Translations under genes and position numbers: made by a program | Shown: in pieces, positions 1 through 64,000 of the stretch | How positions within the stretch are numbered: the first letter of the stretch is position 1 | Layout of the letters: every line of letters starts with the position of its first letter | Notes under the pieces: model-generated | Database searches by the model: none | The model's input: the letters and a program-made list of their open reading frames with translations, nothing else | Told to the model about the DNA's origin: nothing | NCBI GenBank assembly: GCA_964652605.1 | Contig: CAZZBH010000004.1 | Coordinates: 310 to 64,309, forward strand | DNA from: an uncultured Planctomycetaceae bacterium | Lineage (GTDB): Bacteria; Planctomycetota; UBA8742; UBA2392 | Direction of reading: 5' to 3' | DNA: 64,000 bases

Positions 1-1
1 A

Positions 2-1549
2 AAAGACCTCAATGACGTAAAGCAGCCCTTTGCGGTCAAGACCGAGGCGCGCACACTGGATGACGCTCTCAAGGGTGCGGACGTCTTTTACGGCCTCAGC
101 AGCAAGGGTGCGCTGAAGCCCGAAGCGCTCAAGACCATGGCCGACAACCCGATTGTATTCGCCATGGCAAACCCCGACCCGGAGATCGAGTACGACGTTG
201 CTCGCGCCACACGCGCCGACGTAATCCTGGCGACCGGCCGCAGCGACTACCCGAATCAGGTCAACAACGTGCTGGGCTTTCCCTTCATCTTTCGCGGCGC
301 ACTGGATACTCGCAGCACGGCGATCAACGAAGAAATGAAGGTAGCGGCTGCGATGGCGCTGGCGCGCCTTGCCAAAGCCGAAGTGCCCGACAGCGTGTCG
401 CGCGCCTATGGCGGCAAGCGCCTGAAGTTCGGCCCCGACTACCTGATTCCTACGCCTTTTGACCCGCGCGTGCTGTACTACGTCGCGCCCGCGGTGGCAA
501 AGGCCGCCATGGAAAGCGGCGTCGCCCGCGTGCAGCTTGACCTTGACGAGTATCGCGAACGCCTGCGGCGCCAGACCGAGCCAGGCCGCGCCGTCATGGG
601 CGTGGCCATTCACAAGGCGCAGGAGCTGCGCAAGCGGCTTGCGTTGCCCGATGGCTCCGATGCCCGCGTGCTCGCTGTCGCGCGCCAGATCATCCGGGAC
701 GGCGTCGCGCTGCCCGTGCTCATCGGCGACGAGTCGAAAATTCGCGCCGCAATGAAGGGCTTTGAAACCGCCCAGTACGAAGTGGTTGACCCCAAAGCGC
801 CGCCCGACAACCCGCAACTGCACCAGCGCTGGAAAGAGCGCACGGGCATGTTCACCGAGTACGAAGAGATGGACAGCTACGCGCTCGCGGCCCTGATGAC
901 CGACCTGAGCCTGGTGGACGGCATGCTCAGCGCCGCTGACCGCATTTACCGCGAGACTGTGCCCAGCGTGCTGCGATTTGTCGGCAAGCGAAACCGCACA
1001 CGCCGCGTCATCGGCATGCACATCATGGTGCTCAAGAACCGGCTGCTGTTCTTTGCCGACACAACCCTGAACGTAAACCCCGAAGCCGAGGTGCTTGCCG
1101 ACTGCGGCCGCCTGTGCGCAGAGGCGGTGCAGGCGCTGGGCATCACGCCGCGCGTGGCATTCATCAGCTACAACAACTTCGGCGCCGCCAACCACCCGGA
1201 GTCAGAGAAAGCCCGCGTTGCGTGCGAGATGTTCAGGCAACTTTGCCCAGGGGTAGAAGCCATCGGCGAAGTCCAGGCCGATATCGCCATCAGCCCTGAC
1301 GAGTTCCGCAATGTGCTTGACGCTGAGCGCTGGCCCCAGCCGGCCAACGTGCTGATATTCCCCAATCTGGATTCCGCCAACGCGGCGTTCCGGCTTGTCC
1401 GGGTGGCGGGTGAAGCCACTGCGCTTGGCCCGCTGCTGCTGGGCCTGAAGCGCCCCGCCAACGTGATGCCACGCGGCAGCACAGTGCAGGACGCAGTAGC
1501 CATGGCGGCGGTAACGCTGGCAATGCCCGAGCTGGCGGGCGAGGCTTAG
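2..1549 (+). CDS. maeB: NADP-dependent malic enzyme (MaeB type), 5' end outside window
   Basis: Frame 2 is open from the window edge (KDLNDVKQPFAV...). Malic-enzyme NAD(P)-domain motifs VFAMANPDPEI and NNVLGFPFIFRGALD are followed by a ~320-aa phosphate-acetyltransferase-like C-terminal domain typical of MaeB. Confidence 0.9.
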   Translation, partial: KDLNDVKQPFAVKTEARTLDDALKGADVFYGLSSKGALKPEALKTMADNPIVFAMANPDPEIEYDVARATRADVILATGRSDYPNQVNNVLGFPFIFRGALDTRSTAINEEMKVAAAMALARLAKAEVPDSVSRAYGGKRLKFGPDYLIPTPFDPRVLYYVAPAVAKAAMESGVARVQLDLDEYRERLRRQTEPGRAVMGVAIHKAQELRKRLALPDGSDARVLAVARQIIRDGVALPVLIGDESKIRAAMKGFETAQYEVVDPKAPPDNPQLHQRWKERTGMFTEYEEMDSYALAALMTDLSLVDGMLSAADRIYRETVPSVLRFVGKRNRTRRVIGMHIMVLKNRLLFFADTTLNVNPEAEVLADCGRLCAEAVQALGITPRVAFISYNNFGAANHPESEKARVACEMFRQLCPGVEAIGEVQADIAISPDEFRNVLDAERWPQPANVLIFPNLDSANAAFRLVRVAGEATALGPLLLGLKRPANVMPRGSTVQDAVAMAAVTLAMPELAGEA

Positions 1550-1743
1550 GATCGCGCGGCAGTTCGCACGGTTCGCATGCGCGCGCAGTGACGCCGCTAG
1601 CGGGTGGCTGTTAAGCGAGGCGGGCGCCGCTTTCGCGACGCCCCACCTGTGTCGGGCCGAAGAAATGCCTGCCCCCCCATAACAGCAAGCACGTCCCTTT
1701 ACCGGCCCTTAATTCGTTCTGCGGGGGGTGAGGTATAGATTGT

Positions 1744-2532
1744 TTATCCACGACTTTCACCCATTTTTCCCGAACTTTCTTTCGGTCGCTTGGGCTGCAG
1801 TGCAAGCCTTGTCACACCCAGCAGGATCAGCACTCCGAACGCGGCCGTCAGTGCTCCTTGTGGCACCGCGTACGCCAGCGCGACACCACCAATCGCCGCG
1901 AGCGCCGCCACCGGTGTCACTGTGAGTACAAGCTTTCGGTCCACGTTTCCCGCACGCCAGTGCAGCCATGCCCCCACCAGGCTGGTCGGCAGAATCATTG
2001 CCAGGCTGGTCGCCCGCGCGGCCGTAAACTGCTCGCCGTACAACGCAAACCCGATGGCCAATGCAGGCACGGCAACCACGCCGCCGCCCAGGCCGAACAG
2101 CGCCGACACCACACCGGCGATCAGCCCGATTGTCAGCAGAAACAGCGCGTGGCTGGGATGCGACAGCTCCGGCGCGGATTCAAACAGCGCCGGCAACTCC
2201 GGCCACAGGCCCAGCATGCGCGCTGCAGCCAGAGTCATCACCACACAGAACGCGAGACGAAACGGCTTCTCCGGCAGCGCTCGATGAATCCGCTTGCCAA
2301 CAAACGCGCCGGCCACTGCACCGGTCGCCAGAAGCGCCGCCACCCACCCGTGCACGTCGCCTGGCTCGCGCACGAGCTGCGCCACAAGACCAACGGCAAT
2401 CACGGCAACGATCACGGCCAGGCTTGTGCCGGCCGCGCGTTTGACATCCATGATTCCAAGCATGGCAAACAGCGGCACCATCACCAAGCCACCACCGACA
2501 CCAAGCATGGTGCTGATCAAGCCGGCAAGCAT
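1744..2532 (-). CDS. TauE/SafE family sulfite/anion exporter membrane protein
   Basis: Polytopic membrane protein with the duplicated GxGGG motif (MLGVGGGLVMVPL and LFGLGGGVVAVPAL). The longest ORF (to 2757) overlaps the neighbouring gene with low-complexity sequence, so ATG 2532 was chosen; the start is uncertain. Confidence 0.75.
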   Translation of the reverse strand: MLAGLISTMLGVGGGLVMVPLFAMLGIMDVKRAAGTSLAVIVAVIAVGLVAQLVREPGDVHGWVAALLATGAVAGAFVGKRIHRALPEKPFRLAFCVVMTLAAARMLGLWPELPALFESAPELSHPSHALFLLTIGLIAGVVSALFGLGGGVVAVPALAIGFALYGEQFTAARATSLAMILPTSLVGAWLHWRAGNVDRKLVLTVTPVAALAAIGGVALAYAVPQGALTAAFGVLILLGVTRLALQPKRPKESSGKMGESRG

Positions 2533-2584
2533 GGCTACGGCCGCGGCTCGAATGTTTCGGTTGGCGTGTAGTTGCGGCACGAGC

Positions 2585-4093
2585 CTACCGGAACTTGCGC
2601 GCAGGGGCAGCCGGCGCAGCGTCATCCGCCTCTTCCGGCGCGGGCTGCGGTGCTTCTTCCGGATCGGGCTGCTCGTGCTCTTCTTTGGGCTGGTCGGGGT
2701 CAGCCTGCACTCGGCCCTGGGCGTTGAAGGTGATGTCGGCAGCGTGGCCTGTTCCACCCTCTGAGCTGTCGCTGCCCAGACAGATTAGCTCGAACGTGCC
2801 ATCTTTCTTGGCCTCGTAGAGAAACGCCGCGTCCCAGGGGTCCTTGGGCACTTCGCCGCCAGGAAGCTTCTCTCGAATCGCCTCAAGGTCATCGGGAAAC
2901 TCGCCGGTTTCGGCTTTGTGCGCGTTCAGTTGCTCAGCAATGGCGCGCATCTGCTCAGCAGCCACTTCAGCCAGTGCTTCCTGATCTTCGGCGTCGTCCT
3001 TTGCGGGCCTGCGCATTACTACCGGGGTGGACGAGTCCCCGCCCCACTCGTCCATCGCAACCTGCCCGGGTGGCGGAAACAGCACGTCCTGGTCATCGCC
3101 GACACCCCCGGCTTTGCCGTCCTGGCCCAGGCCGACTATCGCGAAGTCCTGGTCACTCATTCGCAGGTAAACGTACTCATTGCCCCAACGGTCGTTGGGG
3201 ATGCCCCCCCACTGCCTGATGGCGTCGCCCTTGCCTTCGGGCAGCGGGCGAGTCAGGTCCGCCAGCTCATCCGGCACCTTGCCGACTGCGCCGCGATAGC
3301 GAACAACCTCCGACGCAAGCTGCTGCGCCTGCCAGTCGTACATGCCGCCGCGCCAGCCGTGGCGCTCGCCTAGCTGGCGCACGTGGCCGCGAATCTCGCG
3401 CTCAGCCACCACGAAGTCGGCGCTGCGGCCTGTGCCGCCCTTTTCGCCGCCTTCGCCCCAGCAGATCACCGCCACGTTTTCGTGCGGCAACACGCGCAGT
3501 TCAAATGCGTTCCCCCAGGGGTCGGTCAGGCAGGCGTTGATGGCTTTGTCCTGGTCAGAATCGCCGGCGCGCCGGATATCCTGCATGCCCGCCGGCCACT
3601 TGCCCGCGTCGCGCCGGTGCTTCAGTGCCTCCAAGCCGGCTACCAGCATGCGGCGGCGCGCCAGCGCGATGCGCGCCTCGTGCCTTGCGGCGTCGCGCCT
3701 GGCCTCAAGCTCCTGCTTCTGTTCGGTGGTCAATTGCAGAACTTCGCCTGTGTCGGTCCAGACAATGTCGGCAGCCGCGCCGTCACCGCCGGGTTTGCCG
3801 TCTGCGCCATGGCTGGTGAGTTTGAAGCCGTCGGCTTCGTCGCGTTCGTACACAATCGCGCGACCCCAGGAGTCTTTGGGAAGCTCCTCGCGCAGCCTGG
3901 CTTCGACCAGGGCGTTGAGTTGCTCGGGGTACTGGCCTTCGTGCGTGCCGGCCCAGGCCTCCAGGTCCAATGCAAGGCTGCGCAACACCTCGCGCGTTTC
4001 GCGCATCTTTGTGCGCTCGGCGCTGGTGACGGGCGCTTGCGCGCACAACACGCCGGCAAGCAAGGGAAGAAGCAGCAGCAAGGCAAGGCGCAT
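2585..4093 (-). CDS. Secreted protein with four tandem GspG (type II secretion pseudopilin) C-terminal-like domains and a Pro/Glu-rich tail
   Basis: Internal ATG 4093 gives the signal peptide MRLALLLLLPLLAGVLCAQA. The pattern helix + (P)xDPWG...[FY]x[YL]...G.DG..GG.G...D[IFV] occurs four times (KDSWGRAIVYE..HGADGKPGGDG; TDPWGNAFEL..GEGGEKGGTG; NDRWGNEYVY..GQDGKAGGVG; KDPWDAAFLY..GSDSSEGGTG). Confidence 0.8.
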   Translation of the reverse strand: MRLALLLLLPLLAGVLCAQAPVTSAERTKMRETREVLRSLALDLEAWAGTHEGQYPEQLNALVEARLREELPKDSWGRAIVYERDEADGFKLTSHGADGKPGGDGAAADIVWTDTGEVLQLTTEQKQELEARRDAARHEARIALARRRMLVAGLEALKHRRDAGKWPAGMQDIRRAGDSDQDKAINACLTDPWGNAFELRVLPHENVAVICWGEGGEKGGTGRSADFVVAEREIRGHVRQLGERHGWRGGMYDWQAQQLASEVVRYRGAVGKVPDELADLTRPLPEGKGDAIRQWGGIPNDRWGNEYVYLRMSDQDFAIVGLGQDGKAGGVGDDQDVLFPPPGQVAMDEWGGDSSTPVVMRRPAKDDAEDQEALAEVAAEQMRAIAEQLNAHKAETGEFPDDLEAIREKLPGGEVPKDPWDAAFLYEAKKDGTFELICLGSDSSEGGTGHAADITFNAQGRVQADPDQPKEEHEQPDPEEAPQPAPEEADDAAPAAPARKFR

Positions 4094-4211
4094 GGCAACC
4101 TCCGGGCGTTTTATCTTAGGGGCAACGCACTGCGGCACAAGGCGCCCCCTTGACGCAGGCAAGTCGCATAATACGGTTTGCGCGCCTTCTGCTTCCCTGC
4201 GGAAGGCCAAA

Positions 4212-4286
4212 TCCGCCGTAGCTCAATGGTAGAGCATTCGACTGTTAATCGACAGGTTGCTGGTTCGAGTCCAGCCGGCGGAGCCA
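4212..4286 (+). tRNA. tRNA-Asn (anticodon GTT), CCA encoded
   Basis: Cloverleaf read by hand: acceptor TCCGCCG/CGGCGGA, D arm GCTC-AATGGTA-GAGC, anticodon loop CTGTTAA, T arm GCTGG-TTCGAGT-CCAGC, discriminator G, then CCA. Confidence 0.95.
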
Positions 4287-4616
4287 TTTTTTCCTGTTCT
4301 TCGCCGAGCGGGCGCGCCTTCACTGACGCTACGTTTACGCCCGGCGTCGCCCGCCTGCGGGCGGGCTTGGGCCGGGCTACTACGCTTTCAAGACAGTCCG
4401 CCGGACTGTCTTGAGGTTGCTGGTTCGAGTCCAGCCGGCGGAGCCATTTTTTCCTGTTCTTCGCCGAGCGGGCGCGCCTTCACTGACGCTACGTTTACGC
4501 CCGGCGTCGCCCGCCTGCGGGCGGGCTTGGGCCGTGCTACTACGCTTTCAAGACAGTCCGCTGGACTGTCTTGAGGTTGCTGGTTCGAGTCCAGCCGGCG
4601 GAGCCATTCTTTCCTG
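4254..4616 (+). repeat. 160-bp tandem repeat (2.3 units); each unit starts with the last 33 nt of tRNA-Asn
   Basis: Units 4254..4413 and 4414..4573 differ at 2 positions (4375 g/4535 t; 4402 c/4562 t). A third partial unit runs 4574..~4616. Each unit contains hairpin GCCCGCC-TGCG-GGCGGGC (4349..4366) and the 21-nt palindrome AGACAGTCC-GCC-GGACTGTCT (4391..4411). Confidence 0.95.
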
Positions 4617-4640
4617 GCACCACTTCGTTTGATGCGCTGC

Positions 4641-4925
4641 TCAGTCCGGACGGAAGGCAAGACCCTTCTGGCTCAGCGCCTCGCCGAGGATGCGAACCGC
4701 CTTGGGACCCACCCCGTGAATTGCCAGCAACTGCTTCTTTGAGCGCTTCGCCACGCGGGAAAGGCTGGTGATGCCATGGACGGCAAGCTCCCGGGCCGCT
4801 GTCTTTCCGATTTCGTGTGGCAGATCGCCCACCGGTCGCACGTCAGGTGTTCCCACTGCTACTCTCCTTCCTCGCGAGCATAAAATCAGTCGTGCCGTCG
4901 CTCCACCCAAGTGGCGCGGGGACAT
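4641..4925 (-). CDS. Small helix-hairpin-helix (HhH)2 DNA-binding-like protein; start uncertain
   Basis: Two HhH-like motifs are present (LPHEIGKTAAREL and LLAIHGVGPKAVRILGEAL). The N-terminal ~30 aa of the longest ORF look non-genic, so the true start may be GTG near 4832. Confidence 0.55.
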   Translation of the reverse strand: MSPRHLGGATARLILCSRGRRVAVGTPDVRPVGDLPHEIGKTAARELAVHGITSLSRVAKRSKKQLLAIHGVGPKAVRILGEALSQKGLAFRPD

Positions 4926-4949
4926 TCGGGAATCATTCGACCGCTGGCG

Positions 4950-6032
4950 CTACGCTCGCTCCCAGCGCACCTTGTGGTAGATGCGCGTGGCGATGGCGTC
5001 GAGGATCATCAGTCCGCCGAACGTCACCGGCCAGAAGTGCGGAAACAACTCGCCCCAGGCCATCCATAGCAGCAGCGTGGCGAAACCGGCAGCGTTGACC
5101 AGCACAGCCGTCAGGAACAACTGCCGCGAAAACTTGAACCCGATAATCGCGCCCAGCACCACACCGCCACCCAGGCCGAAGATGGAGTACAGCTCGCTGG
5201 ACGTCGCCAGATACACGCCACCGCCAAGCAAAGTCCCGCCCAGGATGGTGCCGGCGAGCGTCACATTCACCAGCATGTTCGCCAGCAGCAGCCGAGGCGC
5301 CAGCGCCGCACCCAGCAACGCCCCTGCCCCAGCACTGACCGCCACAATCCACGTCTCAAGCCCCAGAAAGAAGGCAACCGTGCCTACCACACCGCCCACC
5401 AGCAAAGCTGCCAGCAGACGCACGAACACAGCCATCAGGATCAGGCCAAGCCCGCCGATCAGCAACGCCGCCAGCGTAGCGAGCCGCCGGTAAGACTCGT
5501 AATTGTCTCCGGCGATCCGGGCTACCTCGGCGCGAATGGACTCAAGCGTCAGGGGCAGTGCCGTTGCTTCAGGCTCGGGCACGGGCTGCGGCGCCGCTGT
5601 CGGCGGTGGCTCTTCCGTCGGCTGCTGCAACGGGTGTTCCCGCCGCAGCCGGTCGGCGTCTTCGCGAAAGGCGCGTTGCCGCTTGCGCACTTCCAGCATA
5701 CGCTCCCGGATGCGCTCGCGGTCGTTGAACATCTCGTTGCCCTCTCGGGCGGCTTCTGCCTCTTCCTGGGTAAGCAGGTTGGTGTCTTCGGCTTTGTTGA
5801 TCAGGTGCTTGCGCTCGACGCGCTGCGCGAGTTCGCCCACGCCGATGCATATCAACAGCGCGATCAGTACCCACTTCAGCGGCAGGTCGGTCAGTCGCGC
5901 GGCTGCGGGCAAAGGCTCGCGTTCAAGCCGTACCTTTTCGTCCTGTTCAATGTCCGTGACGCTGCGCGCGTCCACGCCATCGAACGGGTCGGTCTGATGA
6001 TCCTGAAAGCCGGGCTTGGGGCGCTGGGGCAT
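4950..6032 (-). CDS. Hypothetical membrane protein (charged coiled-coil N-terminal half, Gly/Leu-rich multi-TM C-terminal half)
   Basis: 360-aa ORF directly downstream of prkA on the same strand, with one early TM, an E/R-rich segment, a Pro-rich linker and then about 6 hydrophobic helices. I recognised no family motif. Confidence 0.7.
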   Translation of the reverse strand: MPQRPKPGFQDHQTDPFDGVDARSVTDIEQDEKVRLEREPLPAAARLTDLPLKWVLIALLICIGVGELAQRVERKHLINKAEDTNLLTQEEAEAAREGNEMFNDRERIRERMLEVRKRQRAFREDADRLRREHPLQQPTEEPPPTAAPQPVPEPEATALPLTLESIRAEVARIAGDNYESYRRLATLAALLIGGLGLILMAVFVRLLAALLVGGVVGTVAFFLGLETWIVAVSAGAGALLGAALAPRLLLANMLVNVTLAGTILGGTLLGGGVYLATSSELYSIFGLGGGVVLGAIIGFKFSRQLFLTAVLVNAAGFATLLLWMAWGELFPHFWPVTFGGLMILDAIATRIYHKVRWERA

Positions 6033-6101
6033 GGTCCATCCGTTAGAGTCGCCGGGATGTCAGCAACGGCTTTCAAACACTCCTGACGAATGACAACTCC
6101 A

Positions 6102-8372
6102 TTACCCCAGACGCTTGTCGATGAAGTAGAGAATTACCGGCTTGGCGCATTCGTAGCAGTAGCCGTATGTACGATCCATATTATCGATCAGCGTGACAAT
6201 GGAGTTGCGCACGCTTTCGGACTCGCGTTGCAGGTGCTGCTGCAGCTCGTCGCGCGACTTGCACTTTTCGAGGTGGCGCTTCACGCCGGACCAGTTGACC
6301 TGGTCACGCATCTCGCGGTACAGGCTGCGGTGCATTTCCTGAAAGACGTCCTGGTACACATCCTGCAGGTCAATGGCTTGCTCTGCGCCTGCGACAACCT
6401 TGCGGGTGCCGCTGGTCAGCGCGTTGGTGAGGCGTGACACCATCTTGAAGCGGAAAAACTCGCGCTCTGAATCCTCGACGTTCATGAGCGTCTCTACGCC
6501 GCGCATCATGTTTTCGTCGGGGCTCACGTCCTTGCCGGTGGTTTCGTTCTTCAGCTTCTCCTTGCGGTTGTGCGCGGTTACGTGTTGCAGGTAGTGGCGG
6601 ATGCGCTTTTCGATATCGCCCGGATCGACGTTGACGATGCTGTTCTCGACCTCGCTGGCAATGATCTCGTCGTAACGCTGCCGCAGCGTCTGCGTGAAAC
6701 TGCGAAAGTCGTGGTAGCCGTCATCGCGCTGACGCGCCAGAAAGTCGTAGTTTACCGGCCCCTGGTCCACGACCTTTTCCAGCAGCTTGAACACCGCAAA
6801 GGGAGTGATGCAGTCGGTGTTGTCGTCCTCGCAGATGTCCGCGAACACATTCTGCAGGATGCGCGTCGGGATTCCGTCCATGCCCTCGTGCGGAAACTCG
6901 TTGCGCAATCGCTTGCGCACTTCGCGCGAAAGCGCCTGCCGCTCGCGGTTGGTAAGCGAAGGCGGGTACTCGCCGGCGTACAGCAGCACCTTTGCCAGCG
7001 GGTTGAGCTTGGCCAGCACAGAGCGCGCCTCCTCAGGCATTTCGGCCTCGTTGGGCAGGTCTGACTTTTCGACGCGCGTCATCACGGCCCAGCTTGCAGC
7101 AAGCTCCGTCGCGTGCGGCGCGATGCGGTGGTAGCGCTTGGCCTGCCGCAGCCCGCGGTTGTAGATCTTTTCCTCGTCGTGGTAGTTCAGCAGGTACGGC
7201 ACGTCAATTTTTCGCATGCGCGAGCGCAGCGCCTTCGACAGCGGGTCGCTGCGCAGCGCCTGGTACTCGGCCAGGTTGGTGGTGCCCAGGATCATCACGT
7301 CGATGTCGCAACCGACTTCGCCGAAGTCCATCTTGTGCTCTTCCACAGCCGCCAGCAGATGCTGAAGGTAGTTGCTGGGCTTCTTGAAGATGTCGCTGTA
7401 GTGCACAAGGCCGCGGTTGCCGCGCACGTACTTGCCGTGGTAGCGCACCAGGTTCACGCTGCCGACCAGGTTGGCGATGTACTTGTAGTTCTCGTCTATG
7501 GTGACGGGGGTGCTGGCGGTTTCGACGTTGCCCTCGGGCGGGACTTTTGCGATGCCAACGCCGCCGCTTTCGCTGAACTGAATGCGGCGCACCTGCACGT
7601 GATCCATTACGCGCATCCAGTCACCCTTGTAGCGGCGCATCAGAAATTCGTAGATCTGGCGCGAGTTGAAATCCAGGTCGCCTTCCAGGACCTTGTGCGG
7701 GATGGGGTAGCGGTCATCCAGCTTGTTCTGTCGGAACAGCTTTTCCAGCAGGTCGCGCCGCGCACCCTTGGGGATCAGGTACAGCGGGTGCTCGCGCATC
7801 TGGCTTGGCAGGATCGCCACCGGGTCGTGCATGCCGGCCACGTCGGGCTTGCTGCCACTGCCGAAGCCGAGCGTGCCGCCGTCCACATTGTGGAAGTCTT
7901 TGCCGAAGCGCCAGGCAAACGAGTACACGGCGCCTTCTTCGGTGGAAGTGTAGGCCTCGAGGCCGCGGCCGATCAGGTCAATGATGCTGGTTTTGGCTGT
8001 GCCGACGGGGCCGTGCAGGACAAAGATGCGCTCTTTGCCTTCTTCGCGTGCGCCGGCGCGGATGTACTTGACGAGCTTGCTGATGGTGCGCTCGAGGCCA
8101 TAGATGGCGTTGCGTCCCTGCTGGAAGGGGTCATCGAACAGCTTGAAGCGCCGCACCTGCTCGCCGGAATCTTCAAACACGTCCGAGCCGAAGTGCTGGA
8201 TCATGTCGAACGTGAGCTGGTAGGTGGTGCGCGTGTGCCGGTAGGGCTCGGCACAGACCAGGTCGAGGTACTCCAGGTAGCTGCCCTCCCAGGCCACTTC
8301 CTTGAAGTGCTCGCGATTGCGCTCAACGATGAAATCGGTAATCGATGCTTCGTTAATGCGGGGACGATCCAT
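6102..8372 (-). CDS. prkA: PrkA family serine protein kinase (AAA-like N-domain)
   Basis: The N-terminus WEGSYLEYLDLV... and the Walker A-like VLHGPVGTAKTS are typical of PrkA/YeaG, with full-length similarity by eye. ATG 8372 (MDRPRINE...) is preferred over TTG 8387. Confidence 0.9.
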   Translation of the reverse strand: MDRPRINEASITDFIVERNREHFKEVAWEGSYLEYLDLVCAEPYRHTRTTYQLTFDMIQHFGSDVFEDSGEQVRRFKLFDDPFQQGRNAIYGLERTISKLVKYIRAGAREEGKERIFVLHGPVGTAKTSIIDLIGRGLEAYTSTEEGAVYSFAWRFGKDFHNVDGGTLGFGSGSKPDVAGMHDPVAILPSQMREHPLYLIPKGARRDLLEKLFRQNKLDDRYPIPHKVLEGDLDFNSRQIYEFLMRRYKGDWMRVMDHVQVRRIQFSESGGVGIAKVPPEGNVETASTPVTIDENYKYIANLVGSVNLVRYHGKYVRGNRGLVHYSDIFKKPSNYLQHLLAAVEEHKMDFGEVGCDIDVMILGTTNLAEYQALRSDPLSKALRSRMRKIDVPYLLNYHDEEKIYNRGLRQAKRYHRIAPHATELAASWAVMTRVEKSDLPNEAEMPEEARSVLAKLNPLAKVLLYAGEYPPSLTNRERQALSREVRKRLRNEFPHEGMDGIPTRILQNVFADICEDDNTDCITPFAVFKLLEKVVDQGPVNYDFLARQRDDGYHDFRSFTQTLRQRYDEIIASEVENSIVNVDPGDIEKRIRHYLQHVTAHNRKEKLKNETTGKDVSPDENMMRGVETLMNVEDSEREFFRFKMVSRLTNALTSGTRKVVAGAEQAIDLQDVYQDVFQEMHRSLYREMRDQVNWSGVKRHLEKCKSRDELQQHLQRESESVRNSIVTLIDNMDRTYGYCYECAKPVILYFIDKRLG

Positions 8373-8374
8373 GG

Positions 8375-8411
8375 CCCCAATGATCAATGATCAATGCGCA
8401 ATGATCAATGG
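8375..8411 (-). repeat. 37-nt CATTGRTCATT-type repeat element immediately upstream of the prkA start
   Basis: The minus strand reads CCATTGATCATTGCGCATTGATCATTGATCATTGGGG. It shares architecture and 29/37 identity with 35658..35694 (+). Confidence 0.8.
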
Positions 8412-8483
8412 CCTGCGAATCAGGTTTGGCCGGGGGCTCCCCAAAGGCCGGGATATTGGACTACCGCGCCGAGTTCACTCGGG

Positions 8484-11270
8484 CTATTTCTTTTCATCCG
8501 GTGGCTTTGCGGCTTTGTCGCTTGGTGGCTGATCTGGTTCTTTGGTGTCGGCTTTGCCGGATTCGGGGTCGATGTCCTGTTTCTTCAGCGTGCGGGTGGC
8601 CATTTGCTTCGCGAGGCGCTCGGCGTCGCTGAGCGTTTCATCTTTGGCACTGTCGCCGGTTTGCGCTTCGCCTTCTTTGGCGGTGTCCGCGGGGGAGTCA
8701 GTCGGCTTTTCGGGCTGCTTCTCCGGTGCGGCTTCCTTGGCGACTTCCTTGCCTTCGCTTTCTGCGTTCTCCTTGGCCAGCTCGACCTCTCGCCGCGCCA
8801 TGGATTCGGCGCGGTCGCGCTCCTCGATGGACATGCCCGCGATCGCCAGGTCTTCCTCGGTCATCTCGCCGCGACTTTTGCGCACGTAACGCAGGATGCG
8901 CGACTTCTTCTTGCGTGACTCCTGGTCGCGCTGCTTGGCGTCCATCTCGGCGTAGCCTTTGTAGCTGACGACGCGCTGCGGCCACGGAATCTCGACGCCC
9001 AGCTCATCAAATCGCAGCTTGATGCGCCGCTTGTATTCGCGCGACGCACCCCATTGCTCGCCGGCACGCGTCTTGAGCAACAGCCGGATCACCACGCCAC
9101 TGTCGCCCAGGTCGTTCACGCCCATCAGCGCGAAATCGAGCACCTTCTTGTTCCAGGCTTCGTCTTCGCGCATCTCGCGCGCGACCGCTTCCATGATGGC
9201 CGAGACGTCGTCGGTGTTTTCCTCGTACGCGACACCCACGTCGATGATCGTGCGCGACCACTGCTTGGTCTGGTTGGTCGTCAATGAAATGTGGCCGTTC
9301 GGAATCACGTGCACGTCGCCATTGAGGCTGCGCAGCACCGTGGTGCGAAGGTTGAGGTTCTCGACCGTGCCCACTTTGCCGCCGACCTCCACCACGTCGC
9401 CAATGCTGTACTGGCCCTCCAGCAGGATAAAGAACCCCGCGAAAAAGTCCTTCACCAGGCTTTGCGCGCCGAAGCCTACCGCCAGCGACACGCCGCCCGC
9501 GGCCACAAGCAGCGGGCCGTAGTCCACATCAAACTGCGCCAGCGTGAACATGATCGCGGTGATGTACACCACAAGCCGCGTGGTCGTCATGAACACGGTC
9601 ATCAACGTGCGACCGCGCTGCAATTCATCGGCACTGAGCTCAGACTTGCGGTCGCTGCGGCGCACCAGCTTTTCCAGCAGCGGTGAAACAAACACCCGAA
9701 TCAGCAGCACCAGCAGCCAGGCTGCAGCGAACACCACCACGACTTTCAACGAACGCACGCCGACCGTCTCGGCGATCTCGGCGTAGTATTCGTCGCGGGT
9801 GGCCGGCAATGTTTCCTCTTCGATGAGGCTGATCTTCTCCTGCAGGGATTCAGTCCTGCGGTCGAACATTTCGATCTGTGTCTGTGTTTGCCGCGTGTCG
9901 CGCTTGGCGGCGCTCAGCCGCTCGTTGATGGCGGCGATCTCCTCATTCAGCACAAACCGGCGGATCTCCGGCAGGTACAACAGCACACGGGCGCGCTGCT
10001 GGCGTGTGGCGCCCTCCGGCACGGCGTGCGCCTCCTCCAGTTCGCGCAGGGCCTGCTCCACCGCACGCAACTGTGCCTCGACCTCCTGCTCGACAATGCG
10101 CTTGGCCTCGACGACCTTTGACAGCGCCGCGCGCTCTTCGGCGATACGCTCAAGCTCGCGCTTTGCGTCCACTACGTCGCGCTCAAGCTCGTCGATGCGC
10201 TGCCCCAGCTTCTGGTACTCCGACAGCTCTCCGTCGCCATTGGCGGCAGCGGCCTCATCGGATGGTGCGGCAGTTGCCGAGACAATGTCCTTCAGCCGTT
10301 CTGTCTCGTCTTCCAGGCGCTCTTTGAAGTCTTCCCTCACGTCGATGGCGGCCTGCGCGTCGCGCAAGCGGCCTTCAAACGCATACACGCGCATCGGCAC
10401 GTCGGCGCCGGCCCGGCTGCGGCGGCGGGCCAGGCGTGTCTCGATCTGGCGGGTCAGGTCGCCAAGCTCGGCAACTGGGCGCGGCTGGCCGTTGATGTCC
10501 ATGCTCTCGGCGGGTGTGCCGGCGAACATCTCGGCATGCGCCGGCGCTTCGCGAAGCGCGCGCAAAGCCTCAAGCGCGCGCTCTTCATAGCGCACGTAGG
10601 CGGCAAACACGTGAGTCGCCAGGTGGTCGTACTCGTCGATTGCCAGTTTCAGGCGGTTCTCTGCCCAGCGCAGCTCGTATTGCAGCTTCGCAAGGTCGTC
10701 CAGCCTCGTGTACACGATGCTGTCCTTGAACTTGAACTCCTCCATTTCGGCAGACAGCGCGGCGATGCGCCCGAGCTCTTCCTCGGCGTCGCGGATTGCC
10801 CGCGCGAGCACACCTTCGATTGCTTCGTCGCCGTCGGTTGCAACGACAAGCTCAGCCGCTGCACGCGTTCCCAGTGCGACAAGCCGGTCGTACTCGATGC
10901 GCGCGTCGAGTTGCTCTCGCGATGGTCCCTGTCTTGCGGCTTCCAGCGCGCGTCGCAGTTGCTCGATGCGAGTTTGTTGCTCGCTGGCCGCAGTCTGCAA
11001 CGACTTGAGCGAAGCTTCGCGGGTGGCCTTAACCTCGGGTGAAATACCCTCTTCCTGCACGGCCGTCTCGGCCTGGGTGATCTGCGCGCGTGTCTGGGTG
11101 AGCTGCTCCTCCAGCGCGGCCAACTGCGCGGCCACCGCCGGTACGTCTTCGCGCGCGTACGGCGGAGATGGCAGCTTTTCGCCGTTCGGCGTATCTGGTG
11201 ACTGCGCAAACACTGACGCCGCAAACAAAGCCGCCACCATCACCACAAGCCATGCAGGTTGTCTCATCAT
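8484..11270 (-). CDS. Mechanosensitive ion channel, MscS family (MscK-like long form) with coiled-coil periplasmic N-domain and acidic/Lys-rich C-tail
   Basis: Signal peptide MMRQPAWLVVMVAALFAASVFAQ and a ~450-aa heptad-rich region. The MscS core reads LVKDFFAGFFILLEGQYSIGDVVEVGGKVGTVENLNLRTTVLRSLNGDVHVIPNG. Confidence 0.9.
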   Translation of the reverse strand: MMRQPAWLVVMVAALFAASVFAQSPDTPNGEKLPSPPYAREDVPAVAAQLAALEEQLTQTRAQITQAETAVQEEGISPEVKATREASLKSLQTAASEQQTRIEQLRRALEAARQGPSREQLDARIEYDRLVALGTRAAAELVVATDGDEAIEGVLARAIRDAEEELGRIAALSAEMEEFKFKDSIVYTRLDDLAKLQYELRWAENRLKLAIDEYDHLATHVFAAYVRYEERALEALRALREAPAHAEMFAGTPAESMDINGQPRPVAELGDLTRQIETRLARRRSRAGADVPMRVYAFEGRLRDAQAAIDVREDFKERLEDETERLKDIVSATAAPSDEAAAANGDGELSEYQKLGQRIDELERDVVDAKRELERIAEERAALSKVVEAKRIVEQEVEAQLRAVEQALRELEEAHAVPEGATRQQRARVLLYLPEIRRFVLNEEIAAINERLSAAKRDTRQTQTQIEMFDRRTESLQEKISLIEEETLPATRDEYYAEIAETVGVRSLKVVVVFAAAWLLVLLIRVFVSPLLEKLVRRSDRKSELSADELQRGRTLMTVFMTTTRLVVYITAIMFTLAQFDVDYGPLLVAAGGVSLAVGFGAQSLVKDFFAGFFILLEGQYSIGDVVEVGGKVGTVENLNLRTTVLRSLNGDVHVIPNGHISLTTNQTKQWSRTIIDVGVAYEENTDDVSAIMEAVAREMREDEAWNKKVLDFALMGVNDLGDSGVVIRLLLKTRAGEQWGASREYKRRIKLRFDELGVEIPWPQRVVSYKGYAEMDAKQRDQESRKKKSRILRYVRKSRGEMTEEDLAIAGMSIEERDRAESMARREVELAKENAESEGKEVAKEAAPEKQPEKPTDSPADTAKEGEAQTGDSAKDETLSDAERLAKQMATRTLKKQDIDPESGKADTKEPDQPPSDKAAKPPDEKK

Positions 11271-11301
11271 GCCTATCCGCAGTTGTTTCCCCGGTTTCTT
11301 T

Positions 11302-11340
11302 GTCAGATCCAGTCGTCAGATCCAGTCGTCAGATCCAGTC
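11302..11340. repeat. Perfect 13-bp tandem repeat x3 (GTCAGATCCAGTC) between the ptsI stop and the channel-gene start
   Basis: The three units at 11302..11314, 11315..11327 and 11328..11340 are identical. Confidence 0.95.
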
Positions 11341-11344
11341 AGCC

Positions 11345-13096
11345 CTAGTACCCGAATTCGTCGGGCGGCAACAGGCGTTCTGCCTCTGCATCCAGCAGCC
11401 TTGCGATTTCGTCCGCGTCGGCAAGCCCCAGCGCCTTTTCTGCCATGCTGGTAGCCTCTACCGTGGTTACGCGCGACACCAGTGTGCGCAGCTCCGGCAG
11501 GCTGGTCGGGCCTACGCTGAAGTCGCGCAGGCCCATGCCCAGCAGGAGAATGGCAAAACGCGCCTCGCCCGCCATTTCGCCGCAAACGCTGACAGGTTTG
11601 CCCGCGTTATTGCAGGCCTGGATGACCATCCTGATCAACCGCAGCACTGCGGGGTTGGTATGCTTGAACAGGTTGGCGACGTACTGGTTGTTGCGGTCAA
11701 CCGCCAGCGTGTACTGCACAAGGTCGTTGGTGCCAATGCTGAAGAAGTCGCACTCGTTGATGAACGTGTCGATGCAAAGCGCGGCGCTGGGAACCTCGAC
11801 CATCATGCCCACAGGCACGTCGTCGCGGTGCGGCACACCGTCGCGCTTGAGTTCATTGAGCGTGTTGTCCACGATCGCTCGCGCTGCCCGCAGCTCTTCT
11901 ACGCTTCCTACCATCGGCAGCATGATGCGCGTCGGCCCCAGCAGCGCCGCGCGCATGGCCGCGCGCAACTGCGTGATCAGCAGGTGCGGCTCGCGCAGGC
12001 TTAGGCGAATGCTGCGGCAGCCCAGAAACGGGTTGTCCTCGCGCTCAAGCCCCACTTCGGTCGCAAACTTGTCGGCCCCGAAGTCCATGGTGCGCAGTGT
12101 CAGCGTTCGGCCTTCCAGCACCTGGTGCGCGCGCCGGTACACCTCGTAATGCTGTTCTTCGGTGGGATGCGCACCGAACTGGCTGTAGATGAACTCGGTG
12201 CGAAACAGCCCTACCCCGTCGGCGCCGTAGTGCAGGGCCAGTTCAATTTCGTTGTCCCACTCAATGTTCGCGTACAGGTTGACCAGTGCGCCATCGCTTG
12301 TCGTGCGCGCGGCTTTGCTGGCAAGATCGGCCAGGCGCTTTTCGCGGTCGAGAAAGCCCTGGCTTCTAAGCTCATATTTGGCGCGGCTGGCGTCGTCGGG
12401 ATTGACGATCACGCGCCCGGACTGCCCGTCCACAATCACCACGTCGCCGCCGCTGACGTCGCTTGAGATCGTCCCCAGGCCCACCACGGCGGGAATGCCC
12501 AACGCGTTGGCCAGAATGGCTGTGTGGCTTGTCGCGCCGCCGACATCGGTGACAAAGCCAGCGACCATTTTTTTGTCCAGCGTGGCCGTCTGGCTTGGTG
12601 TCAGGTCGTGCGCGACGACGACGACCTTGCGGTCAAGCTTGGAAAGCTCGTGAGCGCGCTGTCCCAGCAGGTTGCGCAGCAGGCGCTTCTGGATGTCGTA
12701 GAAGTCGTTGACCCGCTGAAGGAAGTACGGGTCGTGAATCTCCTTCATCGGCTTGATGATCTTCTTGAAGACGCGCGAGACGGCGTACTCGGGCGTATAG
12801 CGTTTGGTTTTGATTTTCTCAGGTATCTCGCGCTTGATCAGCGGGTCGTCAAGCATGCTCAAGTGCGCGGTGAAGATCAGGCTGACTTCGGTCTTGGCGG
12901 TTGAGTGCACGCCGTCGCGGATCTCGGTGATTTCCTGGATGGCACGTGTGCGCGCCATCTCGAAGCGTTTAAGCTCTGTCTCGACTTCGTCCTTGCGGAT
13001 GAAGCGGCGCGGTATCCGGAAACTCTCCGAATCCAGCACCAGCGCCGGCGCGATTGCCACGCCGGGCGAAACAGGAATGCCGTTCTTGATCTCCAT
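11345..13096 (-). CDS. ptsI: Phosphoenolpyruvate-protein phosphotransferase (PTS enzyme I)
   Basis: MEIKNGIPVSPGVAIAPALV start, phospho-His region GGATSHTAILANALGIPAVVG, PEP-utilising motifs FFSIGTNDLVQY and VSVCGEMAG. ATG 13096 was chosen over the longer ORF. Confidence 0.9.
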   Translation of the reverse strand: MEIKNGIPVSPGVAIAPALVLDSESFRIPRRFIRKDEVETELKRFEMARTRAIQEITEIRDGVHSTAKTEVSLIFTAHLSMLDDPLIKREIPEKIKTKRYTPEYAVSRVFKKIIKPMKEIHDPYFLQRVNDFYDIQKRLLRNLLGQRAHELSKLDRKVVVVAHDLTPSQTATLDKKMVAGFVTDVGGATSHTAILANALGIPAVVGLGTISSDVSGGDVVIVDGQSGRVIVNPDDASRAKYELRSQGFLDREKRLADLASKAARTTSDGALVNLYANIEWDNEIELALHYGADGVGLFRTEFIYSQFGAHPTEEQHYEVYRRAHQVLEGRTLTLRTMDFGADKFATEVGLEREDNPFLGCRSIRLSLREPHLLITQLRAAMRAALLGPTRIMLPMVGSVEELRAARAIVDNTLNELKRDGVPHRDDVPVGMMVEVPSAALCIDTFINECDFFSIGTNDLVQYTLAVDRNNQYVANLFKHTNPAVLRLIRMVIQACNNAGKPVSVCGEMAGEARFAILLLGMGLRDFSVGPTSLPELRTLVSRVTTVEATSMAEKALGLADADEIARLLDAEAERLLPPDEFGY

Positions 13097-13340
13097 TCGT
13101 CCCCCACGCGCCGCAGCCTTCGCGGCGCGCAACCGGGCCAACAGGGAAGCTGAGGAAACGCCTGCGCGTCCCGGAGAGCTTCCGGCCCGGAGTATGACCA
13201 TGCGACCGATTCAAGGCCGGACGCGGGCCCATGCCGGAAAGGCGGCGCGCGGTTTATAGCAACCAATGCCGATGATCGCGCCCCTGCCAATCAGGAAAAG
13301 TTTGTAAGGGCAAATTGCGTACGCTGCGGCCCGGTTGGCC

Positions 13341-13841
13341 TCACCGACCGCCGCCCTGCACGCGCGCAGTTCGTGTCTCTGCGCGACCGGCTTTGCGCGC
13401 CTGGTAGCGCGCGTCAGCTTCCTGGTTGAGGCGCTTGTCGCGTTCTGTCTCCAGCTTCACCTGCGGGATCTCTGTGGGCTTCATGTTGTCGCCGACGGCT
13501 ACAAAGCTGAAAAATGCTTCGCAAACCAGTGCGCGGTCGCCGGTCAGAGGTGCCTCGGCGATGGCATCGACATAGATTTCCATGCTGGTGCGGGCGGTGA
13601 AGTGCACGCGGGCTGTCAGATCGAGCAAATACCCCTCATGCACCGGAAGCCTGAAATCCACCTTGTCTATGCTGACCGTGACGCAGTTCTTGCGCGCGTG
13701 CCGGATCGCCGCCATCGCAGCCACACGGTCCATCAACGCCATCAACTGGCCGCCGAAGAGCGTGCCGTGAACATTGAGGTCCTGCGGCTGCACAATCCAC
13801 GTCATGTGGCTCTGGCTTTCGCCGGCGGGGCGGGGCTGCAT
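13341..13841 (-). CDS. Acyl-CoA thioesterase (hotdog fold, YciA-like)
   Basis: QPQDLNVHGTLFGGQLMALMDRVAAMAA and VTVSIDKVDFRLPVHEG match the 4HBT/acyl-CoA thioester hydrolase pattern. The start is uncertain (13841 or 13907). Confidence 0.8.
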   Translation of the reverse strand: MQPRPAGESQSHMTWIVQPQDLNVHGTLFGGQLMALMDRVAAMAAIRHARKNCVTVSIDKVDFRLPVHEGYLLDLTARVHFTARTSMEIYVDAIAEAPLTGDRALVCEAFFSFVAVGDNMKPTEIPQVKLETERDKRLNQEADARYQARKAGRAETRTARVQGGGR

Positions 13842-13885
13842 GAGTTCTCCTTGCGCGTGGGCGCGTATGCCGCGAAGATAACGCC

Positions 13886-14506
13886 ATGGGCGCGAAAACG
13901 CATCCACTGTTGCGCAGGCTTGAGCAGGTCTGCGCCCAAGCCGACGCCGAGTTTGAGCGCGCCCGCAACCTGCACGGCGCGCGCATCAAGTGCGCTTCCG
14001 GCTGCAGCTCGTGTTGCAGCCAGATATTCCAGATCACTGAAGTTGAAGCCGCGCGCGTTTCGCGTTTCGTTGCCGGGCTGCCACAACCTCAGCAGGAACG
14101 CATGCTATCCCGCGCCACCGAAAACCTGCGAAAACGCGAATGGCTGTTCGGCGGCAACGAACAGTGGGGCGACACTCTGGAAGGCGGCGGCTTGCCCTGC
14201 CCCGCGCTGACCGAAAACGGCGCCTGCGGGATCTACGAAGCCAGGCCGATCTTGTGCCGCAAGTTTGGCGTGCCGATCTACAACCCCGACAAACCTGGGC
14301 AGGTGATGGCATGCGAGCTGAACTTCGCGCCGGGCGACGCAATCGAGGACGACCAACTCGTAACAAAGCAAACCAGCCTGTATGAATCACAGTTAGCGTT
14401 GCAGTCAGAGTGGAACAACCAGGGCGGCGCGCGCGACAGCAAACCCTGGAGCGTAGCAAGAGCAATCGCTGAGCCAGCCGCCGACATGCTCGACGAACTC
14501 TCCTGA
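13886..14506 (+). CDS. YkgJ-family cysteine-cluster (CxxCxxCC) protein
   Basis: CASGCSSCCSQIF plus the downstream LPCPALTENGACGIYEARPILCRKFG match the UPF0153/YkgJ zinc/iron-chelating domain pattern. Confidence 0.8.
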   Translation: MGAKTHPLLRRLEQVCAQADAEFERARNLHGARIKCASGCSSCCSQIFQITEVEAARVSRFVAGLPQPQQERMLSRATENLRKREWLFGGNEQWGDTLEGGGLPCPALTENGACGIYEARPILCRKFGVPIYNPDKPGQVMACELNFAPGDAIEDDQLVTKQTSLYESQLALQSEWNNQGGARDSKPWSVARAIAEPAADMLDELS

Positions 14507-14766
14507 TGTGGTTTCGCGCGAAGCAAGCTCACATCGCATCCTGTCACGGCTATTGCCCACCTAGGCACACGAAGAAAAGCAACTTCGCCTCACGCAAAGC
14601 CGCCAAGCGCCCCCACCGTGCGGGTAGCGGGCGACACGGATGCGAAGCTTCGCGAGAAGGCATTTTGCGGTTTCTCGTGTCGATACGGCTAGCTTCGTGG
14701 GCAATGGCTTTGCAGTCGGCGCACACATCTTGATGCGCGCGACGCAGACCACGAAACAGGCGACAG

Positions 14767-14979
14767 CTACTCTTTCTCGTCGGGGTGTTCGGCTTTGTCG
14801 TGGAGGCGGTCGAAGCGGCCCTGGATTCTCTCGCGGTACTCTTCGCCCTTGTCTTCAAGCTGTTTTTTGCGCTCAGCCCACCAGAAGATCCACAACAGCC
14901 AAGCCGCAATAAAACCGAACGCCGCCCCCGTGAACAGCAGCGCAATCACCTGCCAGGCCTCGAACTGCGCAAGAATCAT
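14767..14979 (-). CDS. Hypothetical small membrane protein
   Basis: MILAQFEAWQVIALLFTGAAFGFIAAWLLWIFWW is one TM, followed by a charged tail. There is no homology evidence and coding status is uncertain. Confidence 0.4.
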   Translation of the reverse strand: MILAQFEAWQVIALLFTGAAFGFIAAWLLWIFWWAERKKQLEDKGEEYRERIQGRFDRLHDKAEHPDEKE

Positions 14980-15104
14980 GAGCAGACCTCCGTCGTGTAA
15001 GCCGAAGCAGCAGGGCCACACTGCGGATCCCCGCAATTTGCCCCAAAACAGCGTTCCGGCGGGCGGGGCGTGGCTGTGGCACCTCTGCCACCTTGGTTTC
15101 AGGT

Positions 15105-15181
15105 TGGCACCCCGGACAGGATTTGAACCTGTGACCTTCGGTTTAGGAAACCGACGCTCTATCCAGCTGAGCTACCGGGGC
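15105..15181 (-). tRNA. tRNA-Arg (anticodon CCT), CCA encoded
   Basis: The reverse complement folds as GCCCCGG-TA-GCTC-AGCTGGATA-GAGC-G-TCGGT-TTCCTAA-ACCGA-AGGTC-ACAGG-TTCAAAT-CCTGT-CCGGGGT-G-CCA. Confidence 0.95.
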
Positions 15182-15283
15182 GTAGCCGGAGTTTAGCAAT
15201 GGCACCATGGGTCGAAAGAACACGCCTCAGCCGGTAATGCCTCAGTTTGCCTTGTTGTCGGATTGCCATGTCCATACCGCACA

Positions 15284-15509
15284 CCGCAGAGTCGCAGAGA
15301 AGGCACTTCTAGCGGCACGCGAAGCCGATTGGCGGGCCAGTTCTCGCGTTCTATCGCACCGTTCGTGCGATCGGTGAACGGTTCTTCGTCGAGAAAAGTA
15401 GATTGCATACACCTGCCGATGCTTCGACGTTGGACCGTTACCCTGCGGCGATGAACTCTCGGCGAAGGCGGGTCTCTCAGCGTGCCTCTGCGCCCCTGCG
15501 CCTCGGCGG
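15284..15509. repeat. Intergenic element flanked by inverted arrays of 8-nt subrepeats (CGCAGAG type)
   Basis: The left arm CCGCAGAGTCGCAGAGAAGGCAC (15284..15306) is an imperfect inverted match to GTGCCTCTGCGCCCCTGCGCCTCGGCGG (15482..15509). Confidence 0.5.
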
Positions 15510-15565
15510 TCTGCCCTTTTCGGGCAACGAGTGTTCGATCAAGGTTCAAACTGAGACGCTACACC

Positions 15566-16747
15566 TCAGGCGTTGCCCAGCAGCAGCCCAAGCGCGACGC
15601 CGCCGCCGATCAGCACCAGCAGCACAGCCACCAGGATCGTCACCTTGACCCAGCTCAACGGCGCGCCGCCCTTGACGACGCCCGTGGCCCCGTTGATCAG
15701 CACGTTGTACGGCTTGTCCTTGAAGCGGTAAGCCATCACATACACCGGCAACAATACGTGCTTGAAGCTCTGGCCCCAGAACGTCGTTCGTACCTCCAGA
15801 AACCGGTGTGTGTCGCCGGGCACGTCGCCGGCACAGCGCGAGCGGCAGACGTCCATGATCCCGTTGCGCGCGATCTCCCAGCCCTGCTTGAGGTCCAGCG
15901 AGTAGCGCTCGGCACGAAAGCCGGCCAGATACCCCGCGTCGTACGGCACCACCGCCTGCGTCGGGAATGGCTCGATCTTTTTCATCAGCGCAGCCAGGTC
16001 GCTGCCGTAGTACTGGCGGCTGGCGCAGACAAGCCAGTCATCAAAAAAGTCGCGTCGCTGGCCGTTGGTCCACACCCAGCGCACCTTGCGCACTTGCCGC
16101 GTCTGTGTGCGGCCCTGGCTGTCGCGGTAGGTCTGGGTGACGTAGTAGTAGTAGCCCGCCTGGGCCGTCCAGCGTGAATGCGATTGGGTGTCATAGGTCC
16201 AGAACGGCACGTACACCCCGTGCAGATCCTCGACGTTCGCCCGTTGCTGCAGCGCGCGCGGCCTGACAAGCCGCACCCACAGCCGGCCCCAGAAGCCGTC
16301 GCCGCCGCGCAGCCACTTGCGAAAGCGCTCCAGCGCGTCGGGCGGCTTGAACTGGAAGGACAGCAGGCCCTCAGGCTGAAGCACGCCGGGCGGCAGCTCG
16401 TCCTCAATGATGCGCTTGCCGCCGCAGTAGTCGCAACGCGCGGTGACGGTGCCGGCTTCAACGATGATGTCGGCGCCGCAATCCTGGCACTTCACCTCGC
16501 GGCGCCCATGCGTCGGTACGTGCTTGCAGTGGCCGAGGTAGCGGGCGATGGCGTCCTGCAGGTCATACTCAACGACAGCGGCGCCGGCCTTGACCTCAAT
16601 CTGCTGTGTGTGGCCGCAATAGCCGCATTTGAGCTGCGACGCGCCGGGATTGAACTCAAGCTCAGCGCCGCATTGCCCGCACGGCAGAGTGGTTGCCGTG
16701 GACTTGCTGCCCTCGATGGGCCCGTCGTCGTTGTCCAGTTCGCTCAT
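15566..16747 (-). CDS. Zinc-ribbon protein with C-terminal TM anchor (hypothetical)
   Basis: Two CxxC...CxxC ribbons (CGQCGAELEF...CGYCGH; CQDCGADII...CDYCGG), a large middle domain, and the C-terminal helix VTILVAVLLVLIGGGVALGLLL. Confidence 0.7.
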   Translation of the reverse strand: MSELDNDDGPIEGSKSTATTLPCGQCGAELEFNPGASQLKCGYCGHTQQIEVKAGAAVVEYDLQDAIARYLGHCKHVPTHGRREVKCQDCGADIIVEAGTVTARCDYCGGKRIIEDELPPGVLQPEGLLSFQFKPPDALERFRKWLRGGDGFWGRLWVRLVRPRALQQRANVEDLHGVYVPFWTYDTQSHSRWTAQAGYYYYVTQTYRDSQGRTQTRQVRKVRWVWTNGQRRDFFDDWLVCASRQYYGSDLAALMKKIEPFPTQAVVPYDAGYLAGFRAERYSLDLKQGWEIARNGIMDVCRSRCAGDVPGDTHRFLEVRTTFWGQSFKHVLLPVYVMAYRFKDKPYNVLINGATGVVKGGAPLSWVKVTILVAVLLVLIGGGVALGLLLGNA

Positions 16748-16857
16748 GGCGCCCTTCTACTCTCCCTTTCGCGGGCTGTCATTTGCTGAACAATGCACGC
16801 GGCAAATCCGTAGTATCAGTAGCCGCCGGGCCGCCTCCGGCGTGCCAGGAGTTCAAG

Positions 16858-19800
16858 ATGCGCAGACTGTTGTCAATTCTCTTGCTTGTGATGTCGCCGC
16901 TCGCCGCCGCTGAGGCCTACCTGGCCGCGCCGCAGGCGCTGCAAGCCGAAACTGAAGATCGGGCCGAAGGCGCACAGGCGCGGCTGGTCGATGCCGAAGT
17001 CGCTCTCGACACCGGCCGCTACGCGGCCGCGCGGCTTGACTTCCGGGCAGTGTTGAAGGACGAGCCGGCCAACCAGGCCGCCGCCCGCGGACTGGCAGAA
17101 GTGTACGTGCAGACCGGCGACTACCGGTTTGCACAACGCGCGCTGGAGCAATGCTTTGAAGCCGCCGGCGACGACGCGCAAACCCGCACGCGCATTGCGC
17201 TGGCCCGCGTGATGCAGACGCGCGGCGACTACGACGGCGTGCTGGCCATCGCGCAGCAACTGCTGGAGGACGCGACGGCTGAGGCCAACGCCGATCAGCC
17301 GCGCGCCGACGTGCTGCTGGGTGCTTTGGATGGCGTGCTGCTCAAGGGCAACGTCCAGCGCCTGCGTGGTATGTACTCAGACGCCGAAGAAACCTATCGA
17401 GGTGTTGACCCACTGGTCAAGGCATACCGCGGCACGCTGCTGCGCATTGATCGCACCAAGGGCCGCCAGCCGGATCTGGCAGACGCCTGGGTCAGCGCCG
17501 GTGTGTGCTACTACTGGCTGAATGACCTGCACCTGGCCAACGATTGCTGGGGCAACGCGGTCACGGTGGCCGATGACTACCACCTGCGCGGCAACTCGTG
17601 GATGGCCCGCCTGTTCAATGAACAGCAGAACACCGAAAGCAGCAGCCGCGTCAACTACTCTGAGCGCACCCTGCGGCACAACCCCAACGTGGCCGACCTG
17701 CGGTTGCGGGTTGCTGAGTCGCACTTCTCGCGCTGGCGCAGCGGCCTGGGGTGGAAGGAACTGAACGAGGCGCTCAAGCTCAACCCGAATCACCCTGAGG
17801 CGCTGGCCTACCGCGCGGTGCAGTGCCTGTACACCGACCAGTACGAAAACGCGCGCAAAGACTACGAAGCCGCGCTCAAGGTCAACCCCCACCACGAAGA
17901 ATCGCTGGCGGCAAAGGCGTTGCACGGCGCGATGCTGGGGCTTGAAGATGTGCGCACCGACGCCACGAAGCAGATGCTGGCGGTCAACCCCAATCCCGCG
18001 CGTTTCTACGAGATCATTGCCGACGGCATGAGCGACCGTTTTCGCTACGTCGAGGCGCTGCCACTGTACGACAAGGCGGTGGAGGCAAACCCGAAACTCT
18101 GGACCGCGCACCGGGGCAAGGGCATGGCGCTGATGAACATGGGCGACGACGTCAACGGGCGCAAGTTGCTGAAGACGGCTTTCGACAACGACCCGCTGCG
18201 CAACAACATGCGCACCATCAACCTGTTGACGCTGCTGGAAAGCTACAAGCACTTTGAACGCTACGAATCACCCGATGGACGCTGGCGACTGCTGCTGCAC
18301 AAAAGCGAGGCCAGGGTGCTGCGCGACCTGTACATCCAGCACCTCGACGCCGCCTGGGAATCCATGGTGCGCAAGTACGACTTCAAGCCGCGCACGCCCA
18401 TCACCGTCGAGGCATTCCACGTGCACGCAGACTTTGAAGTGCGCACGCTGGGCATTACCGGCTTGCCGGCTTTGGGTGCCTGCTTCGGGCAGTTGATCAC
18501 GCTGGATTCGCCGTCGGCGCGCCCGCCCGGCACGTACAACTGGGCCAGCACGCTGCGGCACGAGATGGACCACGTGTTTCAACTGCAGATCAGCAACGGG
18601 CAGGTACCGCGCTGGCTCGCGGAGGGCTTGAGCGTATATGAAGAAAAGTCCACGCGCCCCGAGTGGGAGCGGCACATGGAAGACCAGTTGTTCATGCACT
18701 ACCACATGGACGACATCCCGCCGGTCAGCCGCTTCAACGAATGGTTCCGTGACGGAAGCAAAGTGCTGTTTGCCTATTACCTGGGCAACGTGATGCTCGA
18801 GTTCATTGACAAGAAGCTGGGCGGCATGGGCGCGGTGCGCGAAATGCTGGAGTTGTTCGGGCAGAAGAAGACACCCGGCGAAGTGTTTAAAGCGGCGCTT
18901 GAGATGGAGCCCGAGGAGTTCGATCGACGCTTCCGCGAGTATGTGCGCGACGAGCGCATTGCGCATCTGCGCATGGTGCCGCGCATCTCGGATTCGCGTG
19001 TGCAGGATCTGTACTTCCGTTATGAAGACGGCGAGGCGACCGAATCCGACATGGTGGAACTTGCGCTAGGCTACGCCCAGCGCGGCTCAAACCTGGACGC
19101 CAACACGTTTCTCGGCCTGGCAGGGCGCCGCGGCGCCGCCGAGCGCAAAGATCCCATCGGCGCACGCTTTCACTACGTCAAGGCGATGCTCACGCGCAGC
19201 GACGAGAACATCCCAGCCGGCCAGCGGCAGGCCCGCGCACGCGTGCACCTGCAAGAGGCATTGGCGCGAGGCTTGGAAGACTTCACGACCTACCTGCAGA
19301 TGGCGCAGTTCGCAGGAGCAGAGCAGAACCAGGCCATGGTGCTGCACTGGCTGCAACTGGCGCGCGACGCCTTTCCGGAAAGCAGCCGCCCTTACACTGC
19401 GCTGTACCAGTTGCACCAGCAAGCCGGCAACCATGACCAAGCCGTCAAAGCCGCCGAGAGCTGGATGGCCGTCGATGAAAACAACCTGCAGGTGCGCATG
19501 TGGCTGATCGAGCAAGTGTACAGCACCGGCGCCAACTGGGACAAAATGGAAACCATGGCTGAGCAGGCAATCAATGTCGCGCCGCTTGACCCGAAGCTGC
19601 ACCAGTACCGCGGCTATGCGTTGCGCCGCCTGAAGCGTTACGACGAAGCGGTCACCCACTACGAATACGTGCGCCGCATGGCAACCGGCGACACGCTGGA
19701 GGAGCGGAAAGCCGCCGAAATCGCCGCGATTCTCGACATCGCAGCCACCTGGCTTCATGCCGACGACAAGGAAAAGTGCCGCAAGGCGCTTGCGGAAGCC

Positions 19801-19884
19801 AAGGCGATCGACCCGAATCATCCCCGGATCAAGGTCATAGAAAGCGAACTCGAGGGGCCGGAGGAGAAGGAAGAAGAGTTCTAA
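16858..19884 (+). CDS. Secreted TPR-repeat protein with embedded HExxH (peptidase MA-like) domain
   Basis: ATG 16858 gives the signal peptide MRRLLSILLLVMSPLAAAEA. TPR-like repeats flank both sides of a zinc-protease motif LRHEMDHVFQL ... AEGLSVYEE. Confidence 0.85.
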   Translation: MRRLLSILLLVMSPLAAAEAYLAAPQALQAETEDRAEGAQARLVDAEVALDTGRYAAARLDFRAVLKDEPANQAAARGLAEVYVQTGDYRFAQRALEQCFEAAGDDAQTRTRIALARVMQTRGDYDGVLAIAQQLLEDATAEANADQPRADVLLGALDGVLLKGNVQRLRGMYSDAEETYRGVDPLVKAYRGTLLRIDRTKGRQPDLADAWVSAGVCYYWLNDLHLANDCWGNAVTVADDYHLRGNSWMARLFNEQQNTESSSRVNYSERTLRHNPNVADLRLRVAESHFSRWRSGLGWKELNEALKLNPNHPEALAYRAVQCLYTDQYENARKDYEAALKVNPHHEESLAAKALHGAMLGLEDVRTDATKQMLAVNPNPARFYEIIADGMSDRFRYVEALPLYDKAVEANPKLWTAHRGKGMALMNMGDDVNGRKLLKTAFDNDPLRNNMRTINLLTLLESYKHFERYESPDGRWRLLLHKSEARVLRDLYIQHLDAAWESMVRKYDFKPRTPITVEAFHVHADFEVRTLGITGLPALGACFGQLITLDSPSARPPGTYNWASTLRHEMDHVFQLQISNGQVPRWLAEGLSVYEEKSTRPEWERHMEDQLFMHYHMDDIPPVSRFNEWFRDGSKVLFAYYLGNVMLEFIDKKLGGMGAVREMLELFGQKKTPGEVFKAALEMEPEEFDRRFREYVRDERIAHLRMVPRISDSRVQDLYFRYEDGEATESDMVELALGYAQRGSNLDANTFLGLAGRRGAAERKDPIGARFHYVKAMLTRSDENIPAGQRQARARVHLQEALARGLEDFTTYLQMAQFAGAEQNQAMVLHWLQLARDAFPESSRPYTALYQLHQQAGNHDQAVKAAESWMAVDENNLQVRMWLIEQVYSTGANWDKMETMAEQAINVAPLDPKLHQYRGYALRRLKRYDEAVTHYEYVRRMATGDTLEERKAAEIAAILDIAATWLHADDKEKCRKALAEAKAIDPNHPRIKVIESELEGPEEKEEEF

Positions 19885-19934
19885 CCCGAATTCGAGCAGC
19901 TTCCGTCGGATTGTCGCTCAGCTCAAGCGGCTTT

Positions 19935-20027
19935 ACGCGAAGGCGCGAAGGCTACGCGAAGGACGCGAAGAAGGCTTTGCTCTTGGCCTTACTTCTCGCT
20001 CTTCGCGTAGCCTCCGCGTCTTCGCGT
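19935..20027. repeat. Long imperfect palindrome of CGCGAAG-type 8-nt subrepeats between convergent genes
   Basis: ACGCGAAGGCGCGAAGGCTACGCGAAGGACGCGAAGAAGGC faces GCCTTACTTCTCGCTCTTCGCGTAGCCTCCGCGTCTTCGCGT. It may act as a bidirectional terminator. Confidence 0.7.
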
Positions 20028-20056
20028 CATGTAGTGCACAGGACGGCGAGTTTGTC

Positions 20057-21424
20057 TCAGCCGGTTTGCGGGTCCGGCTGACCCAGCTCGATCAGCCGCG
20101 TCCGGCACTTCTCCGCAACCTCACCCTGTCCATCAAAGGCATCATATGTTCTGCGGTAGTACGTGGCCGCGTCCTGCGTGCGATTGGCACCGTCATAGGC
20201 CTGGGCCAGGTAGTACATCCCCGTCGGAGAACTCGGGATCAAGCGCAATGCCGCCTCAAGCCGCGAAACGGCAACCGCGTTGTCGTTGCGCTTCAGGGCC
20301 ACGGCGCCGCCCATGAAGTTGGGCCAGAATGCAGCGCGGTCAAGCGACAGCGCCTTGCGCGATGCCTGCTCCGCTTCGTCGTAGCGTTCAAGGTAATACA
20401 ACGCCTGCGCAACGTTGACGTGCAGGATCGCGTGGTTGTCGCGCATGCCCGCGGCTTGGCGGTGCAGGCGCAATGCCTCGTCGTACTTCGCGCGCGCAGC
20501 GGCGGCGTCGCCTTTGCCCGCCGCCTCAAAGCCCTGAGCCATCAGCGCGTCGGCTTTGTCCGCCAGGTCGTAGGCCGGCTGTGCGGCACGCATCGAAACC
20601 ATAGCGTTGGTGAACTGCCCCTCGTTGCGAACGTACCTGGAAAGGTCGTTGTACTCCTTGTTCATCTGCTGCGTGAGGTTCGCGACGCGGTTGGCAGGGT
20701 GCGGATGCGTTGAAAGAAACTCCGGCGGGCCGCCACCGTGCGCAGCCGTGACTTCGTCGAGCATGCGCATCACATTGATGATGCCGTCAGGGTGATAGCC
20801 GGCGCGCGCGGCAAAGCGCATGCCGAAGGCGTCGCTTTCAGACTCGTGATCGCGCGAGTAACTCAGTGCCATGAACTGGTAGCCCAGCAGGCCGATCACG
20901 GCAATGCCCTCAAGCTTTTCGCTTGAGCCCGCGATGATCAACAGCGGGATCAGCGCTGCCATCTGCTGCGACATGCGCTCAGTGCCGTGGCGCGCGAACA
21001 CGTGCGCGACCTCGTGGCCCAGCAAGCCGGCAAGCTCTGACTCGCTTTTCATCTTGTTGAGGATGCCGCGGGTGATGAACACGTGACCGCCGGGCAACGC
21101 AAACGCGTTGATCATGCTGGTGTTCACCAGGTAGAACTTGAAGTCCCAATCCGGGAAGTTCGCCTCGCCGCGCAGACGCGTGCGGCCGGCCTCTGTGACC
21201 TTCTGCCCCACCGCGTTGACGTACGCCTGCGCCGCCGGGTCAGGGTACAAGCCGCCAAGTTCGGCCAGGATGGGCTGAACGGCGGCGTCGCCCATCGCCT
21301 TTTCGTCTTCGTACGTGTACAGGTTCAGCGACCGCTTGCCAGTAAGAGGGTCAATCTGGCACGCGCTGACGAGCGGGATCAGCGCAAGCAGCAGCGCCGG
21401 AATCCAGGTGGTGAGTCGAGTCAT
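20057..21424 (-). CDS. M48 family metallopeptidase lipoprotein with C-terminal TPR repeats (BepA-like)
   Basis: Lipobox LVSAC after MTRLTTWIPALLLALIP, the zinc motif HEVAHVFARHG, and TPR repeats in the C-terminal 180 aa. Confidence 0.85.
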   Translation of the reverse strand: MTRLTTWIPALLLALIPLVSACQIDPLTGKRSLNLYTYEDEKAMGDAAVQPILAELGGLYPDPAAQAYVNAVGQKVTEAGRTRLRGEANFPDWDFKFYLVNTSMINAFALPGGHVFITRGILNKMKSESELAGLLGHEVAHVFARHGTERMSQQMAALIPLLIIAGSSEKLEGIAVIGLLGYQFMALSYSRDHESESDAFGMRFAARAGYHPDGIINVMRMLDEVTAAHGGGPPEFLSTHPHPANRVANLTQQMNKEYNDLSRYVRNEGQFTNAMVSMRAAQPAYDLADKADALMAQGFEAAGKGDAAAARAKYDEALRLHRQAAGMRDNHAILHVNVAQALYYLERYDEAEQASRKALSLDRAAFWPNFMGGAVALKRNDNAVAVSRLEAALRLIPSSPTGMYYLAQAYDGANRTQDAATYYRRTYDAFDGQGEVAEKCRTRLIELGQPDPQTG

Positions 21425-21515
21425 GAAGGCCTCCTTCGCGAGTAGTTTTAGCGTCGCGATTGACGTTGCAAAGCACAACCCTGAACCATGCATGGTTTCG
21501 TCCAACCGGCGCGAT

Positions 21516-21959
21516 TCACGACCGCAGGCAGCACTTCTTATACTTGCGGCCGCTTCCGCAGGGGCAGGGGTCGTTGGGGCCTACCTTGATGGTGGCTTTA
21601 CGCACCTGCTTTTTCAGCAGGTGCGCTGTGGCTGTGACGCGCGCATACGCGCCCAGGGCCTCGCCTCCGCCAAGCCTTCCCGCGCGCTGGCAGTAGCCCA
21701 GAAAGGCCTCCAGCAAAGCTGGCACCGCGTTGCGCTCCTGCGGGTCCAGCGCAAGCGGGGCCACCCCGATGCCTACACCGTCGCGCACGCTGGATTCGCC
21801 GATTTCATCCGGCGGGACGTGGCTGCCACATGCGCCGTCCAGAAAGGCCACGAGCACGGCACCGGCGCGGTCACCGAACTGGCGAGTTGCCAGCTCGCCA
21901 TCCGTGCTGGTCAGAAACTCGCCTACCCAGTGTTCAATTGTTGCCGTGTATGCAGCCAT
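21516..21959 (-). CDS. SEC-C motif-containing protein
   Basis: The C-terminus [21 protein letters not shown] is the SEC-C metal-binding motif. Confidence 0.75.
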
Positions 21960-22168
21960 GACGTGAGCTTAGCAAAAGGGGCAAAGTCCCGCCTGACTGC
22001 GCAAAGGTGGCAACTGCGCGCACGCCTGCCACGAAAACCGCCGGAATCAGCTTCGCAAGTCAGGATATTCCTGTGGTGAAAATACAATACGCCATGATAG
22101 AGTCTGCCCGGTTTTCGGACCACTTCGGGCCTGACTGGCCTAAGGCGTCTGCAACGTGAGGTGCCGTC

Positions 22169-23740
22169 ATGCCACCCGGCGCTAACGGTTCCATCCCCGG
22201 CGTCCCGGAGTCTGACCTCTTCCGCATCATCGTGGAAGCCGCGCCAAACGCCATGGTGATGATCAACTCCGACGGCCGCGTTGTCCTTGTCAACGGGCAG
22301 ACTGAGCGCATGTTCGGATGGCCCCGCGCCGAGCTGATCGGCCAGCCGGTCGAGGTGCTGCTCAACCAGTCGCTGCGCCAGCGCCACGTCGAGTACCGCG
22401 ACGCCTACATGCACAGGCCCGAGGTGCGCGCGATGGGTGCCGGCCGCGAGCTGCTTGGCATGCGAAAAGACGGCACCGAGTTTCCTGTCGAGATTGGCTT
22501 GAACCCGATTCCCACAGACCAGGGCCTGTACGTGCTGGCGGCTGTGGTGGATATCAGCGAGCGCCGACGCTCGGAAAAGGTGCGAGAAGAACTTGAGTCG
22601 CGGGTGCGGCACTCGCAGAAGCTGGAAAGCCTGGGTGTGCTGGCCGGCGGCATCGCGCATGACTTCAACAACCTGCTGTCGGCGATTCTGGGCAATACCG
22701 AAATCGCAATCGGCAAGCTGGATGACTCGTCGCCGGCGCTGCCGTACCTGCGCCGCATGCTGTCGGCAACCCGCCGTGCCGCCGAGCTTACCCGGCAGAT
22801 GCTCGCATATTCGGGGCGCGGGCGATTTGAGCTCAAGCGCATCAACGCATCCAATGCCGTGCACGAGATGGGTGAGCTGCTGCGGGTGTCGCTGTCGAAG
22901 AAGGCACGGGTCAAGTTCGACTTTCAGCGCGACCTGCCGGACATTGAGGTGGACCCGGCACAGTTCAACCAGGTCGTGCTCAACATGATCACTAACGCCA
23001 ATGAGGCGCTTGGCGAAGGCGATGGGCAGATCACCATCCGCACGGGAGTCATGCAAGCCGACGCCGACTTCCTGTCCACGTGCGTTGGTGTGGAGGACCT
23101 TGCCCCGGGCCGGTTCGTGTTCATCGAAGTCGGCGACACTGGCTGCGGCATGGATGAAGCCACCCGCACGCGAATCTTTGACCCGTTCTACACAACGAAG
23201 TTCACCGGGCGTGGACTGGGCCTTTCGGCGGTGATCGGCATCGTGCGCGGACATCGCGGCGCCATCAGTGTCGAGTCAGAAGTCGGCAAGGGCACCCGTA
23301 TGCGCGTTCTGCTGCCTGCACTGGCAGAAGCCGACATGCCCGAAGAAGAAACCGATCGAAAAAGCTGGAGCGGCAGCGGGCTGGTGCTGGTCGCCGACGA
23401 CGAAGACCTGGTGCGCGGCGTGGCTTGCGCGCAGCTTGAGTCGATGGGCTTTCTGACCGTAGAGGCCGAGAATGGCGCACAAGCCGTAGAGGCCGCCGAA
23501 AAACACAAGGGCAAGCTGGCACTGGCGATGCTTGACCTGACGATGCCGGAACTCGACGGCGACGAGGCCGCCCGGCGCATCCTGGCACAGACGCCCGAGC
23601 TGCCGATCGTGCTCGCCAGCGGCTACAGCGCGCAGGACCTCTCCAAACGACTGCGCGATCAACCCAACGTAGTGATGCTCGCCAAGCCCTACAGCATGGC
23701 CGAGCTGCAAGCCGCCCTGCGCCGCGCGTTGCGTGAGTAG
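22169..23740 (+). CDS. Hybrid sensor histidine kinase / response regulator (PAS-HisKA-HATPase-REC)
   Basis: PAS (IIVEAAPNAMVMINSDGRVVLVN), H-box GIAHDFNNLLSAI, N-box NMITNANEAL, G-boxes DTGCGMD / GRGLGLS, and a receiver domain VLVADDEDLV...AMLDLTMPELDG. Confidence 0.9.
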   Translation: MPPGANGSIPGVPESDLFRIIVEAAPNAMVMINSDGRVVLVNGQTERMFGWPRAELIGQPVEVLLNQSLRQRHVEYRDAYMHRPEVRAMGAGRELLGMRKDGTEFPVEIGLNPIPTDQGLYVLAAVVDISERRRSEKVREELESRVRHSQKLESLGVLAGGIAHDFNNLLSAILGNTEIAIGKLDDSSPALPYLRRMLSATRRAAELTRQMLAYSGRGRFELKRINASNAVHEMGELLRVSLSKKARVKFDFQRDLPDIEVDPAQFNQVVLNMITNANEALGEGDGQITIRTGVMQADADFLSTCVGVEDLAPGRFVFIEVGDTGCGMDEATRTRIFDPFYTTKFTGRGLGLSAVIGIVRGHRGAISVESEVGKGTRMRVLLPALAEADMPEEETDRKSWSGSGLVLVADDEDLVRGVACAQLESMGFLTVEAENGAQAVEAAEKHKGKLALAMLDLTMPELDGDEAARRILAQTPELPIVLASGYSAQDLSKRLRDQPNVVMLAKPYSMAELQAALRRALRE

Positions 23741-23760
23741 GCCGGCCGACGCGGGATTCA

Positions 23761-23883
23761 CCACAGAGTCACGGAGTCACGGAGAACTGCAACGGCAGAT
23801 TCAATCCGGTTCGTGGCTGACGCAGCTCTGTCTCTGCACATGGGCGAACCTGACTGCACTTGCGTCTCTCCGTGATTCTGTGG
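23761..23883. repeat. ~123-bp intergenic element with terminal inverted repeats CCACAGARTCACGGAGA
   Basis: 23761 CCACAGAGTCACGGAGTCACGGAGAA ... TCTCCGTGATTCTGTGG 23883. A CTTCGCG-type subrepeat tract follows at 23931..23965. Confidence 0.6.
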
Positions 23884-24018
23884 TGCAAACTGGATTTGCC
23901 AGCAGCGCCACAGATGCCGTTCTTCGCGTCTTCGCCACCTTCGCGCCTTCGCGTTAAGGCATTTCCGGAGTGGACAAACAAGCCGCCCACCGGAACAATC
24001 CATCCAGAAAGGCAGCCC

Positions 24019-25467
24019 ATGAAATCCGAATGCGCTGAAGCCATTGATGCCGCGACATCCCTTGGCGCCTCCTACGCCGACGTGCGCATCATTGAGTACG
24101 CGCGCGAATCCATCTACCTGCGCAACGGACAGCCGAGCAACCTGATGAACCATCGCAGTCTCGGCGCGGGCATCCGCGTGATCGCCGGCGGCGCGTGGGG
24201 GTTCGCCAGCACCAACCAGGTCACGCCCGCCAGCCTAAAGGAGACTGCCCAGCGAGCAGTCGCCATCGCGCGCGCGTCGGCACAGGTGAAAAAGCAGGAC
24301 GTGCGCCTGGCACCCAAACAGCCGGTCGAAGACATCTGGTGCACGCCCTTCACCATCGACCCGTTCAGGGTGCCGCTGGAAGAAAAGCTCGGCTTGCTCT
24401 CGCGCATCGACGAGGTGCTGCGCCGCAAACCGGAAATCAAGGTCGCCAGCAGCGGCATGCAGTTCGCCCGCGAAAAACAGTGGTACATGGACAATGAAGG
24501 CAGCTTTATCGTCCAGGACCTGGTGCGGTCGGGGGCTGGCTACTCCGCGACAGCCGTCGGCAACGGCGAGGTACAGATCCGCAGCTATCCGCAATCCTGG
24601 GGCGGCAACCACAAGTGCATGGGGTACGAGATCGTCCACTCGTACGATTTGCTCGGCAATGCCGAGCGCATCCGCGACGAGGCAGTCGCCCTGCTCACCG
24701 CGCCCGAGTGCCCCAGCGGCCGCATGGACTTAATACTCGACGGGCCGCAGCTTGCCTTGCAGATCCACGAAAGCGTCGGCCACGCGAACGAGCTCGACCG
24801 CGTGCTGGGTTTCGAAGCCAACTACGCCGGCCGCAGCTTCATGCTGCCGGGGCTGCACAACAAGGGGTTCAAGTACGGCAGCGAGATCGTGAACCTGGTT
24901 GCGGACTGCACGGTGCCGGGCGGGTTGAGCACGTTCGGGTACGACGACGACGGCGTGCGCGCCCAGCGCTTTCACGTGGTGCAGAACGGCATGCACACCA
25001 ACTGGTTCACTACCCGCGAGACCGCGCCCATGGTGGATCAGCCGGCCAGCAACGCCTGCAACCGCGCGGACGGGTTTTCAAATATCCCGATCACGCGCAT
25101 CCCCAACCTCTCGCTGATGCCGGGCGAGTGGACGCTGGAAGATTTGATAGCGGACACCAAAGACGGCATCCTGATGGAGGTCAACAAAAGCTGGAGTATC
25201 GACCAGATGCGGCTGAACTTCCAGTTCGGGTGCGAGATCGGGCGTGTGATCAAGAACGGCAAGATCACGGGCATAGTGCGCAACCCCAACTACCAGGGCA
25301 ACACCCCCGAGTTCTGGGGAAGCACCGACGCCATCTGCAACCAGGACCACTGGGACCTGTGGGGAGTAATCAACTGCGGAAAAGGCCAACCCGGCCAAAC
25401 CGCAGAAATGAGCCACGGCGGCGCACCAACGAGGTTCCGGGGTGTTGAAGTCGGGATACGGGGCTAG
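24019..25467 (+). CDS. tldD: TldD-family metalloprotease
   Basis: Starts MKSECAEAIDAATSLGASYADVRI and carries the TldD HExxxH motif (HESVGHANELD). The C-terminal GGAPTRFRGVEVG is typical of TldD/PmbA. Confidence 0.9.
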   Translation: MKSECAEAIDAATSLGASYADVRIIEYARESIYLRNGQPSNLMNHRSLGAGIRVIAGGAWGFASTNQVTPASLKETAQRAVAIARASAQVKKQDVRLAPKQPVEDIWCTPFTIDPFRVPLEEKLGLLSRIDEVLRRKPEIKVASSGMQFAREKQWYMDNEGSFIVQDLVRSGAGYSATAVGNGEVQIRSYPQSWGGNHKCMGYEIVHSYDLLGNAERIRDEAVALLTAPECPSGRMDLILDGPQLALQIHESVGHANELDRVLGFEANYAGRSFMLPGLHNKGFKYGSEIVNLVADCTVPGGLSTFGYDDDGVRAQRFHVVQNGMHTNWFTTRETAPMVDQPASNACNRADGFSNIPITRIPNLSLMPGEWTLEDLIADTKDGILMEVNKSWSIDQMRLNFQFGCEIGRVIKNGKITGIVRNPNYQGNTPEFWGSTDAICNQDHWDLWGVINCGKGQPGQTAEMSHGGAPTRFRGVEVGIRG

Positions 25468-25476
25468 CAACTATTC

Positions 25477-26262
25477 ATGGGACGCGGCTACTACGAACTG
25501 ATTGAAGCACCAAGCGACGAACTTGGCGGGAAGTCCGGCCCCAAGGCCATCTTTACGGCGCGGTTCATCGGGAAGTGGGACGAGCCTCAGCGACCGTACA
25601 CCGTCGCCAATGAGACAATCGCCGCGGCGATTGGAACCGCGTTGGGGTTGCCCATAGCACCCGGGATTACGGACGAGATTGGTGGGAAGCCTTATTTCCT
25701 CAGCCAAGAGTTGCACAAGCCTGGCGACAAGCAAGTTGGGCCGGAGGGCGGAGCTCCTGCAGTGGAGAAGCTTCTAAGCAACAACCAGCTTCTGGTACAT
25801 GGAGCGATCATCTTTGATCTCTACATCGCCAACAATGACCGCGGCTTCCTGCCTGACCGCCGCAACATCGCGGTAGATGCCGATGGTCGACTGTTTCTCT
25901 ACGATCACGGCAACTGCTGCTTCTACAGGAATCGCGATTCGGAAGGAATTGTCGCTGGTGTCAGTAGGTTGGAGGCAGTTGAGGCGTCTCTGGATGCCAT
26001 GTTTGACATGGGCAGCAAACCCAACATGTACTGGGAGCTACTGACCGATATCAAGATGGCAGACTTCTGGTTGAACCGGCTGGAGATGATACCCGATTTC
26101 ATGTTGGACGCGTTTGTGAGCATGATCCCATCTGCAGTGGACCCGCCCAATGAACACGAGCGCAAAGCTCTGGCGGAGTTTCTTAAGAAGAGGCGGCACT
26201 ATCTGCGAGAGCACATCTTGGCCGACAAGAAGCACTTCCCCATGCTGGGAGGACGAGAATGA
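25477..26262 (+). CDS. Atypical kinase-like protein (HipA / PI3K-PI4K-like catalytic motifs)
   Basis: FDLYIANNDRGFLPDRRNIAVD (catalytic-loop-like D...N) and LFLYDHGNC (DxG-like metal site). GC is ~50-55% against a ~65% background. The gene starts 9 nt after the tldD stop. Confidence 0.7.
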   Translation: MGRGYYELIEAPSDELGGKSGPKAIFTARFIGKWDEPQRPYTVANETIAAAIGTALGLPIAPGITDEIGGKPYFLSQELHKPGDKQVGPEGGAPAVEKLLSNNQLLVHGAIIFDLYIANNDRGFLPDRRNIAVDADGRLFLYDHGNCCFYRNRDSEGIVAGVSRLEAVEASLDAMFDMGSKPNMYWELLTDIKMADFWLNRLEMIPDFMLDAFVSMIPSAVDPPNEHERKALAEFLKKRRHYLREHILADKKHFPMLGGRE

Positions 26263-27113
26263 CCCAACGAGACTTCACATATGCGTTGCTTCGATATGTG
26301 CCAGATCCAGAACGTATGGAACCTCTGAACTTTGGTGTCGTTGTCCAAGGCACACAAGGTATGAGGCTCAAGCTGAACACGTACTTTGGTCAGCTGGGCA
26401 TGGTTGACGCGAAGGTGTATCGGAAGTGGCGCGAGTTTCTGGAAGAAGAAGTAGAAGGTGAACAGAAATCGATCTTCAGGCCGTCCCGCGACTCGGCGGA
26501 CTTCTGGAAATATCTCCGGTCACTAACCGGCGACACTGTCATAATGACTTCGCCACTCAAGATGGCTACATCGGACGAAGTCGAACTGGAGCAGGTCGTA
26601 GTGCGGTTATACGACAGGCTGGTGAACCGCAAATCCTCAGACAAAGACACTTCGCGGGGGCGTCCAGGCAATCCCACATTCGAGTTCAGGCGTATTCGCG
26701 ATGACAGAAAATTGGACAAGCGTGGTTTGCTGAGAGGGCATGGGGTGCGGAGTAGCGGCGGCGAAATTCTTTGGACACCGTACCGTGCATTCGAGAACGG
26801 ACACCGTGTAGCTATCAATAAGGTTGAGGTCAATCGAGACCCGGAGTTAACCAATGCAGAGATTGGGACTGCGAAGTATGTGGCTAGCATTGGAGAGCAA
26901 ATTCGCAAGCTCGGCGTACGCTGGGTCATAATGTTCGATCCACTCGACGAACCCCTTCCCGGGCAGGATGCAGAGGCGTTTCGGGACATGAAGGATGCGC
27001 TGGAGTCTTCGCGAAGTCATGCGTTGGCAGCAAAAGCCAACGTTCTATCCAGTGCAGCCGAGGTACAGGACTTTGTGGTGGACATTGAAGGCAGCCTCCA
27101 ACCGATGGCATGA
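26259..27113 (+). CDS. DUF3037-like protein (N-terminal) with uncharacterised C-terminal extension
   Basis: ATGA overlap with the upstream kinase gene. The N-terminus FTYALLRYVPDPERMEPLNFGVVVQG matches my recollection of the DUF3037 signature. GC is low. Confidence 0.7.
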   Translation: MTQRDFTYALLRYVPDPERMEPLNFGVVVQGTQGMRLKLNTYFGQLGMVDAKVYRKWREFLEEEVEGEQKSIFRPSRDSADFWKYLRSLTGDTVIMTSPLKMATSDEVELEQVVVRLYDRLVNRKSSDKDTSRGRPGNPTFEFRRIRDDRKLDKRGLLRGHGVRSSGGEILWTPYRAFENGHRVAINKVEVNRDPELTNAEIGTAKYVASIGEQIRKLGVRWVIMFDPLDEPLPGQDAEAFRDMKDALESSRSHALAAKANVLSSAAEVQDFVVDIEGSLQPMA

Positions 27114-27179
27114 GGTCCAATGCCCAGGGCGCTCGCTTACGCTTCGCGTTCGGACTTGTGGATTGCTATCCTTGGCTTC

Positions 27180-28352
27180 ATGAAAACTCTTGCGCTGGTA
27201 CTTCTGGTGGCTTTTGGGTCTGGGCTTTGGGCTGGCGAGACGCTTCCGGCTGGGCCGCCTTGGGAGCGTGATTTCATGAAGGCGCATGCCTCGGCGCTTG
27301 AGGCTGGCAAGCCGATCTTCCTTTACTTCACCAAGACCTACTGACCGCACTGTGTTCCCGTGGAACGGGAACTCCTGCCCAACGCCGAGCTGAAGCCGGT
27401 GTATGAGGACATTGTCTGGGTGTTCGTCTACAACGACTTCAAAGGCGGCGAGGCGGACCTGGCGGCGGACCGCGTCCGCAAGCGCTTCAACGTGTCCACC
27501 TGGCCGCAACTGCTGATCGCGGACCCCAACACGCTCGAAGTCATCGGCGACACCGGGCGCAGCGTGAAGACCTTCCTGCCCGCGGTCAGCAAAGCCAAGG
27601 CCGCAGTCAGCAAGCTCGACAAGAAGGCGCAGAAAGAAGTGCGCGAGAAGCTCGAAGAGGCTGAGGCGTTCGCCGCACGGCTCCAAACCAAGCCCAACAA
27701 GCGCGACCTGCAGAAAGCGTTGGAGCACGAGGATGTAGTGGTGCTTGCCGTCGCGGTCGAGTACGCGGTCAAGGAGGACCCGGCGCTGCTGTACGAGTCG
27801 GCACTCAAGCTGCTCGACAACACCTCAGACCAGATTCGCACCGCCGTCTGCGAAGCGATTGCCAAAGCAGGCGACAAGGCGAAGCTGGATGACGACCTGC
27901 GCGTGCGGCTTGAAGGGCTGGTGCGCGAGCCGAAGGATAGCCGCAACCCCAACGTGCTGCGCATCCGCGCGGTCGGCGCGCTGGCCCGCTGCGGCAACGC
28001 GGATTCGCTGGACGTGCTGAAGCCGTTTGCCACCGCGAAAGACGTTTACAACGGGCTGACCTCGACGGCAGTGAACGCGGTCGGCACGATCGGCCTGCGC
28101 GAGAAGGCGGGACGGAATGACGCCATCGCGATCCTGGTGGACAGCTTTCCTGCGATTGCGGCGGATGACCCCAAGCGCGCCGAGTCTTTCGCCCGCGTGG
28201 CGCCGCAGCTTGCGCGCACGGTGCACAAGCACCTCGAAGCGCTGACCCGCGCCAAGGTGGCGTTCCCTGCCAAGTACGACGAAGACGGCCGCAACAAGAT
28301 GATCGAGGCCTTCAGCAAGTACGTGAAAGATTCGACGACGGCAGGCGACTGA
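27180..28352 (+). CDS. Secreted thioredoxin-fold (Thioredoxin_7-like) + HEAT-repeat protein; predicted selenoprotein with Sec (UGA) at 27342..27344
   Basis: ORFs 27120..27344 and 27360..28352 share one frame. The junction reads FLYFTKTY-U-PHC-VPVEREL at the WCxxC position, with a hairpin at 27354..27372. Signal peptide MKTLALVLLVAFGSGLWAGE from ATG 27180; HEAT-like repeats lie C-terminal. Confidence 0.8.
27354..27372 (+). promoter_or_regulatory. Candidate bacterial SECIS hairpin
   Basis: GUUCCCG-UGGAA-CGGGAAC is a perfect 7-bp stem with a 5-nt G-containing loop, starting 9 nt after UGA 27342..27344. Confidence 0.65.
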
Positions 28353-28502
28353 TCGCCGGTTGCTGGCTGGCGCACGGCGCAATGCAATACGTGTGCGACC
28401 GCCTTACCGGCAGCGTGTTCGCACCCCAATGCGCACGAGGCTCAGCGAGAACGCCTGGGAATCGATGCACCGGTTTGAGTCGGGCGACCGCTCAAGCGGA
28501 GT

Positions 28503-30359
28503 TCAAGGCGCGAAGTGCAGCACAACGGCGGGATCCCTGGTACTGGCAACCAAAAACGGGTTTTGCTCGGCAGCGGCTTGGGGGCCGCACAGGCGGGCGC
28601 ACTGGTCGCGGCGCTGCTGCTGTTGCGCGGCGGTGAGCGGCACGTCACTGTGCCTGTAGATCACACGCCCTAGTTGCTCAGGGCTCATGGTCATGCCCGT
28701 GAAGCGCACGCCGGGGCGGTCAAGCCGGCCCGTAATCTCGGCCTGCACCGGTGTATCGCCTGCACTTGCCATCAGCATCCCGCGCAGCGTGGCGTGGCGC
28801 GGGTGCACGTCGCGATGCATTTCAATGCGCGCGTCCACACTTCCCGTCAGGCCCAGAAACAGCAATTCGCCGTCCTTCATTTCCAGGCTGCCCTCCGCGC
28901 GCACATTGCCCGAGCGATTCTCCGGGCGCTTGGTGAAGTCACCCCGCAACTTGCCGCGCGCGACGCCGCGCACCGGGTCGCAGTTGACTTCAAGCCGTCG
29001 CACGTCGGCTTGCCACTCCAGCGTCAGGGCCGGAAACTGCTCTCCCAGCATCACGATGTTCGGCGTCAGGTCAGACAGGCCCGTGCGGTTCGCGCGCACC
29101 CAACTGATCGGCTCATTCAGTGTTGCCTCTCGCACAGTCGCGTCGAAGGTGCCGCGCAGGTCATCGACCGGCCCGTTGAGCACCAGCTCGCCGGCGCCGC
29201 GGGCCTTGCACCGCGGGTTGGTGGACAGTGTGCAGTCGTCCGCGCGCAGTGTCAGGTCACTGAAGCTCCAGGCTGTGCCGCCTTGCAGCCGCAGGTCGCC
29301 TGACAGGTCAGCCTCCGGCAACTCAAACGCGCGCGTTGCATCAAGGCCCATCACCAGCGGGTAGTAGTAGCTGACACCAGACAGCTCACAACTCAGTTCA
29401 AGCCGCAGGTCGTTCAGCTCACCGCTCACGCGGCAAGTGCCACGCAGCGCGCCTTCAAGCACGTCCACCTTGCGATAGCGGCCCCACAACTCCTTCAGCT
29501 CAAGGTGGTCGAGAGTGCACAGCAGCGAGCTTTCACCGCCCGGTGTCAGCGAGCCCATGAGCGCGCCCTGCACCAAACCGTCGGTCTGAAACGCAATGTT
29601 GGTGACGACTTCGAGCCCCGATCCCGCCTGCCGCACCGCCACGCCGCCCATCATCGTCAGCTCATGTCGCACGCCGAGCAGCGTGACGCTACCGCGAGAC
29701 AGCCCAAGGCTGAACTCGTCGCGAAGGCCGCCCAACGAACCCTCGGCGTGGCTGAACTCAAATTCCGCTGCGGTGTCGTCGCCCTTCAGCGCAATGCTTC
29801 CGTCCCGCACGCTGATCACGACCGGTGAGGCGGATTCGCGCGGGCGGGCAAGAAAGCGCTCAAGCTTTCCCCCGGCTGGATCAAACTCCGCCGTCAGGCC
29901 CTGCACAGCTACCATGGCTGGGCCGGTGCGCAGAAACAGGCCCAGGCCCGGATTGATCTCAAGCGTGCGCGCCTCGACGTGGCCGACGTCGTCGGGCAAC
30001 TGTACGCTGACGCCGGTAAACAGCAGCTTTCCGGTCGCGGCGTCACCGCTGAAGCCGGTGTACTCGATCGGCCCGCCCAGCGCGGCTTCAAGGCTCTGCA
30101 ATGCCTGCGAGCGGCCCCAGTCAAGCCACGGGTTCGCGCCCGCTGCTGAGGCAAGCCAGCAGGCGGCGATCCCGCCAAAGGCGGCATAAGCCGTCGGTCG
30201 CAGGCGTTTGAACCACGGCAACGCAGCCGGCACCACGATCACCGCCGCGAACGCGCCGAATACAAAGGCCAGCGGCGCAAGCAGCAATCCGGCTGCCACC
30301 GGCACTACCGGCAGCTTTCGTTTGGCCGGGGTTTCGGATGTCGTTGTGCGGTCTTCCAT
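28503..30359 (-). CDS. Hypothetical membrane-anchored beta-rich protein (AsmA/TamB-like by composition)
   Basis: 618-aa ORF with N-terminal TM helices (VVPVAAGLLLAPLAFVFGAFAAVIVV) followed by long repetitive beta-like segments. The family assignment is only an impression. Confidence 0.6.
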   Translation of the reverse strand: MEDRTTTSETPAKRKLPVVPVAAGLLLAPLAFVFGAFAAVIVVPAALPWFKRLRPTAYAAFGGIAACWLASAAGANPWLDWGRSQALQSLEAALGGPIEYTGFSGDAATGKLLFTGVSVQLPDDVGHVEARTLEINPGLGLFLRTGPAMVAVQGLTAEFDPAGGKLERFLARPRESASPVVISVRDGSIALKGDDTAAEFEFSHAEGSLGGLRDEFSLGLSRGSVTLLGVRHELTMMGGVAVRQAGSGLEVVTNIAFQTDGLVQGALMGSLTPGGESSLLCTLDHLELKELWGRYRKVDVLEGALRGTCRVSGELNDLRLELSCELSGVSYYYPLVMGLDATRAFELPEADLSGDLRLQGGTAWSFSDLTLRADDCTLSTNPRCKARGAGELVLNGPVDDLRGTFDATVREATLNEPISWVRANRTGLSDLTPNIVMLGEQFPALTLEWQADVRRLEVNCDPVRGVARGKLRGDFTKRPENRSGNVRAEGSLEMKDGELLFLGLTGSVDARIEMHRDVHPRHATLRGMLMASAGDTPVQAEITGRLDRPGVRFTGMTMSPEQLGRVIYRHSDVPLTAAQQQQRRDQCARLCGPQAAAEQNPFLVASTRDPAVVLHFAP

Positions 30360-30449
30360 ACGCTGCTACAAGCGGGCCTCTGCAAGTGCTCTGATACGTT
30401 TTGGCGGACGATTATGACCCTGTACACCGGCAACAACAGCACCAAGATC

Positions 30450-32858
30450 ATGGCACAGTCGGTGCCGAATTCGCTGCCTCTGCTGCCGCTCGTTTCGGTT
30501 GTGGTGTTTCCCTACAACGTCGCAAGCTTTTCCGTGCACCGGCAGCGCAATATCAACCTGCTCAATGCGCTGCCCACCGCCGACAACCTGATTTCGGTGG
30601 GCATCCAGCGCGACGCCAACCGCGACAGCATCAGCGGCCTGGAAGACCTGCACCCGGTGGGTGTCAGCGCGCGACTGATTCACAAGATGTACCTGCCGGA
30701 TGGCACGATGCAGGCGGCAGTGCAGGGCCTGACGCGAGTGCGCTTCAAGCGGCTGAAGGGCCTGGACCCGTTCATCGTGGCTGAGGTCAGCCCCGCGCAC
30801 ACAGAAGGCAACGACGACGACTCACCGGCGATGCAGAAGCTGATCGTGGAGGCGCTGGAAAAGTTCGAGACGCTGGTCAAGCTTGACCCCAACTATTCCA
30901 ACGAGCTCGTGAACGTTCTGAAAATGAACATCAAGGGCGCGGGCCGCTTTGCCGACCTGCTGGCCACCTACATGCAGCTGCCCGTCTCAACCAAGGCCGA
31001 AATTCTGGCCGAGCTCGACAACCGCAAGCGCCTTGAGTTGGTCATCCGGCTGATCGAAGACGAGATTGCGCGCCTTGCCGTTGACCGCGAGGTCAAGCAG
31101 CGCACACAGGTCGCGATTGAAAAATCCCAGCGCGAGTACTTTCTGCGACAGCAGCTCAAGGCCATCCGCACCGAGCTTGGCGACGTCGAAGGGACCGAAG
31201 CCGAAGTCGAGCGCCTGAAGCAGCGACTCGAGGAAGCCAAACTGCCCGAGCACGCCCACAAAGAGTGCCTTGCCGAGATCGAGCGCCTCAATCTGATCAG
31301 CGAAGCAAGCGCCGAGTACAACGTTGTGCACACGCACATTGACTGGTTGCTGAACCTGCCGTGGCACAAGACCAGCCAGGACAACCTCGACCTGAAGCAC
31401 GCGCGCGGGATTCTTGACGAAGACCACTTCGGGCTGGATGAGGTCAAAGACCGCATCATCGAGTTTCTGGCGGTGCTCAAGCTGAAGAATGAAATGAAAG
31501 GTCCGATCCTGTGCCTGGTCGGCCCGCCGGGCGTGGGCAAGACCAGCCTGGGCCGCAGCGTCGGCCGCGCCATCGGGCGCGAGTTCCAGCGCATCAGCCT
31601 GGGCGGCCTGTCCGACGACAGCGAGATCATGGGCCACCGCCGCACCTACGTCGGCGCCATGCCCGGCCGCATCATCCAGTCGCTGAAGAAAGCCGGCACC
31701 GCCAACCCCATCATTATGCTGGATGAAGTGGACAAGCTTTCAAGCAGCCTGCGCGGCGACCCCGCTGCGGCACTGCTTGAAGTCCTGGACCCGGAGCAGA
31801 ATAACGCCTTCACCGATCGCTACCTGGATGTGCCATACGACCTGAGCAAGACGCTGTTCATCTGCACAGCCAACATGCTCGACACCATTCCCGGCCCGCT
31901 GCGCGACCGCATGGAAGTCATCCGCCTGGCCGGCTACACATTGGAAGAAAAAGAGCAGATCGCGCAGACCTACATTATCCCGCGCCAGATCGAGCAGGCG
32001 GTCCTCAAGAAAGGCAAAGTACGTATCCACAAGGCAACGATCCGCGAGATTGTGCGCGGGTACACACGCGAAGCCGGCCTGCGCAACTTTGAGCGGCGCA
32101 TCGCGGCCATCTGCCGAAAAATCGCCACCAAAGTAGCCGGCGAGGAGATGGCACAGGATGAGCCCGTAAGCGTAAAGGCCGAGGACGTCGCCGAGTATCT
32201 TGGGCCAAGGCTGTGGTTGCCGGAAGGCCCCACGCGCAAGCCGGAGGTCGGCATTGTCAACGGCTTGGCCTGGACCAGCATGGGCGGCGACACGCTGCTG
32301 ATCGAAAGCACGCGCTACAAGGGCAAGGGCGGCATCCACGTCACCGGCAGCCTGGGCGACGTGATGAAAGAAAGCGTGACCACCGCGTTGTCGTGGGTGC
32401 GCAGCAACGCCGCGGCGCTGAAAGTCGATGTCGAAGACTTCACCAAGTACGACGTACACGTGCACTTTCCCGAAGGCGCCGTGCCCAAGGACGGGCCAAG
32501 TGCCGGCGTAAGCATCACCACGGCGTTGGTCAGCCTGTTCACCGGCAAGCCAGTACGCGGCGACATAGCGATGACGGGCGAAGTCACGCTGCGCGGAAAG
32601 GTGCTGGCCGTCGGCGGCATCAAGGAAAAGGTGCTGGCGGCCTATCGCAGCGGCCTGAAGCTGGTGTTGCTGCCCAAACTGAATGAAAAGGACCTGCGCG
32701 ACATCCCGGAAGAAGCCCGCAAGGCACTGAAAATCAAGCTCACCGAAGACGTGCGCGAGAACATCAACGCGGCCATAGTAGGCCTGAACGTACCCCTGCC
32801 CAAAGAACAAACCAAACGCCCCAGAAGCCAGAAACGCCGCAAGCCCGAGGAAGAGTAA
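30450..32858 (+). CDS. lon: ATP-dependent Lon protease
   Basis: LON N-domain ([13 protein letters not shown]), Walker [10 protein letters not shown], Walker [10 protein letters not shown], protease Ser [10 protein letters not shown] and Lys GGIKEKV. The start is 30450 (or 30414). Confidence 0.95.
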
Positions 32859-32864
32859 CCGGGC

Positions 32865-34619
32865 TCAGGGTACAAGCCTCGCGATGGGTAGCGCGCTTTC
32901 GAGCGTTTCGTGGAACGTCAGCTTGCCCGGGCGCTCCTCAATTCCGGCTTTCTGCATTACGCTTCGCGGCTGAGCTTGCAGGCCGATGATCTGCACCAGT
33001 GTGCCCGCGCCGTCCAGCTTCTTCAGCAGGCTTTCCAGCGCGACCAGCCCGGTCGCATCCATCACCGGCACGGCGTGCATGTCCAGCATCAGCACTTGCG
33101 TGTTGCCCGCGGTCGCTATCGCGCCGATGGCTTTGTCCGCCGCGCCGAAGAACAGCGGCCCCGCAATCTCGTAAAGCACCACCCCCGGCGGCAGCTCAAT
33201 CCGCGCGACACCGTCACCGTTGCCTACTACGCGCGCGCCGCTGATCTCGGCCATACGGCGCATGAACAACAGCGCCGCCAGCACCACCCCCACGCCCACC
33301 GCGACCACCATGTCGAAAATGATCGTGAGCGAAAAGCACGTCAACAGCACCGCCACGTCGCTACGCGGCGCAACCCGCAGCATGTGCAGGAAGTGCCGCG
33401 CGTCGCTCATGTTCCACGCGACAACTAGCAGCAACGCGGCCATGCTCGCCATCGGCAGATAACCCAGCACCGGCGCCAACAGCAGCACCGCAGCCAGCAC
33501 AAACAGCGCGTGCACCACCGCGGCTACCGGTGTGCGCCCACCGGCGCGGAAGTTGGTCGCCGTGCGCGCAATCGCCCCCGTCGCCGCGAAACCGCCGAAA
33601 AACGGCGCAGCAAGGTTGCCCAGGCCCTGCCCGACAAGCTCGGCGTCCGGGTCATGGCGCGTTCCCGCCATGCCATCGGCGACCACCGCCGCCAGCAGGC
33701 TTTCAATTGCGCCCAGCGCAGCAATCGCCATCGCGGGCCCCATCAGGTCGGTCAGCAGGCTCCAGCTCAAGCCAAGCGGCGCGCCGTTCGCGCCGGGCAG
33801 GCTCCATGGCAACACCGGCAGCGGCGGCATCGGCGGTATGCCTGCGCGCGTGACGCCGTCCTGCACGTAGCTGAAGCGGCTGGCAATCGTGGCCACCGTC
33901 TGCCCGGCAAATTCGGCCAGCGCCCAAGCCGCCAGTGCGCCTATCACAATCGCCACCAACGGCCCCGGGACGCGACGCGTCACGCGCGGCCAAAGGATCA
34001 GCACCGCCAGTGTCAGCGCGCCAACGCCTGCGTCGGCCCACCCCACCGTCGGCATGGCTTGGGCTAGAGCGGCTACGCGCTCCCAGTAATGCTCGGCGGC
34101 AGGTGCGTCCAGACCCAGAAAATCCTTCACCTGCAACGTTGCGATCACCACGGCTATGCCGGCGGTAAAGCCGGTCGTCACCGGGTACGGCACAAACTGG
34201 ATCAGCTTGCCAAGCCGCGCAAACCCCATGATCGTCAACAACACGCCCGCCATCAGCGAAGCCAGCGCAAGTCCGCCCACGCCATACCTGGCTGAAACCG
34301 GCGCGAGCAGCACGACGAAGGCCGCAGTCGGGCCGCTGACGTTGAGGCGCGACCCGCCGGTCACGGCAATCAACCCGCCGGCAATGATCGCGGTGTACAA
34401 CCCGTGCTGCGGCGGAACCCCTGACGCAATTGCCAGCGCCATCGACAGCGGCAGCGCGACAATGCCGACCACCAGCCCGGCCATCACGTCGCCGCGCAGG
34501 AGTTGCAGCGAATAACCCTCGCGCAACACGCCGCGCAAAGCCACCGCAAGCGGAAACGGCTTGGCGGACGGGGCAACGGCGGGTTTGTGGCGCCCGGTGT
34601 GTCGCTTCTCGGATGTCAT
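32865..34619 (-). CDS. SulP family inorganic anion transporter with C-terminal STAS domain
   Basis: GDVMAGLVVGIVALPLSMALAIASGVPPQHGLYTAII is the SulP signature region. There are about 11 TMs, and the STAS-like C-terminus (VLMLDMHAVPVMDATGLVALESL) is present. Confidence 0.9.
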   Translation of the reverse strand: MTSEKRHTGRHKPAVAPSAKPFPLAVALRGVLREGYSLQLLRGDVMAGLVVGIVALPLSMALAIASGVPPQHGLYTAIIAGGLIAVTGGSRLNVSGPTAAFVVLLAPVSARYGVGGLALASLMAGVLLTIMGFARLGKLIQFVPYPVTTGFTAGIAVVIATLQVKDFLGLDAPAAEHYWERVAALAQAMPTVGWADAGVGALTLAVLILWPRVTRRVPGPLVAIVIGALAAWALAEFAGQTVATIASRFSYVQDGVTRAGIPPMPPLPVLPWSLPGANGAPLGLSWSLLTDLMGPAMAIAALGAIESLLAAVVADGMAGTRHDPDAELVGQGLGNLAAPFFGGFAATGAIARTATNFRAGGRTPVAAVVHALFVLAAVLLLAPVLGYLPMASMAALLLVVAWNMSDARHFLHMLRVAPRSDVAVLLTCFSLTIIFDMVVAVGVGVVLAALLFMRRMAEISGARVVGNGDGVARIELPPGVVLYEIAGPLFFGAADKAIGAIATAGNTQVLMLDMHAVPVMDATGLVALESLLKKLDGAGTLVQIIGLQAQPRSVMQKAGIEERPGKLTFHETLESALPIARLVP

Positions 34620-35029
34620 GAAAGATGGCAGTCTCAGGCGAAGCGGCTGTGCGAGACACCCGTCAGTCCGGCAACCCCCGCCGCGCAAACCACGCGGCAC
34701 GGACTGAGATTATCCGTCGCGCAGTTGCCCGCCAACCCCGTGCACATGTAGGCAGAAGACAGGAGCCCGCAGCGCAAGCGACGGGAAGGCAGGCGACCTG
34801 CAGTCAACTCGCGCTTCGTGTCTTTCCGAACGACACTGGCCTGCCGCGCGAATTGCCGGCGAGAAACTGAAAAAACTTGCGCGGTGTAAGTTGGCTTGGG
34901 GATTGGGGTTTGGTCCGGGCATTACTGCCCGGGCTGTCAGCCAATTGGCTGAATTGTATCCGCCCGTTCCTGTGTCTGAGGGCAAGTCTGTTGCCACCGA
35001 CAGCTTGCTTGCGTGAACAGGAGTGCGCC

Positions 35030-35953
35030 ATGCAATCACCCGCCGAAGCCATCCGAGAAATCGAGTCTCAATTCGACACCGAGTCGCTTGAGCTTCAAAT
35101 CAGCTATTGCAAGGCAATGGCGGACGCATATCCGCGCGCTGAGCGCCACCAGCGGCTGCTGGCGCTGTACACCGAGGCGCTGCGCATGCAGGCGATCCTG
35201 GTGCGCCTGTATGCCAACCTGCGCCTTGGAATCTATTCTCCGTTCATCAACGACGCCGAGCTGATGGGCCTCGACACGCGGCAGATGTACGAAGCCTACC
35301 GCCAGTATCGCCTGGGCATCGACCCCGACGCTGAGCCCGCCCGCCGCAAACAAGGGCGAAGCAGAACGCACGAACACACCGCGCAACGTTCTCCCGCCAA
35401 GCCCAGGCAGCCTGAACAAACATCGCGCGCCCACCTGGGGGCAACGCAGCAGCTGAAGCGACTCAAGAGCATCGCAAGCCGCATTGCGAGAAGGGATTCA
35501 GCAAGTTCAGTAGAAGTCGGCAGCAAAGAGAACATCCCAACAACAGCCACCAGCAAGCCCGTCACCAGCAAGCCGGTCGCGAGCAAGCCAATCGCCGGCA
35601 AGCCAGTCACCAGCAAACCGCACGAACCAACGCCGCTACAACCAGCAACGCCCGTAACCATTGGTCATCGGCCATTGGTCATTGGTAATTGTGGTTCGAC
35701 GCAGCTCACCACAGGTGGTTCGACGCAGCTCACCACAGGTGGTTCGACGCAGCTCACCGCAGGCGGTTCGACGCAGCTCACCGCAGGCGGTTCGACCACG
35801 CTCACCGCAGGCGGTTCGACAGATCGGATCACAGCCGTGTCGGCTGCGCTGCGAATCATTCCTGACTACGCAGCACTTCGCCAAGTTCGTCGTGACACAG
35901 CCCCACGCCGCAAGGCAGGCCCCGGAGGTGCCTGCCTGCGCCAAGCCGCCTGA
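35030..35953 (+). CDS. Hypothetical protein; the C-terminal half is built from DNA tandem repeats (coding status of that half doubtful)
   Basis: RBS AACAGGAG lies 7 nt before ATG 35030, and the N-terminal 120 aa look protein-like. Beyond ~35500 the ORF runs through 15-bp, 37-nt and 24-bp repeats, where ORFs are open in other frames on both strands. Confidence 0.5.
   Translation: MQSPAEAIREIESQFDTESLELQISYCKAMADAYPRAERHQRLLALYTEALRMQAILVRLYANLRLGIYSPFINDAELMGLDTRQMYEAYRQYRLGIDPDAEPARRKQGRSRTHEHTAQRSPAKPRQPEQTSRAHLGATQQLKRLKSIASRIARRDSASSVEVGSKENIPTTATSKPVTSKPVASKPIAGKPVTSKPHEPTPLQPATPVTIGHRPLVIGNCGSTQLTTGGSTQLTTGGSTQLTAGGSTQLTAGGSTTLTAGGSTDRITAVSAALRIIPDYAALRQVRRDTAPRRKAGPGGACLRQAA
35552..35626 (+). 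repeat. 15-bp tandem repeat x5 (AGCAAGCCNGTCRCC; translates S-K-P-V-x)
   Basis: Five consecutive 15-bp units were read directly from the sequence. Confidence 0.9.
35658..35694 (+). repeat. 37-nt CATTGRTCATT-type repeat element (second copy)
   Basis: CCATTGGTCATCGGCCATTGGTCATTGGTAATTGTGG is 29/37 identical to the minus strand of 8375..8411. Confidence 0.8.
35693..35826 (+). repeat. 24-bp tandem repeat x5.5 (GGTTCGACGCAGCTCACCRCAGGY)
   Basis: Units start at 35693, 35717, 35741, 35765, 35789 and 35813. They translate as GGSTQLT[TA]. Confidence 0.95.
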
Positions 35954-36347
35954 GCCCGCCCGTTCCGCCACGCGCGGAGCGGGCAGCCCGCCGGGGCACA
36001 CGCCGGCCTGACATCCCACATACGCCCCCCACCCTCCGCACGCCAACCGCGTGCTGTTCGTCGTGGAATGGCGGTCCCTTGGCGTCACATACCCACGCCC
36101 GTGGCGTGGGCTAACGTTGTAGCGGCGTTCCGCGCCCCCAACCCGTGTTATCGGACGTTGCTGTGTTATCCGGGACTATCGTTGGCACTGTGGATCGTTA
36201 TGATGGCGACAGTTTGTGCGGCCCATTGTTCGGGCTGCGAAAGTTCCCACCGTTGACCTTCTGCGTCAGCTCTCGGCTCCGAACACATTCGGCGCATGCC
36301 AACGAGAACATTGCCGCCGTCGATCACGGGCAATGAAAGTCAATTGA

Positions 36348-37610
36348 ATGACCGTTAGTTTTGAAGACCTGTCTATCGACAGGCGAATCCTGCGTGCCCT
36401 CACGGAAGAGGGCTACACGCAACCTACCCCCGTGCAGCAATCCGCACTCCCGCATGCCCTCTCGGGCCGGGACGTCCTTGCCATCGCCCCGACGGGCACC
36501 GGCAAGACTGCTGCCTTTACCCTGCCCATCATCCAGAAGATGCACGCGGCAGGCGGGCGCAAGGCGACGCCCGGCGCTCCGCGCGCATTGATCGTCACAC
36601 CAACTCGCGAGCTGGCTTTGCAGGTGGATGCAAGCCTGCGCGCATACTCGCGCCACATGCGGGTTCACACCGCCGTCGTTCTTGGCGGCGTGGGACAGGG
36701 CAACCAGGTCAAGGCCTTGCGCCGCGGCGTGGATGTGCTGGTCGCAACACCCGGTCGCCTGCTTGACCTGATGCAGCAGCGCCACGTCACTCTCGACGCC
36801 GTCGAGGTGCTGGTACTGGACGAAGCCGACCGCATGCTGGACATGGGCTTTGCGCCCGACGTCAAGCGCATTGTCGCGCGCGTGCCCAGGCAGCGGCAGA
36901 CGCTGTTCTTCTCAGCCACCATGCCCAAGGCGGTCACCGAGCTTGCGAACAGCATGCTGCGCGAGCCGACCCGCGTCGAAGTCGCAACCCTGCCCAAGGC
37001 AGAGAGGCGCATTGAGCAGCGCGTGATGTTCGTCGATCAGGGCAACAAGACCGCGCTTCTGTCGCGGCTGCTTCAAGACCCGACGGCGCAAAGCGTGCTG
37101 GTATTCGCCCGCACGAAGCACCGCGCGGATCGCATCGTCAAGCAGCTCAACCGGCAGGGTGTCGGCGCGTCTGCGATTCACTCGAACAAGTCCCAGGGTG
37201 CGCGGCAACGCACGCTGAGCCAGTTCGCCAAGGGTGACATCGAGGTGCTTGTTGCAACCGACATCATGGCGCGCGGCATCGACGTGGACGGCATCACCCA
37301 CGTCATCAACTATGACCTTGTGGACGTGCCTGAAAACCACGTGCACCGCATCGGCCGCACCGCACGCGCGGGCGCAGCCGGCATCGCGTTTACCTTTTGC
37401 TCGATCGATGAGCTGGACAAGCTGGGCGAGATCCAGAAGTTCACAGGCGAGAAAATCGAGGCGGTCACGGACCACCCGTACCACCACGAGTACGCGGCTG
37501 AGCAGCACGCCAAAGGCAAACTGCCGCCCAAGAAGGGCAAGCGCCCGGTGTTCGCCGGCCGCCCCCGACACGCAGGCCGTCGTCGCCAGCATCTGCTGGC
37601 CTCTGCGTAG
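36348..37610 (+). CDS. rhlE: DEAD-box ATP-dependent RNA helicase (RhlE-like)
   Basis: Q-motif GYTQPTPVQ, motif I APTGTGKT, motif II VLDEADRMLD, motif III SAT, motif VI HRIGRTARAG, and a basic C-tail. Confidence 0.95.
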   Translation: MTVSFEDLSIDRRILRALTEEGYTQPTPVQQSALPHALSGRDVLAIAPTGTGKTAAFTLPIIQKMHAAGGRKATPGAPRALIVTPTRELALQVDASLRAYSRHMRVHTAVVLGGVGQGNQVKALRRGVDVLVATPGRLLDLMQQRHVTLDAVEVLVLDEADRMLDMGFAPDVKRIVARVPRQRQTLFFSATMPKAVTELANSMLREPTRVEVATLPKAERRIEQRVMFVDQGNKTALLSRLLQDPTAQSVLVFARTKHRADRIVKQLNRQGVGASAIHSNKSQGARQRTLSQFAKGDIEVLVATDIMARGIDVDGITHVINYDLVDVPENHVHRIGRTARAGAAGIAFTFCSIDELDKLGEIQKFTGEKIEAVTDHPYHHEYAAEQHAKGKLPPKKGKRPVFAGRPRHAGRRRQHLLASA

Positions 37611-37629
37611 GCGGCAAACATGTGCAAAG

Positions 37630-37660
37630 CACAGGGCCCGACAGTTCGTCGGGCCCTGTG
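37630..37660. terminator. 13-bp perfect hairpin between convergent genes (candidate bidirectional terminator)
   Basis: CACAGGGCCCGAC-AGTTC-GTCGGGCCCTGTG lies 20 nt after the helicase stop. The U-tract is weak. Confidence 0.6.
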
Positions 37661-37706
37661 TCATTCAGAAGTGGCATCGGCCAGATGCCAAGGCCGCTTC
37701 GCTGCT

Positions 37707-39047
37707 CTACGGCACCATGACTTCCGTCTGCTCTCCGCCGCGGCGCAGAATGGTCAGCTTGATTTCACCCTTTTGCTCGCCGAGCAGTTTCAGAAATGCC
37801 GTCAGATCCATCTCGGCCGTAACAACCTTGTCGCCGACCTGGATGATCACATCGCCGTTTTTCAGGCCGGCTTTGTCTGCCGGGCTGCCCTCCTGCGGGC
37901 GCTGGCTTAGCCGAAAGCCGGCATCGGCTTTGCCGCCGTAGCCGCTTTGCAGCAGATCTTTGTCCATCTTCAGCAGGCGCTCAACGCCGCGAAAGCCGCG
38001 CCACGGCGCAGGCGGCGGAACGGTCACCGCCATTCCCGGCTGCAGCGCCAGCTTGCTTTCGGCGTCACCGACCGCGCCGCCGATCTGTGTGATCGCGCCG
38101 TTGTCCTCATAGTGGCGCGAAATCGCCAGCTCGCACACGACTTCGCCCGCGGCATTGCGCACAGCCACCTTTTCGCCGATTGCCGGCACGGGGCCGCTTT
38201 TCACGTCGATCAGCACGAAGATGTCTTTCGTGGCTTCGCGGCGCGTGGCACCGGCGACGCTGCCGCTGAACGCTTCGGCTTCCGTCGCGGCGGGCATCCC
38301 GGCCAGCGCCTTCTGCATCGACTCACGGAAGACGGCGGGCGTGAACAGCACGCGGTTGCCCATCATGCGGGCCGGGTCACTAAGCCCGCCGATCATGCGG
38401 CCGATGCCGCCGGCAGCTTCGTCGCCCTTGCCGGGCTTCTGCCCCACCACGCCGATAGGCGTACCCTGCATCGTTATCACAAGCGCGCCGAGGCAGTCAT
38501 TGATCGAGCCATCCAGGCCGTAGTACTTTCCTTCTTCAACCACGGCGTTGATGCGCGCAGTTCGAAAGAAGCGGGCGAAGTTCAGCGTCGCGTCGTGCGC
38601 GCCGATGATGACCACCTCTTCGCCCAGTGCAGGCACTGCGGCATCGGCGCTGAACGCAACTCCGTTCGCACTGCCTTTGGCGGTGTACCATCGCAGGTTG
38701 TTTGCGCCGTCGGCCAGCGCCTCGGCTGCTTCATGCTCAGCCCCCGCGTGCAGCTTGAAGTTCTCAAGCACCGGCGCGGCGCCGCGACCCAGCATGCCCG
38801 CTGGGCTTGCGGCAAAGGGCTGGCCGCTCAGCAGCGCCAAGCCGCGTTCGCCAACCAGCACAGCGGTCGTGGATTGTTCGGTGTCGAGTTGCTGGCCCAT
38901 CACGTTCGTGCGCGAGTTCCAGGTCAGCACCGCGACCTTGCTTGCGTACTGTGCGTGCAGGGCGCGCAGTTGATCTGCGCGTGAATCCTGCGCGGCAACC
39001 GCACCCGCAGCCAGCACCATCACCAGTGCAGCCAACATTCTTGTCAT
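37707..39047 (-). CDS. Secreted PDZ-domain protein with degenerate trypsin/HtrA-like N-domain
   Basis: Signal peptide MTRMLAALVMVLAAGAVAAQ and a C-terminal PDZ (GSPADKAGLKNGDVIIQVGDKVV). Where HtrA has GNSGGAL this protein has NDCLGAL, so no catalytic Ser motif was seen. Confidence 0.75.
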   Translation of the reverse strand: MTRMLAALVMVLAAGAVAAQDSRADQLRALHAQYASKVAVLTWNSRTNVMGQQLDTEQSTTAVLVGERGLALLSGQPFAASPAGMLGRGAAPVLENFKLHAGAEHEAAEALADGANNLRWYTAKGSANGVAFSADAAVPALGEEVVIIGAHDATLNFARFFRTARINAVVEEGKYYGLDGSINDCLGALVITMQGTPIGVVGQKPGKGDEAAGGIGRMIGGLSDPARMMGNRVLFTPAVFRESMQKALAGMPAATEAEAFSGSVAGATRREATKDIFVLIDVKSGPVPAIGEKVAVRNAAGEVVCELAISRHYEDNGAITQIGGAVGDAESKLALQPGMAVTVPPPAPWRGFRGVERLLKMDKDLLQSGYGGKADAGFRLSQRPQEGSPADKAGLKNGDVIIQVGDKVVTAEMDLTAFLKLLGEQKGEIKLTILRRGGEQTEVMVP

Positions 39048-39062
39048 GAGAATCTCCTGGAA

Positions 39063-40046
39063 TCAACGCCGGCTGCGCGGGTTGCCGCCGCGGGGCGACC
39101 TTGGCGCACGTGGCCCCTTTGGGCCGCCACGACCAGGACGTTTGGGGCCCCCCGCACGCTTGGCGTGCACCCTTGCCGATGTCTGTTTCTGTCCACCCCT
39201 ACTGGTCGTGCGGGCGCCGATTTTCTTTCGCTTGAACCCGGTTTCCCTGTCGTCGCGGCGGAAACTGGCTGGGTTTACAGGCTCGTTCTCGTACTCAAGC
39301 TTGCCCGCTTCGGCATCTTCGGCGTAGCTCAGCAGCACCCGCACTTCGTCGCCGCGCAGCTTGCGCACCGCGCCCAGCGGAAGGTCCGAAAGCTCAACGC
39401 AACCGATGCGCTCGCGCGTGATTGATTTCAGCGAGTGACCGTATTTCAGAAAGATATCGCGCAACGACACCGGCAGTCCCGCGTACACCGTCAACAGTGC
39501 CTCCGATTTGCCCGCCGACTTGCTGGTCACGCGCAGCGGCTCAAAGCGCCCGCCGTTGAATGCGTAGTACAGGGCGCGCTCAATGTTCGGCACTGCCGGT
39601 TTGCCAAGGCTGTGTTCTACCACCACGCGATAAACTCGCGGCACCTTGTAGCGCGGGTGCGTCAGCAGATTTGCCACGCGGCCATCGTTGGTAATCAACA
39701 TCAGGCCGCGCGAGTGCTTGTCCAGCCTGCCGACACTGAACAGCCGGCCGTTGTCGCCGGGTATCAGCTCGCGAAATGCCTCTTCGCTGTCCACGTCCGT
39801 AAAGGCCTGTCCGTCGCGCTTGTTCAGGATCCAGTACGCGGCTTTGGGCATCCGCAGTCGCTCGCCGTCCACGGTGATGACGTCGCGCATCGGGTCAGCG
39901 CGCACTCCCAGCACGCTGACGGTCTGGTCGTTGACAGTGACGCGGCCTTCGACGATCAGTTCTTCGCAGGCGCGGCGCGAGCCGTAGCCGGCGCGCGCGA
40001 GCAGTTTTTGCAGACGTTCCCTTGAAGCATCTTCAGGCGAGGACAT
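39063..40046 (-). CDS. rluB: Pseudouridine synthase, RsuA/RluB family, with Arg/Gly-rich C-tail
   Basis: S4 domain RLQKLLARAGYGSRRACEELIVEGRVTVN and the catalytic motif GRLDKHSRGLMLITNDG. ATG 40046 was chosen. Confidence 0.85.
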   Translation of the reverse strand: MSSPEDASRERLQKLLARAGYGSRRACEELIVEGRVTVNDQTVSVLGVRADPMRDVITVDGERLRMPKAAYWILNKRDGQAFTDVDSEEAFRELIPGDNGRLFSVGRLDKHSRGLMLITNDGRVANLLTHPRYKVPRVYRVVVEHSLGKPAVPNIERALYYAFNGGRFEPLRVTSKSAGKSEALLTVYAGLPVSLRDIFLKYGHSLKSITRERIGCVELSDLPLGAVRKLRGDEVRVLLSYAEDAEAGKLEYENEPVNPASFRRDDRETGFKRKKIGARTTSRGGQKQTSARVHAKRAGGPKRPGRGGPKGPRAPRSPRGGNPRSRR

Positions 40047-40299
40047 GGCAAGCTTTCTTGCGACGCGCTGCTCCCCGTCGCGCAGCCGTCCCGGACGCGC
40101 GCGGGCCGTGCCGCAGGGGCCATACAGATAGAGGAAAGCCCGCAACCCGCAAGGGGCCGTCGCACGCCACGAGTAACCGCCGCGCGCTTTGGGTGAGCGG
40201 CACGCAGGTCGTCGTTCGAAAGGCCACGCTTCAAATGCTGCTTTGTGCCGTTAGCATGATCGTACTAGAGGCACTACATGGACGGGCCGGAGGCAGAGC

Positions 40300-42099
40300 A
40301 TGCGACTTGCATTGACACTGTTGTTATTGACGGGGATGGGGTTTGCAGGCTGGGCTGGAGTCAGCTGGTCCCAGGAAGCTGAGACCGAGCTGGAAGAAAT
40401 CCGGCAGGCGCCGCGGCCAATTGACCCACGTGAGTGGCGCGTCGGCCAGTTGATCGACGACGTCAAGTTCATGGATATCACAGGCAAAGCCGGCACCCTT
40501 GCCGACTACAAGGGCAAGCTGCTGGTGGTTGCGATTACCAATGCAAGCTGCCCGATCTGCAAGCGCTTTGCTCCCTCACTCAATGACATTCACGCGGCGT
40601 ACAAAGACAGGGGCGTCGAGTTTCTATTGCTCAACCCGATGGAGCACGAATCGCTGGAGGACTGCCGCCAAGCCGTTGAGCGCTACGGGTTCACCGCCCG
40701 CTATGCGCGCGATATCAAAGCCACCATGGCGCGCGCGCTGAAGGCCGACACCACCGGCGACTGCTTTGTGCTGGATGGCGCGCGCACTCTGCGCTACCGC
40801 GGCGCGGTCAGTGACCAGTACGGTTTCGGCTACAGTCTTGACCAGCCGCGCGTCACCTATCTGCGGGACGCGCTGGACGCACTGCTTGCTGGCAACGAAG
40901 TGTTCACGCCGGCGACCTGGGCACCCGGGTGCGAGCTTGAGCTTGAGCCTGCCAAGCCCAGCGGCGACATCACCTGGCACAACCGCATCAGCCGCATCGT
41001 GCAGAACAACTGCGAATCCTGCCACCGCGACGGCGAAAACGGCCCGTTCGAGCTGACGACGTACAGGGACGTCAAGGGCAACAGCGCCATGATCAAGCGC
41101 CAGGTGCGGCAGCGATTGATGCCGCCCTGGTTTGCCAACCCAGCGCACGGCGACTGGTCCAACGACGCCAGCCTCAGCGACGCCGACCGCGAAGACTTCA
41201 TTGCCTGGATCGACAGCGGATGCCCCGAGGGCGACGCCAAGGATGCACCGCTGCCGCGCAATTGGGCCGACGGCTGGAAGATTGACAAGCCCGAAGTGGT
41301 GCTGGAAATCCCGGCCAAGGTGAAGATCAAGAAGCAGGGCAAGATCGACTACGTGCGCGTTTCGCTCACAACGAACTTCGAAGAAGACAAGTGGGTGCAG
41401 GCGATGGAAATCCGCCCCACAGCGCCACAGAACGTCCACCACGTGCTGGTGTTTCTCGAGTATCCCAAGGATCACCCACGCGCCGCGGAGCAGCCTCGCG
41501 ACCATGACGGCCTGCGCGGCTATTTCATGGGACAGGTGCCGGGTATGGGCCACGTGGTGTTCCCGCCGGGCATGGGCAAGTTCCTGCCCAAGGGCGCACG
41601 CATGCATTTCCAGATTCACTACGTGACCAACGGTGTCGAGGCCGAAGACCGCACACGCATCGGCATGACCTTCTGCAAGGAAAAACCGAAGATCGAAGTA
41701 GAAACGCGCGGCATTGCCAACCCTTTCTTCGAGATTCCGCCAGGCGCGGACAACCATGAAGTGAAGGCCATGTTCACGCTACCCAAGAAGATGCGCCTGC
41801 TTTCGCTGATGCCGCACATGCACGTGCGCGGCAAGGCCTACCGCTATGTCGCACAGTTCCCGGACGGTACAGAGCAGACACTGCTTGACGTCCCGCGCTA
41901 TGACTTCAACTGGCAGTTGCTGTACATCCTGCGCGAGCCGATTGACCTTCCCAAAGGCACCAAGATCGTCGCCACCGGCTGGTTCGACAACAGCGACAAG
42001 AACCCCGCCAACCCCGACCCAACTAAGGCGGTTCGGTTCGGCGAGCAAACCTGGGACGAAATGCAGATCGGCTACGTCAACTGGCACGCGCTTGAATAG
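40300..42099 (+). CDS. Secreted fusion: thioredoxin/redoxin-like (CPIC) + CxxCH haem-binding motif + PHM/DBH-like copper monooxygenase-like domain
   Basis: Signal peptide MRLALTLLLLTGMGFAG, LLVVAITNASCPICKRF, NNCESCHRDG, then HHVLVFLEY and MPHMHVRGKAY, which resemble the CuH (HH) and CuM (HxH) sites of copper type II ascorbate-dependent monooxygenases. Confidence 0.75.
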   Translation: MRLALTLLLLTGMGFAGWAGVSWSQEAETELEEIRQAPRPIDPREWRVGQLIDDVKFMDITGKAGTLADYKGKLLVVAITNASCPICKRFAPSLNDIHAAYKDRGVEFLLLNPMEHESLEDCRQAVERYGFTARYARDIKATMARALKADTTGDCFVLDGARTLRYRGAVSDQYGFGYSLDQPRVTYLRDALDALLAGNEVFTPATWAPGCELELEPAKPSGDITWHNRISRIVQNNCESCHRDGENGPFELTTYRDVKGNSAMIKRQVRQRLMPPWFANPAHGDWSNDASLSDADREDFIAWIDSGCPEGDAKDAPLPRNWADGWKIDKPEVVLEIPAKVKIKKQGKIDYVRVSLTTNFEEDKWVQAMEIRPTAPQNVHHVLVFLEYPKDHPRAAEQPRDHDGLRGYFMGQVPGMGHVVFPPGMGKFLPKGARMHFQIHYVTNGVEAEDRTRIGMTFCKEKPKIEVETRGIANPFFEIPPGADNHEVKAMFTLPKKMRLLSLMPHMHVRGKAYRYVAQFPDGTEQTLLDVPRYDFNWQLLYILREPIDLPKGTKIVATGWFDNSDKNPANPDPTKAVRFGEQTWDEMQIGYVNWHALE

Positions 42100-42122
42100 C
42101 CGACTCGTGGCATGATGCAGAA

Positions 42123-43202
42123 GTGAGTGACACCAACCCATTCGCGCTGCAACGCGCGCTGCCGCAACTGGTGGTGCCGCACGTGGCGTTGGGCGATTAC
42201 CCGACATCCGTGGAAGCGCTGCCCGGCACAAACGACACCTGGCTGAAGCGCGAAGACGCATCATCGGTAATCTACGGCGGCAACAAGCTGCGGACGCTGG
42301 AGACGCTGCTGGGCGACGCAATGCAGCGCGACGCGCGATCGGTCTGGACGCTTGGCGCGTACGGCAGCAACCAGGCGGTCGCGTGCATCCTGCATGCCCG
42401 CCGCCTGGGCCTGCACAGCGGCGCGGTGCTGTTTCCGCAGCGCGCCACACCGACGGGGGCCGAGAATCTTCTTGTCGCGTTGTCACACGGCGACGACGTG
42501 CGCTGCCTGCGCAGCATTGCCACGTTTCCGCTGCACTGGCTTCAGCGCCGCCGCGCTCATCCACGCGACTACCTGATCGTGCCCGGCGGCGCGGTGCCGC
42601 TTGGCGCGCTCGGGCACGTCAGTGCAGCGCTGGAGGTCGCGCAACAAGTGCAAGTCGGACTGATGCCGCCGCCTGCGCACATTGTGCTGGCTGTGGGCAG
42701 CACGTGCACGACCGCGGGGCTGCTGGTCGGGCTGGCGCTGGCGCGAAAACTTGGCATGTGGCCGTGGGAGCTGCCGCTGGTGCATGCCGTGCGCGTGACG
42801 CCGTGGCCGGTGACGGCAAGCTTCCGCATTCTTTCACTGGCGCGTGCAACAGCGGGTGACATGGAGCAACGAGGCGGCCCGAAGGTTGAGCCAGACCCGC
42901 GCCTGCTGCGCCTGCACACCCGCTACTTCGGCTGGGGTTATGCACGCGTAACCCGCGACGGTCTTGCGGCGGCAGAGCGGTTCAGCCGGCTTCACGCGCC
43001 TCCGCTGGACACTACCTATGCGGCCAAGGCGGGGTCAGCGCTGCTTGGCGAGATCGGCGCGCTGCCGGGGCCCAAGCTGTTCTGGTGCACGAAAAGCAGC
43101 GCGCCGATGCCGCCGGCGGACCGGCAGAAAGTCGAAGCCGCCCCCGCCTTCCTGCGCCGCTGGCTAGCCCGCGCAAGCCGGGTACCAGACACGCTCCGCT
43201 GA
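42123..43202 (+). CDS. PLP-dependent enzyme, ACC deaminase / D-cysteine desulfhydrase family
   Basis: IYGGNKLRTLETLL (the GGNKxRKLE motif carrying the PLP lysine) and a fold-type II length and pattern. Confidence 0.75.
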   Translation: MSDTNPFALQRALPQLVVPHVALGDYPTSVEALPGTNDTWLKREDASSVIYGGNKLRTLETLLGDAMQRDARSVWTLGAYGSNQAVACILHARRLGLHSGAVLFPQRATPTGAENLLVALSHGDDVRCLRSIATFPLHWLQRRRAHPRDYLIVPGGAVPLGALGHVSAALEVAQQVQVGLMPPPAHIVLAVGSTCTTAGLLVGLALARKLGMWPWELPLVHAVRVTPWPVTASFRILSLARATAGDMEQRGGPKVEPDPRLLRLHTRYFGWGYARVTRDGLAAAERFSRLHAPPLDTTYAAKAGSALLGEIGALPGPKLFWCTKSSAPMPPADRQKVEAAPAFLRRWLARASRVPDTLR

Positions 43203-43304
43203 ATGTGATGGCAGTTTTCTCCGGAATTCCCGCACGCAATTTCGCCTTTCGCGACATCTACCGTTGCAGGCACCCCCCAAGCGACTAAAATGGAGAGAAC
43301 TGTC

Positions 43305-44975
43305 ATGAAGAAACTTTACCCACTGATTCTTGCAGGAGCATTGTTGCTGGCGGCGCAGGCGGCGTCCGCGCAGGCAACGCTTCAATCCATCATTCTTAGC
43401 CACTTTGACGTGGTCGCTTCATCCCCGCCGACTTTGGTTCCGTTGAATGGCATCGCGCGGGTGGCGGCCCGGGATGTCAGGGACGATTGCATGGCCGCAC
43501 CACCCCAGGGCTTGAACTGGACACAAGGCTCAATCGCTACCGTCACCGTAACCGGCTCGATCGGCCCGGTTGAGGTCACGGTCAGTCTGGGGTCGTACAC
43601 CGAGGCGAACGACGACCGCATCCTGCTGGTAGTGGGGATGGACGGCATCTTTTTCGGGGCCGGCAGTGACGGCGAAGACGTAACCGCCGAAACGACGGGC
43701 AGCAACTCCAGCGCGTACGCCGTGGCCGGAGACGGCAACGGCGCCGGCAACGGCGGTGCCGCCGAGGCGATTGCGGCAGGTGGCGACGCAGAGGCCTACG
43801 GCGGATACTCGCTGGACGGAGATGGCGGCGACGCGACAGCGTCAACCGACCCAACCAGCCCCGACCCGACGGCAGTGGCAATCGGAGGTTCAGTGACCGA
43901 TCCTGCCACGCCGGGCGACGGCGGCGACGCCACCGTTCCCACTTGCGGCGGCGCATGCAAGGCATTTGGCGGAAACGCCGGGGGTAGCGGATCCGGAGGC
44001 GCCGCGATCATAGCGGGAACAGTGACCCCTGCCGGCGGAGCGGCGCAGGCCGTAGGCGGTGACAGCCCATTAGGCCCCGGCGGCTTGGCCAGGGCGACCA
44101 GTAGCGTCGATGCGGTGGCAGCGGGCGGTCAGGGCGGTGATGTATCGGACGGTGGCGAAGCTCGCGCGAATTCGTTTCACGGCGATGCCACCGCAACGGG
44201 CGGCAACGCGACAGACAGCGGCAACGGGGGCGCAGCCTACACCGACACCACCTGGTCGAACGGCACCGGCCACGCGCACAGTGTGGGCGGTACCTCGGGG
44301 GGAGGTGACGGCGGGCTGGCGGAGGCCCTCAGCCTCGGAAGGGCGACGGCCGAAGGCGGAGAGGCGTTCGGGGCCGGAGACGGCGGACTCGCCAGCGCCA
44401 GGTGCATTGGCCAGGCGCAACCTGACCTCGCTGAGGCCTTTGGAGGCACGTCATTCAACGGGGCGGGCGGCTACGCGTTTGCGCGCAGTGAGTTCGGCAA
44501 CGGTGATTTCGCGATAGCTTACGGCGGCGACAGCACCAACGGCGTTGGCGGCATCGGGGAAACCCTGGGCGACGTCGGCAACGCCTATTCGGTTGGTGGC
44601 AATTCGGTGAACAGCCATGGCGGGGCCGCCTTCGCGACGGCGGGCAGCAGCGCGTGGGCCTACGGCGGAAGCTCCGCGGTTATTGGCAACGGCGGTGCGG
44701 CAGGCGCCTTGGCGACCAATGGCAACGCGTTCGCCGCAGGCGGTGGCGCCGTGGACGGCAACGGCGGGAATGCCCGCTCGCTGTCGCTGGCCGGCAACGC
44801 GACAGGCACAGGCGGTGCCACGGACGAGGGCAACGGGGGGCACGCGGCGGTCGGTGCAGCCGGCCACGCCCACGGCATCGGCGGCGCTCCCGCAACCGAA
44901 GGCAACGGGGGACATGCCCTCGTTGACACGAGTTGGGTCAACGTGATCGGCGTCGTCGGGTCTTTGCGTCTCTAA
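43305..44975 (+). CDS. Secreted glycine-rich repeat protein (module A, N-terminal part; ends at an in-frame TAA)
   Basis: Signal peptide MKKLYPLILAGALLLAAQAASAQA and a ~110-aa non-repetitive domain, followed by dozens of A-x-GG-x-[AS]-x(2-4)-G-x-GG-x-A type repeats. Confidence 0.75.
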   Translation: MKKLYPLILAGALLLAAQAASAQATLQSIILSHFDVVASSPPTLVPLNGIARVAARDVRDDCMAAPPQGLNWTQGSIATVTVTGSIGPVEVTVSLGSYTEANDDRILLVVGMDGIFFGAGSDGEDVTAETTGSNSSAYAVAGDGNGAGNGGAAEAIAAGGDAEAYGGYSLDGDGGDATASTDPTSPDPTAVAIGGSVTDPATPGDGGDATVPTCGGACKAFGGNAGGSGSGGAAIIAGTVTPAGGAAQAVGGDSPLGPGGLARATSSVDAVAAGGQGGDVSDGGEARANSFHGDATATGGNATDSGNGGAAYTDTTWSNGTGHAHSVGGTSGGGDGGLAEALSLGRATAEGGEAFGAGDGGLASARCIGQAQPDLAEAFGGTSFNGAGGYAFARSEFGNGDFAIAYGGDSTNGVGGIGETLGDVGNAYSVGGNSVNSHGGAAFATAGSSAWAYGGSSAVIGNGGAAGALATNGNAFAAGGGAVDGNGGNARSLSLAGNATGTGGATDEGNGGHAAVGAAGHAHGIGGAPATEGNGGHALVDTSWVNVIGVVGSLRL

Positions 44976-45647
44976 GGCGGCAATGGCGCGGGCAACGGGG
45001 CCGGGATCGGCGCGGGCGGCAACGCCGGATGGCCGTGGCCGTCGCCCGTCATCTTCCCGTACACGCAAACACTCGTTTGCACGGGCGACTGTGAGTGCTA
45101 CGGCGGGAACGGATCAGGCTCAGGGGCAGGCGGCAGCGCGCACGCACGCAGCGCAACGGGCGACGCGACGGCATTGGGAGGCAGCGCTGACGACGCCAAT
45201 GGCGGCAATGCCACGGCGACGGCCTTTGAGAACGCGTTCGCGACAGGTGGGGACGCGAATCCCACTGGTGCGAACAACCGATTTGGAGGCACTGCAAATG
45301 CAACCAGCAATACGACCACGGCTGGCTCATTCGTGGCGGAGGCACGCGGCGGCGAAGGGAACACGGGTGGCATTGCACACGCAACGGTATTGTCATCCGG
45401 CGGATTCGCTCACGCGCTTGGTGGCCATGGTATTGACCCGTCAAGCACTCCGGGAGGCTCTACCGGCGGTGATGCCTCGGCAACTGGAGTGTCCGGTTCA
45501 TCGTCTCATGCGCATGCCGGCGATGCCGCGGGACCGGGGCTTGGGAACGGTGGTGACGCCAACGCAATCGGCCCGGGACCGACCACACTTAATTTCGGAC
45601 CCGTTGGGCATGTGGGCGGCGATTCGGGAGTGGTGAACTGGCCGTAG
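44976..45647 (+). CDS. Continuation of module A glycine-rich protein downstream of a single in-frame TAA (possible pseudogene fragment)
   Basis: Same frame as 43305..44975, with no ATG/GTG/TTG before 45174. The stretch ...CTGDCECYGGNGSGSGAGG... aligns to ...CAGFCECYGGNGSGSGRGG... in paralog 47897..48814. Both end in WP. Confidence 0.6.
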   Translation, partial: GGNGAGNGAGIGAGGNAGWPWPSPVIFPYTQTLVCTGDCECYGGNGSGSGAGGSAHARSATGDATALGGSADDANGGNATATAFENAFATGGDANPTGANNRFGGTANATSNTTTAGSFVAEARGGEGNTGGIAHATVLSSGGFAHALGGHGIDPSSTPGGSTGGDASATGVSGSSSHAHAGDAAGPGLGNGGDANAIGPGPTTLNFGPVGHVGGDSGVVNWP

Positions 45648-45724
45648 GCGATCAGGGGGCAGGTGCACTTGCATCTGCCCCCTCTGCCACTTGTCCGTAT
45701 CGTGCAAGTGGGCGGAGGTTAGAC

Positions 45725-47863
45725 ATGAACCGTGTGATTCTGACAGTACTGATTCAATTGACCTGTATAGTTGGCGCTGCTTGCGCAGGCGCTCAGGCGC
45801 TGGCGGGTACGTACACGTGCGCGAATGGGAACCCGAGCAACGCCTATGACTACGGTGACATTGGCGACTTTTTCGACGACCTTGAGGAGTACGGTATAAG
45901 TGCTTCAGTTACGCTCGATGTGTACGACGACGGGGGACACTTCGCATCCAACGATTCCTACAAGTTGGGGTTTGATGGCGATGGCTTGAACCCGATTGCT
46001 CGCCCTGTGCTTGGTCTTAACTCATCACACACTCTTACGCTTCGTGCAGCTGTCGGCGAGAGCCCTGTAATCTCGGGCGGCGGCGCCAATGGCGTGGATC
46101 CGGCAGTGAGTCTGAACGTCATGGGCGGGATGTTCTTTGCCAATATCGGACACATTACAATCGAGGGCCTAGAGTTCACCGGCGGAGACTTTGGCGTCTT
46201 TCTGTACAACTTGGACGGCCGAGGCAACATTCGCATCGCTCGTTGCAAGATATATGACCTCACAGGCCCTGTGGCGGTGGGAATTGTCGGGGATCCCGCA
46301 ATTCCATCGCACCCCCACAGCGTCACGATTGAGAACAACATGTTCTGGAACTGCGTCGGTCCCAAGGCTCTCGGGATAGCGGGCTGGGGTGTCGTGTGCT
46401 CGCTTTGGACAGGAACCAACTGGATCGTTCGCAACAACACCATTGTTCACATCAGCACGACTGGCACGGGCTGGGATGCATTCAATTTTAGAGGGGATCC
46501 AGTCGCGGATTTCAGCGGAAACATAGTTTACATCGACCACGTCAATTCCAGACAGGTTTTCAATGCAGTCAAACCGCTCCATGCGGACCGGAACGTCGTC
46601 TATATGGGCGGACAAGCCAAGATGTCGTGGGGGACAACAGATTGGGCACTCTGGCAAAGTTGGGGTCTTGACGCCAACGGAGTAAACGCCGATCCGCAGC
46701 TTATGAGTGTTACTCCCGGCGCCGAAGACCTGCGCCTTTTGCCCAACTCGCCAGCGCGCGACTTGATTCCTTCCAGCAGTCTCACCGACGACGTTCTCGG
46801 CAACCCCCGCCCCTGGGGCTCGGGCTACGACGCCGGTGCGCACGAATTCAACAACTATCCGGCTGAGGCGTCCCTTGCCGCAGGCTCGTCACTGGCCGGG
46901 CCTTCCGGCGGGCCATTTGAGACTACGCTTGCGCCAGGCTCGACACTCTCCGGCGTCACCATCGAACTGACTGACCTTGAAAGCGATGCCATCTCAGTCA
47001 CAGGCATTACCTGGGGCACTCCCGGGTTGCACGGCGTCAACGCCCCCGCCTTACCGGCCCCCGGCCATCCCGTTGTACTTGCGTGGACCGGCGCACTTGG
47101 CCCATCCAGCGCTCCCGGCACTCACACCTGGACGGTGGAGTTCACCGACGCGGGCAGCAATTACCCGCGATCATGCATCGTCAGTATCACCATTCCCCCC
47201 TTGTCGATCACCACCCACGGCCCCCTTGCAGCCGGCGAAGTCGGAACGCCCTACTCCGCAGCCATCCAGTTTGCCAACGCAACCGGCACACCCGCGTTCA
47301 CCTTGCACTCCGGCACGCTGCCCCCCGGCTTGAACCTGGCGGCAACCGGCGAAATCACCGGCACGCCGACACAGCCGGGCGCGTACAACTTCACGGTGCA
47401 AGCCGCCGACAACTTCACCACTGTGCTGCAAGCCTTTGACGTGCTGATTGATCCGCACCCCAACCCGATCCGCATCACCACGGCTGTACTGCCGGAAGGC
47501 ACTCGGGGTAAGACGTACTTCGCCAGCATCCAGACCGAGGACGCCAGCGGCACCGTCACGTTCACGCTGCAAAGCGGAGCGCTGCCGCCCGGGCTGAGCA
47601 TGGGCACAACCGGAGCGATTTTCGGCAATCCGGCAAAGACCGGCGAATATTCGTTCACCGTGCAAGCCGCCGACGACTACACGACGGCTATGCAGGCCTA
47701 CACCCTGCGAATCGCGAAGCCAGCCGGTCCCGGCCCCGACACCGGTTGCGTCGCTGTTGCTGTCCAACCTTGGAGGACCAGCATACTGGCATTGCTACTG
47801 GCGGCCGCCGCCCTGGCAGCCACGCACATTCGGGGCAGACAACCGGGACGGGGAACCAGGTGA
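45725..47863 (+). CDS. Secreted right-handed beta-helix protein with tandem Ig-like (He_PIG-type) domains and Cys-containing C-terminal anchor (module B)
   Basis: Signal peptide; GTYTCANGNP..DYGDIGDFFDDLEEYG; beta-helix-like repeats (ITIEGLEFTGG, IENNMFWNC, VRNNTIVH). Two copies of GTPYSAAI..TLHSGTLPPGLNL..TGEITGTPTQPGAYNFTVQAAD; the tail is DTGC..ILALLLAAAALAAT..R-rich. Confidence 0.85.
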   Translation: MNRVILTVLIQLTCIVGAACAGAQALAGTYTCANGNPSNAYDYGDIGDFFDDLEEYGISASVTLDVYDDGGHFASNDSYKLGFDGDGLNPIARPVLGLNSSHTLTLRAAVGESPVISGGGANGVDPAVSLNVMGGMFFANIGHITIEGLEFTGGDFGVFLYNLDGRGNIRIARCKIYDLTGPVAVGIVGDPAIPSHPHSVTIENNMFWNCVGPKALGIAGWGVVCSLWTGTNWIVRNNTIVHISTTGTGWDAFNFRGDPVADFSGNIVYIDHVNSRQVFNAVKPLHADRNVVYMGGQAKMSWGTTDWALWQSWGLDANGVNADPQLMSVTPGAEDLRLLPNSPARDLIPSSSLTDDVLGNPRPWGSGYDAGAHEFNNYPAEASLAAGSSLAGPSGGPFETTLAPGSTLSGVTIELTDLESDAISVTGITWGTPGLHGVNAPALPAPGHPVVLAWTGALGPSSAPGTHTWTVEFTDAGSNYPRSCIVSITIPPLSITTHGPLAAGEVGTPYSAAIQFANATGTPAFTLHSGTLPPGLNLAATGEITGTPTQPGAYNFTVQAADNFTTVLQAFDVLIDPHPNPIRITTAVLPEGTRGKTYFASIQTEDASGTVTFTLQSGALPPGLSMGTTGAIFGNPAKTGEYSFTVQAADDYTTAMQAYTLRIAKPAGPGPDTGCVAVAVQPWRTSILALLLAAAALAATHIRGRQPGRGTR

Positions 47864-47896
47864 AATTGAATCCCCCGGCGCGATCACATTCGTGAC

Positions 47897-48814
47897 GTGG
47901 CATTGGCGTCCCGCCAATGGAGTGCCGCGTCCGTCCCGGACGCGCAAGGCGGCCATTCGAGCAATGGCGAGGGCGGATCAAGTCTTGCGATAGCGTATCA
48001 AAGCAACACCAATGCGAAAGCTACAGGAGGAAACTCTGCAGGTTCCAATGGGGGTAATGCTTCCGTGGGGGCGCTCGGTCATGCAGCAGCGTACGGCGGT
48101 CACGCTGGAGGAAATGGACATGGTGGATTCGCAGAGATCATTACGAACTGCGGGTCTGTGCACCTCCAAGGAGGCGATGGGGCTGGGAATGCCGGACTTG
48201 GTGGCGATGCAGTTGTGCCACTCTCGCCTCATACCTGTGCGGGTTTCTGTGAGTGCTACGGAGGTAATGGCAGCGGATCAGGCAGGGGCGGAGACGCAAC
48301 GGCACGAAGCGTTGGTGGTGAAGCCGCGGCATTCGGTGGGCAGTCTGTGGATGCTAGAGCAGGACGTGCTGTTGCGGAAGCACTGACGCACGCACTGGCG
48401 GTTGGCGGTCATGCCAGCCCAACATCTTACGTGCCTACAAGCATTGGAGGCGATGCAGAAGCAGTTAGTGCAGCAACCACCACGGGGAGTGGTAGTGCCG
48501 CAGCGTACGCCGGCGAGGGCATCAGCGGTGGCGACTCCTTCGCGGAAGTAAACTGCGCCAACGGGACTGCAACCGCACAGGGCGGAGATGGCGTGGATCC
48601 AACAAGCACGCCCGGAGGATCAAGCGACGGTTGCGCCGAAGCTTGGGGAAATGTCTCCGGGTCCCGAACTATCGCCATATCCGGAAGCGCAGCCGGGGTT
48701 GGCTTGGGCATGGCTGGCAATGGGAGAGCGGAAGGGCCGCCCGCATCGACGCCTGTGCTGGTCACCGCAACCAATCACCAAGCTGTTACAACAGGTCTGA
48801 TCATTTGGCCGTAA
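47897..48814 (+). CDS. Glycine-rich repeat protein, 5'-truncated paralog of module A (no signal peptide)
   Basis: GTG start 34 nt after the module B stop. It aligns to the last ~80 aa of 43305..44975 plus 44976..45647 (VHLQGGDGAGNAG vs SLRL*GGNGAGNGAG). Confidence 0.6.
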   Translation: MALASRQWSAASVPDAQGGHSSNGEGGSSLAIAYQSNTNAKATGGNSAGSNGGNASVGALGHAAAYGGHAGGNGHGGFAEIITNCGSVHLQGGDGAGNAGLGGDAVVPLSPHTCAGFCECYGGNGSGSGRGGDATARSVGGEAAAFGGQSVDARAGRAVAEALTHALAVGGHASPTSYVPTSIGGDAEAVSAATTTGSGSAAAYAGEGISGGDSFAEVNCANGTATAQGGDGVDPTSTPGGSSDGCAEAWGNVSGSRTIAISGSAAGVGLGMAGNGRAEGPPASTPVLVTATNHQAVTTGLIIWP

Positions 48815-48822
48815 ACCAAGTG

Positions 48823-48855
48823 AAAGGGACCGAGAGCTGTGCTCTCGGTCCCTTT
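48823..48855 (+). terminator. 15-bp perfect hairpin after the module A' gene
   Basis: AAAGGGACCGAGAGC-TGT-GCTCTCGGTCCCTTT lies 9 nt after the stop. An analogous 9-bp hairpin at 45654..45683 follows module A. Confidence 0.6.
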
Positions 48856-48898
48856 CGTGTAGACTGCATCGAATTGTCTGAGGCACAGTGAGGGCCAC

Positions 48899-50779
48899 AT
48901 GTGGTATCGGCTCATCTTCGCCGCAATGCTTGCCACATGCGCCATGTCCGCAGTCCCGGCTAGTGCACAGGCGCTGGGCGGCACATACACGTGCGCGAAC
49001 GGGAATCCGGGCGGCGCGTTTGATTACGCTGACATCGGCGATTTCTTCAATGACTTAGAGGAGTACGGCGTCAACGCGCCCGTGGTGCTGAGAATTTACG
49101 ACGACGGCGGTCCGTTTCTGTCAAAGGAGTCTTACCTGCTGGGTCTCGACGGCCAATGGCCTACTGCAGTTTTGCGACCAGTCGCAGGACTTGGTCCAGC
49201 AAACACCCTGAGCATTAGCGCAGCACTCGGTGAGTCCCCGCAAATCCTCGGTGGAGGTGCAGTGAGCCACGATACTACTCCAACGAACACCAAGGGGGCC
49301 ATGGCATTTCACGACGTAAGCTACACCACGATTCAGGGGATTGAGTTTACAGGAGGTGATTTTGGAGTTCATTGGGCAGTGTATTCACCACTTGTCGGCG
49401 ACCAGATCCGTGTCTCGCGCTGCAAGTTCCATGGGATTTCGCGGACGTCTGCAATCGCGGTTGTTGCTTTCTCCACTGTAGTAAGCAATGTGACATTTGA
49501 GAACAATGTGATTTGGGATTGCCATGGCGGGGCAGGCGGTCTCGGAACGTTCGGCGTGGTCTCAATCTACAGCGCGGGCGCAAACTGCGTAGTACGACAC
49601 AATACGATCGTTCATTTGCAGGGTACGGGGCCCTATTTGCCTATCTACTATCGCGGCGAGACCCACGTTCTGAGTGAGCTCATCGGCAACATTATTGTGT
49701 TCGAGAACTCTTCACAGGTTCCCGCAGTCAGCAGCAACGGTCTGCCGGCCTTCGCCGACTACAACGTTATTCACGTGCTGGATCAGGCCGTCATTGCCAG
49801 CATGGCGCCGAATTGGGCGTCTTGGCAGGCGGCTGTGCTTGATCCTAATGGGCTGAACACTGATCCGCTGCTTGTCAGTGTTGCTCCCGGCTCGGAGGAT
49901 TTGCGGCTTCGGCCTGATTCTCCGGCTGTTGACTTGATTCCCTCTGGTGGGCCGGCTTTGGATGTGTTTGGGAATCCTCGCCCCTACGGTTCCGGCTTTG
50001 ATGCCGGGGCGCATGAGCTTCAGAACTTTGGTGCTCGTGCCGGCTTGCCGGCTTCCTCGGCGCTGGTTGGCCCTTCCGGCGGGCCGTTTTCCATTACTCT
50101 GGATCACGGCGACGCGCTGGCTGACGTGGCGATTCAACTTTCCGATCCCGAAGCCGAAGACATCACCGTCTCTTCCATCACCGCATCCGCCGCGCTGGCC
50201 GGAGTCGCCGCGCCCGCCATCCCCGCGCCAAGCCACCCGCTTACACTGGCTTGGAGCGGGTTCATTGAAAACACCAACCCGCCCGGCATCTACACCTGGG
50301 TGATTGAGTTTGCCGACGCGGGCACCGGCTTTGTGATGACTTGCGAAGTCAGCATCACCGTCACCACGCCGCCGCCGGTGGCGCTGCACACACCCAACCC
50401 GCTGCCCGCGGGCCGCGTGGCGCAGGACTACAGCCTGGCCCTGCAAGCAACGGGCACGGGCACGCTGGTGTTCAGCCTGCTGTCAGGAGACCTGCCGTCC
50501 GGCTTGAGCCTGAGCGCGACGGGCCAAATCACCGGCACGCCAGGCACGGACGGCGAGTACACGTTCACCGTGCAAGCCGCCGACAACTTCACCAAAGAAC
50601 AGCAAGACTACGAGATCAGCATCAAACCCAAGCCGCCACCGGACACAGGCAGCGGCTCGTGCAGTGTATCCATGGCGCAACGGGGCAGGGGTGGATCATC
50701 GCCCGCCAACCGCGCACTGGCGCTTGCGGCTCTTGTTTTCTTCATAGGCACACTTGCGCTGGCAAGGCGGAGACGCTGA
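48899..50779 (+). CDS. Secreted beta-helix / Ig-like protein, paralog of 45725..47863 (module B')
   Basis: GTYTCANGNPGGAFDYADIGDFFNDLEEYG is ~70% identical to module B over the N-terminal stretch I aligned by eye, and the domain order is the same. The tail is DTGSGSCS...ALALAALVFFIGTLALARRRR. Confidence 0.85.
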   Translation: MWYRLIFAAMLATCAMSAVPASAQALGGTYTCANGNPGGAFDYADIGDFFNDLEEYGVNAPVVLRIYDDGGPFLSKESYLLGLDGQWPTAVLRPVAGLGPANTLSISAALGESPQILGGGAVSHDTTPTNTKGAMAFHDVSYTTIQGIEFTGGDFGVHWAVYSPLVGDQIRVSRCKFHGISRTSAIAVVAFSTVVSNVTFENNVIWDCHGGAGGLGTFGVVSIYSAGANCVVRHNTIVHLQGTGPYLPIYYRGETHVLSELIGNIIVFENSSQVPAVSSNGLPAFADYNVIHVLDQAVIASMAPNWASWQAAVLDPNGLNTDPLLVSVAPGSEDLRLRPDSPAVDLIPSGGPALDVFGNPRPYGSGFDAGAHELQNFGARAGLPASSALVGPSGGPFSITLDHGDALADVAIQLSDPEAEDITVSSITASAALAGVAAPAIPAPSHPLTLAWSGFIENTNPPGIYTWVIEFADAGTGFVMTCEVSITVTTPPPVALHTPNPLPAGRVAQDYSLALQATGTGTLVFSLLSGDLPSGLSLSATGQITGTPGTDGEYTFTVQAADNFTKEQQDYEISIKPKPPPDTGSGSCSVSMAQRGRGGSSPANRALALAALVFFIGTLALARRRR

Positions 50780-50910
50780 TGAAGCGGCATCGCCGGGACG
50801 GCGATGATACTCCATCGGCCAGAGGCCGATGCCACTACAGAATGTGACAGCCCTGGTGATTCGCCTTGACGGCATCGCGTTGGATGCCAGCATCGCGGCT
50901 GGAGGATGGC

Positions 50911-51354
50911 ATGGACAAGAAGAAGGTGATTGAGACGCTGAACCAGGTGATGGAGCTTGAGCTGGCGGGTGTGGTGCGCTACACGCACTACTCGCTGATG
51001 ATCTTCGGGCACGCGCGAATCCCGATCATTGCATGGTTCCGCGGAGTGGCCACGGAGTCGCTCAACCATGCCCACCAAGCCGGCGAGTACGTCACGGCCC
51101 TCGGCGGGCACCCAAGCCTCAAGATCGGCAAGCTGCTGGAGACCGAGCAGCACAACATCGACGACATCCTGCGCGAGAGCATTGAGCACGAGCAGAACGG
51201 CGTGGCGCTCTACCGCGACCTGCTGGCGCTGGTGGAAGGCAAGGACGTGCGGCTTGAAGAGTACGCCCGCGACATGATCCGCGCAGAGGAAGACCACATC
51301 AGCGAGATCGAAAAGATGCTGCGCAAGCCGGGCACACTGAAGCCGGCGACCTAG
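50911..51354 (+). CDS. bfr: Bacterioferritin / ferritin-like di-iron protein
   Basis: RBS GGAGGA before ATG 50911. The pattern is four-helix ferritin-like, with di-iron ligand motifs ELAGVVRYTHY, ESLNHAHQAGE, EHEQNG and AEEDHISEIEKML. Confidence 0.8.
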   Translation: MDKKKVIETLNQVMELELAGVVRYTHYSLMIFGHARIPIIAWFRGVATESLNHAHQAGEYVTALGGHPSLKIGKLLETEQHNIDDILRESIEHEQNGVALYRDLLALVEGKDVRLEEYARDMIRAEEDHISEIEKMLRKPGTLKPAT

Positions 51355-51779
51355 CCCTGCTTCTGCATCGCTTGGAACACAGCCGCGTACATCTTCATCT
51401 GCTTGACCATGGCAGCGAGGCCGTTGGCGCGCGTCTGGCTGAGGTGTGTGCCGAGACCCGTTTCGTTGATGAAGTCAGGTGGCGTGGCGACGATTTCAGC
51501 GGGCGGCGCTTCGTTGTACGCCTTGATGAGCAAGGCGATCAAGCCGCGCACGATCATCGCGTCGCTGTCGCCCTCGTAGCGTACGTGGCCGTTTTCTACG
51601 GCGGCGTGAAGCCACACGGTGCTCTGGCAGCCCTTGACCTTGTTCTTGTCGGTCTGGTGGGCAGCATTCATGGCAGGAAGTTCGCGGCCGTACTCAATGA
51701 TGCGGCGGTAGCGGTCCTCCCAGTCGGGAAGCGCCTTGAACTCGTCAATGATCTGTTTCTGGCGTTCGGCTACGGACAT
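51351..51779 (-). CDS. sufE: SufE-family cysteine desulfuration (sulfur acceptor) protein
   Basis: FKALPDWEDRYRRIIEYGRELP and the acceptor-Cys motif NKVKGCQSTVWL. ATG 51779 was chosen. Confidence 0.85.
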   Translation of the reverse strand: MSVAERQKQIIDEFKALPDWEDRYRRIIEYGRELPAMNAAHQTDKNKVKGCQSTVWLHAAVENGHVRYEGDSDAMIVRGLIALLIKAYNEAPPAEIVATPPDFINETGLGTHLSQTRANGLAAMVKQMKMYAAVFQAMQKQG

Positions 51780-51840
51780 GGCTACGACGCCTTGCGGCGC
51801 TGCTTCTTCATCTGGCGCGAGCGCTCCTTGAGGCGTGCTA

Positions 51841-52422
51841 TCAACTCCTCCTCGGTGGGGTTCCACTGTTCACGAATCTTCGTGTAATCCCCTTTGCCAA
51901 TCGCCGGCACGACCGGCTTACTCTTCTTCTGGCGTGACTTGGGCATCTCTGAACCTCGCAAGAAATTCGCCTGGCTTCATTACAGCCATGCCCCACAGCC
52001 ATGCCCCGCAACAATGCTCGATGGGCCCTGGCCCAAAGGTACAACTTGCGGTCAACCGTGACGAACACGGCAGCGCCGGCCATCGCGGCAGTCGCCAAGT
52101 GCATGCCGTCTTTCGGCTTCAGCAGCGGCGCTCGACCGCGCGGCGCCTTCCTGAACTCATGATACAGTTCCAGGACTTCCGCGGTATCCCACGCAGCATG
52201 TGACGCAAGATCAAGCCGTTGGAACACTCTCGAACGGCGCACAGGATCGGTGAAGGTGAAGCTGCTCGCCTCCTCGTCGTGCAGCGAGGATCGCATCAAC
52301 TGCCACCGGCCCTGGCGCACGCCTTCGAGGATGTCCAGGACCGCCTCGGACTGCTTCTTAACCAATCCCTTCTGCTCGTCTTCCGGGCGGCCGAGCGCGC
52401 AGTTGTCGAGGTAGATCTTCAT
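51841..52422 (-). CDS. PIN-domain nuclease (VapC-like), with C-terminus frameshifted by a 13-bp tandem duplication
   Basis: MKIYLDNCAL... (N-terminal acidic Asp) and ...DGMHLATAAMAGAAVFVTVDRKL (the PIN C-terminal D motif). The duplication at 51982..52007 shifts the frame for the last ~50 codons. Confidence 0.7.
   Translation of the reverse strand: MKIYLDNCALGRPEDEQKGLVKKQSEAVLDILEGVRQGRWQLMRSSLHDEEASSFTFTDPVRRSRVFQRLDLASHAAWDTAEVLELYHEFRKAPRGRAPLLKPKDGMHLATAAMAGAAVFVTVDRKLYLWARAHRALLRGMAVGHGCNEARRISCEVQRCPSHARRRVSRSCRRLAKGITRRFVNSGTPPRRS
51982..52007. repeat. Perfect 13-bp tandem duplication (ACAGCCATGCCCC x2) inside the PIN gene
   Basis: 51982..51994 is identical to 51995..52007. Confidence 0.95.
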
Positions 52423-52480
52423 TCGCCCCCACTGGAACGTTCAGGTGCTTCTACTATCACGGTGGCGGCACGGGAATAAA

Positions 52481-52495
52481 GGACCAGTTTGGTCC
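52481..52495. promoter_or_regulatory. Candidate operator: 15-bp palindrome GGACCAGTTTGGTCC upstream of sufB
   Basis: A perfect 6+3+6 palindrome 71 nt upstream of the sufB ATG, in an unusually AT-rich tract. Related half-sites GGAC occur at 52512 and 52535. Confidence 0.35.
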
Positions 52496-52565
52496 ACTTA
52501 TACCTTGTAGGACCTAACAAGCCCTGTATTTTGGACTTACGCAGTCAAGGCAGCAGGTCAACATC

Positions 52566-54002
52566 ATGAGCAAAGAGACTATCGAGGCGCTTGCCGTCCA
52601 GGAATACAAGCACGGCTGGACCAGCAACGTTGAAGTCGATCAGCTTCCGCCGGGGCTGAATGCGGACATCGTCCGCGCCCTCTCAGCCAAGAAGAACGAG
52701 CCGGAGTGGCTTCTCGAGTGGCGCCTGAAGGCATACCGCCACTGGCTTGGCATGACTGAGCCCGACTGGCAGAAGCCCAAGTACCCCAAGATTGACTACC
52801 AGGCCGTCAGCTACTACTCCGCCCCGAAGAAGAAGCCCACGCTTGAAAGCCTGGACGAGGTCGATCCCGAGCTGCTGGAGACGTTCGAGAAGCTCGGCAT
52901 GAGCCTGGACGAGGAGAAGCGGCTTACCGGCGTGGCTGTGGACGCGGTGTTTGACAGCGTCAGCGTCAAGACGACATTCCGCGAAGAGTTGAGCAAGCAG
53001 GGCATTATCTTCTGCAGCTTCAGCGAAGCCGTGCAGGATCACCCTGAGCTGGTGCAGAAGTACCTGGGCAGCGTTGTCCCCTACACCGACAACTACTTCG
53101 CGACGCTGAACAGCGCGGTGTTTTCCGATGGCAGCTTCTGCTACATCCCGCCGGGGGTGCGTTGCCCGATGGAGCTCAGCACCTACTTCCGCATCAACAG
53201 CGCGGGCACCGGGCAGTTTGAGCGCACACTGCTCATCGCCGATGAGGGCGCATACGTCAGCTACCTGGAAGGGTGCACCGCCCCGGCACGCGACGAGAAC
53301 CAGTTGCACGCTGCGGTGGTTGAGCTGGTGGCGCTGAAGGGCGCGCAGATCAAGTACAGCACCGTCCAGAATTGGTACCCCGGCGATAAGGACGGCAAGG
53401 GCGGCGTGTACAACTTCGTCACCAAGCGCGGCCGTGCCGAAGAAAACGCAAAGGTGTCGTGGACGCAGGTCGAAACCGGCAGCGCGATCACCTGGAAGTA
53501 CCCAAGCGTGATCCTCAAGGGCGACAACAGTGTCGGCGAGTTCTACAGCGTGGCAGTCACCCGCGACCGGCAGATGGCCGACACCGGCACGAAGATGATC
53601 CACATCGGCAAGAACACGACAAGCACGATCATCAGCAAAGGCATCAGCGCGGGCCACGGCGACCAGAGCTATCGCGGGCAGGTCAAGATTCTCAAGGGTG
53701 CGCACGGGGCGCGCAACTACAGCGCGTGCGACAGCCTGCTGCTGGGCGGCAACTGCGGCGCGCACACCTTTCCGTACATCGAGAGCCAGAACAGCAGCGC
53801 GGTGATTGAGCACGAAGCCAGCACCAGCAAAATCAGCGATGAGCAGATCTTTTTCCTGCGCCAGCGCGGCCTGAGCGAAGAGGACGCGGTCAGCATGATC
53901 GTAAACGGCTTCTGCAAAGACGTGCTGAGCGAGCTGCCCATGGAATTCGCGGTGGAGGCCCAGAAGCTGCTCGGGCTCAAACTCGAAGGCGCAGTTGGTT
54001 AG
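52566..54002 (+). CDS. sufB: Fe-S cluster assembly scaffold SufB
   Basis: The full-length SufB pattern: [39 protein letters not shown]. Confidence 0.95.
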
Positions 54003-54006
54003 TTCA

Positions 54007-54073
54007 CCACTGAGGCACAGAGACACAGAGTTTTGCCCGTAGTTGTCTTCTCCGTGTCTCTGTGCCTCTGTGG
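54007..54073. repeat. 24-bp-arm hairpin of CACAGAG/CACGGAG 8-nt subrepeats between sufB and sufC
   Basis: CCACTGAGGCACAGAGACACAGAG (54007..54030) pairs with CTCCGTGTCTCTGTGCCTCTGTGG (54050..54073), 22/24 complementary, with a 19-nt loop. Confidence 0.85.
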
Positions 54074-54093
54074 TTCAAAAGCAGTTCAGAGAG

Positions 54094-54846
54094 ATGACGA
54101 TGCTTGAGATACGAGACTTGCATGTGGCCATTGGCGGCACCGAGATCCTGCACGGGATCAACCTGACCGTGAACGCCGGCGAAGTGCACGCCATCATGGG
54201 CACCAACGGCTCCGGCAAAAGCACGCTGACCAAGGCAATCGCCGGCCACCCCGACTACGCCGTCACCGGTGGCGACATTCTGTTCAAGGGCCGCAGCATC
54301 CTGGAAGACGAGCCGGAGGACCGCGCCAGAGCGGGCATCTTCCTTGCGTTTCAGTACCCGGTCGAAGTGCCGGGCGTGACCAACATGTACTTCCTGCGCG
54401 CGGCACTCAACGCTCAACGCAAGTCCCGCGGCGAAGCCGAAGTCAGCGGCGCCGAGTTTCTCGCGCTGATCAAGGAGAAAGCCAAGCTGGTGGATATGGA
54501 CTCCGCGCTGCTCAACCGCAGCGTGAACGAAGGCTTCTCCGGCGGCGAAAAGAAACGCAACGAGATTCTGCAGCTTGCCGTTTTCGAGCCCGCGCTGGCT
54601 GTGCTGGACGAAACCGACAGCGGCCTGGATATTGACGCTCTCAAGACGGTAGCCGACGGTGTCAACAGCCTGCGTGACCCGAAGCGTTCATTCCTGCTGG
54701 TCACGCACTACCAGCGGCTGCTGAACCACATCAAGCCGGATCAGGTGCACGTGCTGCTCGAAGGAAAGATAGTCAAGAGCGGAGGCCCGGAGCTGGCACT
54801 GGCGCTCGAGGAGAAGGGCTACGCCTGGATAGAACAAACCGTCTGA
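54094..54846 (+). CDS. sufC: Fe-S cluster assembly ATPase SufC
   Basis: [11 protein letters not shown] start, Walker [13 protein letters not shown] signature [11 protein letters not shown], Walker [13 protein letters not shown]. The longer ORF start at 54043 only translates the hairpin repeat. Confidence 0.95.
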
Positions 54847-54923
54847 CGGTCCATCTGAACGCGAAGCGGTCTGCCAAGCAGACGTTGTCAAGCGGGCAAG
54901 CGCACAGACCGAACCAACCATCC

Positions 54924-56231
54924 ATGACCACACAAATCGAAAACTCACTCCAGGCAGCTCTTCACGCTTTCAGGCCTGAGGCGCCCGAGCCCGCATGGCT
55001 GACCGAGTTGCGCAAGGACGCAACCGACAGCTTCATCGAACTCGGAGTGCCTGGCATTCGACATGAGGAGTGGCGCTACACCAACCTCAAGCCGCTTCTG
55101 GCAGAGGAATTTGCGCCAGCTGCACCGGCGCCACTCAATGCCGCGGACATCGCAGACTTCCTGATTGACGGCGCCGATGACGTGCGGCTTGTCTTTGTCA
55201 ACGGCTTCTTCAATGCCGGGCTGAGCAAACTGCCGCAGTCGCCGGCCGGCTTGCTGGTCAAGCCGTTGTCCCAGGTGCTAGACAGCGACGAAGGCCTGCC
55301 GGGCAAGCTCGCGCGCTACGCCGATCACCATGCACAGCCCTTCACGGCGTTGAACACGGCACTGTTCACTGACGGCGCCTACATTCGCGCTGGGCAGAGT
55401 GTCGCGTTTGATACCCCCATCCACGTACTTTACGTATCGACCGCGCCGCAACTCACGGCACCGCGCACGCTGCTGCTCGCCGGCGAGGGCGCTGAGCTTC
55501 GGCTAATCGAAAGTTTTGTCGGGCTCAATGCAGCCGACAGCGGGCGGTTCGTCAATGGCGTCTCCGAAATCGCGCTGCACCAGAACGCGCACGTGCGCCA
55601 CATCCGGCTGCTGCGCGAAACGGACAAGACTTCGCACATCGGCTGGAATGAAGTGCGGCAGGACCGCGACTCGACCTACGTCGGTTTCAGCATCAGCCTT
55701 GGCGCCAAACTTGCCCGCAGCGACGTGAACGTGATGCTGACTGGCGAGGGTGCAGATTGCACCCTCAACGGCCTGGTCCTGGGCCGGAAGACCGAGCACT
55801 TTGACAACCACATCGTCGTCGATCACGTGCGGCCGCGCTGCGCCAGCCGGCAGCTTTACCGCAGCGTCGTGGACGACAACTCGCGCAGCGCGTTCAGTGG
55901 CAAGGTCATCGTCAGGCCGGGCGCCGTCGGCACCGACGCGACGCAGCAGAACAACAACCTGTTGCTGTCCGACGATGCCAGGGTCGATACCAAGCCGCAG
56001 CTCGAGATCTACTGCGACGAAGTAAAGTGCAGCCACGGCGCCACCAGCGGCCAACTGGACGCCGAAGCCATGTTCTTTCTGCGAAGCCGGGGTTTGAGCT
56101 ACGACCAGGCCCGCAACGTGCTGACGTTCGCCTTCGCCAACGACGTCATCGAGCACATCAAGGTAGGCCCGGTAAGAGAGCATCTGGAAGAACTCATGCG
56201 CCAACGCTTCCAGGGATTGCTTGAGGACTAG
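54924..56231 (+). CDS. sufD: Fe-S cluster assembly protein SufD
   Basis: Its position between sufC and sufS, and the SufB/D beta-helix C-terminal pattern (CSHGATSGQLDAEAMFFLRSRGL). ATG 54924 is preferred to TTG 54885. Confidence 0.85.
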   Translation: MTTQIENSLQAALHAFRPEAPEPAWLTELRKDATDSFIELGVPGIRHEEWRYTNLKPLLAEEFAPAAPAPLNAADIADFLIDGADDVRLVFVNGFFNAGLSKLPQSPAGLLVKPLSQVLDSDEGLPGKLARYADHHAQPFTALNTALFTDGAYIRAGQSVAFDTPIHVLYVSTAPQLTAPRTLLLAGEGAELRLIESFVGLNAADSGRFVNGVSEIALHQNAHVRHIRLLRETDKTSHIGWNEVRQDRDSTYVGFSISLGAKLARSDVNVMLTGEGADCTLNGLVLGRKTEHFDNHIVVDHVRPRCASRQLYRSVVDDNSRSAFSGKVIVRPGAVGTDATQQNNNLLLSDDARVDTKPQLEIYCDEVKCSHGATSGQLDAEAMFFLRSRGLSYDQARNVLTFAFANDVIEHIKVGPVREHLEELMRQRFQGLLED

Positions 56232-56234
56232 AAA

Positions 56235-56295
56235 ACGGAGTTACGGAGTTCCAGAGTGGCGATTGCAGTCCTCCTTGTCTCCGTTACTCCGTGTT
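56235..56295. repeat. Imperfect hairpin of ACGGAG 8-nt subrepeats between sufD and sufS
   Basis: ACGGAGTTACGGAGTTCCAGAG ... CTCCTTGTCTCCGTTACTCCGTG. Confidence 0.65.
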
Positions 56296-56302
56296 CAATA
56301 CC

Positions 56303-57535
56303 ATGCCGCAAGTGAAAGAACTCGACATCCAGAAGATTCGCGCGGATTTTCCTATCCTGGCGCGTGAAGTGCATGGCAAGCCGCTTGTCTATCTGGACAA
56401 CGCCGCCAGCGCACAAAAGCCCAGCTGCGTGATCGACACCTTGCGCAACGTCTATGAGCACGAGTACGCCAACGTGCACCGCGCGGCGCATGAGCTGTCG
56501 GCAGGAGCCACAGAAAAATTTGAGCGCGCTCGACGCAGCGTGCAGCGCTTTCTTAACGCACCCGAAGACCGTGAGGTCATCTTCCTGCGCGGCACAACGG
56601 AAGCCGTCAACCTGGTCGCACAGTCCTGGGGCCGCGCCAACGTCTCCGCGGGCGACGAGATTCTGATCACCGCCATGGAGCACCACTCCAACATCGTGCC
56701 GTGGCAGATGCTGTGCCAGCAGACAGGCGCCAGGCTCGTCGTCGCCCCGATGGACGAAACCGGCACGCTGATCTTTGAAGAGTTTGAAAAGCGCATCAGC
56801 AGCCGCACCAGGCTGGTGGCTTGCGCGCACATTTCCAACGCCCTGGGCACCATCAACCCGGTGCGCGAAATGACCATCGCCGCAAAAAAGGCCGGCGCGC
56901 TGGTGCTGGTCGATGGCGCGCAGGCGGCACCGCACACGCCGATTGACGTTCGCGCGCTGGGTGTAGATTTCTACGCATTCAGCGCGCACAAGGCCTATGG
57001 CCCCAGCGGTATCGGCGCGCTGTGGGGACGGGCCGAGCTGCTTGAACAGATGCCCCCGTGGCAGGGCGGCGGCGAGATGATCAAGTCCGTAAGCTTCGAG
57101 AAAACCGAATACAACATCATCCCCCACAAGTTTGAAGCGGGCACGCCCAGCATTGCCGACACCATCGCCTTCGGCACCGCGCTTGAGTACCTGATGAGTA
57201 TCGGCGTCGCCGCCATTGAAGGCTATGAGCACGAGTTGCTGGATTACGCGACCGCCAGGCTGCTTGAAATCAAGGGGCTGCGCATCATCGGCACCAGCGC
57301 GAACAAAGCCGGCGTGATCAGCTTCGTGCTTGACGGCATCCACGCCGCAGACGCGGGCATGATCCTTGACCAGCAGGGCATCGCCGTGCGCGTCGGCCAG
57401 CACTGCGCCGAGCCGGTGATGGACTTCTTCAAGGTGCCGGCCACCGTGCGCGCAAGCTTCGCGTTCTATAACACCAGGCAGGAAGCAGATGCGCTGGCGG
57501 CTGGAATCCGCAAGGTCCAGGAATTGTTCAGCTAG
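56303..57535 (+). CDS. sufS: Cysteine desulfurase SufS (class V aminotransferase, group II)
   Basis: MPQVKELDIQKIRADFPIL, YLDNAASAQKP, PLP-Lys motif SAHKAYGPSGIG, catalytic Cys RVGQHCAEP. ATG 56303 was chosen over GTG 56291. Confidence 0.9.
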   Translation: MPQVKELDIQKIRADFPILAREVHGKPLVYLDNAASAQKPSCVIDTLRNVYEHEYANVHRAAHELSAGATEKFERARRSVQRFLNAPEDREVIFLRGTTEAVNLVAQSWGRANVSAGDEILITAMEHHSNIVPWQMLCQQTGARLVVAPMDETGTLIFEEFEKRISSRTRLVACAHISNALGTINPVREMTIAAKKAGALVLVDGAQAAPHTPIDVRALGVDFYAFSAHKAYGPSGIGALWGRAELLEQMPPWQGGGEMIKSVSFEKTEYNIIPHKFEAGTPSIADTIAFGTALEYLMSIGVAAIEGYEHELLDYATARLLEIKGLRIIGTSANKAGVISFVLDGIHAADAGMILDQQGIAVRVGQHCAEPVMDFFKVPATVRASFAFYNTRQEADALAAGIRKVQELFS

Positions 57536-57541
57536 GAGACC

Positions 57542-58132
57542 ATGACGCCAGAGCCCGGCAAATCCGAACCACACCCCGAAGGCGCGGCAAAACTGGCTGA
57601 CCCCAGCAAGGTCAAGCCGGTAGAGCCGCCCATGGAAATCGACCAGTCCCTCAGCACAAGAGGCGCACCCGGCCAGGCAACGAAAGACGGGCCGGCCCGA
57701 CATAGCCCTGGCGAAGGCGGGAGCGCAAGCGACGGGGTGACAGGCAAGCCGTCAGAAGGCGAACCCGACCGTGCCAAGCTGCCCAAGGACGATTCGGGCA
57801 ATCCCCGCGACCTGACGATGGCAGAAGCCAAGGAAGTCAAAGAGGCCGTCATCGCCGAGATGCGGACGATCTTTGACCCCGAGATTCCGGTGAACATCTA
57901 TGAGCTCGGCTTGGTGTACAACGTCAGCGTCGGCCTAAACGGCGAGGTTCATGTGCGCATGACCCTGACTTCCCCCGCTTGCCCGGTGGCGGGCACGCTA
58001 CCCGGCGAGGTCGAGCAGAAAATCGCCAACCTGCCGGGAGTGACCCGGGCGAAGGTCGAGCTGGTCTGGAGCCCGCAGTGGGACAAATCCATGATGTCGG
58101 AAGCCGCCAAGCTTGAACTCAACGTGAGCTAG
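57542..58132 (+). CDS. DUF59 (SufT/PaaD-like) Fe-S assembly protein with ~90-aa disordered N-terminal extension
   Basis: The C-terminal IFDPEIPVNIYELGLVY...MTLTSPACPVAG...V.LVWSPQW is the DUF59 signature. It is the last gene of the suf operon. Confidence 0.8.
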   Translation: MTPEPGKSEPHPEGAAKLADPSKVKPVEPPMEIDQSLSTRGAPGQATKDGPARHSPGEGGSASDGVTGKPSEGEPDRAKLPKDDSGNPRDLTMAEAKEVKEAVIAEMRTIFDPEIPVNIYELGLVYNVSVGLNGEVHVRMTLTSPACPVAGTLPGEVEQKIANLPGVTRAKVELVWSPQWDKSMMSEAAKLELNVS

Positions 58133-58137
58133 CCGCA

Positions 58138-58392
58138 TTGCGCCACGCACAGCAAGCCGCACTGGACGACCTGGAGCCGCTGCTCAAGCGGCTGCGCGAG
58201 CTGCCCGGCCTGCGCGAGCGCAAGCGCGGGGCGTTTTATCGTGGGGCTTCGGCCTTTCTGCATTTTCACGAAGACCCGGCGGGTTTGTTCGCTGACCTGA
58301 AGGTTCAAGGCGACTGGCAGCGGCACCTCGTGGATTCCCGCACACAACGGGAGGCATTACTCCGCGCTGCAGAGCAGGCCCTGCAACCGTGA
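58138..58392 (+). CDS. Hypothetical small protein
   Basis: 84-aa ORF (TTG start) directly after the suf operon. It looks protein-like (GAFYRGASAFLHFHEDPAGLFADLKV) but I recognised no family. Confidence 0.5.
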   Translation: MRHAQQAALDDLEPLLKRLRELPGLRERKRGAFYRGASAFLHFHEDPAGLFADLKVQGDWQRHLVDSRTQREALLRAAEQALQP

Positions 58393-58426
58393 ATTGCGCG
58401 GATTCAGGCAGGCGAACCCCTGAAGT

Positions 58427-58723
58427 CTAAACGATCTGAAACGCCAGCTCCGGAGCCTTGCGGCGCGAAATCGCCTCCGCCGCGGCGCTGCGAAGGCGCC
58501 CCGCATGCTCGTGCAGCGCCGCCAGCGTTGCCATCGGGTCGCCGTCGCCGTGCACGCTGACCAGCAGGTGGCTTGCGTTGGGCGCCGGTTTCACGTCGTC
58601 CACGTAGGCGGTCAGCAGCAGTTCGTGGCCAGTCTCGGGCAACGCAAAGGTCAGCGCGCGCTGCACCTGCTTTGCCAGTTGCAATGTCTTGCGGTCAGGC
58701 CGTTGTGCGCGTTCGTTTGGCAT
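58427..58723 (-). CDS. rbfA: Ribosome-binding factor A-like protein
   Basis: The pattern R..LQLAKQVQRAL....(V..V..APNASHLLVSV)....LRSAAAEAISRRKAPELAFQ resembles RbfA (KH-like, PELxF C-terminus). It is not in the usual nusA-infB context. Confidence 0.5.
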   Translation of the reverse strand: MPNERAQRPDRKTLQLAKQVQRALTFALPETGHELLLTAYVDDVKPAPNASHLLVSVHGDGDPMATLAALHEHAGRLRSAAAEAISRRKAPELAFQIV

Positions 58724-59057
58724 GGCGGGATTATAACGCGCAGGGGTTGCAAGCGCCGGGCAGAGTGCACGAGTCGGGCGGCGATACAATGATCGTGCAC
58801 CCTGCCGGCAGCTATGGAACAGTCCGCCCTGCCCGCGCCTTCCGGAAATTTGCGTCGCCCGAAGAATTCCGAAAAAGTGCGCAAACGCCTGCATTCAGGG
58901 GGCCGCGGGCAGCGACGGACCCCCCGATGAGCATCTGCGCCCGAATTCGTGTCGCATCCACGGTGTACCGTTGACGCGCGGACGGGGCTGGTGCCGGCAG
59001 GTGCCGGATCAGTGCCCCCATCACCACGAGCCCCGAACGCGCCACGAAAGGGACCCC

Positions 59058-59306
59058 ATGAGCACAACTCGCGAAGACAACGTTCAGCCACTCTCTGCAC
59101 GCAAAGCCGCCGGCGCGATCCAGGTCATGCAGGAAGTACGTACAATGCTCGACGACATCGCCCGCAGCGCCGCAATTCTGGGCAGCACACCGTTTTCCGG
59201 CCGCGAAACCGCCCGCACGTTGGCGAGTTCGCTGCATCTCGCGCTGCTGGAATATGAAATCGGCTTGGCGCAGTTGGGCGGCCATGAGTTTGCAGTCAAG
59301 CGCTGA
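59058..59306 (+). CDS. Hypothetical small protein
   Basis: 82-aa ORF from ATG 59058, convergent with selD. There are no recognisable motifs. Confidence 0.35.
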   Translation: MSTTREDNVQPLSARKAAGAIQVMQEVRTMLDDIARSAAILGSTPFSGRETARTLASSLHLALLEYEIGLAQLGGHEFAVKR

Positions 59307-60371
59307 TCAGCGCGTGACCGTGATGCGGCCGGCACTGCCGGCAGTGACTTCACCGATCACCGAAGCTGCCAGTGCGTTGTGTTGCTTCAGACTGGCGACC
59401 AGGGCATCGCACTTGTCGGATGGCACGCTGATGACCATGCCGCCGCTGGTCTGCGCGTCGCACACCAGCAACTGTTCTTCGTGCGTCAGCCCCTCGGCGA
59501 AATCGATCCACTGCCTGAAGTACAGCCAGTTCTTCTTCGTGCCGCCGGGGAAGCAGCCCTGCTTCAGCAATTCCATGACTTCCGGCAGAACTGGCAGTGC
59601 ATCGAAGTGCAGCTTCATGCTCACGCCGCTCGCGTGGGCCACCTCGTGCAAGTGGCCCGCAAGGCCATACCCGGTGATGTCCGTGGCGGCACTGGCGCCG
59701 ACTTCATGAATGGCTTCGCCGCCCGGCCGATTGATCGCGGCCATGGACTGGATAGCCGGCTCAATCTGCGCTTCTGTGCGTAGTTCGCGTTTCACGGCGG
59801 TCGTCAGCACGCCTACACCCAGCGGCTTGGTAAGCACAAGCTTATCGCCCGCCTTGGCGCCGCTGTTGGACATGATCTTCTTCGGGTGCACGACGCCGGT
59901 GACGCACATGCCGTACTTCGGCTCGGCATCGTCGATCGAGTGCCCGCCGACGACAAAGATGCCGGCTTCGCCCGCCTTGTCCGCGCCCCCCTTGAGAATG
60001 GTCGCCAGCACGTCATGTCCAAGCTGCGCCAAGGGGAAGCCCACGATGTTCAGTGCGAAGATCGGCTTGGCGCCCATGGCGTAGATGTCGGAGATGGCAT
60101 TGGCGGCGGCGATCTGGCCGAACAGGTACGGGTCGTCCACGATCGGCGTGAAGAAATCCAGTGTCTGCACGACGGCCTGTTCGTCGTTCAATTGGTACAC
60201 GCAGGCATCATCGGCCCACTCGTGCCCGACAAGCACGCGGGGGTCGGTAACCTTCGGCAAACCTTGCAGGACCTGCCCGAGGTCGCTGGCTGAAAGTTTG
60301 CAGCCTCACCCGGCGCCGTGAGATAGCTGGGTGAGCCTTGGTTTGCCGTCTTTGGTCTGTGTTGTGGCCAT
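59307..60371 (-). CDS. selD: Selenide, water dikinase (selenophosphate synthetase) SelD, Sec-containing form (UGA at 60306..60308)
   Basis: From ATG 60371: [49 protein letters not shown]..., which aligns with E. coli LTQYSHGAGCGCKISPKVL. The rest is canonical (DFFTPIVDDPYLFGQIAAANAISDIYAMGAKP). Confidence 0.9.
60267..60288 (-). promoter_or_regulatory. Candidate SECIS hairpin of selD
   Basis: The RNA CAG(C)GACCU-CGGGC-AGGUCCUG forms 8 bp with one bulge and a G-rich loop, starting 18 nt after the UGA. An alternative 5-bp hairpin, GGCUG-N8-CAGCC, lies immediately after the UGA. Confidence 0.45.
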
Positions 60372-60519
60372 GGAATCTCCCGCCGGCGTAGCATACCAAC
60401 ATCGGCTTTCCGCGGCAGATTCCAGTGGCGGGCGCGGTTGTACGGCAAATCTGGTTGCAACTTTGCGAGGAGACGCAATAATCCAAAGCCTCGGCGTGAA
60501 CCCTTGCGGAAATCGACCC

Positions 60520-61701
60520 ATGCGAATCTGGTTCGTTTCGCTGGCGCTTTGCGTCGGATGCCTGCACGCCCAGCCCTATTCTTCTGCCCCGCTGGTTCCC
60601 CAGGATCTGCAGATTCATGCCGAGGGCGCATTCGGTTACGACAGCAACGTGCGCCTGTCCGCGGACGACGAGCAGGCAAGCTACTTCTTGCAGCAGCGCC
60701 TGCGCGCCGGGTATGGGCTGGAACTGCCCTTGAGCCGCCTGTTTGTGCTCGGCGAAGTGTATGGCCGCTGGCCAACGCAGCATCCCGGCACCAGCACCTG
60801 GTTTGCCGGCGCGCGCGTGGGCTGGGCCGCCGGGCAAGCCGGTGACACGATCTTCGGCGGGCTGGACCTTGGCGCTAACGTAGAGAAGAGACACGTGTAT
60901 GAAATCTTTGGCCCCATCACGCGGCAGGAAGGCACCCGCCGCGCGTGGTACGACGCACGGGCCTGGTTTGACCTGTCCCTGATGCCGTTTCGACTGCAAA
61001 CCCGTGCCTGGATTGCCGCCAATAACCTGTCCGAGCGCACAAAGGGCCGAAGCTGGGACTTGCGCGCCTTGCCCGCATTCGAGCCCGCGCAGGGCATCGG
61101 CGCGGGCAGCATGGATCACACCCGCGCCGGCGGATCTTTGTGGGTGGCCGCCGAGCCTGTGGCCGGTCTGGCGTTCGGGCCCTACGTCTGGTTTGAGCAC
61201 ACGCAGTTCCATTACGACGCGACACTGACCCTTAGCGGCGAGGTCACTGACAACTATCTCGACTTCCAGCGCCTTGAGCTGGGGACGCGCATGTCCGCTG
61301 ACATCGGACCTGTCACGCTGGAGAACCGGCTTCACTTCCGCCGCCAACTCAGCATGGACCCTGAGGATCAGGGCGCGCTCGACTACGACCAGTGGGGATG
61401 GGCTGCCGGAGTGGGCCTTGAGTTCGCACCGGTACGAGGAAAGTTGTCGTGGGAATTCTGGCGCCGGGACTATCGGCACCTGACCGCCCTGACAGAGCCG
61501 TTCGCAGCCGGCACAATCTTTGCCGGGTCAATTCCGCAACTCGAGGAAGATGGCCGGCAGCTTGCGGTCGAAATGCTGGGAAGCCCGGTGGAACATGTCA
61601 GCACCGGCTTTCGCTACCAGTGGAACCAGCGGCGAAGCAATGCCAGGACGCTTGCCTACCACCAGCACGAGATCAGCATTCTGCTGCAGCTTGACTGGTA
61701 A
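60520..61701 (+). CDS. Outer-membrane beta-barrel protein (hypothetical porin-like)
   Basis: ATG 60520 gives the signal peptide MRIWFVSLALCVGCLHAQ. The sequence has an alternating amphipathic beta pattern with Tyr/Trp girdles, and the C-terminus ...ISILLQLDW ends in an aromatic residue as in OMP beta-signals. Confidence 0.7.
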   Translation: MRIWFVSLALCVGCLHAQPYSSAPLVPQDLQIHAEGAFGYDSNVRLSADDEQASYFLQQRLRAGYGLELPLSRLFVLGEVYGRWPTQHPGTSTWFAGARVGWAAGQAGDTIFGGLDLGANVEKRHVYEIFGPITRQEGTRRAWYDARAWFDLSLMPFRLQTRAWIAANNLSERTKGRSWDLRALPAFEPAQGIGAGSMDHTRAGGSLWVAAEPVAGLAFGPYVWFEHTQFHYDATLTLSGEVTDNYLDFQRLELGTRMSADIGPVTLENRLHFRRQLSMDPEDQGALDYDQWGWAAGVGLEFAPVRGKLSWEFWRRDYRHLTALTEPFAAGTIFAGSIPQLEEDGRQLAVEMLGSPVEHVSTGFRYQWNQRRSNARTLAYHQHEISILLQLDW

Positions 61702-61809
61702 TGTGGGCAGTCGGCAGTGGTTGCGAGTCGAAGCGGTTGTTCAACCATCGACTTTCGACCTTTTCCCCGACCTTCAACGCCGTTGCTGCCGGGGAACCCA
61801 GCCTCTGTT

Positions 61810-62145
61810 CTAGCCCGTTGAGGTGCCGCCGACCGGCAATCCGGCTTCGGCCCATTCCGCGATGCCGCCGCGGTAGTCCCAGATGTTTTTGTAGCCAAGT
61901 TCGGCGACCGCACGGGCCGCCTTGGTGGACGCGTCTCACGAATAGCCTGCTCAGTAGAATACCAGCATGGCCTGCTTGTCCGCCGGAAGGCCCTTGCCCT
62001 GCGCGGCATCCGGCACAGACAGCAGCGTGGCGCCCTCGATGTGCCGGGCCCCGTAGCTTCCCGGGCCGCGGTTGTCGTAAAGTCCGTCAACCTTGCCGTC
62101 GTCGAGCGCGGATTTGAGGTCGTTGATCTTGATTTCACGTACCAT
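61810..62145 (-). CDS. Single-domain rhodanese sulfurtransferase with two in-frame UGA codons (61951..61953 and 61936..61938); candidate selenoprotein or decaying gene
   Basis: RBS GGAGGAAG before ATG 62145. The protein reads MVREIKINDLK...ARHIEGA...KQAMLVFY-U-AGYS-U-DASTKAARAVAELGYKNIWDYRGGIAEWAEAGLPV...TAG. The first UGA sits at the catalytic Cys position. Confidence 0.7.
61895..61925 (-). promoter_or_regulatory. Candidate SECIS hairpin of the rhodanese gene
   Basis: The RNA CCAA-GGCGGC-CCGUGCG-GUCGCC-(GAAC)-UUGG has a 6-bp upper stem (one G-U), a 7-nt loop containing GU, and a 4-bp lower stem. It starts 10 nt after UGA-2 and 25 nt after UGA-1. Confidence 0.45.
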
Positions 62146-62355
62146 TGGCTTCCTCCGGGGGTAGAACGGCCCATCTGCGGCCTTTATTCGACCATGCTGG
62201 TCCGAAATGGCAAACACACGCGCCGATGCGTACACTGGCTAGTTGCTTGTACCTTAGTATCCTCCGCACCGCCCGCCGACGGTAGATTTCATATCGTCAG
62301 CATCTAAGATCAACGTGCAGGATGCCAAGCGCGCAGACATTGACCGGGAGTATCG

Positions 62356-62586
62356 ATGCCAGATCCGAGTGAAAAGTGGGAAGACAACGTGCCGGGTCCG
62401 TGGTACGTGGACAAGAGCTGCATCTTCTGCGGGCTGTGCCCGCAGTTGGCACCCAACAACTTTCGTGAGTCCGAAGACGGCACCCACGACCTTGTGTACA
62501 AGCAGCCCGACAGCGACGAGGAAAAATCGCAGTGCGAGGATGCCGCGGCCCAGTGCCCCGTGCAGGCCATCGGCGCCGACGGGTAA
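62356..62586 (+). CDS. fdx: Small single-cluster ferredoxin
   Basis: 76 aa with YVDKSCIFCGLCPQLAP ... QCEDAAAQCPVQAI, the cysteine pattern of small [3Fe-4S]/[4Fe-4S] ferredoxins. Confidence 0.85.
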   Translation: MPDPSEKWEDNVPGPWYVDKSCIFCGLCPQLAPNNFRESEDGTHDLVYKQPDSDEEKSQCEDAAAQCPVQAIGADG

Positions 62587-62607
62587 TGCCGGATGCTACC
62601 GATAACG

Positions 62608-62636
62608 CACCCGGCCCCGCGGCCGGGTGTTTTCGT
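62608..62636 (+). terminator. Rho-independent terminator after the ferredoxin gene
   Basis: CACCCGGCC-CCGC-GGCCGGGTG followed by TTTTCGTT, 22 nt after the stop. Confidence 0.65.
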
Positions 62637-62688
62637 TGATTGCGCCTCGCCGCCTTACGGCGCACGGCGAGTTTGCTGAAATGCCCTG

Positions 62689-63306
62689 ATGGCTGCTGCC
62701 GACATCGCACCGGTTGTTCTTGAGCAGATCCCGCTTACACAGGATCGCCACTACGATTTCGCCGCTGTGTTCGGCAACGCGAACTCCGTCGAGCTTGAAC
62801 TTGGCGTCGGCAAGGGGCGCTTCCTGATCCAGCAGGCGCAGGCTTACCCCGGCGTCAACTTCGTCGGCGTGGAGTGGGCAAGCCGCTACTACCGCCTGGT
62901 CGCAGAGCGCGCGGCAAGGCGCAACCTGGCCAACCTGAGGATGCTGCGCGACGACGCGGCTCACGTCGTGCACCATACGCTGGCGGAATGCTCCATCACT
63001 GCAATGCACATCTACTTCCCCGACCCGTGGCCCAAGGCCAGACACCACAAGCGCCGGCTTATCCAGCCGCCGTTTGCGCAGGCGGCCGCGCAGGCAATCA
63101 AGGACGGCGGCAAAGTATGTCTGGCGACCGACCACGAGGACTACGCCGTGCAGATGGAAGCCGTGTTCAATGCGAGCGCCGATTTCGAGCAGACATTCCG
63201 GGCAATCGGCGAGCAGGCGCCCGAGGGGGTCACCAACTGGGAGGTCCGCTTCCGCCGAGAGGGCAAGACCATCCACAAGTTTGAGTTCCAGCGCGTAGTC
63301 CGCTGA
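62689..63306 (+). CDS. trmB: tRNA (guanine-N7)-methyltransferase TrmB
   Basis: SAM motif LELGVGKGRFL and the hallmark IYFPDPWPKARHHKRRL. Confidence 0.9.
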   Translation: MAAADIAPVVLEQIPLTQDRHYDFAAVFGNANSVELELGVGKGRFLIQQAQAYPGVNFVGVEWASRYYRLVAERAARRNLANLRMLRDDAAHVVHHTLAECSITAMHIYFPDPWPKARHHKRRLIQPPFAQAAAQAIKDGGKVCLATDHEDYAVQMEAVFNASADFEQTFRAIGEQAPEGVTNWEVRFRREGKTIHKFEFQRVVR

Positions 63307-63454
63307 CCAAAGCGGCAGCCGCCAAGCGAGCTAGGGAACAGCGGTTCTTGGCGATCTGGCGGCTGCGTATCGAGGGCAGAGCCACCCTGTCGCATAGCGC
63401 CCGGTAGTGCCTCTGTATGCAGGCAACAGTGTCATTGAAAAACCAAACGGCAAA

Positions 63455-63671
63455 CCGCCGAGGCGCAGAGACGCTGAGAAAGCCAGTCCGACACGCCGGC
63501 TGACACAACTAACCAGCCGAGCTTTGCGGATACGGGCTGAAAAACCGCCGAAGCGCCCGCATTCCGGGTGTTGGGAATCTCTCGGGCGCCAAGGCTTCGA
63601 CGAACTGGCATGAGCTGGATGGTTGTTCTCTGCGGCTGTGCTCCGCGTCTCCGCGACTCTGCGTTGCGCAG
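63455..63671. repeat. Intergenic element flanked by inverted arrays of CGCAGAG/CGCGGAG 8-nt subrepeats
   Basis: CCGCCGAGGCGCAGAGACGCTGAGAAAGCC (63455..63484) faces CTCTGCGGCTGTGCTCCGCGTCTCCGCGACTCTGCGTTGCGCAG (63627..63671). Its size is similar to the element at 15284..15509. Confidence 0.45.
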
Positions 63672-63846
63672 TTTTGACTCCGCTCCCGGAGCATACTGAG
63701 ACACTACCGAGCGTCCGATAACCTTGCACTTCCGCCACACGCGGATATAACCCGTGGTTGACCCCGTTTTCCTTCCCTGCCACAATCTGTGGTTCGGAAT
63801 GCCCCTTCTTTGCAGGCAGTTCGAGCGACCCCTCTGGGAGTAGAAG

Positions 63847-64000
63847 ATGCGTTGGACGATTCTTGCCGTCCCGGCTTTGTGCCTGCTTGCGGCTTGTCAG
63901 CCGAACAACGATGAGTTGATGCGCAGGCTTGACGCGATCGAGAAGCAGCAGCCCAGCAGCGATGACGCTTTCAAAACGTGGCTGATGAATCAGTCACAGG
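63847..64000 (+). CDS. Lipoprotein (hypothetical), 3' end outside window
   Basis: RBS GGGAG before ATG 63847. MRWTILAVPALCLLAAC-QPNN carries the lipobox LAAC, and the ORF is open to the window edge. Confidence 0.6.
   Translation, partial: MRWTILAVPALCLLAACQPNNDELMRRLDAIEKQQPSSDDAFKTWLMNQSQ

Follow-up and report, generated by a model that had tools for sequence, protein, structure and literature searches.

What is the role of the two low-GC genes that directly follow a tldD-like metalloprotease gene in this Planctomycetota genome? The window, i.e., the whole stretch of 64 kb that was analyzed, carries on the + strand (as do all features mentioned below) an open reading frame for a HipA_2-type kinase of 261 aa (gene 1, 25477..26262) and one for a two-domain DUF3037 protein of 284 aa (gene 2, 26259..27113). 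The start codon of gene 2 overlaps with the stop codon of gene 1 in the sequence ATGA (26259..26262), which implies translational coupling of the kinase and its partner. An earlier note on this DNA had read the coordinates, the lengths and the overlap in the same way. We consider it probable that the cassette is a two-gene anti-phage system of toxin-antitoxin type belonging to the HipA_2-kinase + DUF3037 family.

The GC content of the cassette is 54.7%, compared to a mean of 62.8% for the 64-kb window, and returns to the background level by about 27350. The lowest values for any stretch of 1,637 nt in the window are found here (minimum 0.542 at 25592); among all sliding segments of this length (standard deviation 0.023), 0.5% are as low as the cassette, and the dip is well outside chance expectation. 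The low GC had been described before on the basis of two counts that are exact (29/60 in 26281..26340, 39/60 in 25381..25440); the dip is real, but the general figures given with it (about 50% in a background of about 65%) made the contrast slightly too high. The foreign composition proposed at the same time is also evident at third codon positions, with GC3 values of 0.68 for gene 1, 0.58 for gene 2 and 0.85 for tldD in the window, and the same contrast (0.58-0.68 for the cassette vs 0.85-0.90) is found in all four genomes.

Gene 1 encodes a short Ser/Thr protein kinase of the HipA_2 type that is predicted to be catalytically competent. According to its AF2 model (pLDDT 81.6, pTM 0.82), the protein adopts a bilobal kinase fold similar to that of HipA, CtkA and HipT. 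Indeed, the top matches in a Foldseek search against the PDB were CtkA (3akl; E 6e-6, TM 0.52), HipA (4pu5, 3tpd, 2wiu) and HipT (7vkb, 8ezr), with query-normalised TM scores mostly of 0.4-0.53. The match of gene 1 itself to Pfam HipA_2 (PF20613; 17.7 bits, E 2e-3) is confined to aa 111-154 and lies below the gathering threshold of 27. A search with the profile of the gene 1 family (A1) retrieved 599 proteins at E<1e-3, and HipA_2 was matched by 45 of the 60 sampled full-length relatives (best E 6e-13), so that transitive homology assigns the family to HipA_2. Furthermore, there are a weak and partial match to PADLOC PDC-M66A (E 1e-3, aa 110-146) and a match to the phage family phrog_3162 (E 7e-5); among PDB sequences, the profiles of the two cassette proteins had no meaningful matches.

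The catalytic core, recognised by its conservation, comprises aa 113-146 (25813..25914) and reads FDLYIANN-D121-R...N130...LFLY-D143-HGN. In the 60 relatives, N119, D121, R122 and D143 do not vary, and N130 is conserved to at least 90%; K33 and E46 are either invariant or conserved to at least 90%. We assign to these residues, by alignment, the putative roles of ATP-binding Lys (K33), helix-C Glu (E46), catalytic Asp (D121), catalytic-loop Asn (N130) and Mg-binding Asp (D143). An hmmsearch with a broader profile (A4) aligned D121 with D139 of DS-6A (in NADR) and YDHG with IDHN of the same protein; a comparison of A1 with the DS-6A sequence alone by hhalign yielded only a 34-residue N-lobe stretch with very low probability. 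The motifs FDLYIANNDRG (aa 113), RNIAVD (aa 129) and LFLYDHGNC (aa 139), from which the earlier note had suspected a kinase, are all present, apart from a spacer between NNDRG and RNIAVD that has 5 residues and not 7, and fold, profile and conserved catalytic residues bear the suspicion out. Its statement that gene 1 has no P-loop overlooked a conserved Gly-rich, putatively ATP-phosphate-binding loop, L-G-G-K-S-G (aa 16-21, 25522..25539, identified by conservation, with GGKSG at aa 17-21). The pattern in relatives is L-G-G-x-[S/T]-G; conservation of at least 90% is reached by G18 and G21 in the A1 alignment and by G18 in the A4 alignment of 60 sequences. Position 20 is S or T in all close relatives, and S20 may, by analogy with S150 of HipA, be regarded as a candidate autophosphorylation site. 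Gene 1 is the predicted toxin/effector, i.e., the HipA of a HipAD-like system.

Gene 2 contains the motif FTYALLRYVPDPERMEPLNFGVVV at aa 6 and matches Pfam DUF3037 (PF11236) with 29.5 bits (E 1e-6; cut-off 22.6) over aa 8-122 (26280..26624; profile positions 1-118 of 118). This domain aligns with residues 6-135 of DS-6B, and gene 2 further matches the phage family phrog_5137 (E 6e-9) and, weakly and partially, PADLOC PDC-M66B (E 2e-4, aa 5-132). Its AF2 model (pLDDT 85.8) comprises two domains. No PDB structure was matched by Foldseek with E<1e-3; unnamed phage proteins match the structure over its full length, with E-values of 4e-11 and 5e-8. As had been anticipated together with the DUF3037 assignment, the C-terminal part of ~150 aa has no counterpart in Pfam. 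The elements of this clade-specific C-terminal domain, delimited by secondary structure (aa 139-277, 26673..27089), follow one another as alpha-beta-beta-beta-alpha-beta-alpha-beta-alpha; the first helix is basic, with 9 K/R among aa 139-165. The domain is kept in all relatives of the clade (49-229 bits with the dufC HMM). Beyond aa ~135, no sequence or profile alignment of gene 2 to PDC-M66B, phrog_5137 or DS-6B was obtained. The C-terminal domains of gene 2 and DS-6B/PDC-M66B are not detectably homologous, and therefore their regulation may differ. The weak fold matches of the domain include nucleases of the PD-(D/E)xK type and a DUF1828 protein (E 4.5e-3), by which a common fold of these C-terminal domains is possible. 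An active PD-(D/E)xK nuclease was considered and rejected: only K188 and E190 are invariant, and their order misfits D...(D/E)xK. Position 187 is N in the window and D in most relatives. We predict that gene 2 is a HipD-like antitoxin/regulator.

Pairs of HipA-like and DUF3037 genes are already known as the PADLOC phage-defence candidate PDC-M66, DefensePredictor DS-6 and HipAD (the latter name was reportedly given to DS-6 by Brenes and Laub in 2025), and the cassette belongs to this family as a divergent representative from a Planctomycete. The view of the earlier note that no such pair had been characterised experimentally is thus outdated. DS-6, consisting of DS-6A (WP_000389051.1) and DS-6B (WP_000210934.1), protects E. 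coli, and its defence is lost in the DS-6A D139A mutant (PMC13092281). There is a strong association between DUF3037 and HipA-like genes, and a HipA/DUF3037 pair located next to Retron-Sda1 acts as a stand-alone defence; deletion of HipA abolishes the defence against Bas51, and deletion of DUF3037 is toxic (PMC12548924).

The cassette resembles DS-6 in that a gene for a HipA_2-type kinase of ~250 aa is followed, with an overlap of 4 nt, by a DUF3037 gene of ~280 aa; the catalytic Asp is conserved (D139 of DS-6A, D121 of gene 1), and both DS-6B and gene 2 have an N-terminal DUF3037 domain and then a second domain. However, the sequence similarity is very low. The HipA_2 score is 258 bits for DS-6A vs 17.7 for gene 1, and PADLOC models PDC-M66A and PDC-M66B are matched by DS-6A and DS-6B with E-values of 6e-15 and 4e-16 compared to 1e-3 and 2e-4 here. 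DS-6B aligns with PDC-M66B from end to end, and its C-terminal domain is DUF1829-like according to HHpred, whereas that of gene 2 aligns to neither. Moreover, DS-6 comes from a prophage of Pseudomonadota, and the cassette from a chromosomal tldD hotspot of Planctomycetota. Both cassette genes do match the paired PDC-M66 models, although weakly and partially, and the locus would probably escape PADLOC calling, as judged without running PADLOC. In contrast to the Retron-Sda1-linked pair, there is neither a retron RT nor an ncRNA near the cassette (zero matches in an Rfam search of 23500-28600). HipBA (E. coli, Shewanella) and HipBST share with the cassette the kinase core fold and the logic of the catalytic loop and, if the analogy holds, the neutralisation of a toxin kinase by a co-encoded protein. 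Unlike HipBA, the cassette has no upstream gene for a HipB-type HTH protein, the gene order is reversed with the toxin first, and gene 1 (261 aa) lacks the N-terminal part of ~180 aa of HipA (~440 aa); unlike HipBST, no HipS-like match was found for gene 2 with Foldseek.

That the two families are obligate neighbours is supported by 15 of 15 independent loci whose downstream flank can be read: in each, the kinase gene is followed by an overlapping or close DUF3037 gene. The association had been mentioned in the earlier note, and PMC12548924 agrees. The overlap of 4 nt recurs in four of our loci (L001, L002, L004, L006) and in E. coli DS-6. Defence genes are reportedly embedded in type I restriction-modification operons (Payne et al. 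in 2024), and the pair occupies such hsdR-hsdM loci in two cases, between hsdR and hsdM in L040 and after the 3' end of hsdR in L037. Annotated phages and plasmids yielded no match to gene 2 in a tblastn search, and a viral-contig scan with profile A3 revealed no copies of the clade to which the cassette belongs.

In the window, the left neighbour of the pair is a core tldD-like metalloprotease gene (24019..25467; 482 aa from the ATG at 24019, HESVGH motif, Pfam PmbA_TldD_1st/2nd/3rd). Its TAG stop (25465..25467) is separated from the kinase ATG by 9 nt (25468..25476), a distance already noticed earlier and confirmed by the coordinates. This left junction contains no terminator hairpin, which implies read-through transcription from tldD. 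The kinase ATG is located 2-11 nt past the tldD stop in four kinase-bearing genomes, and GC-rich hairpins are present directly 3' of the tldD stop in cassette-free relatives. The right junction to the next gene comprises 66 nt (27114..27179). Scans for promoters and terminators at the cassette gave no signal above shuffled sequence, nor was an operator found, and therefore autoregulation from an own promoter in the style of HipB is not evident. Inspection of the junctions by eye revealed no direct repeats or att-like sequences.

Each of about 20 related species has an orthologous tldD; one of them carries the pair, and 19 lack it. Others among these relatives have in the slot ApeA, Mrr-nSTAND3/PDC-S73, a PDC-M32B-like gene, a SUKH protein and other cargo, and two loci (L009 and L024) are 99% identical except that one has the pair exactly where the other has ApeA. 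The cassette proteins are 50-77% identical among relatives, compared to 81-88% for TldD (dN/dS 0.15-0.22); dS is saturated for the cassette and 0.54-1.06 for tldD, a contrast that owes part of its size to the strong codon bias of tldD, and the gene trees are incongruent. The unlike dS and GC3 values argue against co-evolution of tldD and the cassette. The hotspot has tldD as its conserved anchor on the left, outside the defence system itself; the adjacency of the pair to tldD is positional, and the tldD 3' flank is an integrase-free, swap-prone variable defence hotspot in this Planctomycetota clade. We know of no earlier description of this hotspot in Planctomycetota. Defence hotspots flanked by core genes are a general concept, and the slot behind tldD, with its interchangeable low-GC defence cargo and exact swaps, fits it; here, however, the cargo appears to be fused to tldD transcription, and no integrase or flanking repeats were seen. 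The genes flanking this region in the window (histidine kinase, Trx-HEAT, TamB-like, Lon) are near tldD in no relative, so that an empty site with exact flanks could not be reconstructed. The earlier note had placed the cassette in the slot normally taken by pmbA/tldE and had found this gene missing from the window. No PmbA-like ORF is indeed present in the 64 kb; the slot itself exists in other phyla, e.g., in an Anaerolineae locus (L032) where tldD is followed after 16 nt by a PmbA-type gene, but not in the Planctomycetota clade, with pmbA downstream of tldD in none of about 20 relatives. In L024, a pmbA/tldE paralogue is located about 4 kb upstream of tldD.

The reading as a toxin-antitoxin or phage-defence module, suggested already in the earlier note, agrees with the defence by homologous pairs and with the contexts of the loci. 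The architecture would be identical if the pair were a plain addiction-type toxin-antitoxin module, selfish or stabilising the hotspot, with no dedicated anti-phage role here. The toxicity of DUF3037 loss in a homologue (PMC12548924) would fit this as well, and the patchy distribution and saturated dS of the pair are as expected for selfish mobile alleles. Nevertheless, we regard this explanation as rather unlikely: the phage defence of homologous pairs depends on the kinase, and the embedding in type I restriction-modification loci, together with a slot common to ApeA, nSTAND and PDC genes, is the signature of defence cargo.

A tighter involvement of TldD could be proposed from the gene order tldD-kinase-DUF3037, which is kept in five loci from four lineages (the window, L001, L002, L009, L036) with gaps of 2-11 nt and no hairpin, the other flanks being different. 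In such a three-gene operon, TldD would free the kinase, for example by degrading an unfolded peptide signal or the DUF3037 antitoxin. E. coli TldD/E does degrade CcdA41, a disordered fragment of an antitoxin, and tld mutants are resistant to CcdB (PMC5810440); the TldD of the window retains the HExxxH motif. We downgraded this possibility and consider it improbable, as TldD is absent from at least 10 other loci of the kinase-DUF3037 family, the core tldD gene does without the pair in nearly all related species, its slot accepts unrelated defence cargo, and tldD and the cassette differ in dS and GC3. Equally doubtful to us is a protease-gated HipAD subtype, in which the disordered linker or the clade-specific C-terminal domain of the DUF3037 antitoxin would be the TldD substrate, and the threshold for triggering would depend on protease activity or peptide load.

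A non-toxic signalling kinase or a small-molecule/lipid kinase (PI3K/PI4K- or APH-like) that is paired with a regulator and has no role in conflict is very improbable. Pfam PI3_PI4_kinase is weakly matched by 8 of the 60 relatives, and gene 1 has a marginal match to ABC1, but the top hits in structure comparison are without exception protein kinases of the HipA family, the relatives overwhelmingly belong to HipA_2, the homologues act in defence, and the contexts are defence loci. That the cassette is a decaying, non-functional remnant of a horizontal acquisition, as low GC, fast protein divergence relative to TldD and the lack of a detected own promoter might suggest, has hardly any probability in view of ORFs that are intact at every locus examined, catalytic residues invariant in 60 relatives, a kinase dN/dS of about 0.04-0.10 (two usable pairs) and models that both fold confidently.

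For the two-gene anti-phage system that we favour, the following mechanism can be envisaged. Gene 2, translationally coupled to gene 1, would be made in step with it and keep the kinase inactive by direct binding, most likely via the DUF3037 domain, while its basic, clade-specific C-terminal domain probably serves to bind nucleic acid or to sense the trigger. Upon phage infection, the inhibition would be lost, and the freed kinase could phosphorylate an essential target, by analogy with HipA, whose target is GltX. Growth or translation would then halt and the infection be aborted. The pair would be accessory cargo of the integrase-free hotspot 3' of tldD, transcribed by read-through from tldD, and appears to have been acquired through allele exchange, not inherited vertically together with tldD.

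The cassette leaves the current picture of the field unchanged, but it extends a newly validated defence family of HipA_2 kinases and DUF3037 proteins into Planctomycetota, with a divergent kinase clade that falls under the Pfam gathering cut-off and is probably missed by PADLOC too. If the wiring to TldD were true, it would represent a new protease-gated HipAD subtype with a new sensor domain. Comparison of gene 2 with DS-6B could separate the kinase-neutralising from the infection-sensing parts of DUF3037 proteins. Behind tldD, whole systems (ApeA, STAND NTPase, HipAD-like) interchange between genomes that are 99% identical, and this hotspot is a useful site for mining further Planctomycete defence genes.

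The cassette consists of two plus-strand open reading frames, gene 1 (25477..26262, 261 aa) and gene 2 (26259..27113, 284 aa), and an ATGA at 26259..26262 is common to the stop of the former and the start of the latter. Immediately upstream lies a tldD-like gene whose last nucleotide is 25467, leaving a gap of 9 nt before the kinase ATG. Over its full length the cassette has a GC content of 54.7%, compared with 62.8% for the window on average, and no other 1.6-kb segment of the 64 kb ranks lower (~3.5 SD under the mean; equally low GC in just 0.5% of same-length windows), with GC3 values of 0.68 for gene 1, 0.58 for gene 2 and 0.85 for tldD. The dip described in the earlier note is real and its local counts (29/60 and 39/60) were exact on recount, but its figures of ~50% and ~65% are slightly overstated for the whole cassette and the window.

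In profile searches gene 1 stays below threshold for Pfam HipA_2 (17.7 bits, cut-off 27), PADLOC PDC-M66A (E 1e-3) and phrog_3162 (E 7e-5). It has only 13 close homologues among 5.8 billion clusters, all of them environmental sequences; the two with a taxonomic label are both from Planctomycetes MAGs. A profile made from these homologues retrieved 599 proteins from a library of 1.84 billion representatives, and a full-length alignment of 60 kinases was assembled from gene 1, five close homologues and 54 of the profile matches (Pfam matches: HipA_2 45/60, PI3_PI4_kinase 8/60, HipA_C 5/60). The AF2 model of gene 1 is usable (pLDDT 81.6, pTM 0.82), and its best PDB matches are without exception HipA-family protein kinases, i.e. 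CtkA (3akl; E 6e-6, TM 0.52), which ranks first, HipA (4pu5, 3tpd, 2wiu) and HipT (7vkb, 8ezr). Residues N119, D121, R122, D143 and R239 are invariant in the 60 relatives, and G18, K33, N45, E46 and N130 are conserved in at least 90% of them. With a Gly-rich loop, ATP-binding Lys, helix-C Glu, catalytic Asp, loop Asn and Mg-binding Asp (roles assigned by alignment), gene 1 carries the full residue set expected of an active kinase, and activity is predicted. Fold and catalytic residues thus bear out the HipA-type identity first proposed from sequence. The motifs quoted at that time are present as well, but the spacer between NNDRG and RNIAVD has 5 residues rather than 7, and in the statement that a P-loop is lacking the Gly-rich loop GGKSG (aa 17-21), which is conserved, was overlooked.

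The assignment of gene 2 to DUF3037 also stands, as aa 8-122 pass the Pfam threshold (29.5 bits, cut-off 22.6); the N-terminal part matches PDC-M66B (E 2e-4) and phrog_5137 (E 6e-9) too. Its AF2 model (pLDDT 85.8) has two domains with a disordered linker (125-132) in between. The C-domain (139-277; element order alpha-beta-beta-beta-alpha-beta-alpha-beta-alpha) is kept in all relatives of the clade and begins with a strongly basic helix (9 K/R in aa 139-165). It has no match in Pfam, and the alignments to the ~280-position PDC-M66B and phrog_5137 profiles do not extend over it. Foldseek searches with the gene 2 model returned nothing with E under 1e-3 from the PDB, and full-length unnamed phage proteins from viral models (E 4e-11 and 5e-8); restriction-endonuclease-fold proteins (DUF2726, DUF1828, Vsr-like, ERCC4, arenavirus endonuclease) recur among the weaker viral matches. 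The conserved residues K188, E190 and D227 are at odds with a canonical PD-(D/E)xK site, and position 187, which is D in most relatives, is N in the window. The C-domain is therefore probably a binding or sensor domain rather than an enzyme.

A DUF3037 gene, overlapping or closely spaced, comes directly after the kinase gene in all 15 independent loci whose downstream flank could be read (the window, L001, L002, L009, L036, L004, L006, L008, L037-L041, L043 and L044), confirming the neighbourhood stated in the earlier note. In this count the duplicates L009/L010, L004/L005 and L006/L007 were merged, L036 and L009 possibly represent one species, and L042 and L045, cut off by contig ends, were left out. 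Two relatives with 45-48% kinase identity lie within type I restriction-modification genes: in L040 (1174..7093) the kinase begins 17 nt after the end of hsdR, and the DUF3037 gene is followed by one for an N6-methylase (hsdM); in L037 (13..1005) the kinase is preceded, at a distance of 19 nt, by the C-terminal coding end of hsdR (EcoEI_R_C).

Contrary to the earlier statement that no experimental characterisation of the pair was known, the system was characterised experimentally in 2025-2026. HipA-like and DUF3037 genes form the PADLOC candidate PDC-M66, DUF3037 being "strongly associated" with HipA-like genes; in an operon adjoining Retron-Sda1, HipA deletion abolished defence against phage Bas51 and DUF3037 deletion was toxic (PMC12548924). 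An E. coli pair was validated by DefensePredictor as DS-6 and renamed HipAD, with credit to Brenes & Laub 2025 (PMC13092281). It has the kinase first and a 4-nt overlap (PMC13092281 supplements), loses defence in the catalytic mutant D139A (PMC13092281 incl. supplements), and its two proteins are predicted by AF3 to form a complex (PMC13092281). The kinase DS-6A is a canonical HipA_2 protein (258 bits), and its partner DS-6B matches PDC-M66B over the full length. Our 60-sequence profile aligns DS-6A at 25.8 bits, placing D139 (NADR) on D121 of gene 1 (NNDR) and IDHN on YDHG, whereas the gene 2 profile aligns to DS-6B only within DUF3037 (residues 6-135). As architecture and active site are shared, while the C-domain cannot be related to that of DS-6B by sequence methods, the window pair is, at the level of sequence, a distant and divergent member of this known system.

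The toxin-antitoxin or phage-defence role suggested at first was judged correct, the homologues being kinase-dependent in defence and toxic without their partner. On the best-supported model, the window pair would be a toxin-antitoxin-type abortive-infection system. Both proteins would be made in translational coupling, and the DUF3037 protein would hold the HipA_2 kinase off, probably by direct binding; infection would free the potentially toxic kinase, which would phosphorylate an essential target so that growth stops. That the pair is instead a plain addiction module appears rather improbable.

A further possibility is that tldD and the pair form a functionally coupled three-gene operon. 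Indeed, the pair lies 2-11 nt after the tldD orthologue in all four closest relatives despite differing flanks, and TldD/E is known to degrade a CcdA41 antitoxin fragment (PMC5810440), which lends some plausibility. However, no TldD is found near the pair in more distant relatives (kinase 33-48% or DUF3037 protein ~30% identical), and a TldD-alignment scan of GTDB species representatives yielded orthologues of 80-88% identity in about 20 genomes of Planctomycetota, of which only one has the pair. Moreover, the segment 3' of tldD is variable and often low-GC, and can carry other cargo: ApeA (ApeA_NTD1 + HEPN_Apea; PDC-S58; L024 7459..8997), an 801-aa Mrr_cat + nSTAND3 protein (L031 4135..6540; PADLOC PDC-S73, E 3e-149), a PDC-M32B-like gene accompanied by two unknown ORFs (L014 7445..9215), a SUKH-1 (SMI1/KNR4) protein (L018 7453..7908), a DUF7689 gene together with two unknown small ORFs (L020 6632..8059) or an LRR protein (L025 7465..8331). 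In L009 and L024, both flanks are 99% identical up to precise breakpoints, the tldD stop codon on one side and the position directly after the DUF3037 stop on the other; the 1,638-nt pair (L009 5451..7088) is exactly replaced by the 1,539-nt ApeA segment, and the shared flank resumes at L009 7089 = L024 8998. Functional coupling to TldD is thus quite unlikely, and the slot 3' of tldD in Planctomycetota is a previously unremarked defence hotspot with mobile cargo.

The earlier view of this position as a pmbA slot applies to Anaerolineae L032, where a PmbA-type paralogue follows tldD by 16 nt, but to none of the Planctomycetota relatives; its absence from the 64-kb window was noted correctly. 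L024 does have a gene for a PmbA/TldE-like protein (461..1846, +), which scores 70 bits against a PmbA profile made from L032 and L029. As this gene is located ~4 kb upstream of tldD, the clade has a TldE partner, but not one adjoining tldD. A conserved 224-245-aa gene (cluster c26; no Pfam or PADLOC match) is located downstream of the cargo in L009 (7088..7798, overlapping the DUF3037 stop in a TAATG) and L024 (8970..9707); in L026 (7489..8163) it directly follows tldD after 40 nt, which may represent the 'empty site' state.

In the four tldD-linked genomes, pair GC3 is 0.58-0.68 beside 0.85-0.90 for tldD, and protein identity is 81-88% for TldD, 63-77% for the kinase and 50-71% for the DUF3037 protein. 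The gene trees are incongruent. By NG86, tldD has dS 0.54-1.06 (somewhat lowered by its codon bias) and dN/dS 0.15-0.22; for the cassette, dS has reached saturation (values above 3, or none calculable), and kinase dN/dS is 0.04-0.10 in the two usable comparisons. Even allowing for the codon bias, the dS contrast, the conflicting trees and the swap between L009 and L024 speak against simple vertical descent from one insertion and indicate that the cassettes are old, exchangeable alleles under purifying selection. That the pair has a kinase with no part in conflict is very improbable, and that it is a decaying remnant even less likely. GC-rich hairpins directly follow tldD in cassette-free genomes and are missing in kinase-bearing ones; as no promoter-like site was found for the cassette either, the pair is probably transcribed by read-through from tldD.

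The gene directly after the cassette (27180..28352, +; MKTLALVLL...KPIFLYFTKTY-[TGA]-PHCVPVEREL...) contains a TGA at 27342..27344 in frame with a HEAT-repeat ORF (27360..28352). If the TGA is translated as Cys or Sec, the continuous 390-aa protein matches Thioredoxin_7 across it (33 bits, cut-off 27), so that this codon would stand for the first residue of a CxxC motif. The TGA is followed 9 nt later by the start of an 8-bp hairpin (dG -20.9 kcal/mol, z -1.8); there is no tRNA-Sec in the 64-kb window and no Rfam match. The product is regarded as a candidate selenocysteine (UxxC) thioredoxin-HEAT protein, the alternatives being a pseudogene or sequencing error. A Lon protease gene (30414..32858, +) is situated ~5 kb 3' of tldD; tld genes have been noted to lie frequently close to lon (PMC5810440). 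An apparent hybrid histidine kinase/response regulator gene (22169..23740, +; judged by translation) and a gene for a 618-aa protein with a sub-threshold TamB match (28503..30359, -; E 7e-4) occur near tldD in none of the relatives, so none of the other sampled genomes shares the local gene order of the window.

The locus is of modest interest for its clade-specific C-terminal partner domain and for the tldD-flanking defence hotspot of Planctomycetota. Several of the genes that occupy this slot in L031, L014, L018, L020 and L025 are uncharacterised, which makes them potential new defence genes.

Follow-up and report, generated by a model that had tools for sequence, protein, structure and literature searches.

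A Predicted Exported Selenoprotein of Planctomycetota That Combines a Thioredoxin-Fold U-P-H-C Domain with HEAT Repeats

Main Finding and Proposed Mechanism

The gene at 27180..28352 (+) of the window, the 64,000-nucleotide stretch of planctomycete DNA analyzed here, is very probably a genuine selenoprotein gene, as judged from comparison of sequences. The best explanation of the data as a whole, which we regard as highly likely, is that this one gene encodes an exported protein composed of a thioredoxin-fold domain and HEAT repeats, with selenocysteine (Sec) as residue 55 specified through a SECIS hairpin at 27354–27372.

We infer Sec insertion, export, and thiol/selenol–disulfide exchange chemistry, along with the direction of that exchange, as follows. 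A ribosome that reaches the UGA at 27342–27344 would meet SelB carrying Sec-tRNA(Sec), recruited by the SECIS hairpin within the coding sequence. Sec would be inserted as residue 55 and translation would run on to the true stop at 28350–28352. The product would be exported by way of a Sec-type signal peptide (residues 1–19), and Sec55 and Cys58, located at the N-terminus of helix 1, would cycle between the selenol/thiol and selenenylsulfide states. The HEAT solenoid (∼240 residues) would pack on the redox domain and most likely hold a client or partner protein.

One Gene with an In-Frame UGA

The complete coding sequence has 390 codons and a TGA stop (28350–28352), with the internal UGA read through in frame, and predicts a precursor of ∼42.7 kDa. 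A preliminary description of this DNA had proposed that two adjacent ORFs, 27120..27344 and 27360..28352, constitute a single selenoprotein gene. The two ORFs indeed share one frame and are separated by TGA 27342–27344 and five sense codons (CCG CAC TGT GTT CCC). Read through, the junction is ...KPIFLYFTKTY-*-PHCVPVERELLPNAELKPVYEDIVWVFVYND..., and the second Cys codon of the motif is kept (TGT, 27351–27353). The proposal of one gene is supported by homologs, as coding sequence continues in frame at all 75 informative loci. Regarding where translation starts, ATG 27180 (MKT...) is retained because an MKT start is common to homologs, and ATG 27120, the listed start of the upstream ORF, is rejected.

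UGA is an ordinary stop in 9 of the 16 large ORFs of the window, the own stop of 27180..28352 included. When the window was scanned for more UGA-interrupted ORFs with CxxU or UxxC motifs, only 27180..28352 and selD were credible and the others resemble Arg-rich junk frames. No promoter or terminator signal above chance was found in positions 26900–28600.

The gene has been split in annotations. Gene callers make the same division in four close relatives, where the called gene is preceded, at a distance of 15 nt, by the end of a small ORF. An exhaustive search gave 59 cluster representatives that start right after the motif versus ∼7–12 full-length CxxC forms. Sec-form members in public databases are essentially all cut to a "HEAT repeat domain-containing protein" that lacks the signal peptide (e.g., MBK8976677.1), leaving the redox domain unannotated. 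Such annotations, including that of P0001, could be read literally as two genes, one for a 54-aa secreted peptide that ends at UGA 27342 and one for a HEAT protein that starts at GTG 27360, and some termination at the UGA is expected under selenium scarcity. But the split would part beta1 from helix 1 of the thioredoxin fold, right at the active site, and would leave the downstream product without a signal peptide. The downstream "start" is also unconserved, being V, M, or L at differing codons among callers, and GTG 27360 of the window lies inside the hairpin. Given as well that full-length Cys homologs are single proteins and that the frame is kept across the UGA in 67 of 67 Sec loci, we consider two genes to be highly improbable.

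UGA and Cysteine Codons Alternate at One Position

The comparative set consists of 75 homologous loci, nearly all from MAGs of Planctomycetota. At the exact column homologous to 27342..27344 (+), 67 of 75 loci have TGA and the other eight have TGT or TGC, consistent with the UGA being read as Sec (residue 55). The predicted redox motif U-P-H-C (Sec55-Pro-His-Cys58; 27342..27353, +) appears as *PHC in 67 of 67 Sec loci. Coding sequence is conserved on both sides of the TGA in every one of the 67, and the conserved flanking peptide is GPPW..KPIF.YFTKTY-U-PHCV..E..LLP. Cys forms have CPHC, save one CPNC and one CPAS. Among database proteins, 12 full-length members contain TKTY-C-PHC (P0003-5, P0010-18, and P0031), and a further full-length protein, P0008, has its Cys within a CPAS motif. 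Thus, two checks that accompanied the preliminary description, on whether Cys homologs align to the UGA and whether homologs end at it, both came out in favor of read-through: the TKTY-C-PHC proteins and the eight TGT/TGC loci place Cys at the column, and all 75 informative loci run on. There are also redox-dead relatives, which implies that redox chemistry is not needed for the scaffold to function.

A pseudogene, or an error of sequencing or assembly that created a premature stop, was considered as a candidate and is refuted by the comparative data. It would account for the in-frame stop and nothing more. In 67 independent loci, from different MAGs and metagenomes, this codon is TGA, the downstream sequence is intact and conserved, and there is local constraint at the level of RNA, leaving this candidate with a negligible probability.

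The UGA could, in principle, be read through without Sec, either because Trp, Cys, or Arg is inserted by a near-cognate tRNA or because a recoding signal that does not involve SelB acts locally. Every Sec locus has a C right after the UGA, which makes for a leaky stop context. But the UGA stands where a CxxC motif has its catalytic Cys, and Cys is the sole alternative in the family, which is the classic Sec/Cys pair. In addition, the hairpins described below resemble bacterial SECIS elements in their spacing and in their small, G-containing loops. We thus give read-through without Sec a very low probability, and the remaining evidence that bears on it is in the genes for Sec decoding, considered after the hairpins.

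A SECIS-Like Hairpin Follows the UGA

The predicted SECIS hairpin, GUUCCCG-UGGAA-CGGGAAC, spans 27354..27372 (+) and is identified from its fold and from comparative data. A perfect 7-bp hairpin with its first base 9 nt past the TGA had been described and is confirmed (GTTCCCG-TGGAA-CGGGAAC in DNA). ViennaRNA extends the stem by a U-A pair to 8 bp, leaving a loop of GGA (U-GGA-A). Published criteria for bacterial SECIS elements are a loop of 3–9 nt, an upper stem of 4–16 bp, a G in the first two loop positions, a spacing of 16–37 nt, and an MFE ≤ −7.5 kcal/mol (PMC13188914). With 8 bp, −13.5 kcal/mol, and a distance of 16–17 nt from the UGA to the loop, the hairpin of the window falls within all four published criteria, and its spacing is at the lower edge of the range. 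The expectation that the hairpin would have the geometry of a bacterial SECIS is hence borne out.

Presence and geometry stand, but the significance of the hairpin by itself does not. Relative to dinucleotide shuffles, its z of −1.8 is not significant, and when the peptide is recoded with synonymous codons, ∼10% of the versions form a hairpin of equal or greater stability. The case for a selenoprotein therefore rests on comparative data. Searches of Rfam, at gathering thresholds for the whole window and at E ≤ 10 for 27300–27460, gave no match near the hairpin; Rfam has no suitable model of a bacterial SECIS.

Hairpins Are Associated with Sec Across the Family

Comparative evidence for SECIS-directed recoding is far beyond chance. 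Hairpins within the published criteria occur in 64 of 67 Sec loci versus two of eight Cys loci (Fisher P = 1e-5). At control in-frame positions of genes in the window, 129 of 420 (31%) have such a hairpin, a proportion that differs from that of Sec loci with P = 1.7e-25, and an uninterrupted upper stem of at least 7 bp is present at only four of the 420. The mean energy of the best hairpin is −11.7 kcal/mol in Sec loci versus −6.6 kcal/mol in Cys loci (P = 0.0016). Synonymous constraint is confined to the codons of the hairpin (0.85 vs. 0.64, P = 0.008; 0.96 vs. 0.72, P = 0.0005).

At least three hairpins that cannot be superimposed (types A/A', B, and C) share one 30-nt stretch of the coding sequence, with pairing registers offset from one another by 1–8 nt. 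Covariation is seen in type A3, the commonest hairpin. Its pair 25–36 is AU in 20, GC in 17, and CG in one, and its pair 21–39 is GC in 20 and CG in 10. Double-change cells number 28 versus 10.3 ± 4.8 in shuffles (0 of 500 shuffles reach 28), and slid registers collapse. There is no sequence similarity to the SECIS of the Escherichia coli fdhF type, which also differs in that the one family of the window has three or more hairpin types. The loop of type C, GGUCU, resembles the GGUC loop of fdhF.

Within the clade of the window, the pattern is one of conservation. All 19 nt of the hairpin are identical in loci L075–L078, despite encoding proteins that are only 49–85% identical, and their hairpin codons are the same at six of six positions versus a background of 0.56–0.58. 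Cys forms of the same clade (L079–L081) have nearly the same peptide, use other codons (0–1 of 4–5 shared), and have no hairpin. Because the hairpin is invariant in this clade, conservation is seen and covariation is not.

Selenocysteine Machinery and Gene Neighborhood

The presence of a Sec-type selD in the same window, which had been noted previously, is corroborated. The gene for selenophosphate synthetase is at 59307..60371 (−) and is itself Sec-containing, with a UGA at 60306–60308 in SHGAG-U-GCK. In a tblastn search with E. coli SelD, identity is 43% (E = 1e-84) and SHGAG*GCK is at the position of Cys17. Its product matches Pfam AIRS and AIRS_C. Since selD is a selenoprotein gene interrupted by UGA, it is evidence that the organism decodes UGA as Sec.

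These genes bear on read-through without Sec in both directions. Of the Sec machinery, selD alone is seen in the 64-kb window, with no selA, selB, or tRNA-Sec (selC), and tRNA-Sec is likewise absent from 60 homologous loci. Conversely, the SelD encoded in the window needs Sec decoding, and Planctomycetes with the full Sec machinery have been documented (PMC4807772). The selD gene adds to the reasons to favor Sec at position 55.

In regard to neighbors, no cluster recurs in more than five loci once the gene and an antisense shadow ORF are set aside. Those in the window include genes with products that are TldD-like, DUF3037, a weak TamB-like match, and Lon, and the family as a whole does not conserve them. 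Gene context thus provides no functional clue.

A Probable Exported Redox Domain Joined to a Helical Solenoid

The product of 27180..28352 is likely to be an exported redox protein. A predicted Sec-type signal peptide, MKTLALVLLVAFGSGLWA, corresponds to residues 1–19 (27180..27236, +), with cleavage before GETLPAGPPW at a site read by eye. Signal-like N-termini, M-[KR]-hydrophobic-AxA-like and followed by a conserved GSETPPxGPPW, are present in 67 of 70 read-through homologs, bearing out the signal peptide that had been suggested from ATG 27180.

The predicted thioredoxin-fold domain is of the Thioredoxin_7 type and covers residues ∼28–142 (27261..27605, +), on the basis of a Pfam match, a model of a homolog, and Foldseek. 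Pfam Thioredoxin_7 (PF13899) aligns across the UGA at residues 28–85 with 33 bits (cutoff of 27). PF13098 is barely at its cutoff (27.0 bits vs. 27), and there are weak matches to Thioredoxin_2 and Thioredoxin_8. A fold of the Thioredoxin_7/DUF255 type had been named; the Thioredoxin_7 part holds, but the likeness to DUF255 is only loose. We assign the fold to the Thioredoxin_7/DsbD-gamma/ERp18-AGR type.

A HEAT or alphaRep-like helical repeat domain is predicted for residues ∼148–390 (27621..28349, +), based on HEAT_2, a PDB profile search, and AF2. HEAT_2 (PF13646) matches the C-terminal part with 30.2 bits (cutoff of 27.7). In the PDB profile search, the C-terminal domain matches alphaRep/HEAT proteins only, with E-values down to 5e-18. 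The domain contains invariant SRNPNVLR and NGLT motifs. No PDZ domain was matched by Pfam in the protein. The ∼250 aa of HEAT-like repeats proposed to follow the redox domain are thus supported by the HEAT_2 match and an all-helical model.

The AF2 model is of P0003, a Cys-form homolog that is 56% identical to the protein of the window (pLDDT of 93 and pTM of 0.88). In it, the motif (C55/C58) connects beta1 (46–52) to the N-terminal end of helix 1 (58–65), and W108-P109 forms a cis-Pro loop before beta3. From residue 148 onward the model is all-helical with pLDDT above 95. Foldseek matches of the redox domain include ERp19/TXNDC12, AGR2/3, DsbD-gamma (ranks 37–44), and a Thioredox_DsbH domain.

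The direction in which the protein may act can be argued in two ways. An oxidase- or isomerase-like role on specific envelope clients is our tentative suggestion by analogy, a little short of an even chance, given that its P-H dipeptide is that of DsbA and that PDI-family ERp18/AGR proteins have the nearest folds. The P-H dipeptide is of the DsbA type and is the most oxidizing CxxC context. Alternatively, the protein could be a genuine selenoprotein that is a reductant or detoxifier, in which the HEAT domain docks an electron donor or cargo. As a reductant, it would be an envelope reductase like DsbD-gamma, TlpA, or CcmG, or a reductase of the peroxide or methionine-sulfoxide type, and as a detoxifier, it would chelate soft metals or chalcogens through Sec and Cys. 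DsbD-gamma, a reductant and one of the fold matches, belongs to the Thioredoxin_7 family, and the weak matches to Thioredoxin_2 and Thioredoxin_8 point the same way. Sec usually favors rapid nucleophilic or reductive reactions. The majority of selenoproteins predicted in prokaryotes are also regarded as antioxidant or reductive (PMC13188914). Against this, the best single-domain fold matches are PDI-family ERp19 and AGR2/3, the dipeptide is that of DsbA, and there is neither a linked gene for a DsbD/CcdA-like electron donor nor conserved synteny; none of these points is decisive. We view a reductant or detoxifier as less likely, and lean, tentatively, toward the oxidase- or isomerase-like role.

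Comparison with Described Families

The closest solved folds of the redox domain, ERp18/ERp19 (TXNDC12), AGR2/AGR3, and DsbD-gamma (Foldseek probability of 1.0; TM to target of 0.52–0.63), belong to proteins that act in secretory or periplasmic compartments. Identity is 14–19%, and these proteins are without Sec and HEAT, so the likeness is at the level of fold and does not fix function. AGR2 has CPHS, which is near the CPHC/UPHC of the family and the CPAS of P0008. With the DsbA family, the P-H dipeptide alone is shared: PF01323 (DsbA) has no match at E ≤ 1, and the top fold matches include no structure of DsbA.

Like bacterial thioredoxin-fold UxxC selenoproteins, the protein of the window has the N-terminal Sec of UxxC in a thioredoxin fold, a SECIS in the ORF just past the UGA, Cys homologs, and a predicted thiol–disulfide role in the envelope. 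It differs in matching Thioredoxin_7 best among Pfam families and in having a HEAT domain of 240 residues fused to the redox domain. The family also differs in being nearly confined to Planctomycetota and mostly Sec rather than mostly Cys.

The Trx7/PDZ (seleno)protein of NF041199 is similar in architecture, in that an N-terminal Thioredoxin_7-type Sec/Cys redox domain is combined with a protein-interaction domain, but it has CxxU (Sec second) and PDZ whereas the protein of the window has UxxC and HEAT. The latter scores 14.7 bits against a cutoff of 300, a weak local match to the N-terminal 40 residues, and is not a member. Nor is it a member of NF041383, the VPGUxxT thioredoxin-like (seleno)protein (21 bits vs. 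275), as its motif is TKTY-U-PHC and not VPGU. More generally, no NCBIfam selenoprotein model reaches its cutoff, with sub-threshold local matches only, and none of the 119 families in a 2026 table of prokaryotic selenoproteins fits the protein. These negatives agree with the earlier statement that no described secreted fusion of a Sec-containing thioredoxin fold and HEAT repeats was known, and literature searches for a HEAT-fused or planctomycete thioredoxin-like selenoprotein returned nothing specific.

Family History and Significance

An estimated ∼80–90% of family members use Sec, and at four or more places Cys forms seem to have arisen within clades of Sec forms. On balance, we favor, with modest confidence, the view that these proteins form an undescribed family of exported Thioredoxin_7 U-P-H-C and HEAT proteins that is all but restricted to Planctomycetota and whose ancestral form depended on Sec. 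In such a history, the SECIS would have been rebuilt at least three times in the same 30 nt, co-evolving with the peptide (VPVERE, xE[KE]QLLP, and MERGLLS).

If true, the family would be a natural system for studying co-evolution of SECIS and coding sequence. Three or more hairpins over the same codons, matched with Cys forms as controls, provide unusually clean data on the constraints that SECIS elements impose on coding sequence, and the family should be useful for training predictors of bacterial SECIS elements and selenoproteins. A single family model would mend dozens to hundreds of database entries and add to the ∼119 known families. Knowledge of the mechanism of Sec decoding is unchanged by the finding.

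For the biology of these bacteria, the finding indicates that many Planctomycetota put a selenocysteine oxidoreductase in the envelope and mostly keep Sec over Cys. That Sec is mostly retained implies a selective advantage and a requirement for selenium in these environmental bacteria. If this history is correct, the family would mark a widespread dependence of the planctomycete cell envelope on selenium.

Reading frame and conservation of the UGA codon

Two forward-strand ORFs, 27120..27344 and 27360..28352, lie in one frame and are separated by TGA 27342-27344 plus five sense codons, as the preliminary description had it. The real start is ATG 27180 (MKT...), which homologues share, rather than ATG 27120. 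Reading the TGA as selenocysteine (Sec, U; codon 55) gives the junction KPIFLYFTKTY-U-PHC-VPVERELLPNAELKPVYEDIVWVFVYND, in which the second motif Cys is indeed retained (TGT 27351-27353). Nine of the window's 16 large ORFs, the selenoprotein gene among them, end in UGA, which is otherwise the commonest ordinary stop there; it is not reassigned genome-wide.

The read-through sequence, used as a protein query, returned 34 relatives in two length classes, the long (∼370-413 aa) with Thioredoxin_7 plus HEAT_2 and the short (∼300-337 aa) with HEAT_2 only. Twelve full-length aligned proteins have Cys at the UGA column (TKTY-C-PHC) and a thirteenth, P0008, has Cys in CPAS. In the alignment, the first residue of all short proteins is an internal one (V, M or L) that comes shortly after the motif. 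An HMM searched exhaustively against 1.84 billion cluster representatives yielded 103 clusters at E <= 1e-30; 59 representatives start directly past the motif, ∼7-12 retain CxxC at full length, and a few others are redox-dead.

DNA was fetched for 42 loci from GTDB species genomes (nearly all Planctomycetota MAGs), 32 metagenome loci, and seven contigs of closest relatives. Across the 75 motif-covering loci, window counted, the motif codon is TGA in 67 (Sec loci) and TGT or TGC in eight (Cys loci), and the frame and conserved peptide run on both sides of it. U-P-H-C is present in all 67 Sec forms. The four closest relatives repeat the window's gene-caller artefact, with a small ORF that stops 15 nt short of the gene as called. 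Homologues thus do not stop at the UGA, and Cys forms align to it, both as expected of a selenoprotein in the preliminary description. These comparisons exclude both a pseudogene and a sequencing error. That the UGA at 27342 splits two separate genes is very unlikely, given the TGA/Cys codon column, preserved frame, and flanking peptide across the 75 loci. Sec recoding at codon 55 is the reading supported by these sequences.

Two family loci, L034 (JBLIHL010000055.1) and L038 (CAZNUA010000058.1), are in MAGs labelled Paracoccaceae and Gemmatimonadota, whereas all other members are Planctomycetota or unclassified; horizontal transfer may explain this, or contamination during binning. A Cys-form clade (loci L025 and L032) and several cluster representatives (P0051, P0067, and P0075) have long N-terminal extensions that bring the proteins to 476-580 aa in total. 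Long antisense ORFs overlie the selenoprotein gene (27045..27728, 27428..28033, and 27825..28382, all −), with a homologous one found in 18 loci; they look like GC-rich shadow frames cast by a conserved gene rather than genes themselves. Upstream are two genes overlapping by 4 nt, 25477-26262 (+; no family match) and 26259-27113 (+; DUF3037, Pfam, 29.5 bits), which end 67 nt before the selenoprotein start. This pair is not kept beside family members at other loci, and no conserved gene neighborhood was found around family loci. Another in-frame TGA at 1729-1731 (+; ALNSFCGG-*-GIDC, then 279 open codons) lies across an ORF of the minus strand that weakly matches a MamO-like protease; this TGA is probably noise.

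Hairpins downstream of the UGA

The perfect 7-bp hairpin GTTCCCG-TGGAA-CGGGAAC that had been placed 9 nt past the TGA is present at 27354-27372 (+), and ViennaRNA adds a U-A pair (8 bp, loop GGA). Published bacterial SECIS criteria are a loop of 3-9 nt with a G in its first two positions, an upper stem of 4-16 bp, a distance of 16-37 nt from the UGA, and an MFE <= -7.5 kcal/mol (PMC13188914). The window hairpin has the geometry claimed for it, passing all four (8 bp, spacing 16-17 nt, -13.5 kcal/mol), and its loop U-GGA-A fits the pattern N1-G-[G/U]-N-N2; the pass is suggestive only. The 65-nt region is not significant against dinucleotide shuffles (z = -1.8), and when synonymous codons for the same 18-residue peptide were resampled with the window's own codon usage, ∼10% of recodings folded a hairpin at least as stable. 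The criteria are lax in the window's 63% GC DNA, where 129 of 420 control in-frame positions in its genes (31%) pass; an uninterrupted upper stem of at least 7 bp occurs in only four of the 420. By itself, the window hairpin is not meaningful evidence.

Across the family, hairpins after the motif codon are present in Sec forms and mostly missing from Cys forms. Mean best-hairpin energy is -11.7 kcal/mol in Sec loci versus -6.6 in Cys loci (Mann-Whitney p = 0.0016), and 64/67 Sec loci pass the full criteria, compared with 2/8 Cys loci (Fisher p = 1e-5) and 31% of control positions (p = 1.7e-25). One hairpin, GGAGC-AGUU-GCUCC, is common to the three Sec loci that fail and narrowly misses the energy cutoff (-7.1 kcal/mol).

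At least three non-superimposable hairpins occupy the same codons within the family. In type B (43 loci; GAG-[AG]AG-CAG-UUG-CU[UC]-CC, loop AGUU, 25 nt from UGA to loop), covariation is real. Pair 25-36 of alignment A3, in which one base opens a Lys/Glu/Gln codon and the other is the third, synonymous position of a Leu codon, is A-U (n=20), G-C (n=17), or C-G (n=1), and pair 21-39, both bases of which are synonymous third positions, is G-C (n=20) or C-G (n=10). Double-change cells number 28 versus 10.3 ± 4.8 in shuffles, none of 500 reaching 28, and pairing is lost on sliding the register. Type C (15 loci; GGAGAGG-GGUCU-CCUCUCC, loop GGUCU, 24 nt) has one compensatory change, G-C to C-G in locus L035, and its rare codons AGG and GGT do not vary; the two Cys forms that fall inside its clade now read AAA-GGG-CTG-CTG and AAG-ACG-CTG-CTC and have no stem. 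At conserved residues along whole genes, the share of sequences using the top codon, a measure of synonymous constraint, rises only within the hairpin codons (type B, 0.85 in the hairpin vs. 0.64 outside, p = 0.008; type C, 0.96 vs. 0.72, p = 0.0005).

Type A (window and loci L075-L078; GUUCCCG-UGGAA-CGGGAAC, loop UGGAA (GGA), 16-17 nt) shows strong conservation with no covariation: its 19 nt are identical in four relatives, whose proteins are 49-85% identical, and 6/6 of its codons match (background 0.56-0.58) amid varying flanking codons. In the sister Cys forms L079-L081, other codons specify nearly the same peptide and no hairpin forms (in L080, VPVERD is GTG CCC GTT GAG CGC GAC). The A' clade (L038, L069, and L070), distant at ∼30% protein identity, places its hairpin where the window's lies (GUCCCGC-UGGA-GCGGGAC, loop UGGA, 16 nt), its 5' arm slipped 1 nt relative to the same 3' arm, which could be convergence or an old hairpin with a changed register.

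Selenocysteine machinery

The Sec-type selD reported in the window lies at 59307-60371 (−) and encodes a selenoprotein in its own right, its UGA (60306-60308) falling at the position of E. coli Cys17 (SHGAG-U-GCK). Because SelD contains Sec, a working Sec-decoding system is required. A plain ORF call shortens selD to 59307-60260, and two hairpins follow its UGA. No tRNA-Sec, selA, or selB was found within the 64-kb window or linked to the selenoprotein gene at 60 further loci. Complete Sec machinery has been documented in planctomycetes (PMC4807772). In the proposed mechanism, the in-ORF hairpin would recruit SelB with Sec-tRNA(Sec), Sec would be inserted at codon 55, and translation would run on to TGA 28350.

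Protein architecture and predicted function

With Cys replacing the stop, the product has both proposed domains, Thioredoxin_7 (33 bits, cutoff 27; residues 28-85, spanning the UGA) and, downstream, HEAT_2 (30.2 bits, cutoff 27.7). The signal peptide proposed from ATG 27180 is likewise predicted (MKTLALVLLVAFGSGLWA, then GETLPAGPPW), and 67 of 70 read-through homologues have an M-[KR]-hydrophobic signal-peptide-like start followed by conserved GSETPPxGPPW. Calculated masses are 42.7 kDa for the precursor and ∼40.8 kDa once cleaved. The strongly conserved mature N-terminus (27237-27269), unusual beside a cleavage site, may be functional.

We modeled P0003, the closest full-length Cys homologue (56% identical), with AlphaFold2 and the family alignment (pLDDT 93, pTM 0.88). 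In its thioredoxin fold (∼residues 28-142; beta1 46-52), helix 58-65 carries C55-P-H-C58 at its N-terminus, and a cis-Pro-type W-P loop comes ahead of beta3. The fold runs on into a repeat domain that is entirely helical, and with pTM this high the two domains probably pack together as a single unit. A Foldseek search of the PDB matched the N-domain to ERp19/TXNDC12, AGR2/AGR3, DsbD-gamma, and the Thioredox_DsbH domain of Bab1_2064, and the C-domain to alphaRep/HEAT proteins, with no match covering the whole model; a PDB sequence-profile search returned alphaRep/HEAT proteins only. Motifs SRNPNVLR and NGLT, invariant in the family alignment, suggest a defined binding surface on the HEAT domain.

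The protein would be exported by the Sec pathway, its U-P-H-C center performing selenol/thiol-disulfide exchange on a client or partner that the HEAT domain may hold. P-H, the dipeptide of DsbA, and the PDI-family proteins nearest in fold make us lean toward an oxidase/isomerase-like role, with reduction or detoxification in the manner of DsbD-gamma/TlpA as a serious rival. Some full-length divergent relatives (P0103, P0117, P0062, and P0132) lack Cys or Sec at the motif (e.g., ..YATQAGSPEGEIF.. and ..LRTQNSMSEQ..). These redox-dead paralogues share the thioredoxin-HEAT scaffold, which suggests that it has a binding function independent of redox chemistry.

Evolution and relation to known selenoproteins

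In a neighbor-joining tree without support values, hairpin types fall into clades and Cys forms nest inside Sec clades in at least four places. Sec therefore appears ancestral, with sporadic swaps to Cys, each with hairpin decay.

A thioredoxin fold carrying UxxC or CxxU, with the SECIS inside the ORF, is typical of most prokaryotic selenoproteins (PMC13188914, PMC1088965). The preliminary description knew of no described secreted Sec-thioredoxin-fold/HEAT fusion, and we likewise found none: no NCBIfam selenoprotein model was reached (NF041383, 21 bits, cutoff 275; NF041199, 14.7, cutoff 300), no entry matches in a 2026 table of 119 families, and the deep-Sep and BSepDB papers do not mention the family. 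NCBI labels one truncated member "HEAT repeat domain-containing protein." The family might be subsumed under an already described one in large surveys. The type of selenoprotein is well known, and the particular family is without a match in the models and table. As a finding, it is solid and useful, not surprising in principle, and of moderate specialist interest for the predominance of Sec in the family, the predicted exported HEAT fusion, and the turnover of SECIS elements in a fixed coding segment.

Follow-up and report, generated by a model that had tools for sequence, protein, structure and literature searches.

We found a rhodanese gene in which two in-frame TGA codons, five codons apart in the active-site loop, are predicted to encode selenocysteine (Sec, U), giving a U-x4-U motif in a protein of 111 residues. 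The gene lies in the 64-kb window, the whole stretch of DNA that was analysed (Table 1). We hold with reasonable confidence that it encodes a genuine rhodanese whose Sec65 and Sec70 are both recoded via one SECIS and act as a diselenol redox pair. The stand-alone U-x4-U rhodanese is a new version of a two-Sec motif already catalogued in the fusion protein TsoB.

The reading frame runs on the minus strand from ATG 62145 (MVREIK...MLVFY) into a first TGA (UGA-1), four sense codons for AGYS, a second TGA (UGA-2) and DASTKAARAVAELGYKNIWDYRGGIAEWAEAGLPVGGTSTG, and ends at TAG (61812..61810). When U is replaced by C, residues 8-100 of the product match positions 3-101/102 of the Pfam Rhodanese profile PF00581 (E=6e-14), with a score of 52.7 bits against a gathering cutoff of 22.2, which places the protein in this family. 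Because the match spans residues 8-100, readthrough of both UGAs is needed for a complete rhodanese domain. The mechanically called open reading frame at 61951..62235, from which the preliminary description had started, does end at UGA-1, but its GTG at 62235 is probably not the start; ATG 62145 is most likely the true one, as it is preceded by GGAGG and all homologues begin there. The product is a single-domain, stand-alone cytosolic rhodanese, and the gene, conserved in Planctomycetota, is intact rather than broken.

Table 1 Features of the rhodanese locus and its surroundings (positions are those of the window).
Feature	Positions	Strand	Remarks
Predicted rhodanese selenoprotein CDS, complete	61810..62145	minus	111 codons + TAG; product MVREIK...VFY-U65-AGYS-U70-DAST...TSTG
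UGA-1, predicted Sec65	61951..61953	minus	Canonical catalytic Cys position of rhodaneses; TGA in 14/14 non-redundant orthologues
UGA-2, predicted Sec70	61936..61938	minus	Second Cys position of C-x4-C loop; TGA in 14/14 orthologues
Candidate shared SECIS	61903..61921	minus	7-bp stem GGCGGCC/GGUCGCC here; apical loop CGUGC at 61914..61910; 5-bp core 61919..61905
Extended lower stem CCAA/UUGG, outer part of hairpin	61895..61925	minus	Present in this genome; not conserved
SelD (selenophosphate synthetase), itself a selenoprotein (HGAG-U-GCK)	59307..60371	minus	TGA at 60306..60308; 1.4 kb from rhodanese
Candidate SelD SECIS, GACCU-CGGGC-AGGUC	60270..60284	minus	Loop start 26 nt after SelD UGA; conserved in 5 genomes
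4Fe-4S ferredoxin, single-cluster, 76 aa	62356..62586	plus	Divergently transcribed; Pfam Fer4_13, E=7e-17

Annotation has missed what appears to be a clade of double selenoproteins. In ten database homologues the annotated product has 63-64 aa and ends exactly at UGA-1, GenBank names the one homologue whose annotation was retrieved a "hypothetical protein" of 63 aa, and no NCBIfam model matched the stand-alone U-x4-U form above its cutoff in a profile comparison. The C-x4-U relatives are affected too: in hundreds of them the annotated product stops at 70 aa or has Trp wrongly inserted.

An exhaustive HMMER search for homologues took the 41-aa C-terminal segment as query. Both TGAs are kept in 14 non-redundant homologues from 19 loci, at 52-75% amino-acid identity, and the recurrence of identical positions in all 14 argues that the two-TGA pattern is not a product of chance. 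Taxonomy is known for 5 of the 19 loci, all of which are Planctomycetota MAGs. Coding constraint had been proposed to persist past both UGAs, and this is borne out by the need of PF00581 for the downstream region and by pN/pS, which is 0.33 after UGA-2 compared with 0.53 before UGA-1, indicating that purifying selection downstream is at least as strong. UGA-1 sits where it had been placed, at the catalytic position, aligning with the Cys of PDB 3NHV, PDB 6MXV and about 100 homologues, and with Cys in C-x4-C and C-x4-U relatives. At the UGA-2 position, the C-x4-U clade and a tandem paralogue of one locus (L002, loop C-x4-U) have their sole Sec, and the tandem paralogue of another locus (L013, loop C-x4-C) and hundreds of homologues have Cys. 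Both loop positions are therefore occupied by Cys in some relatives and Sec in others, and each combines a conserved in-frame UGA with Cys in homologues, the pattern by which selenoproteins are recognised.

The second reading in the preliminary description, that of a recently inactivated gene in which UGA-2 is a CGA(Arg)-to-TGA nonsense change, is refuted by the comparative data, and so is a sequencing error at this codon of a rhodanese that has one Sec or Cys. Classical C-x4-R loops do have their Arg where UGA-2 aligns, as had been pointed out, and one homologue in the C-x4-U clade carries Arg there, but all 14 non-redundant orthologues, from independent assemblies, have TGA, the sequence downstream of UGA-2 is under the selection described above, and the same position is the sole Sec of a separate clade and Cys in hundreds of homologues.

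It is also very improbable that UGA has been reassigned to, or is read as, a standard amino acid (Trp, Gly or Cys), with neither codon encoding Sec. Some gene callers do render the homologous TGA as Trp, but TGA is an ordinary stop in the window, where it ends 15 of the 34 long open reading frames, that of SelD among them; moreover, of these residues both codons align with Cys only, and a SECIS-like hairpin with frozen synonymous sites lies downstream. The classical Sec codon in SelD also speaks against reassignment. This in-frame UGA is conserved, and a Sec-containing SelD implies, as judged from its sequence, that UGA is decoded as Sec in this organism and that the Sec machinery is present. 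In at least 5 lineages the rhodanese is followed by SelD at a distance of 1.5-3.5 kb downstream, with AIRS/AIRS_C domains in the orthologous loci. Its own candidate SECIS has a loop of the CG[GU]G type found in the rhodanese hairpin, a by-eye reading that coincides with the minimum free energy fold in only some of the 5 genomes. ARAGORN found no tRNA-Sec in the 64-kb window, neither SelA nor SelB was present among the ten size-matched open reading frames scanned there, and an Rfam scan of the window at gathering thresholds returned two tRNAs only and no SECIS family.

The loop had been described as two residues longer than C-x4-R loops, which we confirmed; its length is not an oddity, however, as the two additional residues relative to C-x4-R[ST] characterise a whole rhodanese subfamily, the large C-x4-C-x2-S group that includes BH2092 (PDB 3NHV). 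The subfamily pattern, VVYCxxxxCxASTxxAA, is abundant and has its Cys 28 residues before GG..W, compared with 26 in classical loops. In the protein studied here, the second Cys/Sec position follows five residues on and is succeeded by x-[AS]-[ST], and the loop aligns with that of 3NHV without gaps. On these features, we assign the U-x4-U gene to the C-x4-C-x2-S subfamily, with both loop cysteines apparently replaced by selenocysteine. The loops of its relatives are C-x4-C, C-x4-U or U-x4-U, and the two positions are coupled: of the 120 homologues closest to the C-x4-U clade, 61 have C..C, 31 have S..S and none is mixed. As the positions co-vary in this way, we suggest that they act as a redox pair. 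Together, the C-x4-C, C-x4-U, U-x4-U series and the C..C/S..S co-variation indicate that the second loop residue may be a working partner of the catalytic residue in this large, functionally uncharacterised subfamily, most likely as a redox pair, which offers a concrete hypothesis for the role of C-x4-C-x2-S rhodaneses. We searched the literature for functional studies of CX4C rhodaneses, and nothing relevant emerged.

The only conserved RNA element in the U-x4-U orthologues is a 5-7 bp hairpin with a CGUGN loop, seen both in the centroid fold of this sequence and in the RNAalifold consensus of homologues. The CGUGN loop is apical in 14/14 local folds (dG -8.2 to -15.1 kcal/mol), the 5-bp core is paired in 68 of 70 cells across orthologues, and the coding sequence has a single run of frozen synonymous sites, at codons 76-80 (permutation p about 0.001). 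The distance to the start of the apical loop is 21 nt from UGA-2 and 36 nt from UGA-1; these values lie within the published bacterial SECIS range of 16-37 nt, with 36 nt at its extreme. With a loop of 5 nt, a stem of 5-7 bp and these spacings, it is the only recurrent hairpin that agrees with published bSECIS criteria (13/14 sequences), covariation being uninformative. The longer, interrupted hairpin first proposed for this region does exist in this genome, and its inner part is conserved, but its outer helix (CCAAG/CUUGG) is not, being paired in just 65.7% of cells across orthologues; in one lineage (L049), 2 of the 5 core pairs are broken and a lower helix is relied on instead. Folding and covariation analysis, which the preliminary description had proposed as a check, gave a divided answer: the hairpin folds, and covariation in the U-x4-U clade is essentially nil, with shuffle controls not exceeded, because its pairs are invariant or change only from G-C to G-U. 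Covariation in the C-x4-U clade is weakly positive (44 of 500 shuffles reach the observed score). Thermodynamics alone would not single out the hairpin, since folding the whole 77-nt region gives a stability no greater than that of shuffled sequence (z=0.68).

The single-Sec C-x4-U clade has a hairpin at the same position, with a loop that starts CG[UG]G and one compensatory change from C-G to U-A, and the L002 paralogue, read by eye, matches the hairpin of this gene in position and in its CGUGC loop sequence. The hairpin of the U-x4-U genes is homologous to the predicted SECIS of the single-Sec relatives. One shared candidate SECIS serving both UGAs is the best model, given that a single hairpin is conserved, that its spacing fits both codons and that it is homologous to the C-x4-U element. 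The first reading in the preliminary description, a genuine U-x4-U site with one SECIS, thus gains support from the conserved TGAs, the Sec/Cys pairs, downstream selection and a single hairpin fitting both spacings.

Whether the hairpin would decode UGA-1 efficiently is less certain, as 36 nt is at the extreme of the range and decoding of E. coli fdhF reportedly depends strongly on the distance between UGA and SECIS (Heider et al. 1992; Liu et al. 1998). The hairpin might instead serve UGA-2 only, with UGA-1 depending on another element, weakly conserved or non-canonical, that might overlap UGA-2 or consist of a lineage-specific lower stem. The spacing of UGA-1 at the limit of the bSECIS model, the strict spacing said to apply in E. 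coli and a stem of the UUCGUG/CACGAA type across UGA-2 in several sequences would fit such an arrangement. We nevertheless consider it unlikely: no second hairpin dedicated to UGA-1 recurs, each alternative being present in at most 2 of 14 sequences, and between UGA-1 and the hairpin there is free variation at synonymous sites (entropy of 0.9-1.9 bits at codons 66 and 72-75).

Under the shared-hairpin model, both UGAs would be recoded by SelB and tRNA-Sec through the one downstream hairpin (61921..61903, loop CGUGC). This hairpin would be the ancestral SECIS of the second position, and UGA-1, 15 nt further upstream, could use it because 36 nt is still inside the tolerated bacterial spacing. 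Sec65, at the canonical catalytic position, would act as nucleophile and take up a sulfane sulfur or selenium atom. Sec70 would resolve it through an intramolecular Se-Se bond that spans the six-residue loop, and the two together would work as a redox-active diselenol. We are more tentative, at slightly short of an even chance, about a fuller version in which one short SECIS natively serves two UGAs 15 nt apart, the second Sec was acquired via the pre-existing SECIS and the U-x4-U pair forms a catalytic selenenylselenide, possibly mobilising selenium for SelD. The gene is a compact natural case of one hairpin apparently acting for two UGAs at unequal distances, with single-Sec relatives that retain the hairpin, and it makes a long-standing question, the spacing tolerance of bacterial SECIS elements, directly testable in 336 nt. 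If the model is true, the gene would be a natural test bed for the UGA-to-SECIS distance tolerated by SelB beyond E. coli.

Both codons could encode Sec and the pair nonetheless be a chelating site for soft metals or metalloids (Hg, As, Cu or Se), used in detoxification or sensing, rather than a redox pair for transfer. An anionic selenolate in place of a cationic Arg would argue against anionic substrates such as thiosulfate, one C-x4-U locus adjoins MerR and YHS genes on a conjugative element, and arsenate reductases with a rhodanese fold exist. We regard chelation as improbable, since the U-x4-U loci are without metal-resistance genes, their conserved neighbours being the ferredoxin, TrmB and SelD, and the C-x4-U neighbourhoods are heterogeneous. 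The ferredoxin is found upstream in every orthologous locus with enough flank, at 77-95% identity; this is context only, with at most a putative functional link to the rhodanese. Pfam scans of the downstream neighbours gave weak prenyltransferase/terpene-cyclase-repeat matches only, and we take the U-x4-U neighbourhoods as weak hints to function.

Two UGAs in one rhodanese loop had seemed unusual but are less so in the light of two published families. TsoB is a rhodanese/DsbD fusion-like selenoprotein with a UxxxxU motif (NCBIfam NF045694; Haft & Tolstoy 2025, as listed in the review PMC13188914), and it shares with the present protein two Sec residues so spaced in a rhodanese domain, here U65-AGYS-U70. 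Of the NCBIfam models, NF045694 matches this protein best (52 bits, E=3e-14), covering residues 51-108, the loop-containing half. Unlike TsoB, the 111-aa domain lacks the DsbD-like membrane part, matches only positions 102-159 of about 572 and falls far below the 805-bit cutoff, and residue-by-residue equivalence of the U positions would be expected rather than observed. Two other proteins of TsoB-like appearance, P0025 and P0105, scored 122 and 86 bits against the same cutoff and were rejected as TsoB candidates.

The second family is a rhodanese-related sulfurtransferase with a UxU motif from Deltaproteobacteria that are Olavius symbionts (Zhang & Gladyshev 2007, PMC1976440). In both cases a second Sec arose near a first, and the downstream region is necessarily common to both codons; the loop spacing differs, being U-x4-U here compared with U-x-U in that protein or C-x-U in the rhodanese_LYCAU family (NF041203), for which the present protein, lacking a C-x-U motif, scores 37.3 bits against a cutoff of 115. 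BH2092 of Bacillus halodurans (PDB 3NHV, 3O3W) has a loop of identical length and pattern, YCWGPACNGATKAA compared with FYUAGYSUDASTKAA, but with Cys in place of each Sec; we found no published function for this structural-genomics entry.

The C-x4-U rhodaneses, represented by a soil metagenome clade (L015-L031) and the L002 paralogue, share with the U-x4-U protein the loop, Sec at the second position and a CG[UG]G hairpin 21 nt after the UGA, and differ in having Cys at the catalytic position. By their motif, they may correspond to the UxxS 'form 1' named in the review (PMC13188914). In the soil clade, which shows 31-39% identity to this protein, the hairpin has a 6-bp stem and an 8-nt loop.

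From an ATG at 62145 on the minus strand, the rhodanese gene reads MVREIK...QAMLVFY, a first TGA (UGA-1, 61953..61951), AGYS, a second TGA (UGA-2, 61938..61936) and 41 sense codons (DASTKAARAVAELGYKNIWDYRGGIAEWAEAGLPVGGTSTG) before TAG at 61812..61810. Read with Cys in place of Sec, the 111-aa protein matches the Pfam Rhodanese domain PF00581 (E=6e-14) over residues 8-100 and profile positions 3-101 of 102, and because this match spans both stops, a whole domain requires that both UGAs be decoded. The frame therefore reads as the preliminary description claimed, with two in-frame UGAs in a rhodanese active-site loop. The biological start is most likely ATG 62145, preceded by GGAGG, and not the GTG at 62235 of the mechanically called ORF, as homologues all begin at the Met equivalent to 62145.

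A protein search returned ten close homologues, all 63-64 aa long and thus cut off exactly at the first TGA; the one whose GenBank annotation was retrieved, MBX3459754.1, is a 63-aa hypothetical protein. DNA-level searches added five Planctomycetota MAG loci, nine close metagenome loci and five loci reached via truncated products, leaving 14 different U-x4-U sequences after duplicate removal. Both positions are TGA in all 14, within the motif FY-U-[AS]G[YR][STDG]-U-[DN][AS]ST. Amino acid identity to the window protein is 52-75% in the N-terminal half and 72-87% after UGA-2, and pN/pS averages 0.53 upstream of UGA-1, 0.33 downstream of UGA-2 and 0.56 in the stretch between, so protein-level constraint past both stops is at least as strong as before them. 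The suggestion that coding constraint persists beyond the UGAs is thus upheld, the domain match also needing that region.

The gene is intact. The preliminary description had weighed a genuine U-x4-U site against a CGA (Arg) to TGA nonsense change marking recent inactivation. Comparison of TGA with CGA in the 14 U-x4-U sequences found TGA at the second position in every case, which, with the low downstream pN/pS, refutes inactivation; conservation of both codons at Cys-equivalent positions supports the U-x4-U site. Sequencing error is refuted by the recurrence of both TGAs across different sequences. TGA ends 15 of the 34 long ORFs of the window, SelD included; it is an ordinary stop in this genome and has not been reassigned.

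Homologues from an exhaustive HMMER search, for which the query was the 41-aa C-terminal segment, fell into two clean classes by Cys-to-GG..W spacing: classical C-x4-R[ST] loops, with Cys 26 residues ahead of GG..W, and an abundant VVYCxxxxCxAS(T)xxAA class, in which Cys lies 28 residues ahead of GG..W. The loop of BH2092 (PDB 3NHV and 3O3W; YCWGPACNGATKAA) aligns without gaps to FYUAGYSUDASTKAA of the window protein. This alignment and the loop classes place U65, encoded by UGA-1, at the canonical catalytic Cys position and U70, encoded by UGA-2, at the second Cys of the C-x4-C subfamily, which is topologically the Arg position of classical loops. The loop is indeed two residues longer than C-x4-R-S, as first noted, and this length is a subfamily trait rather than an oddity.

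More distant metagenome loci include a C-x4-U clade (VVYC[AS]SPT-U-HAS), with Sec at the second position only, together with many C-x4-C forms and a small number with the classical CKGGSRS loop. Directly upstream of the U-x4-U gene in L002 and L013, both Planctomycetota loci, lies a tandem rhodanese paralogue; set side by side, the two paralogues show Sec directly exchanged for Cys, in related genomes, at the second loop position. With a C-x4-U protein as query, 1562 homologues were found, and among the best 120, whose loops were classified, 61 were C..C, 31 were S..S and none was mixed (C..S or S..C); 10 were cut at the second-position UGA (70 aa), seven were C-x4-W, one was C-x4-R and 10 had another or no motif. 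The two loop positions are coupled, and of the evidence gathered here the all-or-none occurrence of C..C and S..S speaks most strongly for their working as a pair. In the single C-x4-W entry checked (L058), the 'W' was a TGA rendered as Trp by the gene caller. The C-x4-U clade is widespread in soil and other metagenomes (L015, L017, L019, L023-L025, L028-L031 and L053-L058); its database products are 70-aa truncations or C-x4-W mistranslations, and its full-length relatives are C..C or S..S. In an unbootstrapped neighbour-joining tree the U-x4-U clade is monophyletic and has the tandem paralogues as its sister group; the soil C-x4-U clade branches apart from them, among C-x4-C forms. This topology suggests that Sec may have arisen earlier at position 2 and been added later at position 1.

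Downstream of both UGAs, a single SECIS-like hairpin is conserved. In 12 of 12 U-x4-U sequences, Ala-Ala-Arg at +33..+41 from UGA-1 is encoded by GCG GCC CGT; with two later sequences added, third positions of codons 76-80 are near-invariant, compared with 0.9-1.9 bits of entropy at other four-fold sites, and form the sole such frozen run in the CDS (permutation p=0.00095). RNAalifold gives one consensus hairpin, in which columns 35-39 pair with 45-49 to form a 5-bp stem below the loop CGUGN. The core is paired in 68 of 70 cells, and 40-nt local folds have CGUGN as apical loop in 14 of 14 sequences (dG -8.2 to -15.1 kcal/mol); in L049, two core pairs are broken and a lower helix is gained. Of the longer hairpin originally described, the inner part stands and the outer CCAAG/CUUGG helix, paired in 66% of cells, does not. 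Covariation in the U-x4-U hairpin was uninformative, with pairs invariant or changing only from G-C to G-U and shuffle controls not exceeded. The C-x4-U clade hairpin has its 5' arm in the same columns and an identical type of loop start (CG[UG]G); its stem is 6 bp and its loop 8 nt, and one pair has undergone a compensatory change from C-G to U-A. The L002 C-x4-U paralogue, read by eye, has the Planctomycetota-type 5-bp stem and loop CGUGC in the same place.

[quoted passage not shown] Here the loop starts 21 nt past UGA-2 and 36 nt past UGA-1, so both UGAs are allowed. When every hairpin passing relaxed criteria was enumerated in all 14 sequences, this one alone recurred (13/14). The best model is thus one SECIS serving both codons, as had been proposed, and the element, probably ancestral to the second position, is probably common to both UGAs. 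A separate cryptic element for UGA-1 would account for a spacing of 36 nt, at the edge of the catalogued range, but is unlikely, as no second hairpin recurs and each alternative occurs in at most two of the 14 sequences. The fdhF gene of E. coli is reportedly sensitive to UGA-to-SECIS distance (work attributed to Heider et al. 1992 and Liu et al. 1998), which, given that edge position, is the main caveat on sharing.

SelD, 1.4 kb from the rhodanese, has its own in-frame Sec UGA, kept in four orthologous loci, so the organism must decode Sec. Its candidate SECIS has the rhodanese hairpin's loop type and is kept in five genomes (the window, L001, L008, L012 and L049). Mechanical ORF calling breaks the gene into 71-aa and 317-aa pieces. 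tRNA-Sec was not found in the window, and neither SelA nor SelB was among ten size-matched ORFs scanned there.

Coordinates of the features discussed (window positions unless a locus is named)
Feature	Location	Strand	Remarks
Candidate shared SECIS	61921..61903	-	7-bp stem GGCGGCC/GGUCGCC; loop 61914..61910
SelD	59307..60371	-	HGAG-U-GCK, TGA at 60306-60308
Candidate SelD SECIS	60270-60284	-	GACCU-CGGGC-AGGUC; loop start 26 nt after SelD UGA
456-aa ORF	60331-61701	+	convergent, between rhodanese and SelD; no Pfam match
4Fe-4S ferredoxin, single-cluster	62356..62586	+	76 aa; Fer4_13; divergent from rhodanese
TrmB-type methyltransferase	62689-63306	+	conserved block with ferredoxin
L002 paralogue	L002:2653-2967	+	C-x4-U, FYCTEPT-U-PASSKAAR
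L013 paralogue	L013:1017-1451	+	C-x4-C, FYCTDPDCPASAKAAR
DUF302 protein	L007:3508-4008		
DUF302 protein	L009:2398-2829	-	
DUF302 protein	L006:178-615	-	
Redoxin/AhpC-TSA pair	L053:5395-5976	+	73 aa and 116 aa
SUF cluster	52566-56231	+	
SulP/STAS sulfate permease	32865-34700	-	
AhpC/TSA-domain protein	40300-42099	+	599 aa

In translation, SelB with Sec-tRNA on the hairpin would decode UGA-1 at a stage when the hairpin lies about 31 nt ahead, and a second SelB complex would decode UGA-2 five codons on, at a near-canonical distance. Sec65 would then attack a sulfane-sulfur or selenium donor, and Sec70 would resolve the adduct into a selenenylselenide across the loop, to be re-reduced by an external reductant. 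The main functional rival, binding of a metal or metalloid by the two selenolates, seems improbable.

Rhodanese selenoproteins have been on record since 2005 (PMC1088965), and a form in which an additional Sec creates UxU was described in 2007 (PMC1976440). Among the five rhodanese forms tabulated in a 2026 review, only TsoB (NF045694; Haft & Tolstoy 2025), which is rhodanese/DsbD fusion-like with a UxxxxU motif, has two Sec residues (PMC13188914). The TsoB model is the best NCBIfam match of the window protein, at 52 bits versus a cutoff of 805 and over the loop-containing half only, and NF041203 scores 37 bits versus 115; with scores below cutoff, the protein is not a TsoB and is without a curated family. 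By analogy, from the motif equivalence in the review's table and the HMM match, it would work like the TsoB rhodanese domain. Since double-Sec rhodanese loops are already known, a specialist would not be astonished; new here is a U-x4-U rhodanese of Planctomycetota that stands alone, is cytosolic and has a putatively shared SECIS. The locus represents an unannotated family and a clean natural system for probing SECIS spacing tolerance, and suggests that a rhodanese subfamily, large and uncharacterised, has a functional Cys/Sec pair. Two database proteins, P0025 (700 aa) and P0105 (548 aa), are fusions in which C-x4-C rhodanese domains (VVYCKGKECTDSHH), two or three in tandem, are followed by a multi-pass membrane domain that forms the C-terminus and contains a CGC motif; TsoB is their best NCBIfam match, far under cutoff (122 and 86 bits versus 805), and they may represent the all-Cys counterpart of redox fusions that join a rhodanese to a membrane domain.

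In all orthologous loci whose flank is long enough, the ferredoxin (77-95% identity) is divergent from the rhodanese; it is far more conserved across loci than the rhodanese, and the methyltransferase usually lies beyond it. L002, L004 and L013 are among loci with a second ferredoxin copy (about 53-55% identity), and in one sub-lineage a DUF302 protein lies between ferredoxin and U-x4-U rhodanese. At least five lineages have SelD 1.5-3.5 kb downstream of the rhodanese, and the genes between the two vary. The 456-aa ORF of the window, which looks like an outer-membrane beta-barrel from its C-terminal aromatic residue (...LLQLDW), is not at the equivalent position in orthologous loci; the gap there holds other genes, encoding a 427-aa unknown protein or a 690-760-aa protein with weak prenyltransferase/cyclase-repeat matches in the two members scanned (L002 and L012). 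Gene order conserved within a single family may be all that these neighbours reflect. It is speculation that the ferredoxin re-reduces the Se-Se form or that the rhodanese hands selenium to SelD; rhodanese-bound perselenide is said to support SelD in vitro, a result attributed to Ogasawara et al. 2001.

Neighbourhoods of the C-x4-U clade are mixed, and include an ECF sigma factor alongside a 241-aa unknown protein, TauE, and MerR/YHS together with a Redoxin gene in two pieces. The last is a pair of adjacent genes beside the rhodanese of L053, both matching Redoxin/AhpC-TSA; they look like two parts of a single peroxiredoxin-like gene interrupted by an in-frame stop, and this gene probably encodes a further selenoprotein missed by annotation. 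Genes for MerR, YHS, a relaxase and a T4SS coupling protein are on the same contig. Elsewhere in the window are a sulfate permease, an unusually long AhpC/TSA-domain protein and, at a distance of about 3 kb from SelD, a SUF cluster for Fe-S assembly with two SufB/D-type genes and a probable SufC between them.
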